Assembly (NCBI GenBank): GCA_041746255.1
Contig: JBGTHM010000012.1
Span: 1 to 28,994 of the forward strand
DNA from: Fibrobacteria bacterium
Lineage (GTDB): Bacteria; Fibrobacterota; Fibrobacteria; UBA11236
Reading direction: 5' to 3'
Length of the DNA stretch: 28,994 nucleotides
The notes beneath the pieces were generated by a model. That model worked only from the letters and a program-made list of their open reading frames with translations. It was not told the DNA's origin and searched no databases. Made by a program: the position numbers and the translations under genes. Of this stretch, positions 1 through 28,994 are shown piece after piece (position 1 is the stretch's first letter; every line of letters starts with the position of its first letter).

Positions 1-277
1 TCCAACCGATTCTCACTGTCATTTTCTACAAACAGAAAATGAACGGGAACCGGTTCGGGAGTGGCTTAAAGGTCTGCGAATTGGAGACAAAAAGGAAATT
101 GGAAAAAGACCTTTGGGAGGTTCGGTCAAATTTAAAGGATGGAATTGCCAGAGTTATTTTTACAGTCGATGGAAATATTATGGTCCTTCTGCATGGTTTT
201 GTAAAAAAATATCAAGCTACCCCAAAGGGGAGTTAGATGCGGCACGAGATAGAAAGAGGACGTATTATGGCAAATAA
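1..277 (+). pseudogene. Disrupted type II toxin, HigB/RelE-like (DUF891/Gp49 type); 5' end outside window
   Basis: Segments in alternating frames join into a typical toxin: QPILTVIFYK (frame 3), TENEREPVREWLKGLRIGDKKEIG (frame 2), KLEKDLWEVRSNLKDGIARVIFTVDGNIMVLLHGFVKKYQATPKG (frame 3), ELDAARDRKRTYYGK* (frame 2, TAA 275-277). The stop overlaps the antitoxin start. Confidence 0.85.
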
Positions 278-548
278 ACATAAAGGCAGTGATTTTGATG
301 CCTTCCTGGAGGAGGAAGGGCTCTTGGCAGAGGCCGAAGCGGTAGCGGCCAAAAGAATCTTAGCGCACCAGTTTGAATTGGCTATGAAAAAAAAGCACCT
401 ATCCAAGGTTTCTATGGCCAAAAGGATGCAAACAAGTCGTTCCGCTTTGGATAGGCTTCTCGACCCCGAAAATTCCTCTGTTACTCTACAAACATTGGAA
501 AAGGCGGCAATTGTACTAGGAAAAAAAATCAGAATCAGCCTAGTATAA
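267..548 (+). CDS. XRE-family HTH antitoxin (HigA-like)
   Basis: ATG 267 with GAGGA RBS at 256-260; MANKHKGSDFDAFLEEEG...MAKRMQTSRSALDRLLDPENSSVTLQTLEKAA is typical of antitoxins paired with DUF891 toxins. Confidence 0.88.
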   Translation: MANKHKGSDFDAFLEEEGLLAEAEAVAAKRILAHQFELAMKKKHLSKVSMAKRMQTSRSALDRLLDPENSSVTLQTLEKAAIVLGKKIRISLV

Positions 549-576
549 GATTCTCAATGCTGAAACCTCCCTGGCG

Positions 577-605
577 CGCTAACTAAATATAATAATGCGT
601 TATGT
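577..605 (+). mobile_element. Collapsed attC-like remnant
   Basis: CGCTAAC (577-583) and GTTATGT (599-605) lie only 15 bp apart. GTTATGTGAC (599-608) is an 8/10 complement of ATCCCATAAC (1360-1369) after the next gene. Confidence 0.45.
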
Positions 606-713
606 GACATTCGACCTCGAATTGTAGCCTTCTGGCTAAAAGACCCTAAGGCAATGGGCATTGAATTTCTAATTTATGGGGTGAAAAATAAAACTGAGCG
701 AAAAGGCGTAAGA

Positions 714-1328
714 ATGAATCGGAAAGAGCACTGGGAAAAAGTCTACAATACTAAATCCCATAAAGAGGTAAGCTGGTTCACCGAACACGTGACTGTGGCG
801 CTTGAATTAATAAGCCAAACCAAGATCAATAAAGACCATTCAATCATCGATGTCGGAGGCGGGGCTTCCACCTTGGCTGACGATTTGATAAGACAGGGGT
901 TCCAGGATATTACGGTGATCGATATTTCTGGCAAAGCGTTAGAAATTGCCAAGTCCCGTCTTGGACATGAGGCCAGTAAAGTTACTTGGATTGAATCCGA
1001 TATTTTGGAGTCCGATTTCAATCATCGTGAATACGATTTATGGCATGACCGTGCTGTCTTCCATTTTTTAACCACTGAACTGGAACGAAATCAGTATAAG
1101 GAAAAAATGGACAAGCATTTGATTAAGGGCGGCTTCGCCATCCTAAGTATTTTTGCCGATGATGGGCCTGAAAAATGCAGTGGTTTGACAATTCGAAGGC
1201 ATGGAAGCTCGGATCTCGAACAGTTTATGGGATCCGGGTATGATATGGTTTATCATTCGCGAACCACCCATCAAACTCCATCCAAGGCTGATCAGAAATT
1301 CATAAATATGATTTTCAATAAGAAGTAA
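714..1328 (+). CDS. Class I SAM-dependent methyltransferase
   Basis: MNRKEHWEKVY start, motif I IIDVGGGAS, VIDIS, YDLWHDRAVFHFL, GPEKCSGL. Start placed at ATG 714 rather than 654. Confidence 0.88.
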   Translation: MNRKEHWEKVYNTKSHKEVSWFTEHVTVALELISQTKINKDHSIIDVGGGASTLADDLIRQGFQDITVIDISGKALEIAKSRLGHEASKVTWIESDILESDFNHREYDLWHDRAVFHFLTTELERNQYKEKMDKHLIKGGFAILSIFADDGPEKCSGLTIRRHGSSDLEQFMGSGYDMVYHSRTTHQTPSKADQKFINMIFNKK

Positions 1329-1359
1329 AGCACCCCATGAATTACAACGAGGTTGAACG

Positions 1360-1392
1360 ATCCCATAACAACGCCTTATAAGCAATGCCCCC
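1360..1392 (+). mobile_element. Left half of attC-like site
   Basis: CCCATAAC-AACGCC-TTATAAGCAATGCCC follows the methyltransferase; no matching right arm found downstream. Confidence 0.4.
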
Positions 1393-1518
1393 ACACAAGA
1401 CCAATTACAAATTTCCAAAAACCGCCCCTCCAAGAAAAAGCCTCCCGATAAACAAGGCCGGTATGTTAAATTATTTCTGATTTAAAGAACTTGGCCGACA
1501 TTCCAGGCTAGAAATAAT

Positions 1519-1794
1519 GGAGTTATTAGATGGAATGCGCCCAGTTTTTACCTCATGGGGGAGGATAAAATCACATTTAATTTAAGTTCGCCGAAAAAGG
1601 TTCAACTAGTCTTTCATCGAAGCGCAAAAGTTAAAGAGTTACCCAAAAATAAACTAATCGATGATTCGGAGAAATTGTTAAAATGGTCAACGAATGTCCG
1701 GGCAGTTGCTGCCTTCGAAGATTTGGACAGCATTACCAAATCCAAAAAATATTTGACCAGTTTAATTAAAAAATGGCTTTCTGCGGCAACCTAA
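1519..1794 (+). pseudogene. 5'-truncated DUF1801 (YdhG-like) gene
   Basis: In-frame GVIRWNAPSFYLMGEDKITFNL...LVFHRSAKVK matches the DUF1801 core. The frame is closed upstream by TAA at 1483 with no start codon before 1555, so the N-terminus is missing. Confidence 0.75.
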
Positions 1795-1815
1795 CCGATC
1801 TTTACAGAGTTACGT
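1789..1815 (+). mobile_element. Collapsed attC site (27 bp)
   Basis: ACCTAAC (1789-1795, RYYYAAC, contains the DUF1801 stop), 13 bp, then GTTACGT (1809-1815); L boxes absent. Confidence 0.62.
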
Positions 1816-1852
1816 CGCACCGATCGATAAATCGGATGACAAAGGAGATTTT

Positions 1853-2578
1853 ATGTCGGACAAGTCGGTGAGCCAAATAGCAAATGAGGCAGTGGAGATG
1901 GAGCGCCGAACGTTACAGTTCGGGGGCGCGCTGGCCGTGATAGGTGGTCTTGGGTATTTCTTCACCTTGCTGTTGCATGGCGATTTGCCAGATCAGTCGA
2001 CTGAGATCGCCCTTGAGCACATAGCAGGGCGGCCTGAGTGGCGTGCACTTAAACTTGCCCTCATTGCTTCCATATTTTGCTGGATCGGCGCTTTCACAAT
2101 ACTGGTCCGGTCGTTTCCAAGAAGCCTCAGTAACCTAATCGGTCGGTGGGCCGTCTCAATCTCAACTATCGGCGCAGCGATTGTCGTGGTCGAGTACGCG
2201 ATAATTGGGCATGCATTAAAGGAAGTGGCGGACACATGGGCCATGGCGCCGACGACCGACCAAGAGGCGATTCTTCCGATGGCAGATGTAATGCTTGCCA
2301 TTACGGGAGGGCTATTCCACAGCTTTGTCGCCTGGATGCTCGGATTACCTTACATCCTCCTGGGAGTGGCGATCGTCTTGGGAAGAGCCTACCCACGGTG
2401 GCTAGGGTGGATAGCTGTGGTCGCCGGCTCTGGAGCATTGCTGGCAGGGACTACCCGTTTTTTAGGAATTGGGCTTGTGCCGTACCCGCTTCTATATGGT
2501 GGATTTGTTATACCCCTCTGTATCTGGCTGACAGCGATGGGCGCACTTATGTGGCGCAGTGCTCGACACGCGACCTAA
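1853..2578 (+). CDS. DUF4386-like integral membrane protein (cassette gene)
   Basis: About six hydrophobic segments, YPRWLGWIAVVAG motif, AAGGAG RBS; stop codon lies inside ACCTAAC. Confidence 0.72.
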   Translation: MSDKSVSQIANEAVEMERRTLQFGGALAVIGGLGYFFTLLLHGDLPDQSTEIALEHIAGRPEWRALKLALIASIFCWIGAFTILVRSFPRSLSNLIGRWAVSISTIGAAIVVVEYAIIGHALKEVADTWAMAPTTDQEAILPMADVMLAITGGLFHSFVAWMLGLPYILLGVAIVLGRAYPRWLGWIAVVAGSGALLAGTTRFLGIGLVPYPLLYGGFVIPLCIWLTAMGALMWRSARHAT

Positions 2579-2595
2579 CAACGGTATGTAACTGC
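2570..2595 (+). mobile_element. Inverse core site and left remnant of attC
   Basis: GCGACCTAAC (2570-2579) is a 9/10 complement of GTTACGTCGC (1809-1818) at the start of the same cassette. Confidence 0.62.
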
Positions 2596-2761
2596 AGCCG
2601 CATCGGCAACCTTGGGCAACATTGGCCACGGAAATTGGTAATGTGAACAGGGAATTGAAATTATTATTTTGGAGGCGAAATAAAATTCGGATCAACCCCT
2701 TGTTATTCGGAGTAAGTAAGCGAAATTCCAAACCCCTTGAAATAATTAAGGTGAAGAAGCA

Positions 2762-3124
2762 ATGAATGGAACATTATGGGTAGAACTTGTGGGCGATTTG
2801 ATTGTTGCCCGAGTTCGAGGGGAGCCTTCAATAGATCTCATAAAGGATTGTCATGAGCAAGTGTTACTTTTGGCCAGAGAAAGTGGCCGGAACAAGATCT
2901 TGTACGATACTTTGGAAATGGAGCCTCCTCCAGTTAGTGTGCCAATGGCACAGTGGAAGTTGAACGAAGAGAGTGGTTTGTTACCGATCAAAAGAGCTAT
3001 TGTAGTGCCAACTAGTAAACTGGCCTACTTGGCCCGGCTTGCGTTTGGAGATGGCGACTACAAGGTTTTCTATAGCGACCTAACAGCTGCCGTTAATTGG
3101 CTAAGTGATTCGAATTCTCAATAG
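2762..3124 (+). CDS. STAS/SEC14 (SpoIIAA-like) domain protein
   Basis: 120 aa with pattern KILYDT...KRAIVV...YKVFYSDLTAAVNWL typical of SpoIIAA-like proteins. Confidence 0.65.
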   Translation: MNGTLWVELVGDLIVARVRGEPSIDLIKDCHEQVLLLARESGRNKILYDTLEMEPPPVSVPMAQWKLNEESGLLPIKRAIVVPTSKLAYLARLAFGDGDYKVFYSDLTAAVNWLSDSNSQ

Positions 3125-3250
3125 AGCCGGTCTCAAAAGTCCTTCTGGCGTCGCCGGGCTGCGAGGTAGCGCTACGCATCCTGCTTCACGCCCTTCGGGT
3201 CTACCTCCGGTAGACGATCTCCGCCCATCCCTGGGCTCCGATTCGCCCCC
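3124..3250. repeat. GC-rich multi-hairpin element (REP/MITE-like remnant)
   Basis: Palindrome GTAGCGCTAC (3166-3175) and hairpins GCCCTTCGGGT (3190-3200), GTCTACC-TCC-GGTAGAC (3199-3215), GCCCA-TCCC-TGGGC (3223-3236). Begins with GAGCCGGTCTCAAAAGT at the TAG stop. Confidence 0.45.
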
Positions 3251-3333
3251 CTTTGTCGGCCTGCATCGCGATAAAATGCCGAGGCCCCCATCGCCCAACA
3301 AAGGTTTGTACGCAACTCGGCCCCATAAATATT

Positions 3334-3368
3334 CACATATTGATTTTGAATAAATATGTGTCTAATGT
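3334..3368 (+). promoter_or_regulatory. Palindromic operator overlapping a putative promoter of the metF-like gene
   Basis: CACATATTGATT-ttg-AATAAATATGTG (3334-3360, 11/12 inverted repeat); TTGATT (3340-3345), 17 bp, TAATGT (3363-3368). Confidence 0.45.
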
Positions 3369-3396
3369 TTAATGCTTTCCGGAGGTTCGAAAAAAA

Positions 3397-4140
3397 ATGG
3401 CTCTTTCGCTTGAACTTGTGCCACGAGACGAAGACAGCTTTTCTGAACAGTTAAAGGCGCTTAGCAAATTCAGACATCACTTCTCTCACCTGAATATTCC
3501 GGATATAACCCGCTTTAAGCTCCGAAGCTGGGAAGCATGCGCCTTTTCAAGAAATGTCATCCCGAACAGCATACCTCACATTCGCGCCATTGATTTCGAT
3601 AAGCATGACCCTGCAGCGCTGTTCTCGATTCTAAGGAAGTACAGATTTGAAGAGATACTGGTAGTTAAAGGTGATGTTCCCCAAGATATGTCCAGGAAAG
3701 TATTTCCTACCAGCTCAATTGATTTGATTCGCGTCATTAAAAAAGAATTACCAGAGATTAAGGTATATGCCGCCTTTGATCCCTACAGAACTGGAATCCA
3801 GGCTGAAATGAGATATGTGGATGAAAAAATCGAAGCCGGATGCGATGGATTCTTTACCCAGCCATTTTTTGACATACGGCTTCTTGATATTTATTCAGAA
3901 CTTCTGTGCGGGAAAAAGGTTTTCTGGGGCATAAGCCCGGTTACTTCAGAAAAATCCATGGCCTATTGGATCGCGACGAACAGAGCCTATTTTCCGAAGG
4001 ACTTTTTTCCTTCCCTCGATTGGAATATTCAATTTTTTAAAAAAGCAAAGGCTCATTGCGATTCTCAGCACTTCGATATGTACTTGATGCCTATCAAAGT
4101 TTCGGTCGAAAAATACCTATCAGGCCTTTTTGCAAATTAA
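3397..4140 (+). CDS. metF: Methylenetetrahydrofolate reductase family protein (short MetF-like)
   Basis: LSLELVP, NIPD, IPHIRAID, ILVVKGD, KIEAGCDGFFTQPFFD are MTHFR barrel motifs. Confidence 0.8.
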   Translation: MALSLELVPRDEDSFSEQLKALSKFRHHFSHLNIPDITRFKLRSWEACAFSRNVIPNSIPHIRAIDFDKHDPAALFSILRKYRFEEILVVKGDVPQDMSRKVFPTSSIDLIRVIKKELPEIKVYAAFDPYRTGIQAEMRYVDEKIEAGCDGFFTQPFFDIRLLDIYSELLCGKKVFWGISPVTSEKSMAYWIATNRAYFPKDFFPSLDWNIQFFKKAKAHCDSQHFDMYLMPIKVSVEKYLSGLFAN

Positions 4141-4286
4141 TGCGCACCAAACCGGCTCCAGCGGTTTAATCCCTTAAACGGAATTCGCGCATTTACTCCC
4201 CAAATAACCCGCGCCAAGCAGGGCTCCGCCTTACATTCCTCCCAGGTTACCGGATAAATCCGGAAGGATAAGAAAGTGGAGGTATT

Positions 4287-6023
4287 ATGAGAACTGCTTT
4301 TGTTTTCACAGCATTCATGATCAGCGCCAGCGGGTTCGCAGCCGGCAGCCGGGTGATGGTCGGTACGGCCGCATCCTTCCTGGACGCCCTTGTCTCGGAA
4401 AACACGGCCGCCACCCGAACCTTGTCGCTTCCGACCGGCTCGGTGGGACCGATCCGCCTTCACGCGGAGGATTTCCACTTCGTCGACGGCGTGCTGTCCC
4501 TGGCCGGCAGGGCCGCGGAAATGGAAAACTCGGACTTCATCCTAAAGGGGAACGCCGCGGGCGTTTACGGTTGGATCGTCCTCCGTGACAGCAAGACCGC
4601 CTACGAGTACACCACCGATCCCACGGGAGCGCTCCTGGTCGAGGAGGTGCCCATCGAGAAGATCTATCCCGTCTGCGATGACCCTTCCCATGCGCCAGAC
4701 CCCATGGAGGAGGCCGTTACCCACGGGGTGGCATCCTCCTTCTCCGGCCTAGCCGGACCGGAGCCCCATATCGGGCCCTACGCCGGGCAGGATCTCTACA
4801 AACTGCAGAGCCTGCCGGGCGCCAGGAAGGTGCTCTGGCTGGATATCTCCCGGGTGATGGACGGCGCCACGCCCCTCCACATGTCCAAAGAGGAGATGTA
4901 CAAGATGTGGCAAATCCACGCTTCCGCCTTCTCCATGTTCGCTGTGAACGTGACCACCGACAGGGACGTCTACAATTCCGCCGGCGTGACAAATTCCGGC
5001 ATCAACCGGTTCGTGAACGTCTCCGGCCGGTCCTTCTGTCCCGTCAATGCCTTCGGGACCACCCGCTACTGCCAGACCCAGCTCCAACGGAGACCCATGA
5101 CCCATTACCAGTATGGCAAGACCGCCGTCCATGAGACCGGCCACCTGATGGGCCTCCGTCATGACGGTAACGCCTCCACCAGCTATTTCAGCGGCTTCTC
5201 CAACCACCAATGGTCCCCGATCATGGGCAACAACCTCTGCTGCCGTACGTGGAACGAACCCGCTATCCAGTGGAGCAAGGGAGAGTACACCGGAGCGAAC
5301 AACAAGCAGGACGACCTGTCCATCATCGCCCGGAACCTGCCCTTCAAGGCGAACCCCATCAAGGCGCCCGTGCCGCTTCGGGTCGAGAAAGATTCAGTCT
5401 CCCCGCTGTTGAACCGGGGACTCATCCGTAGCGAAGACGATCGGAATCAATTCACCTTCGAGGTCGGGCCCGCGGGCGGGCGCCTCAACCTCCTGGTCGA
5501 CCGCACCGAGATCCGCGGCGGGTCGGCGCTGGACATCGACGCCCGCATCCTGGACAGCGGGGGAAAGATTTTGGTTCAAAGCAATGACCAGGGGGTCCGC
5601 TCCGCCCGCTTCAGCAACGTGGCCTTATCGCCCGGGAGGTATACCCTGGTCATCGCGGGCGGTGAGGAGGGGACTCCCCTGAGAGGTTTCTCCAATTACG
5701 CCAGCATGGGCTATTATGCCATCGGAGGCCGCATCACGGGAGTGACCCCGACCCCGTCGCCGTTCCCGACCTCTGTAACGGAAAGGGCGGGCGCCGCGCC
5801 CCGGCAGATTTCACCGCGCTTTCGGAACGGTCGGCTGCACCTCGACCTGCCGTCCGGAGCCAAGGTCGGCAGCGTGGTCCTGCATTCGGCCGGCGGAGCG
5901 GTGGTCCATCGTTCCGCCGGGAGGGTCGAAGCCATCGACTTCGAGCGCATGCCCGCCGGGGTCTACCTGCTCAGCGTGGCCCTCGACGACGCGGTGGTGC
6001 GCCTGAAGGTGGTCAAGGAATAG
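4287..6023 (+). CDS. Secreted metzincin metalloprotease (M12/reprolysin-like) with PPC-like domain and T9SS-like C-terminal domain
   Basis: Signal peptide, HETGHLMGLRHD zinc motif (5130-5165), Met-turn PIMG, PPC-like LDIDARILDSGG...LSPGRYTLVI, P/T linker, C-terminus MPAGVYLLSV...LKVVKE; GGAGG RBS. Confidence 0.85.
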   Translation: MRTAFVFTAFMISASGFAAGSRVMVGTAASFLDALVSENTAATRTLSLPTGSVGPIRLHAEDFHFVDGVLSLAGRAAEMENSDFILKGNAAGVYGWIVLRDSKTAYEYTTDPTGALLVEEVPIEKIYPVCDDPSHAPDPMEEAVTHGVASSFSGLAGPEPHIGPYAGQDLYKLQSLPGARKVLWLDISRVMDGATPLHMSKEEMYKMWQIHASAFSMFAVNVTTDRDVYNSAGVTNSGINRFVNVSGRSFCPVNAFGTTRYCQTQLQRRPMTHYQYGKTAVHETGHLMGLRHDGNASTSYFSGFSNHQWSPIMGNNLCCRTWNEPAIQWSKGEYTGANNKQDDLSIIARNLPFKANPIKAPVPLRVEKDSVSPLLNRGLIRSEDDRNQFTFEVGPAGGRLNLLVDRTEIRGGSALDIDARILDSGGKILVQSNDQGVRSARFSNVALSPGRYTLVIAGGEEGTPLRGFSNYASMGYYAIGGRITGVTPTPSPFPTSVTERAGAAPRQISPRFRNGRLHLDLPSGAKVGSVVLHSAGGAVVHRSAGRVEAIDFERMPAGVYLLSVALDDAVVRLKVVKE

Positions 6024-6347
6024 AACTTTTGTCGGTTGATATCCTAAAATAGTCCTGACCCCGGCTTATACCTATTCCCGCCGGTTGCCCGAAAAGGGCC
6101 CCCTTTACCGGGTGTTCCAGCAGCATTTACCCACCTTGAACGACTTAAAGAAAAAGGTATTTATTCTCTGAACGGCTAAACAAAAAATCGAGAATCGTGA
6201 GTCAACTAAGGCAACCAAAAACACAACTGATGAGTGAAACCAAAGTTGAGGAGTGGGAATGACAAGCTCACACCTATGTTTCGTAAGTCGAAAAAATACC
6301 AATTATACGAATCGGCTCAATGATAGGTTAGACGCCAAGGAGACATC

Positions 6348-6824
6348 ATGACAGTCAAGCGTATGGACAACGTCGGCATCGTAGTGGAAGACATCGATGC
6401 CGCCGTTGAGTTCTTCACCGAACTCGGCCTTGCCCTCGAAGGCCGCATGCCCATCGAAGGCGAATGGGCCGGCCGTGTCACCGGAGTACGCGGCCAGCGC
6501 GTCGAGATCGCCATGATGCGCACTCCCGACGGCCACGGTCGCATCGAGCTCTCGCGCTTCAATACCCCCGCCATCGTGTCCGATCACCGCTCAGCCCCCG
6601 TGAACTCGTTGGGATACCTGCGCGTCATGTTCGCCGTCGAGGACATCGACGACACCCTCGCCCGCCTCAGCAGGCTAGGTGCGACGGTAGTCGATGAAGT
6701 CGTCAATTACGAAGACATCTACCGGCTCTGCTACATCCGGGGTCCTGAAGGAATTCTCATCGGGATCGCCCAACAACTCGGGCAGCAGACCTCCCGAGAG
6801 AATCCCGTGGAACGTAAGCGTTGA
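6348..6824 (+). CDS. VOC/glyoxalase family protein (cassette gene)
   Basis: MDNVGIVVED...FFTELGL...RIELSRF...LCYIRGPEGILI; preceded by core site GTTAGAC (6327-6333) and AAGGAG RBS. Confidence 0.9.
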   Translation: MTVKRMDNVGIVVEDIDAAVEFFTELGLALEGRMPIEGEWAGRVTGVRGQRVEIAMMRTPDGHGRIELSRFNTPAIVSDHRSAPVNSLGYLRVMFAVEDIDDTLARLSRLGATVVDEVVNYEDIYRLCYIRGPEGILIGIAQQLGQQTSRENPVERKR

Positions 6825-6840
6825 GAATTGAGGCGTTGGC

Positions 6841-6904
6841 GTCTTACAACCGGTTGCAGCGGACGGTCCGCTGCGTGGCCCGCCCCTGAATCAGGACATT
6901 AGGC
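6841..6904 (+). mobile_element. attC site, 64 bp, mutated in both core sites
   Basis: GTCTTAC (expected GTCTAAC)...TTGCAGCGG...CCCCTGAA...ATTAGGC (expected GTTAGGC). TTGGCGTCTTAC (6836-6847) is an 11/12 complement of GTTAGACGCCAA (6327-6338). Confidence 0.82.
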
Positions 6905-6933
6905 GTCATCACTAAACCACAAGGAGACTCAGT

Positions 6934-7530
6934 ATGTCGAAGGTTATCGCGATCATGTCCATGTCACTTGATGGCTACGTAGCCGACGCCAACGATGGCG
7001 TGGCCGAAGTGTTCGACTGGTACTTCACCTCGGGAGACGTCGAGATCGACACCGGGGGAGCCGATTCAATGACATTCAAGGTGTCCGAGCCGAGCGCAAG
7101 GCACATTCGCGGTCTTACGGCTGAACTTGGTGCGGTGCTCACCGGTCGACGAACTTTCGAAGTCGCCCAGGGCTGGGGTGGTAATCACGCCTGGGGACCG
7201 GCTTTCGTACTTTCCCATCACGTCCCTGACGGATGGCCCCGCCCGAACTCGAACGTCCACTTCGTCACCGACGGCATCGAAAGCGCCGTGAAGCAAGCCA
7301 AAGCTGCCGCCGCCGGGAAGTCGGTAGGGGTCCACGGCGCTGACACTATTCAGCAGCTCTTGAATGCTGGCATCCTCGACGAAATTAGCGTGGACATCGC
7401 GGCGGTTCTCCTTGGCTCTGGAGTTCGATTCTTTGACCACCTCGTCGGCACGCCGTCCGTGCTTGGCAACCCAACGGTGATTCCGGGCGTCGGCGTTACA
7501 CACCTGCGCTACCCGGTACGCAAGATGTAG
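6934..7530 (+). CDS. Dihydrofolate reductase-fold (RibD C-terminal domain) protein (cassette gene)
   Basis: MSMSLDGYVAD, LTGRRTFE, VHGADTIQQLLNAGILDEI, AVLLGSGVRFF, VTHLRY; AAGGAG RBS. Confidence 0.9.
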   Translation: MSKVIAIMSMSLDGYVADANDGVAEVFDWYFTSGDVEIDTGGADSMTFKVSEPSARHIRGLTAELGAVLTGRRTFEVAQGWGGNHAWGPAFVLSHHVPDGWPRPNSNVHFVTDGIESAVKQAKAAAAGKSVGVHGADTIQQLLNAGILDEISVDIAAVLLGSGVRFFDHLVGTPSVLGNPTVIPGVGVTHLRYPVRKM

Positions 7531-7557
7531 ACCATCCTTCCTTACCCTCACAGTCAC

Positions 7558-7735
7558 ACCCAACACATCGCTCAAGCCGACATCGCTTCGCTGGGCGGAA
7601 TTCTCACTCGCATTTGCCTGCACATCGGTTTAAGGGAGTTTTCCCAGGCCGGAGGATTTGACAGGCATACTTGAAATTCCCAATTTGGTTACTTCGATAT
7701 TAAGCTGGGATATGGGATGTCGGCTTAATGATATA
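7558..7735 (+). mobile_element. attC-like site with very long central region; R' core not recognisable
   Basis: ACCCAAC (7558-7564), then TCAAGCCGACATC (7572-7584) pairing with GATGTCGGCTTAA (7716-7728), showing the extra C of an L''/L' pair. Confidence 0.62.
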
Positions 7736-7755
7736 CCAGGCTTCAATAACGGGGC

Positions 7756-8412
7756 ATGAAAATGGCACTAGTACGCGTTGCGAGCTTCACCATCTCGATT
7801 GATGGATACGGAGCAGGTCCGAATCAAAGCATCGACAATCCACTCGGCGTCGGCGGACAGGAGATGCACCAGTGGGTATTCCCGACACGCACGTTGCAGC
7901 GCAACTTGTTCGGCAAGGAGGACGGCACGACCGGGGTTGACGATGACTTCGCCGCGCGTGGCTTCCAGAATATCGGAGCTTGGATCCTGGGAAGGAATAT
8001 GTTCGGACCCGTGCGTGGTCCCTGGCCGGACATGAACTGGAAAGGCTGGTGGGGGAACAACCCGCCCTATCACGTTCCCGTATTCGTCTTGACGCATCAT
8101 GCGCGTCCACCCCTCGAGATGGAAGGCAACACGACGTTCCACTTCATTACGGGAGGTATTCGCGAGGCGCTAGACCGTGCACGCGAGGCGGCCGCCGGAC
8201 GGGACGTGCGGATCGGCGGTGGGCCGAATACGATCCAGCAGTATCTTCGTGAGGGCCTCATTGATGAAATGCACTTAGCTATCGCACCGGTCCTGCTCGG
8301 TGGAGGAGAACTGCTGTTCGGAGGGCTTGACTTGCGGGCTCTGGGATACGAGTGCGTTGAATCCGCAGCCTCGGATAAGGCCACGCACGTGGTGCTACGC
8401 CGCCGCCACTGA
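7756..8412 (+). CDS. Dihydrofolate reductase-fold (RibD C-terminal domain) protein
   Basis: FTISIDGYGAGP, ILGRNMFGP, WWGNNPPYHVPVFVLTHH, VRIGGGPNTIQQYLREGLIDEMHLAIAPVLLGGG. Confidence 0.9.
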   Translation: MKMALVRVASFTISIDGYGAGPNQSIDNPLGVGGQEMHQWVFPTRTLQRNLFGKEDGTTGVDDDFAARGFQNIGAWILGRNMFGPVRGPWPDMNWKGWWGNNPPYHVPVFVLTHHARPPLEMEGNTTFHFITGGIREALDRAREAAAGRDVRIGGGPNTIQQYLREGLIDEMHLAIAPVLLGGGELLFGGLDLRALGYECVESAASDKATHVVLRRRH

Positions 8413-8681
8413 ATGCTACGAGACGTCATCCTTTTGAAATGAATTGGTTTTGAAATAGGCAGAAACTTTTAGGTTAAATCGGCTTTCAATTTGCTTGGTT
8501 AGTCGTATTTTTTTGCCTTAAAGCATATTTTGATGGTTTTTTGGGGAATCCGCCCCCTCACCCTCCCAAGAAGTACCCGAAGCTTATCTTGGCCCGGAAA
8601 TCGTTACTTTTTCTGGGACTCGACGTCTAAACAATGCGGACTGGGATAAAGAATTTTAATTTTCATAAATAGTATTTACCC

Positions 8682-9602
8682 GTGAAACCAAAAACTGTTC
8701 AAAAAATGCCTTTTATAAAAAGTTCGAATTCAGCCGTATACGATCATCTTGAGAGGGTATTCAATACCATTCAATTTATTGAAAAAAACCTGCTGGAAAC
8801 CCTGAACATCGGAACCTTGGCCAAAACCGCCTGCTACGCTCCGTTTCATTACCAAAGAGTTTTCAGGGAAATCACCGGACTCAACCTCATTGAATATGTC
8901 CGAAAAAGAAAACTTACCTTTGCCGCGCATTCGATACTTTCACATTCCGGCAATATGACGGAGATCGGTTGCAAATTGGGTTTTGAAACACAATCCTCTT
9001 TCGGCAGGGCGTTTAAAAGCCAGTATGGCGTCTCCCCCCTTTTGTATAAGGCGAATGGAAAAAATATCTGGTATAACGACACCGAAGTCCTGAAGGATCG
9101 GCAAATCGAATATATGAGTACCGGTGGCGTAACTTTATTGCCTGAGATCGTATTCGAGCCAAGAAAAGTCCTATATGGAATAAAATTCGAACAATTCTCC
9201 GGTCAAAAAACCAACCGGGAAAAAAGGCACGAGCTGAGGGCGTTGTTCGAATCGTTCAACTTGCGGATCGACAAACTCTACCAGGTTGAATTCAGCAACG
9301 ACTTTGATGTCCTCAGCAAAAAAGCCATAGGCTATATCGCGGTAAATTTTGAAAAGAGGTTTCTACCGGAAGCCTTGCTCAACCAGCTGCACGAGTTTGA
9401 GATTCCGGAAGGAACGGTCGCAAGGTTTACCCGAAGAATAACGGACGATTATTGGGCCCAACGCTATATTTTTGAAAACTGGACACGGAAAACCGATCAC
9501 TTACCCACCTATGCGTTCGTCTATTATGAAAAGCAATTAGGGAGCGGGCCGGTTACGACCGATACTATTTCCATTCCAATTCAATTGAGGTTAACGCGGT
9601 GA
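8682..9602 (+). CDS. AraC-family regulator with N-terminal HTH and C-terminal GyrI-like domain
   Basis: FIEKNL...LAKTACYAPFHYQRVFREITG...LGFETQSSFGRAFKSQYGVSP; C-terminal EIPEGTVARF...YIFENW. Start may be ATG 8706. Confidence 0.85.
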   Translation: MKPKTVQKMPFIKSSNSAVYDHLERVFNTIQFIEKNLLETLNIGTLAKTACYAPFHYQRVFREITGLNLIEYVRKRKLTFAAHSILSHSGNMTEIGCKLGFETQSSFGRAFKSQYGVSPLLYKANGKNIWYNDTEVLKDRQIEYMSTGGVTLLPEIVFEPRKVLYGIKFEQFSGQKTNREKRHELRALFESFNLRIDKLYQVEFSNDFDVLSKKAIGYIAVNFEKRFLPEALLNQLHEFEIPEGTVARFTRRITDDYWAQRYIFENWTRKTDHLPTYAFVYYEKQLGSGPVTTDTISIPIQLRLTR

Positions 9603-9749
9603 ACCGCGCCGGGTTGGCTGGTAAAACTTAGACGGAGGGTTCCCAAGATTTTTCCGGCGGGTCGCTGTTCTACGCAAAATCGCTATAGACGATGATTTCC
9701 GGCCGTTTTTCCGCCCGAATCGTGATATTGATGTAAATTTCTCCTCTCT

Positions 9750-10745
9750 ATGGAGTTAAACGCCGGCACCACCTTTATTTGCACTGAACAAGACGCGGGC
9801 AAACGCGCGGACATATTCCTGCACGAACGTCTCGACACCCTCTCGCGCTCCGCCCTGGTGAAATGGATTTCGGACGGCCTGCTCCTGCTCAACGACAAGC
9901 CCTTCAAGAAAAATGCCGTGTTAAACGAAGGCGATCGCATGACGCTCGTCACCCTCCCCGAACCGGAACCGGAAACCCTGGAGCCGGAAGATATTCCCCT
10001 CGACATCGTTTACGAGGATGAAGAACTGTTGGTCATCAATAAACCCAAAGGGCTTATCTGCCACCCGGGCCACGGAGCGCGCCACGGAACCCTGGTACAG
10101 GGACTGCTCCACCATTGCCGCGAACTTTCGTCGGTGGGTGGGCCGATGCGCCCCGGATTGGTCCATCGCCTGGACAAGGATACCAGCGGACTTTTGCTGG
10201 CGGCCAAAAACGACCGCAGCCATTTGCTGCTCGCGCGGCAATTGGAGGAGCGCACCATCAGCCGCGTTTACCACGCCCTGGTCTGGCGGGAGATGGGTGA
10301 CCTGGAAGGTACCCTCGATTTTCCCCTGGGACGGCATTTGCAGGACCCCGTGCGTCGGGCCGTGCGCACCGGCGGAAAAACCGCCATAACGCATTTCAGC
10401 GTATTGGAAAATTACGAGTTGGCCGCCTATCTCGAAGCCCGGCTGCAAACCGGCCGCACCCACCAGATAAGAGTGCATTTTTCGCATGTCGGGCATCCCA
10501 TCGTGGGAGACGTTCCCTATGGCGGCGGACGTGATTATCTCACCAAGGTGACGCCTATATGGCGGCCGCATGCCGCGCGCCTGATCAAACTGTTCCCCAC
10601 TCAAGCCCTGCACGCCCACCGTCTCACCTTCATCCATCCGATGACAGGCCAGCCGCTGACCCTCGAAAGCCCCCTGCCGGAAGAAATGCAGGCGGGTATT
10701 GCGCTGTTGAAGGAATTCGGAGCCCAGCAGAAAAAAAAGGCCTGA
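9750..10745 (+). CDS. rluD: RluA-family 23S rRNA pseudouridine synthase
   Basis: S4 domain, VINKPKGL, RPGLVHRLDKDTSG, LQTGRTHQIRVH, QALHA. Confidence 0.93.
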   Translation: MELNAGTTFICTEQDAGKRADIFLHERLDTLSRSALVKWISDGLLLLNDKPFKKNAVLNEGDRMTLVTLPEPEPETLEPEDIPLDIVYEDEELLVINKPKGLICHPGHGARHGTLVQGLLHHCRELSSVGGPMRPGLVHRLDKDTSGLLLAAKNDRSHLLLARQLEERTISRVYHALVWREMGDLEGTLDFPLGRHLQDPVRRAVRTGGKTAITHFSVLENYELAAYLEARLQTGRTHQIRVHFSHVGHPIVGDVPYGGGRDYLTKVTPIWRPHAARLIKLFPTQALHAHRLTFIHPMTGQPLTLESPLPEEMQAGIALLKEFGAQQKKKA

Positions 10746-10806
10746 GCGGCCGGTGGTAACAACCGCCCATCCATTAACCATACCGATGCCAGGAAAGGAA
10801 ACCCCG

Positions 10807-11709
10807 GTGAAAAAGAAAATTGATTTCGATAAGGCTTTGCTCAAAGGCCGCAAGTGCTACGACCAGGAAGTAGGCGCGTGGTGGGACGCGCAATCCACCA
10901 ATGCCGCGCATCAAAAAGCCTATAAGAATGTATGCGAACATATGGCCAAAGAGCTGAAGGGCCATTCCAAAGCCTCGCCTTTCATTCTCGATTACGCATG
11001 CGGCAACGGCTACCTGCTTTCGCTGCTGGCGCAGCGGCTGCCCAAAGCCCGCATCGTAGCCTTGGATGGATCTTCCAAAATGCTCGGCTTGGCTCAGGCC
11101 CGCTTGGAAAAACTGGGCATCGAGGCTGGTTGGGTTTCCAGCGCGCGCAGCTTCGACTCGAAAGGCCCCCGCGTCCGTCTGGTCCAATGCCAATTGCCCA
11201 ATTTCAAGTTGCCCAAAGGCAAAGCCGATGCCGCGATTTTCCTCTTCCCCAACATCACGTTTTCGTCCAACGATCAGGACGAATACGATCGCAACGGCTA
11301 CAAGAACCGCAAGGACGTGGCCGTATGCACGGTGCTCGCCCGACTGCGGGAAATGGATCCCGAAGATGAAACCGGCGTGAACGTCCCCCAAGAACAATTC
11401 GACTCCCTGATGACCGATAGAGTCATCGCCCGGAATATCCGTCAGGCTTTGCGCAAGGGCGGTACTTGGGTAAAGGTGGACTATGCCAATGCCGCGCGTG
11501 AGGAACTGAGTGAATTGACGCAATGGCGCACACTGTTCTCAGAGGGTGCGCTGGAGAAGCCGATCAAGGAATTGACGTCGGAGCGCTTTTTCTCCTATCA
11601 GGGAAACACCTTCTACCGCAGTTCCGTGATACTGGACGTCTTCGAGCAAACCGGCGATCCCTCGGATAAAACCGGCGGCTATTTCATCTCCGCCTTTAAG
11701 GCGATTTAA
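10807..11709 (+). CDS. Class I SAM-dependent methyltransferase, uncharacterised
   Basis: ILDYACGNG motif I and IVALDGSSKML motif II. GTG 10807 has an AAGGA RBS; ATG 10786 is an alternative start. Confidence 0.78.
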   Translation: MKKKIDFDKALLKGRKCYDQEVGAWWDAQSTNAAHQKAYKNVCEHMAKELKGHSKASPFILDYACGNGYLLSLLAQRLPKARIVALDGSSKMLGLAQARLEKLGIEAGWVSSARSFDSKGPRVRLVQCQLPNFKLPKGKADAAIFLFPNITFSSNDQDEYDRNGYKNRKDVAVCTVLARLREMDPEDETGVNVPQEQFDSLMTDRVIARNIRQALRKGGTWVKVDYANAAREELSELTQWRTLFSEGALEKPIKELTSERFFSYQGNTFYRSSVILDVFEQTGDPSDKTGGYFISAFKAI

Positions 11710-11713
11710 ACGC

Positions 11714-14218
11714 TCAAGCGCTCTCCTCTTTTTTCGCTGCGGTCTTGCCGCGAAATTGCCGCGGAGGAAATTCGAATTTGATTTTTCCTTCCTTCGAGAG
11801 GCTGAGATAGGCGTCAAAAAACCGTCTTGTCTTGGAAGACTGGAAGCTTTTGATCAGTTCGGTCTTGTCTCCGCTTAACATGCGGCGCATATTGTCGCGA
11901 TCGATGGCTTTACCCAGAATGACCTTGTTGACCCGCAGACCCTTCTGGTTATCCTCCTCCAAAGCCGATTCGGAGACGTAGGAGGTCAAGGTTTCGTAGA
12001 CCTTGGCCCCGTCAACGGGCGAAACACCCAGCGGCTCCTGGGTTGTCAAATCCAGCGCCTCGCCGTCGGGTCCGGTATCATTGTCTTCGAAAACGAACTC
12101 CACGCGGTTTTCGTCATTGAACTTGATGACGGCGCTGAAGGGCTTGCCCTGTTTGCTGCGAAATCCTTGCAGAGGTCCCAGACTGCGTTTTTCCAATAAC
12201 TCCTTCACCTCTTCCAGGCTCATCTGGCGCCCACCCAGCATCTTGCGGATCATGATGCTGCCGTCGGCGGATTCATATTTGCTGAAGGTTTCGTAGAAAT
12301 CCTGGCCCTGGAAAGTGAAAGGGGCTTTGGTACGATGGGCGTCTTCGTCGTAACTTTTGATTTTTTCCACGATACGGCGGGTGAATCCCTCGATTTCCCG
12401 CATGAATTCGTCGCGGGTATACACGCCTTTTTCGATGCGATTGAGTTTATGCTCCCATTCACCGGTCAATTCCGCGGAAACCATATCCTCCAATTGCATG
12501 GCCGTAAGCATTTGGAATAAATCGATGCCTTTGGCCGTGGGAAGCAAATCGCGGCCTTCGCGCACCACATATTTGTCGGCAATGAGCCCTTCAATTATCG
12601 CCGCGCGTGTCGCAGGCGTTCCCAGGCCGCGCTCCTTCATGGCTTCGCGCAGTTCTTCATCCTCCACCAACTTGCCCGCGCCTTCCATGATGGAAAGCAA
12701 CGTCGATTCGTTGAGATGGGGTGCGGGCCGGGTGACATCCTCCTTGGATGAAACTTCGCGGGCGAAGTATTCCGCATCCTTGCGTAGGGCCGGCAGCAGG
12801 GATTCTTCTTGTTTGTCGATGCCGTAGATGATTTTCCATCCCGGCTCTTCCAAGACCTTGCCTTCGGTTTTGAAATGCTCATCTTCCACGATGGAGATGC
12901 GGGTGGTGTTGAGAAAGCGCGCCGGTGGGAAGAAAACCGCCAGAAAGCGTTGGGTCACCATTTGGTAAACGCGTTTTTCCGGCTCGCTTAAATCGGTGGG
13001 TATGATGGAAGTGGGAATGATGGCATGGTGATCGGATATACGCGTATTGTCGAATATCCGTTTTTCCAGTCGCACATAGCCCTGCTTGACGGCGATGGCC
13101 GCGAATTTTTTGAATTCGCCCTTGCCCTGTTGCACCATGAGGTCCTTGACATGGTCGAGGTAATCCTCCGGCAGGTATCGGCTATCGGTTCGGGGATAGG
13201 TGAGCGCCTTATGCCGTTCATAAAGCGCTTGGGCGATTCCCAGGGTATTCTTGGCGGAAAAGCCGAAGCGCTGATTGGCCTCGCGCTGCAGGCTGGTCAA
13301 ATCGAATAACGCGGGAGAACTTTGGCTGGAAGGCTTTTGCGTTTCTTCCACATGCGCCGGCTTTCCCTGGCATTTCGCCTGGATCGCTTCGGCTCGTTGC
13401 GCGTCCCAAATCCGTTCGGCGCGCTGATGCTCATCCTCCGCCGACTTTTTGAAATCGGGTTGGAACCAGCGGCCTTTATATTCGTCCTCGGATTTACCCT
13501 GGGTTTGCGGCGCAAAATCGGCGTACACCTCCCAATAGGGACGCGGCACGAACAAATCACGCTCCCTCTCGCGATTGACCAGCATGGAAAGAGTCGGGGT
13601 CTGCACCCTGCCGCAAGGCGTCAGAAAAAACCCTCCGCGCTTCGACTTGTAGCCCGTCAAGGCCCGGGAGCTATTGATGCCTACCAGCCAGTCCGCTTCG
13701 GATCGCGAAACGGCCGCGGCGGCGAGACGGTTCATTTCCTCTTCGCGCCGTAAATGTTCAAAGCCCTCGCGGATGGCGGTCTGGGTCATGCTTTGCAGCC
13801 ACAACCGTTTCATCTGCTTCTTAAGGGGCTTCTCGCCCGTCACATATTGCATGATATAGCGGAAGATGAGTTCGCCCTCGCGACCCGCGTCGCAGGCGTT
13901 CACGATGACGTCCACGTCCTTGCGCTTGATGAGCTTCGCCAGCACCGAAAGTTGGGCTTTGGTTTTCGGCAGGGGCTTGATGGCGAACTTTTCGGGGATG
14001 ATGGGAAGGTTATCCAGCGACCATTCCTTCAGCCTCTCGTCCATCTCTTTCGGATTACAGATGGTCAACAAATGCCCCACCGCATAGGAAACGATATAGT
14101 CATCGCTTTCGTGATGGGTTTTATGACTTTCGAATTTCCCGGGAAGCGCGCGCGCGATATCCTGGGCGACGCTGGGTTTTTCCGCTATGACCAGGGTTTT
14201 CATTTTTTTTTCAGGCAA
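11714..14218 (-). CDS. topB: DNA topoisomerase III with C-terminal repeats
   Basis: LVIAEKPSVA, NACDAGREGELIF, GRVQTPTL, catalytic TYPRTDS, GLGTPATRA, C-terminal GFRSKQGKPFSA and FQSSKTRRFFDAYL. Confidence 0.95.
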   Translation of the reverse strand: MPEKKMKTLVIAEKPSVAQDIARALPGKFESHKTHHESDDYIVSYAVGHLLTICNPKEMDERLKEWSLDNLPIIPEKFAIKPLPKTKAQLSVLAKLIKRKDVDVIVNACDAGREGELIFRYIMQYVTGEKPLKKQMKRLWLQSMTQTAIREGFEHLRREEEMNRLAAAAVSRSEADWLVGINSSRALTGYKSKRGGFFLTPCGRVQTPTLSMLVNRERERDLFVPRPYWEVYADFAPQTQGKSEDEYKGRWFQPDFKKSAEDEHQRAERIWDAQRAEAIQAKCQGKPAHVEETQKPSSQSSPALFDLTSLQREANQRFGFSAKNTLGIAQALYERHKALTYPRTDSRYLPEDYLDHVKDLMVQQGKGEFKKFAAIAVKQGYVRLEKRIFDNTRISDHHAIIPTSIIPTDLSEPEKRVYQMVTQRFLAVFFPPARFLNTTRISIVEDEHFKTEGKVLEEPGWKIIYGIDKQEESLLPALRKDAEYFAREVSSKEDVTRPAPHLNESTLLSIMEGAGKLVEDEELREAMKERGLGTPATRAAIIEGLIADKYVVREGRDLLPTAKGIDLFQMLTAMQLEDMVSAELTGEWEHKLNRIEKGVYTRDEFMREIEGFTRRIVEKIKSYDEDAHRTKAPFTFQGQDFYETFSKYESADGSIMIRKMLGGRQMSLEEVKELLEKRSLGPLQGFRSKQGKPFSAVIKFNDENRVEFVFEDNDTGPDGEALDLTTQEPLGVSPVDGAKVYETLTSYVSESALEEDNQKGLRVNKVILGKAIDRDNMRRMLSGDKTELIKSFQSSKTRRFFDAYLSLSKEGKIKFEFPPRQFRGKTAAKKEESA

Positions 14219-14413
14219 TGTATACGACTGACGATAAGGTTTGTTTATGTGAGGAATTCACAAGCAATTCCTTCCCGACAAGGCGGGAAATGGGGAACTG
14301 GATAAGAATATACAACCGATGAATATATAACAAATCCCCCGGAAATGAAAAACCGGGCAACTTTCCCGTTTCGAGAGGGAGCCTTCGGCCGGATGAAGAC
14401 GAAGCGGAAAGGA

Positions 14414-15202
14414 TTAGAAAAAGGCGCCGGTTTCGAAGCCGTCGACTATTTCATGCAACTCGCCACGCAAGCGGGTTTTGATCAAAGGCCAGTTGCGGGA
14501 CAAAGCATCGGACACCAAGCGGGTATTGTCGGTTCTTTCACCTTTGATACGGAAACCCAGGGCCTGGAAAAGGACGAGATGATCGTATGCGCCATGCACG
14601 GCCTGCAATTCCCTCTCGCCCAGGTCGAGGGTATCCTTTAATTCCGTGAGAGCCGTAATGAGACTGCCCGCATAGCGTTCGTCCTGCAACAGGGAAAAGA
14701 TTTTCCGCCACAAAGGTTTAACGCGCAAAAGTTCGCGTTCGGCCGAAGCCATGCGCATCCTTAAAGAGGACGGCAAGGCTTTGGGGGAAGCCGATTGCAT
14801 TTCCAGAATGTCTTCGGCCGCTTTGAGGGCCTTGGCGATTTCGGGAGAGCCCGTCTCCATCTCCCAAGAGAGGATATGTACCTTCACCGCGCTGCGCGCT
14901 GCGGCATGCTTCAGAAATGCCAGGGCCGAGCGTGAGTCGCAAGTGATTCGGCCGATGTCGAAGATAACCACATGACCTACGCCTTCCGCCTCGGCCCGCG
15001 CTAAAACTTTTTCGAAGCCCGCGCGTATCCGACCCGGCTGGGGAGCCTCGGGATCGGAAACCATTTCCGCTACCTCGAACCCTCTCCGCAAGCAATAGGC
15101 GTTCATATCCAGGAATTGATCTTGAAAACCCAATTCCTCCGGATCTCCGGGGTTGTAGGAGGCGTAAAGCATTGCCAGCATATTTTGGGAAGAGTGGCTC
15201 AA
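14414..15202 (-). CDS. Resolvase/serine-recombinase-like N-terminal domain protein with degenerate active site
   Basis: LYASYNP...QDQ...NAYCLRRGFEVAEMVSD...RAGFEKVL...VVIFDIGRI...VKVHIL...METGSP follows the resolvase pattern; TTG start with GAGGAG RBS. Confidence 0.72.
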   Translation of the reverse strand: MSHSSQNMLAMLYASYNPGDPEELGFQDQFLDMNAYCLRRGFEVAEMVSDPEAPQPGRIRAGFEKVLARAEAEGVGHVVIFDIGRITCDSRSALAFLKHAAARSAVKVHILSWEMETGSPEIAKALKAAEDILEMQSASPKALPSSLRMRMASAERELLRVKPLWRKIFSLLQDERYAGSLITALTELKDTLDLGERELQAVHGAYDHLVLFQALGFRIKGERTDNTRLVSDALSRNWPLIKTRLRGELHEIVDGFETGAFF

Positions 15203-15383
15203 AGTTTCGCTCCTCTAAGGTAAGACAGATGGGTTGGACTCGACCCGACCGGTTATGCCATAATCTTTAATGTCCCCCGGAAAGGGTCGGGAGACGCGTC
15301 GGAATAACATCATGCCCATGTTGTCCAAAAATATATAAACACTCCCGGAATAAGGCCGCCGGTCTCTTTAACATCTCCCCCCT

Positions 15384-16598
15384 ATGACCGCATTTTCCCC
15401 AAAGCTCGAAAGGCCCTCCACCGAGTCCCAGGCGGTAAATCATCCCTTTCTGTTCATCAGCACCGATTTCCCCCCTGCCGTAGGGGGGTTACAGGAATAT
15501 TCCCGCCAAATCGTAGGCGGTATGGGAGGGGCGCTGGCAGAAGTGCATCTGGCCACTCCGGACGCCGTACCCAAGCGTTTACTGCCGCAAAGAAACACTA
15601 GGACCTATCGCCTCGTCCGCGCCAAAGGGCGTGTACAGGTTTTACTTCGCCTTTGGCTCCCCTTTCTGCGAGCCCGGCTTTCCGGAGGTATCCAAGGTCA
15701 ATTGCATATGCAATGGTCGACGGCGGTACTTTCATATTTATGGAACCGGTTGGGCGGCTCCTCCCCTTATGTCGTGCTCATCCATGGGGCGGAATTTTCT
15801 GAAACCGGGCGCCCCGGTTTGCATCGCTGGAAAAAAAGGATTTTTTCCGATGCTGCCGGAGTTGTGGCGGGATCGCAATACACCCTGAAACTATTTCGGG
15901 AACTCGGCTATGCATCACCCCGGGAAATCGTCATTCCTTATGGTAATCCCCTGGAACGGGAGGCTGCGGACGGTGTTAAGACAAGGGTTAATCCCCTTGA
16001 CTCAACCCCACTTCGGTTCCTATGCCTACATCGCCTGGTGGCCCGAAAGGGCACGGCCCTGCTTTTTGAAGCCCTGGCTGAATTCAAGCACCTTCCTTGG
16101 AAATTAACACTGGTCGGCGAAGGACCGGAAAAATCCGCCTTGCAAGAACTGGCCCAAAACCTGGGCTTGCAGGAGCGAATTGAATTTCGGGAACCGGTAT
16201 CGTTGGAGGAGAAGTTACGGCTTTTCTCAGAAGCCTCGTTGTTGCTACTCCCTTCGCTTCCCCGCCGGGAGAACGACCATGTCGAAGGTCTGGGACTGTC
16301 CCTATTGGAAGCCCAATCGTTGGGGGTGCCGGTTTTGGCTGCCCGCACGGGCGGAATACCCGAAGCGGTAGGGGACGGCGAGACCGGCTGGCTATTCACA
16401 GCGGGTGATGCAGAGGATTTAAGGCGCGAACTCAGGAAGATTTTTTCCGCACCGGAGATATTAGCCGCGGCGGGAGCAAAAGGTCCAGCCTGGGTGGGCG
16501 AACGTTTTTCCTGGCCGCGGACCATTCAGGATTTGGAAGCATTCCTGCAAAAAACGGCTCAGGAGTATTTCTCTTCTCCCAGACGTAAGTTGCGGTAA
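15384..16598 (+). CDS. Glycosyltransferase family 4 (GT-B)
   Basis: DFPPAVGGLQ, RLVARKG, LVGEGPE, EGLGLSLLEAQSLGVPVLAARTGGIPEAV. Confidence 0.92.
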   Translation: MTAFSPKLERPSTESQAVNHPFLFISTDFPPAVGGLQEYSRQIVGGMGGALAEVHLATPDAVPKRLLPQRNTRTYRLVRAKGRVQVLLRLWLPFLRARLSGGIQGQLHMQWSTAVLSYLWNRLGGSSPYVVLIHGAEFSETGRPGLHRWKKRIFSDAAGVVAGSQYTLKLFRELGYASPREIVIPYGNPLEREAADGVKTRVNPLDSTPLRFLCLHRLVARKGTALLFEALAEFKHLPWKLTLVGEGPEKSALQELAQNLGLQERIEFREPVSLEEKLRLFSEASLLLLPSLPRRENDHVEGLGLSLLEAQSLGVPVLAARTGGIPEAVGDGETGWLFTAGDAEDLRRELRKIFSAPEILAAAGAKGPAWVGERFSWPRTIQDLEAFLQKTAQEYFSSPRRKLR

Positions 16599-17038
16599 AA
16601 TTCTTCAGGTGTGTCGGAGGTGATCAGGCTTTTGCGTATATCGGCATCGGCCATGATACGGGAAATAGCTGAAAGCGCCCGAATATGCGGCCCCGTGGTG
16701 TTGGCCGGTGAAACAATCAGAAACAGCAGATAAACCGGTTCTTTGTCGATAGCTTCGAAATCGATGCCTCTTTTCACTGAGGCGGCCACCACGCACATCT
16801 TGTCCAGAAAATCGACCTTTCCGTGGGGCACAGCCAGTCCGCAGCCGATTCCAGTCGACATTTTCTCTTCGCGCGAACTGACGGCGGATAGAATTCCGGC
16901 CCGATTTTCAATTTCATAGGCTCGACAAAGCAGATTCACCATCTCTTCGATGATGGCATGCTTGTCCGTGCATTGCGAATCGATAATAATGCACTTTTCG
17001 GAAAATCTTTCGGACAGCCTCATGTTTTGCATATCCAT
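16559..17038 (-). CDS. ptsN: PTS IIA component (EIIA-Ntr/Fru-like)
   Basis: REEKMSTGIGCGLAVPHGK with the phospho-His, GIDFEAIDKEPVYLLFLIVSP, HIRALSAISR. Confidence 0.85.
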   Translation of the reverse strand: MDMQNMRLSERFSEKCIIIDSQCTDKHAIIEEMVNLLCRAYEIENRAGILSAVSSREEKMSTGIGCGLAVPHGKVDFLDKMCVVAASVKRGIDFEAIDKEPVYLLFLIVSPANTTGPHIRALSAISRIMADADIRKSLITSDTPEEFYRNLRLGEEKYS

Positions 17039-17124
17039 CCCTTCAAAAATGCGCGGCCATTCTGCGCCGCTCCCGGAAACCTAACCTGAGAGCGACGGAA
17101 ATTTCCGCGGAAACAGTTCTTAAA

Positions 17125-20100
17125 TTAGAATTCTGCGCCCAAAGACCAATAATCCCGGGTTGGGTTATCCTTTTCAACCAGACCTTTGATATTCACCGAC
17201 CAGGCACGAGTCCATCGCAATACGAAAATGCCCAAATTGAGACGCATGCCGCCGCCCATTCCCATACCGAACTCATTGAAGGCATTGCCTCTCGACCAGG
17301 CGCCGCCGTAATCTACGAACAGATTTCCCATGACATGCCTTATCGCTATGGGCAAAGGCCAGACTATGCTGAACTCCCGAACGAAAGGAAAACGGAATTC
17401 CAAATTCGAGATGAACTTGCGATCGCCGCGGAAATCATAGTAATCGAAACCACGGAGCGGCACGTCCAAATCCGAATAATGAAATTCTTCCAGTGTGAGT
17501 GGAAAATTGTCGATATTGGGCCGGGGATTGAACAAGTTGAATTCATCGCCGCCCACCAGGAAGGAATGGGGATTCTCATATCCCGGTAGGGGTTCGGAAA
17601 GGCCGGCAGAAACACGCCAGGCCAACGTGTACCGCTTTTTGAATTGCCAGTATTTGCGAAAATCGGCTTCGAGCAGGGCAAAGCCCTTATCCTCCTGAAA
17701 AATCGGAAGCAGGGTTTGCAATCCCCCATAAACCCGATGTCCGTTCACCGGTCCCACGATGCCCCATAGCGAAGCGTCATGCACCCAACTCACCTTGGGC
17801 AACACGGAGTTCAGACGCTGGATTACCGCGCCCTCCTTGGACTGAAAACTGTTTCCCGACCTTTCCTGCTCGGTGCGGGAGCGGAATAAAGCATGGATAT
17901 CCATTTGCAGGCGGGAAAAAATCGAGAAGGGATACCGAACGGTGGTCGATGCTCCCCACTGTCTGTCCAGGTAAACGGTATCGCCGTAAAAGAGGGTTTG
18001 GTCCGTAACCTGAAGACTGCGCGTATTGAACGCTTGATGGTGCACGGTTACCGCGAAGTCGGGTTTAAGCGGTAGATACTCGTAGTGGATTACGCCGCTG
18101 GCATTGTCGAAACCTCCGTTTATGTTCAGGGCCATGGAGATTTCCTGATCACCCATCAAATCGCTCAAGGTTACGAAGGCGAGCCCGCCGGCGCCGTAGA
18201 AATTATCATAGCCTAATCCGGCGCTGACCATATCCAGGCTGAACTGGGGAGTATATTTGCGCTTTACGAAATCGCCGGCATCGGTGAGATAGTAGGAACT
18301 GTCGCTGATGAAAGGGCTGGATTTCTTCCCGGACGACTTGACGGCCACGGTATCGGTTCCCGAAATCGAAGTTGTATCCACTTCGGCTACGACCAGGGAA
18401 TCCGTTGCTCGGGCCTCCCCCACTACCGTACTATCCGCAGTATCTTTACTAACCGTACTATCTGTGGAATCGGCGGTTGACGTAGCGGCTAGGGATAGGG
18501 AGTCGATACGCTTGGGCTTGGACCGATCGACTTTCGCTTTGCCGGAAGTATCGGCGGTATCGGGTTTGAAGCTGGATAGGTTGGCCCAGTTGAGCGGGCG
18601 GAAAAAGTCTTCCCCACCCTTTTCCAGGGTTTTCATGAAATGGGTTTTCGGCAGCTCCTCGGGCAGGGTCTTTTCCAGCGGATCGGTCATCAGGAAAATG
18701 TCCCATCCTCCGCGTTCAAACAAAGAGAATGCCATCAGGCTACCATCCCACGAGAAAGAAGGGGTGAAGCAGCCCGAAAGGAGATTGGTCAAAGGTTTTT
18801 CCCAGAAGCCACCGACGGTATCCATGCTGAGGTAGACATTGTCGATACCGGAACGGTTGGAAACGAATACCAATAAGGAATCGGAAGGCCCATACGAAGG
18901 CATTTTATCATCGAAGCCGCTTCCGGAAACCAACTCCAAAGTATCGCCGGCGAAGTTGATGCGGTAAATATCACTGTATTTCGAGAGCCTTCCATAAGCG
19001 TCCAATTCCCGTAAAGTGGTATCCGCCAGGTCGGCGGTTCCGCGATCGCTTTCAAAGGCTATCCAATTCCCGGAGGGGCTGAAGGCCGGCTTATCGTCGT
19101 GGGCGATGTCATGCGTCAGTCTGCGCAGACTCTTTGCCTGTAAATCCCATACGTAAATGTCGGTGAGTCCCTCCTGCAAACCGCTGAAGGCGATATAACG
19201 GCCGTCGCGCGACCAGGCGGGAGAGAGAATACCTTCCACTTCCGGCATTATTTCATCGCGGATCTTTCCGCTCTTGGCATCGATGATATGAATGACATTC
19301 TTGCCCCGGCTCTTGCTTACAATGGCCAGCCGTTTGCTGTCGGGACTCCAGGCTATCCCCGACTTGAAGGAATGGAAGGATTCATGCCGCCCCTTATCGC
19401 CCCCCTTGATGACCGACCGCGTGACTTTTTCGCTTTCGACGTTGAGGATGAAAATCCCTTCCCACGACTCGCGATCGCTGAAGTAAGCGATTTCCTTTCC
19501 GTCCGGGGAGATGCTGGGTTGCAAGTTGTAAAAGGATAAATCCTTATCGCGGCGGGTCAATTGCCTGGCCACGCTTTTTCCATATTGGCGCCGTCCCAAT
19601 TCAGGCCAATAAATATGCCGCAATTCGCGCAACCAAATCTCCCCGGCTTCTTCCAGCGAGGTCTTGGTGGTTTTCTGAAAGGCATCGGCCGTGTTACGGG
19701 TGACCACAAGGTTCTGGATGAATCGGGTCGACGTGCCTTTCCCGTATACGCTTTCCATGAAATGGAAAAACAGCTGCCCACCCTTATAAGCCAGAAAGCC
19801 GCCGAAATCATGGACGGGCGACTGTACGTAGCCGAAAGTGGTCGCGTCCACCATGAAGAATTCAGAAGCAAGGTCCCAGCCCGTCGACGCGTATTCGGCG
19901 AGTCCTTCGTTCACCCACAACGGAAATTGGTAGGCCGCCTGACGCGAGACCATGGAGGAGGCGTTCTCCCCGTATAGCATGTCGAAGACCACCGCATGCA
20001 CCAATTCGTGTTGGAGCACATGGTAGAATTGATGGTAGCTGCCCTCGAAGGGAAGCACCACACGGTTCTTGAAAATTTCCGTGAATCCACCGATGCCTTC

Positions 20101-20448
20101 GTGCAGAGGCAAGCGAATGACATTGGTTTGTACGAATTGAGCATGGGAATTGTGCAGGATGATGGGCACACGCCCGCTCAGTTTATGCCCTACCGCCTCC
20201 GAGACCTCGCCATACATCTTTTCCAGATGGAGTCCCGCGAAGCGGGCGATGCGATCACCGCCTTGGGTGAAGTAGACGTCGAAATGCTCGGTTTGAAAAA
20301 AAGACCATTTGAATTGCTCGTATTGCACTTTGTTCTGTCCGAAAGCGGCGGACTGAGCGTAGGCGGGAACGGTGGTCAGGCCGAAAAAACTTATCAGGAA
20401 AAACAGGCTAGTTCGCAAGGCCGGCCCTCCGAAGTCGCGTGCGAGCAT
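17125..20448 (-). CDS. Omp85/BamA-TamA family protein with N-terminal gluzincin peptidase-like domain and PD40/TolB-like beta-propeller
   Basis: Signal peptide then FGQNKVQY; HELVH and WVNEGLAEY; PSISPDGK, AWSPDSK, PAWSRDGR, PAFSPSG repeats; barrel motifs LRGF, NLEFRFP, FVDYG and terminal YWSLGAEF. Confidence 0.9.
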   Translation of the reverse strand: MLARDFGGPALRTSLFFLISFFGLTTVPAYAQSAAFGQNKVQYEQFKWSFFQTEHFDVYFTQGGDRIARFAGLHLEKMYGEVSEAVGHKLSGRVPIILHNSHAQFVQTNVIRLPLHEGIGGFTEIFKNRVVLPFEGSYHQFYHVLQHELVHAVVFDMLYGENASSMVSRQAAYQFPLWVNEGLAEYASTGWDLASEFFMVDATTFGYVQSPVHDFGGFLAYKGGQLFFHFMESVYGKGTSTRFIQNLVVTRNTADAFQKTTKTSLEEAGEIWLRELRHIYWPELGRRQYGKSVARQLTRRDKDLSFYNLQPSISPDGKEIAYFSDRESWEGIFILNVESEKVTRSVIKGGDKGRHESFHSFKSGIAWSPDSKRLAIVSKSRGKNVIHIIDAKSGKIRDEIMPEVEGILSPAWSRDGRYIAFSGLQEGLTDIYVWDLQAKSLRRLTHDIAHDDKPAFSPSGNWIAFESDRGTADLADTTLRELDAYGRLSKYSDIYRINFAGDTLELVSGSGFDDKMPSYGPSDSLLVFVSNRSGIDNVYLSMDTVGGFWEKPLTNLLSGCFTPSFSWDGSLMAFSLFERGGWDIFLMTDPLEKTLPEELPKTHFMKTLEKGGEDFFRPLNWANLSSFKPDTADTSGKAKVDRSKPKRIDSLSLAATSTADSTDSTVSKDTADSTVVGEARATDSLVVAEVDTTSISGTDTVAVKSSGKKSSPFISDSSYYLTDAGDFVKRKYTPQFSLDMVSAGLGYDNFYGAGGLAFVTLSDLMGDQEISMALNINGGFDNASGVIHYEYLPLKPDFAVTVHHQAFNTRSLQVTDQTLFYGDTVYLDRQWGASTTVRYPFSIFSRLQMDIHALFRSRTEQERSGNSFQSKEGAVIQRLNSVLPKVSWVHDASLWGIVGPVNGHRVYGGLQTLLPIFQEDKGFALLEADFRKYWQFKKRYTLAWRVSAGLSEPLPGYENPHSFLVGGDEFNLFNPRPNIDNFPLTLEEFHYSDLDVPLRGFDYYDFRGDRKFISNLEFRFPFVREFSIVWPLPIAIRHVMGNLFVDYGGAWSRGNAFNEFGMGMGGGMRLNLGIFVLRWTRAWSVNIKGLVEKDNPTRDYWSLGAEF

Positions 20449-21232
20449 GTTGCAACCAAGCGAGATTGTCTAATTTCGTTCCGTCGTCGGTTTCCGCACG
20501 CAAAGCCTCTATGAGGGAGCGCGTTTCCAGGGCGGAGAGCTGACCCGGCGCCGCGGGCGCCCCGCCCAAATGGGCATAGCTCAAAGCGCATCCCAACAGG
20601 GGAGCAATGACGCGCGTGGCTTGTCCGGCCGCTCCCATGCAGAAAACCGCGGAGGCCGGGAACTCGTGAGCCACGCTTGCGGCCAAGGCCAGCGATTCCA
20701 AAATTTCGTCTTCCCCATGGGCTGACAGGGCGAGCTTCGCGCCTTCGGGAGCATACCGGGTCATGGTATCGGTTACCGCCTTCCAGTCGCTGGGCGACTC
20801 GTCTCCCCGGACATCGTGATGCGATAAGAGCAAACCGATACCCCGCTCTTTCCATTGCTTCCGCAAGGATGCCGGGAGAACCTCGATTTCCTCCACCTCG
20901 ACGTCGACCCATGCGATGGCCGAAGTTTCGGGTTGCGAAAGCAGGGATTGCCAAATTTCAACGCGCGAGGACGCGGCGGCATCGGGCCAAAACCCGCCGT
21001 CGCGGCGGAGCCGCATCGTGAAAACCAGGGGAAGAGGCTGTGCCGAGCTACGGTAACGCCGGGTACATGCGGCCAGGGCCGAGGGGATTTCGGAGACGGG
21101 ATATCCATCGGCGCGGAATTCCAATAAATCGCAAGCGGAAATTTGTTTTTCGATTTCGGCCTGCACTCCCTCACCCGGTAGCAAGACGCCGACAATACCG
21201 ACGGCCGGGGAGTTTTTAGTACTTTGCCGCAC
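20408..21232 (-). CDS. aroD: Type I 3-dehydroquinate dehydratase
   Basis: DLLEFRAD, LVFTMR..DGG, WVDVE, LLSHHD (catalytic His), AKLA (Schiff-base Lys), MGAAG, APGQL. Start placed at GTG 21232 to avoid overlap with the divergent gene. Confidence 0.88.
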   Translation of the reverse strand: MRQSTKNSPAVGIVGVLLPGEGVQAEIEKQISACDLLEFRADGYPVSEIPSALAACTRRYRSSAQPLPLVFTMRLRRDGGFWPDAAASSRVEIWQSLLSQPETSAIAWVDVEVEEIEVLPASLRKQWKERGIGLLLSHHDVRGDESPSDWKAVTDTMTRYAPEGAKLALSAHGEDEILESLALAASVAHEFPASAVFCMGAAGQATRVIAPLLGCALSYAHLGGAPAAPGQLSALETRSLIEALRAETDDGTKLDNLAWLQHARTRLRRAGLAN

Positions 21233-21275
21233 AGTGGTTATTAAAGTAAAAAAGAATCGCCCGGAAAAATCGTTC

Positions 21276-22310
21276 GTGCGCCATCTATCCCTGCTTTCGA
21301 CTTTTCTCTGGCTGGTTTTTCCCGCCGTATCGGTGAGCCTACCCTCCGACACTTCCAAGTCGCAATGGCTGGTATTTACCGAGCCCGAACACGATTTGAC
21401 CATTCGAAAAACCTTGGACCTACTGCAACGCCAAGAATACGACTCGGCCGCCGCCTTGCTTGCGCGAGAGGTACCGGACAGCCATCCCGCCTCCGCCTAT
21501 TTCGGGGGACTTTGCGCATTCGCTCGTTTCAATGACTTGGGCGATACCAGTGGATTGAATGGATCCCAAAGGCTATGGGAAACGCTTTACCCAGGCGGGA
21601 CCCCTAAACGGTCCCAGGAAGGGGACACGAAAATTATTTTGTACCGGGGACTTTCCGCGCTGCAATTGGCCTATGTCGCCCGCGTCAAAGGCCACAAAAT
21701 CCAATCCGCCCGGCTCGGATTGGCGGCTGCGGACATACTCGGGACTTTGCCCCAATACCTGGAAGCGCGGCTGGCGCTCGCGCTATTCGATTACTATAAG
21801 GCGCCTCTGCTCAATAATTTCGCCTGGCTGCCCTTCGTCAAAAATCGGGACCAGGACCTTCTGTTGGGCTTTTTGGAGCGGCATTATCCGCAATCCCCCT
21901 ACCTGGAATCCATTTTGCGTAACTCCCTGATTTGGCTTTACTTCGACGCTAAGAATTACCCCCGCGGTCTGACCCATATCGATTCCATGTTGCACCGTTA
22001 TCCCAAAAACCGATCTCTGCTCCAGATGCGGGCTGATTTTCTCTATCGCCAGGGCGATTTCGAGGGCGCTCGGGATATATATGAGAAAAGCAAGCGGGAA
22101 TACGCGGAAATCTCCTCGCTGGAGAAAACCAATGGTTACGTGCCCATCGGATACTTGTCCGCCGTGGGCAACCTCGCCCGGATCTACCGGAACCTGGACG
22201 ACAAACCCAGGGCCTCCAGGCATCTCGAACTCTGGAAATCCGAGGCGGCGCAGCCTTTTCGACCGTTTCTACCCGAAAGCTTGAAGAAGGACTTGCAACG
22301 TCTGGAATAA
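21276..22310 (+). CDS. Exported TPR-like helical repeat protein
   Basis: Signal-peptide-like start (GTG 21276, MRHLSLLSTFLWLVFPAVS) and TPR-like segments such as YPKN...ADFLYRQGDFEGARDIYEK. Confidence 0.72.
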   Translation: MRHLSLLSTFLWLVFPAVSVSLPSDTSKSQWLVFTEPEHDLTIRKTLDLLQRQEYDSAAALLAREVPDSHPASAYFGGLCAFARFNDLGDTSGLNGSQRLWETLYPGGTPKRSQEGDTKIILYRGLSALQLAYVARVKGHKIQSARLGLAAADILGTLPQYLEARLALALFDYYKAPLLNNFAWLPFVKNRDQDLLLGFLERHYPQSPYLESILRNSLIWLYFDAKNYPRGLTHIDSMLHRYPKNRSLLQMRADFLYRQGDFEGARDIYEKSKREYAEISSLEKTNGYVPIGYLSAVGNLARIYRNLDDKPRASRHLELWKSEAAQPFRPFLPESLKKDLQRLE

Positions 22311-22456
22311 GGTTTCATACCGTCCGCGAAAACCGGGAACAATACGGCTTCGTCGCGCAATAAATGCCTAAAATGACTACCTTTTAAGCGATTGTAGCGT
22401 CTCTCACCAAGAGTATATCCACCCCGATTTACAGTATTCAGGAGCCCAACTGATCC

Positions 22457-24346
22457 ATGTCGACCGAAATCGATGTTCCCATAAATCCCTCGGATAAATC
22501 CGTTCAAGAAGTCGAATCCGTCACAATCCGTTTCGCGGGTGATTCGGGTGACGGCATGCAGGTAACCGGCTCGCAATTCACGGACGCTTCGGCCGTTTTC
22601 GGAAACGACCTCGCGACCATGCCCGACTTTCCCGCGGAAATCCGCGCGCCCGCCGGCACGGTTGCCGGAGTCAGCGCGTTTCAGATTCATTTCTCCTCGC
22701 GCGAAATCAAAACCGCGGGCGACGATCTCAACGTGCTGGTGGCCATGAACGCAGCCGCCCTCAAGGCCAATATCCAGGATTTGGAAGAAGGCGGCATCGT
22801 AGTCATCGACGAAGCGGGATTCACTCCCAAAGATTTGGAAAAAGCGGAGCTGACCTCCAATCCCCTGGAAGACGGCAGCCTGGACGGCTATCGGCTTATC
22901 CGTACAAAAATCACAGAATTGACCATTAACGCGGTCAAGGACACCGGGCTGAAGGGCAAGTCCGCCGAATTGTGCAAAAACTTTTTCACTTTGGGAATGA
23001 TGTTCTGGCTCTACGACAGGCCGCTTAACCATACCCTGAAGTGGATCGATGAGAAATTCGGTCCCAACACCAAATACAAGGCCAAACCCGAAATCGCCCT
23101 GTCGAACCAGAAGGCTTTGACGGCGGGTTACAATTACGCCGATACCGTGGAACTTTTCACATCGCATTATCGCGTCGCCAAAGCGGATTTGCCCAAGGGC
23201 AAGTACCGAAAAATTTCCGGCAACGAAGCCGTGGTATTCGGGTTGCTCACCGCCTCCCAAAAGAGCGGCCGACCGCTTTTCTATGGCAGCTATCCCATCA
23301 CCCCCGCTTCGGACATTCTCCACGGTCTCTCCCGTCACAAGAATTTCGGAGCCATCACATTCCAGGCCGAAGACGAAATCGCGGCCATCGGTTCGGCGCT
23401 GGGAGCCAGCTATGCGGGCGCCCTGGGAATCACCGCCACTTCCGGCCCGGGAGTATGCCTTAAGCTGGAAGCCATGAATCTCGGCGTCATGACCGAACTT
23501 CCCCTCATCATTATCGACGTGCAACGAGGCGGGCCTTCCACCGGCCTTCCCACCAAAACCGAACAGTCGGATTTGCTGATGGTCATGTTCGGCCGCAACG
23601 GCGACAGTCCCGTACCGGTCCTTGCCGCCGCCTCTCCGGGCGATTGCTACGATACCATCGTGGAATCCGCCCGTATCGCCTTGAAATATATGACTCCGGT
23701 GATTTTTCTTTCCGATGGCCATATCGCCAATGGATCGGAACCCTGGGCTATTCCCGATCCCGCCTCCCTGCCGGAAATGCCGGTCAACCTGGCGAAAACC
23801 GGCGAAGACTTTTTCCCTTATGCCCGTGACCCCGATACCCTGGCGCGGAAGTGGGCCCTGCCCGGCACGCCCGGCTTGGAACATCGCATCGGAGGCCTGG
23901 AAAAGGCGCAGATAACCGGAAGCGTATCCTACGATCCGGATAACCATCAAGCCATGACCGACGAAAGGCATGCCAAGATTGCCGGCATCGCCAAGGATAT
24001 TCCGCCTGCCCCGGTGCACGGTTCGCTGGATGCCGACACCCTTGTCGTCTCGTGGGGAGGCACTTGGGGAGCGGTTTCCACCGCGGTGGAAGAATGCAAC
24101 AAGGCGGGACTTAAAATAGCGCATGTCCATTTGCGCTATATCAACCCTTTCCCCGCCAATCTGGGTGAAATCATCAAACGCCATAGGCGCGTCATCGTTC
24201 CCGAACTCAATATGGGACAGCTTAGCTTGCTGCTTTCGGGAATGTTCGGTATCCGAACCGTGGGTATCAACCAGGTCCGGGGCAAGCCTTTCAAAATTTC
24301 CTATCTCGTTTCGCAATTCTATCGCATCATGGAGAAACAACAATGA
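22457..24346 (+). CDS. korA: 2-oxoacid:ferredoxin oxidoreductase alpha subunit (gamma-alpha fusion)
   Basis: IRFAGDSGDGMQ, FPAEIRAPAG, YPITPAS, QAEDEIAA, QRGGPSTGLPTKTEQSDL, ELNMGQL. Confidence 0.95.
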   Translation: MSTEIDVPINPSDKSVQEVESVTIRFAGDSGDGMQVTGSQFTDASAVFGNDLATMPDFPAEIRAPAGTVAGVSAFQIHFSSREIKTAGDDLNVLVAMNAAALKANIQDLEEGGIVVIDEAGFTPKDLEKAELTSNPLEDGSLDGYRLIRTKITELTINAVKDTGLKGKSAELCKNFFTLGMMFWLYDRPLNHTLKWIDEKFGPNTKYKAKPEIALSNQKALTAGYNYADTVELFTSHYRVAKADLPKGKYRKISGNEAVVFGLLTASQKSGRPLFYGSYPITPASDILHGLSRHKNFGAITFQAEDEIAAIGSALGASYAGALGITATSGPGVCLKLEAMNLGVMTELPLIIIDVQRGGPSTGLPTKTEQSDLLMVMFGRNGDSPVPVLAAASPGDCYDTIVESARIALKYMTPVIFLSDGHIANGSEPWAIPDPASLPEMPVNLAKTGEDFFPYARDPDTLARKWALPGTPGLEHRIGGLEKAQITGSVSYDPDNHQAMTDERHAKIAGIAKDIPPAPVHGSLDADTLVVSWGGTWGAVSTAVEECNKAGLKIAHVHLRYINPFPANLGEIIKRHRRVIVPELNMGQLSLLLSGMFGIRTVGINQVRGKPFKISYLVSQFYRIMEKQQ

Positions 24347-25356
24347 CGGCCGTCAGCCTGCCCGCCGAACCGCTCACCCGTAAGGATTTCGCCTCGCCCG
24401 CCGCCATTCGCTGGTGCCCGGGTTGCGGGGATTATTCCATTCTCTCCACCATGCAATCGGTTTTACCGGGCCTGGGGATTCCCAAAGAGAACTTCGTTTT
24501 CATTTCGGGTATCGGCTGCTCCTCGCGGTTTCCCTATTACATGAATACGTATGGGTTCCACACCATCCATGGCCGCGCTCCGGCCATCGCCGCCGGAGTC
24601 AAGCTCGTCAATCCCGACTTGCAGGTTTGGGTGATCACCGGCGACGGAGACGCACTCAGCATCGGCGGAAACCATTTCATCCACGCCATTCGCCGCAATC
24701 AAGACCTGAAAATAATTCTATTCAACAATCGGATTTACGGTTTGACCAAGGGGCAATATTCGCCCACTTCGACCCCGGGAACCATCAGTCCTTCCACGCC
24801 GCAAGGTTCCGTGGACAATCCGCTTTCGCCGGCAAGCCTGGCGCTGGGAGCCGAAGCCGGCTTCTTCGCGCGCACGTCCGACAACGATATCAAGCACATG
24901 ACGGAAGTCATGCAAGCCGCGGCCGCCTACAAGGGAACCGCCGTCATCGAAGTATTGCAGAATTGCGTCATCTTCGCCGACAAAATCCATGACCCCTATT
25001 ATGGCCGTACCTCGCGCCAGGACAATATGATCTACCTGCGCCATGGAGAGCCCTTGCGTTACGGCAAGGAGTTGGAAAAAGGTCTGGTGATGAAAGGCTT
25101 CGGGCTCCAAAGCAAAGACAATCCCGCACAGGACGAGGTTATCGTCCACGACGAACAGGAAGCCAGCGGCTCGCTGGCATTCGCCCTATCCCGGCTCACC
25201 TTTCCGGATTTTCCCGTGCCCGTGGGAATTTTACGGAATGTGCAACGGCCAATCTACCATCACTCGGTGGGCGAACAAATTGAGACGGCCAAACGAAAAG
25301 CCGCGCCTAACCTGGAGAAGTTGTACAATTCGGGCAGTACCTGGACGGTGGAATAA
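24343..25356 (+). CDS. korB: 2-oxoacid:ferredoxin oxidoreductase beta subunit
   Basis: WCPGCG, SGIGCSSR, HTIHGRA, TPP motif GDGD...NNRIYGLTKGQYSPT; ATGA overlap with korA. Confidence 0.95.
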   Translation: MTAVSLPAEPLTRKDFASPAAIRWCPGCGDYSILSTMQSVLPGLGIPKENFVFISGIGCSSRFPYYMNTYGFHTIHGRAPAIAAGVKLVNPDLQVWVITGDGDALSIGGNHFIHAIRRNQDLKIILFNNRIYGLTKGQYSPTSTPGTISPSTPQGSVDNPLSPASLALGAEAGFFARTSDNDIKHMTEVMQAAAAYKGTAVIEVLQNCVIFADKIHDPYYGRTSRQDNMIYLRHGEPLRYGKELEKGLVMKGFGLQSKDNPAQDEVIVHDEQEASGSLAFALSRLTFPDFPVPVGILRNVQRPIYHHSVGEQIETAKRKAAPNLEKLYNSGSTWTVE

Positions 25357-25395
25357 ACCGTTCACCCCTTCCATGAAGGGACAGGAACCAGCCGT

Positions 25396-26772
25396 ATGAA
25401 AGACTCATTCCTCATATGGGTCGGACAATCCCATACCGAAGGCTTGATTAGCCATCTGGGTCTCGACCCGGCCTGGGTAGACCCGCTTTTCCGCCTAATC
25501 GCCTTCACTTTGGTATTGGCCCTGGCATTGGCCATACATTGGTTCGCCCGCATTATCATCGCGCGCAATCTGGAAAAATTGGCTGCGCGCACCCAGGCGA
25601 CCTGGGATGACGTATTAGTCAGGCGCAAAGTATTCCGGTGGGTGGTCCACCTGATTCCGGGATTCATCATCCATCTTTCGGCGCCCCTGATTTTCGCGGA
25701 TTATCCGCTTACCGCCTCCATCCTCGGACGGCTATCCCAAATCTATATCCTGGCGGCCGCCGTTTTGGCTGTGGACGCCCTCATTGACGCTCTCGCCGAA
25801 ATCGCCTCCGATTTTTCCGTTACCCGCACGTTACCCATCCGAAGTTTTTCGCAGGTACTCAAAATCGTCATCTATTTTGTGGCCTTTTTACTGATACTTT
25901 CCAGCCTGTTGGGTAAATCGCCCTTCATCCTGCTGGGGGGAATGGGAGCGCTGGCCGCCATCCTCATGTTGGTCTTCAAAGACCCTATCCTGGGTTTCGT
26001 GGGCGGCATCCAACTCAGCGCCAACGATATGGTACAAGTGGGCGATTGGATAGAAGTGCCTAAGCACGGCGCCGACGGCTCCGTCATAGACATCGCACTG
26101 ACCACTATCAAAGTGCAGAATTGGGACAAGACCATCACAACCGTTCCTACCTACGCCCTGATATCGGAATCCTTCATCAATTGGCGGGGAATGTTCAACT
26201 CGGGCGGTCGGAGGATTAAAAGAGCCCTCTACATCGACATGACCACCGTCCGCTTCTGCACTCCCGAAATGCTGCAAAGATTCCACGGCTTTGAAATCCT
26301 CCACGGCTATTTGGACGGCAAAGAAAAAGAAATCCAGGCGTACAATAAGCAACATTGCATAGACGAGCATGTTTTGCTCAACGGCAGAAGGATGACGAAT
26401 CTCGGAGTCTTCCGAGCCTATGTTTCGGAATACCTGAAACGCAGACCGCTCATTCGCCAGGACATGACCTTTCTGGTCCGGCATCTGGCTCCGACGGAAA
26501 AAGGGATTCCGTTGGAAATTTATGTCTTTTGCAGCGATACCAACTGGGTGAATTACGAAGGCGTGCAGGCCGATATTTTCGACCACATGCTGGCGGCCTT
26601 GCCGCTATTTGATTTGCGCGTCTTCCAGAACCCCACCGGCTCCGATTTCCAAAGGCTGGGTCCGCAGCGAGAAATCAACCGTACCCCGATTCAGGATATT
26701 CCACAGCAGCGCGCACCGGGCGGCACTGGAAATCCGGCGGACCCATCGACCGGACACGGCGAGCATGCGTAA
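25396..26772 (+). CDS. ybdG: MscS-family mechanosensitive channel (YbdG/MscM type)
   Basis: LMLVFKDPILGFVGGIQLSANDMVQVGDWI, ADGSVIDI, KVQNWDKTITTVP, SGGRRIKR, TNLGVFRAY, YEGVQADIFDH. Confidence 0.92.
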   Translation: MKDSFLIWVGQSHTEGLISHLGLDPAWVDPLFRLIAFTLVLALALAIHWFARIIIARNLEKLAARTQATWDDVLVRRKVFRWVVHLIPGFIIHLSAPLIFADYPLTASILGRLSQIYILAAAVLAVDALIDALAEIASDFSVTRTLPIRSFSQVLKIVIYFVAFLLILSSLLGKSPFILLGGMGALAAILMLVFKDPILGFVGGIQLSANDMVQVGDWIEVPKHGADGSVIDIALTTIKVQNWDKTITTVPTYALISESFINWRGMFNSGGRRIKRALYIDMTTVRFCTPEMLQRFHGFEILHGYLDGKEKEIQAYNKQHCIDEHVLLNGRRMTNLGVFRAYVSEYLKRRPLIRQDMTFLVRHLAPTEKGIPLEIYVFCSDTNWVNYEGVQADIFDHMLAALPLFDLRVFQNPTGSDFQRLGPQREINRTPIQDIPQQRAPGGTGNPADPSTGHGEHA

Positions 26773-27382
26773 TCTCCCCTTTGAAAGTCAACCGCTCCCC
26801 GAGGGACCCGAGGCGATGGGCCCTTGGACGCGGTTACGTTCACGCTACCCTTATGAAAACCCCTGGATTCGCGTGCGCGAGGACGACGTACTCCGGCCCG
26901 ATCAATCTCCCGGGATTTACGGCCTGGTGCAATTCAAGAACTTGGCCATGGGCATAGTAGCCGTCGATTCCGACAACCGCGCCGTAATGGTAGGGCAATA
27001 CCGCTATCCTCTGAAGGAATTCGTCTGGGAAATTCCCGAGGGAGGCTGTCCCCTCGAAAAGGCCGGCGATATGCAACGGGAAGCGGCCCGCGAGTTGGAA
27101 GAAGAGACCGGGTATACGGCTTCCCGATGGGATTATCTCGGAGGTTTGTTCCTTTCCAATTCGGTGTCGGATGAAGTGGGGCATCTCTATTTGGCGCGGG
27201 ACCTGAAGAGGGGTATCCCCCGCCCCGAGCCGACGGAAGAGTTGGAAGTCAAATTGCTTCCCTTGGAAGAAGCGTTCGAACAAGCGATGAACGGCGCGTT
27301 GCAAGAATCGTTGACTGTTGTAGGCCTGGCCCGCGCGCATTATTTTTTGCTCCGGGAAAAAAGGGGAAATGTCCATGGATGA
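26765..27382 (+). CDS. NUDIX hydrolase (ADP-ribose pyrophosphatase-like)
   Basis: YENPWIRVREDDV, VGQYRYP, WEIPEGG...AARELEEETGY; ATG 26765 overlaps the mscS stop. Confidence 0.9.
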   Translation: MRNLPFESQPLPEGPEAMGPWTRLRSRYPYENPWIRVREDDVLRPDQSPGIYGLVQFKNLAMGIVAVDSDNRAVMVGQYRYPLKEFVWEIPEGGCPLEKAGDMQREAARELEEETGYTASRWDYLGGLFLSNSVSDEVGHLYLARDLKRGIPRPEPTEELEVKLLPLEEAFEQAMNGALQESLTVVGLARAHYFLLREKRGNVHG

Positions 27383-27992
27383 GCGGCTCAAAGAAAAATT
27401 CGGTGAAAAGTTTACTCGGGCTTTGGCTGCCTTCGACGCGGCCAATGATACCGATCCCGTGCAAGTGGAAATCGATGGAAAGCCCGTAGGACGCGAACTT
27501 TTTTATTCCCGGAAACTTTATGAGTGGGTAATTCGCCTTGATCCGGAAGCTTCGGAGGCCTTGCTCTTGGCCGCGCGTTGCCAGCATTTACGGCGATTCG
27601 CCATGCCGCGTACTCAATACCCCGCAGGAAAGGTCGGATATTTGCAGTGGCGGGTCGACCAGGCTAAAAAGCATGCGCGGGAAGCGGGAGAAATCCTGGG
27701 CGATTGCGGTTACTCCGAAAGTACGGTCGAGAAGGTGCAAAAAATAAATCGCAAGCAAGGCATCAAAACCGACCCGGAAGTGCAAACCATGGAAGACGCC
27801 TTATGCCTGGTATTTCTTGAACACCAATTCGAGGATTTTTCCCGGGAGCAAAGCGAGGAGAAGGTGGTGGATATCGTGCGGAAAACCTGGGGAAAGATGG
27901 GCCTCAAGGGAAGGGAAGCCGCCTTGCGATTGAATTATTCGGAACGGGCCCTGGGGCTGATCCAAAAAGCCTTGGCCGCGGAAACCGGATAA
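27369..27992 (+). CDS. DUF4202 domain protein
   Basis: AFDAANDTDP, ELFYS, LAARCQHLRR, YPAGKVGYLQWR, QTMEDALCLVFL, KTWGKM. Confidence 0.88.
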   Translation: MSMDERLKEKFGEKFTRALAAFDAANDTDPVQVEIDGKPVGRELFYSRKLYEWVIRLDPEASEALLLAARCQHLRRFAMPRTQYPAGKVGYLQWRVDQAKKHAREAGEILGDCGYSESTVEKVQKINRKQGIKTDPEVQTMEDALCLVFLEHQFEDFSREQSEEKVVDIVRKTWGKMGLKGREAALRLNYSERALGLIQKALAAETG

Positions 27993-28070
27993 CTTTCATT
28001 AGGATGGCGTGCTACCAAAATTTATTTCACGGTTGATTCAAGTCTATTCAGTCCCTGAAAGGGGCTCGCA

Positions 28071-28994
28071 ATGACAAATATCGATGACCCTGTCCATTCT
28101 CGGGAAATCCGGGACCCTCTATTCGCATCCCCGCACAAGATGGGAATCGTCCTGGAAAACCTGAAGGACCATTCCATCTTCCTGCTCGACTCAGAGGGAA
28201 TGATCTGCAGTTGGAGTCCCGGTTCGGAAAGCGTGTTCGGATTCCTGGATTCCGAAATCGTCGGAAAGCCCTTTTCCACCATTTTCACGCCGGAAGACGT
28301 CATTGCCGGGATTCCGGCGAAGGAACTGCAGATCGCCCATACCCGTGGAAAGGCCGAGGACGAGAGGTGGCATCAGAGGAAGGATGGTTCGCGCTTCTGG
28401 GCCTCCGGGGCCTTGACACATGTAACTGGGGAAAAAGGCGAAAGCCAGTTCATCAAGGTGGTCCGGGACGCGACTGACCGCAAGCGGACCGAGGACGCCG
28501 ATCGGATGGAATCCATCGGTAGGCTGGCGGGGGGCGTGGCCCATGATTACAACAACCTGTTGACCGCGATGAAAGGCTATTGCGAATTGCTGGCGGCCTC
28601 GCTCCCCGACGATACCATCCAGCAAGAATGGCTCGGCGAGGTGATTACGGCGGCAAACCGGGCCGCCAACCTGACCCGGGACCTCCTTGCCTTCAGCCGC
28701 AGGCAGATGGTGGCTCCAGCGCCTTTGGACCTTAACGACACTCTCGGGAAGCTGCAAGGGCGTCTTCGCCTGATCCTCGGGGAGCGGGCGCAACTCCACC
28801 TCGACCTCGATCCGAACCTGGAGAAGGCCTTCCTGGACAATGAGCAGTTTGAGCAGGTGGTCATTAACCTCGCCCTGAACGCACGCGAGGCCATGCCTGA
28901 GGGAGGGATGGTCACTATCACCACTCTCAGCTCGAAAGCCGCCGCGAAGACCTTGGAAAGCGCGACCGATGCCGGGGCCGCGACGGCGGCGAGC
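28071..28994 (+). CDS. PAS-domain sensor histidine kinase (probably hybrid), truncated by window end; missing from the ORF track
   Basis: ATG 28071; PAS (SIFLLDSEG...RKDGSRFWASG...KVVRD), H-box GRLAGGVAHDYNNLL, LLAFSRRQ, N-box EQVVINLALNAREAMPEGG. Confidence 0.92.
   Translation, partial: MTNIDDPVHSREIRDPLFASPHKMGIVLENLKDHSIFLLDSEGMICSWSPGSESVFGFLDSEIVGKPFSTIFTPEDVIAGIPAKELQIAHTRGKAEDERWHQRKDGSRFWASGALTHVTGEKGESQFIKVVRDATDRKRTEDADRMESIGRLAGGVAHDYNNLLTAMKGYCELLAASLPDDTIQQEWLGEVITAANRAANLTRDLLAFSRRQMVAPAPLDLNDTLGKLQGRLRLILGERAQLHLDLDPNLEKAFLDNEQFEQVVINLALNAREAMPEGGMVTITTLSSKAAAKTLESATDAGAATAAS

Follow-up and report, generated by a model that had tools for sequence, protein, structure and literature searches.

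Clusters of attC sites lacking an integron-integrase (CALIN) and single attC sites of the same kind (SALIN) are defined in PMC4889954 and 10.1101/2022.09.11.507474, the former also describing the origins of CALINs and the latter the loss of attC by slippage. Canonical attC sites are given as 57–141 bp (PMC5371416). The window analysed here, the whole stretch of 28,994 nucleotides from the start of a Fibrobacteria bacterium contig (C12), contains a CALIN-like remnant worn by deletion and point mutation, which is a known kind of structure. It is interpreted, at a probability of roughly 0.8, as two former gene-cassette clusters (1–3315 and 6327–8412) in which all seven recognisable sites are damaged and which probably became stranded away from their recombinase and decayed neutrally afterwards. 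Given the damage at every site and this presumed stranding, the cassettes are predicted to have lost the ability to excise. Direct observation covers the cassette ends, the damage seen site by site, and homologous cassettes that remain intact elsewhere. The modest new element would be that ordinary foreign cassettes and giant-site cassettes stood within the same arrays. All features are listed in Table 1.

Cassette ends and damaged sites

Table 1. Genes, cassettes, junctions and other features of the two clusters and the stretch between them
Feature	Position	Strand	Description
RelE/Gp49-like (DUF891) toxin pseudogene	1..277	+	PF05973, E 5e-11; 5' end off contig
HTH antitoxin	267..548	+	Open frame; HTH_26/HTH_37 weak
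Junction 1	577..605	+	Inverse-core-like CGCTAAC, 15 AT-rich bases, core GTTATGT; weakly attI-like
Class I SAM methyltransferase cassette	599..1374	+	ORF 654 or 714 to 1328; PF13649; ends 8/10, 11/2000 shuffles
Junction 2	1363..1382	+	Giant-family site shrunk to ~20 bp; core G to C
DUF1801 pseudogene	1537..1794	+	5' part lost; PF08818 positions 28–85, E 0.004, below cut-off
Junction 3	1789..1815	+	ACCTAAC, 13 bases, GTTACGT; hairpin arm missing
DUF4386 membrane-protein cassette	1809..2610	+	Imported type; ORF 1853–2578; GC 55%
Junction 4	2573..2617	+	Internally deleted attC, core G to C, then giant-family cassette start
SpoIIAA-like cassette	2611..3299	+	Giant-family ends; ORF 2762–3124; PF11964 weak
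Partial small dispersed repeat (MITE- or REP-like)	3120..3273		At stop codon; copies at C14, C67 and in G001
Junction 5	3293..3315	+	Giant-family left end fused, a few bases on, to resident DNA; closes left cluster
Non-cassette stretch	3319..6326	+	MTHFR-family gene (3397–4140), M12-like metallopeptidase (4287–6023)
VOC/glyoxalase cassette	6327..6898	+	ORF 6348–6824; intact core; no attC upstream
Junction 6	6841..6904	+	64-bp canonical attC; AAC and GTT both mutated
RibD C-terminal (DHFR-like) cassette 1	6898..7735	+	ORF 6934–7530; PF01872
Junction 7	7558..7741	+	Long-loop attC, ~185 bp; L arms kept; core GTT replaced
RibD C-terminal gene 2	7756..8412	+	PF01872; no attC left

A sequence-only reading of the window had proposed a cassette origin from complementary gene ends, and recounting returned the same scores: 599–608/1360–1369 (8/10), 1809–1818/2570–2579 (9/10), 6327–6338/6836–6847 (11/12) and 6898–6908/7554–7564 (7/11). 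In a GTT-anchored 10-mer test with 2000 dinucleotide shuffles per pair, the first three genes, each with a core at its 5' side and a complementary inverse core at its 3' side, beat the shuffles (equalled in 11, 0 and 0 of 2000) as well as the genome background; the fourth pair has its G mutated and therefore falls outside this test. Among the genome's 2669 long ORFs, a set that includes the window's own, just 4 have end pairs of at least 8/10. A fifth pair (2611–2617/3293–3299) is absent from the earlier list. The proposed origin is borne out by these ends together with close homologues of the VOC, DUF4386 and first RibD genes in intact cassettes beside intact attC elsewhere; none were seen in such cassettes for the toxin-antitoxin pair or three distant methyltransferases. 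None of the three outcomes named in advance as counting against it (homologues never beside attC, no attC-model score at 6841–6904, pairs no better than shuffled DNA) was observed.

All real genes of 1–9600 are on the + strand and all seven junctions are damaged, both as first described. In none of the seven junctions are AAC and GTT both intact and the R and L boxes paired in a bottom-strand hairpin. The view that each site is damaged differently stands in that several kinds of damage are present, but the site at 1363 is a collapse rather than a long loop, the long loop being at 7558–7741. The Rfam search returned four weak, unrelated matches in the window and none at four array loci, and fewer promoters and terminators were predicted than in shuffles.

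The left cluster begins with a toxin pseudogene that, compared with homologue L157, has lost single bases and an internal segment of 62 nt lying between near-direct repeats. The next gene, the antitoxin, has 12 homologues among 250 genomes of the phylum, and inspection by eye found no attC arm after them. Junction 1 gives no hairpin in fold prediction. It shares 9/15 bases with a candidate host attI, a level reached by 0.26% of 46,002 GTTR sites with six junctions compared, and a paralogue on contig C126 begins matching the window at 598. At junction 2, the left-end weight-matrix score is equalled at 3e-6 of genome positions, and 1383–1440 follows GTTATATG downstream of giant sites in relatives. 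The GTTAAAT at 1465 was considered as the closing end of a long-loop attC and dropped because relatives have a cassette start at 1375–1440. The DUF1801 pseudogene has an in-frame stop upstream and no start, and no relatives were found in viral contigs. Junction 3, which follows it, folds at -2 kcal/mol (z -0.9).

The DUF4386 homologues L147, L151 and L152 terminate in intact attC, which is present at at least three of nine such loci, and homologue L149 carries matching GTTAGGTCGC/GCGACCTAAC ends. No fold is predicted for junction 4. Its right-end score is reached at 5e-6 of genome positions with a matrix in which 4 of 23 rows are out of register. The junction may be a canonical/giant chimera; its final 8 bases look like the canonical right end of L152 as well. 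Downstream, 2649–2706 matches contig C168 of genome G001. The SpoIIAA-like gene has no homologue among 31 family genomes. Its end (3273–3300) matches cassette ends preceding giant sites at C100, L199 and L205, and junction 5 has a left-end score found at 2e-5 of genome positions. The G001 match to the MTHFR region begins at 3319.

The right cluster starts with the VOC cassette, which is 531/578 nt (92%) identical to an intact cassette in L012. Homologues of this gene are spread over many phyla, and a DNA search of the window's own genome found no second copy of 6820–6930. The attC that follows, junction 6, reaches 31.2 bits with model R1 and, with model R2, 29.4 bits (E 3.8e-5); R2 was built without its direct homologues L011:3494 and L012:3494. 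One row of the underlying alignment A3 (L132) is on the wrong strand, an effect that could only weaken R2. None of the remaining window junctions passes R1 or R2, in line with the earlier expectation that attC models would miss most sites. Junction 6 carries 8 window-specific changes, and its bottom strand is predicted to fold at -13.3 kcal/mol compared with -28.0 in L012, with the R boxes modelled as unpaired. The first RibD gene has an 88% homologue in the L012 array, followed there by a 52-bit attC, and a plasmid search gave no match at 60% identity or above. Junction 7 has perfect 11-nt arms (7574–7584/7716–7726) 131 nt apart that pair in the predicted fold, with a whole-site z of just -0.9. 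The second RibD gene, probably the last cassette, has a 77% homologue in L016 that sits after a degraded attC, and shows no significant end pair (shuffle p 0.055).

Giant branched sites

Giant-family ends are recognised at 1367, 2611 and 3297 by weight matrix and flank matches. The branched sites of the host family measure 248–276 bp. IntegronFinder limits attC size to 200 bp. This genome has 15 giant-site matches (E<0.1), three of them complete with both cores, and the body of the site covaries elsewhere (42/59 pairs in 14 copies). The giant-site profile has no match on the window contig, and the ~240-bp body is gone from each window copy. Canonical and giant-site cassettes are interleaved, as relics in the window and with better-kept sites on C31 and G001 C168. 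A tentative reading, put at somewhat below even odds, is that the left cluster is a fossil mixed array, with ordinary attC cassettes from other phyla and 250–276 bp branched-site cassettes of an I2-less recombinase in the same rows. If so, two very different site types would be shared, or recombined with one another, by two enzymes, a canonical IntI and a non-canonical recombinase, and giant sites would finish as 20-bp scars invisible to site models; if both recombinases use both types, a little-studied lineage would gain another way into the common pool of cassettes. The literature searched yielded no published account of giant branched att sites coupled to an I2-less tyrosine recombinase. 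The interleaving is the more useful point; contigs that preserve the system intact are the better place to study it. As a separate observation, C56, C18 and C37 end in a repeat that resembles an insertion-sequence end and is presumably IS256-like; PF00872 matches occur only on C95 and C102.

Stranding, decay and competing readings

The cassettes would have been inserted, with crossover at G|TT, by a tyrosine recombinase, either the IntI of contig C56 or the I2-less enzyme of C18. Some would have been imported with ordinary 60–185 bp attC, while others would have borne the 248–276 bp branched sites of the host family. Rearrangement or secondary-site insertion may then have separated them from the recombinase. 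Hairpins would subsequently have been deleted, likely via replication slippage, leaving an inverse core and a core a few bases apart, while remaining hairpins would have accumulated point changes instead; the toxin and DUF1801 genes were perhaps struck by the same deletion bias. A profile search of the genome's contigs found IntI above cut-off only on C56 (full length, 371 bits), and the genome has a few intact sites. The window's contig carries no intI or attI. Since this contig begins at position 1, a recombinase may lie immediately upstream of it; no overlap was found between its left end and any other contig end. In other phyla, the VOC cassette usually occurs as stranded, damaged copies. 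A start relic is present at 24 of 80 VOC loci, with an intact downstream attC at 7 of the 24 and both flanks at 3 of the 80, counts that come from a short-attC model whose training drew in part on the loci counted, some of which break off early.

The initial picture of a single array from 577 to 8412 does not hold up. It would make the MTHFR-family gene and the metallopeptidase very old cassettes whose sites have vanished, which agrees with the shared orientation of all genes, the patchy presence of the MTHFR gene (1/31 family genomes) and its different neighbours in G001. This is very unlikely, as 3319–6326 has no GTT-anchored pair and no end pair or site relic surrounds either gene. The MTHFR gene is 91% identical in G001 and, taken with its upstream DNA, 88% identical to that copy, which lacks cassette marks and has no attC within 15 kb, and the peptidase has a paralogue on C39. 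The stretch is without cassette marks and divides the region in two. Separately, T9SS-tail look-alikes of the metallopeptidase fit an FCB-like host. That the damage reflects metagenome assembly collapsing hairpin repeats, or chance matches, is extremely improbable. Many contig ends of this genome do carry giant sites, and the contigs of one run, which may be the source sample, contain 98% of the words. Against this, the junctions bear scattered point changes besides deletions, similar collapsed sites occur in the unrelated records L029 and L137, and chance is excluded by the pair tests against shuffles and genome background, the end-matrix scores and the R2 score.

Active locking of the array into the chromosome had also been proposed, an idea raised in 10.1101/2022.09.11.507474, whereby sites are inactivated since gene retention is favoured. 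Mutations have struck both key triplets of the VOC attC, while the VOC protein shows no greater change than its sisters, with 8 lineage-specific residues compared with 6 and 6. The VOC attC nevertheless decays like neutral sites, with changes at 8/58 positions vs 5/77 at fourfold sites (p=0.24, a test of low power on one 58-bp site), 5 of the 8 being C-to-T or G-to-A. Its excess over two sister copies (4/116, p=0.02) is expected following release from selection. With the toxin and DUF1801 genes decaying as well, one change per site being sufficient for locking, and the single same-genus genome matching the MTHFR stretch at the DNA level and no cassette gene, selected domestication is judged quite unlikely. 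It is also unlikely, if less so, that some sites are still live, junction 1 being of truncated-attI type and 1809 and 6327, as orphan cores, serving as secondary sites for the intact IntI. The similarity of junction 1 to the attI on C56 extends to matching spacing, and cassettes with truncated attI recombine in class 1 assays outlined in PMC12901181; the DNA is AT-rich, however, the attI is itself a candidate, and each downstream partner site lacks a core or a hairpin. Neutral erosion after stranding is preferred.

Comparison with described systems

The window offers a worked example of cassette decay, itself already known, and indicates that attC models undercount cassette-derived genes. Like the CALIN and SALIN outlined in PMC4889954 and 10.1101/2022.09.11.507474, its cassettes are co-oriented with no adjacent intI and an IntI elsewhere in the genome, but its sites are too decayed to count. 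A CALIN has at least two detectable attC close together and no intI near; with one of seven sites passing the covariance models here, a detection-based call would likely fail. Compared with the canonical attC of PMC5371416, 6841–6904 is a point-mutated member and 7558–7741 keeps a recognisable inverse core, L boxes and core, whereas the core triplets are mutated and three ends derive from branched sites about twice the canonical range. Junction 1 resembles the truncated-attI cassettes presented in PMC12901181 (blaOXA-10, ybeA) in its inverse-core-like end, short AT-rich stretch and core, but differs in its limited identity to the host candidate and in having no resistance gene. Membership of the giant branched family shows in the site ends, left and right, and in the cassette starts, at 1363–1440, 2611 and 3273–3299, though the window copies have lost the body and no recombinase is on their contig. 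As in the eroding chromosomal integrons of Xanthomonas sketched in 10.1101/2025.06.18.660453 and PMC5371416, frozen cassette clusters lie in the chromosome away from intI; the integrase is often lost there, whereas the present genome retains a full-length IntI and it is the sites that are broken.

Cassette ends and homologues of the window genes

The host genome comprises 4.59 Mb in 130 contigs, with the window corresponding to the entire contig C12, and no host contig end overlaps its left end. The GC content of individual window genes ranges from 38 to 63%. The four pairs of complementary ends reported by the sequence-only reading (599-608/1360-1369, 1809-1818/2570-2579, 6327-6338/6836-6847 and 6898-6908/7554-7564) are confirmed precisely as given there. 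When 10-mers anchored on GTT are tested, the first, second and third pairs are better than shuffled DNA, being matched in 11, 0 and 0 of 2000 shuffles, and genome-wide 4/2669 long ORFs, a background that includes the window's own, reach these levels. The site at 6841-6904 scores 31.2 bits against an attC covariance model built on 18 sites, a homologue of this site included, and 29.4 bits against a model built on 19 sites with direct homologues left out; none of the other junctions in the window passes either model. A weaker second attC-like match (17.9 bits, E 0.03) is located at 6768-6826, within the 18 final codons of VOC. The alignment of many VOC homologues stops at about residue 144-150, so the C-terminal tail of this protein may have arisen where the reading frame ran on into an older attC.

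Homologues of VOC, DUF4386 and RibD-1 (the first RibD C-terminal gene, 6934-7530) are found in cassettes with attC sites elsewhere, which bears out the proposal that window genes are cassettes. Of the three outcomes named in the sequence-only reading as refuting it, none occurred. Relatives of the VOC protein are 69-93% identical and belong to many phyla (80 loci kept). The VOC cassette (6327..6898) is identical at 531/578 nt to an intact cassette lying between two attC sites at locus L012, and the same array encodes an 88% homologue of RibD-1 followed by a 52-bit attC. A scan of nine DUF4386 metagenome loci identified an intact attC at the end of three (L147, L151, L152), and L149 features complementary ends as in the window. 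The match of a methyltransferase paralogue on host contig C126 to the window starts at the core. In this paralogue (C126:13343-14079, 78% identical at the DNA level) the start of the cassette is preserved and attC is absent; the translations of neighbouring genes resemble, by eye, metal-efflux and cation-pump genes. Counting against a cassette origin, no attC was seen by eye at 12 antitoxin homologues or at three distant methyltransferases, and the SpoIIAA-like gene has no homologue in 31 family genomes. In the VOC cassette of a Nitrospirae record (L046) the core triplets are changed complementarily, with GCT at the start and AGC at the end, a possible variant crossover site.

Clusters, junction damage and decay

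Gene order and recombination junctions of the window
Feature	Position	Strand	Content or state
Gene order, part 1	1-9600	+	toxin-antitoxin pair, methyltransferase, DUF1801 fragment, DUF4386, SpoIIAA-like, MTHFR
Gene order, part 2	1-9600	+	M12-like peptidase, VOC, two RibD C-terminal genes, AraC; rluD next
Junction 1	577-605		inverse core to core 15 bases; hairpin absent
Junction 2	1363-1382		collapsed, 20 bp left
Junction 3	1789-1815		inverse core to core 13 bases; hairpin absent
Junction 4	2573-2617		internal deletion; core mutated
Junction 5	3293-3315		left end joined to resident DNA
Junction 6	6841-6904		8 lineage-specific changes, both key triplets among them
Junction 7	7558-7741		perfect 11-nt arms kept, 131 nt apart; GTT lost

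A single array, as first proposed, is contradicted by MTHFR and the M12-like peptidase, which lie between the two clusters of sites and have no end pair in the 10-mer test. The stretch made up of MTHFR and the DNA upstream of it (3319-4147) matches contig C35 of the same-genus genome G001 at 88% identity, and a scan there found no attC within 15 kb. A 40% paralogue of the peptidase is encoded on host contig C39, and the window gene (4287-6023) is probably a separate acquisition. Its GC3 is 82% vs 44% in the neighbouring MTHFR, and its look-alikes bear a T9SS tail.

The 60 bases past junction 2 correspond to DNA that follows GTTATATG past long sites in relatives, and on this basis its core carries a G-to-C change. 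The predicted fold of junction 6 is -13.3 kcal/mol, down from -28.0. The sequence-only reading had the array being locked into the chromosome, a view that is not supported, since the VOC attC has not changed significantly faster than fourfold sites (8/58 vs 5/77 lineage-specific changes, p=0.24) and the toxin and DUF1801 genes are decaying too, the former through a 62-nt deletion between near-repeats and single-base losses, the latter now a fragment. Two sister copies of the VOC attC exhibit 4/116 changes vs the window's 8/58 (p=0.02); in this one small sample, the rates fit release from selection, not acceleration. Across the 80 VOC loci, surveyed with a model that detects short sites only and with some loci ending early, the start relic is kept in 24, of which 7 have an intact downstream attC, and both flanks are kept in 3; broken flanks are therefore the common state of VOC cassettes.

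Integrase and giant sites of the host

The sole host integron integrase above the TIGR02249 cut-off (371 bits, stop-free) is encoded on C56, with a candidate attI approximately 500 bp upstream, close to the contig end; 12/30 relatives also encode an integrase above this cut-off. One repeat terminates three host contigs (C56 right end, C18 right end, C37 left end), lying about 170 bp past the candidate attI on C56 and breaking a giant site at an identical position on C18 and C37. Upstream of rluD, G001 carries AT-rich DNA that differs from the window's (L106:1-1200, contig C275), and this position therefore looks like a variable spot.

The giant sites are a family of long sites (248-276 bp) with attC-like ends. 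Among 15 host profile matches at E<0.1, three are complete with both cores (248, 250 and 263 bp), one has a mutated core and 11 are partial. The family is present in 16/30 family genomes (G033 left out of the count) and in 0/7 other genomes of the order. From 14 copies, 59 consensus pairs were obtained, 42 of them changed on both sides, though these kin are not independent. A tyrosine recombinase without the IntI-specific insert (I2-less) lies upstream of giant sites in the same direction on C18, an arrangement shared by 3/5 relatives checked (G013, G003, G004). Profile analysis identified no giant-site body on C12. The window's best giant-type left ends are at 1367 and 3297 (genome fractions 3e-6 and 2e-5) and its best right end is at 2611 (5e-6), by weight matrices from 23 copies with four right-end rows out of register. 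Canonical 59-60 bp attC and giant sites share rows in the same orientation on C31 and on G001 C168. For the window's left cluster, a mixed array, with both kinds of cassette in common rows, is a tentative reading to which we give slightly less than even odds.

One host giant site is broken by a group II intron end. The 3' end lies within the site in reverse orientation (L190:3339-3410, contig C103), with similar text on C127; attC-targeting group IIC introns have a similar placement inside their site. Four dispersed 171-bp elements (C49:32435-32605, C35:28125-28295, C19:11016-11186, C125:20308-20478) and one of 73 bp (C19:37981-38053) in the host are MITE-like, with long perfect terminal inverted repeats and ends resembling attC inverse core plus core.

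Proposed history and known systems

Cassette ends, homologues and site damage are documented directly in these data. Either IntI or the I2-less recombinase would have placed the cassettes at G|TT; they would then have been stranded through rearrangement or secondary-site insertion, and finally eroded by slippage deletion and point decay. The window cassettes are predicted not to be excisable. Junction 1 is a possible exception, since it is identical to the candidate attI at 9/15 positions and truncated-attI sites are capable of recombination (PMC12901181).

A search mostly outside subscription journals found no papers on 250-bp sites or on the window locus. Other studies give an attC length range of 57-141 bp (PMC5371416), describe a DUF1874 motif as a multistem candidate attC (PMC5737381) and cover domestication through the loss of attC by slippage (10.1101/2022.09.11.507474), integron erosion in Xanthomonas (PMC5371416; 10.1101/2025.06.18.660453) and the ways in which CALINs arise, either from rearrangements or from insertion at secondary sites (PMC4889954). 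The cassette region described here is a real CALIN-like remnant, ordinary in kind.
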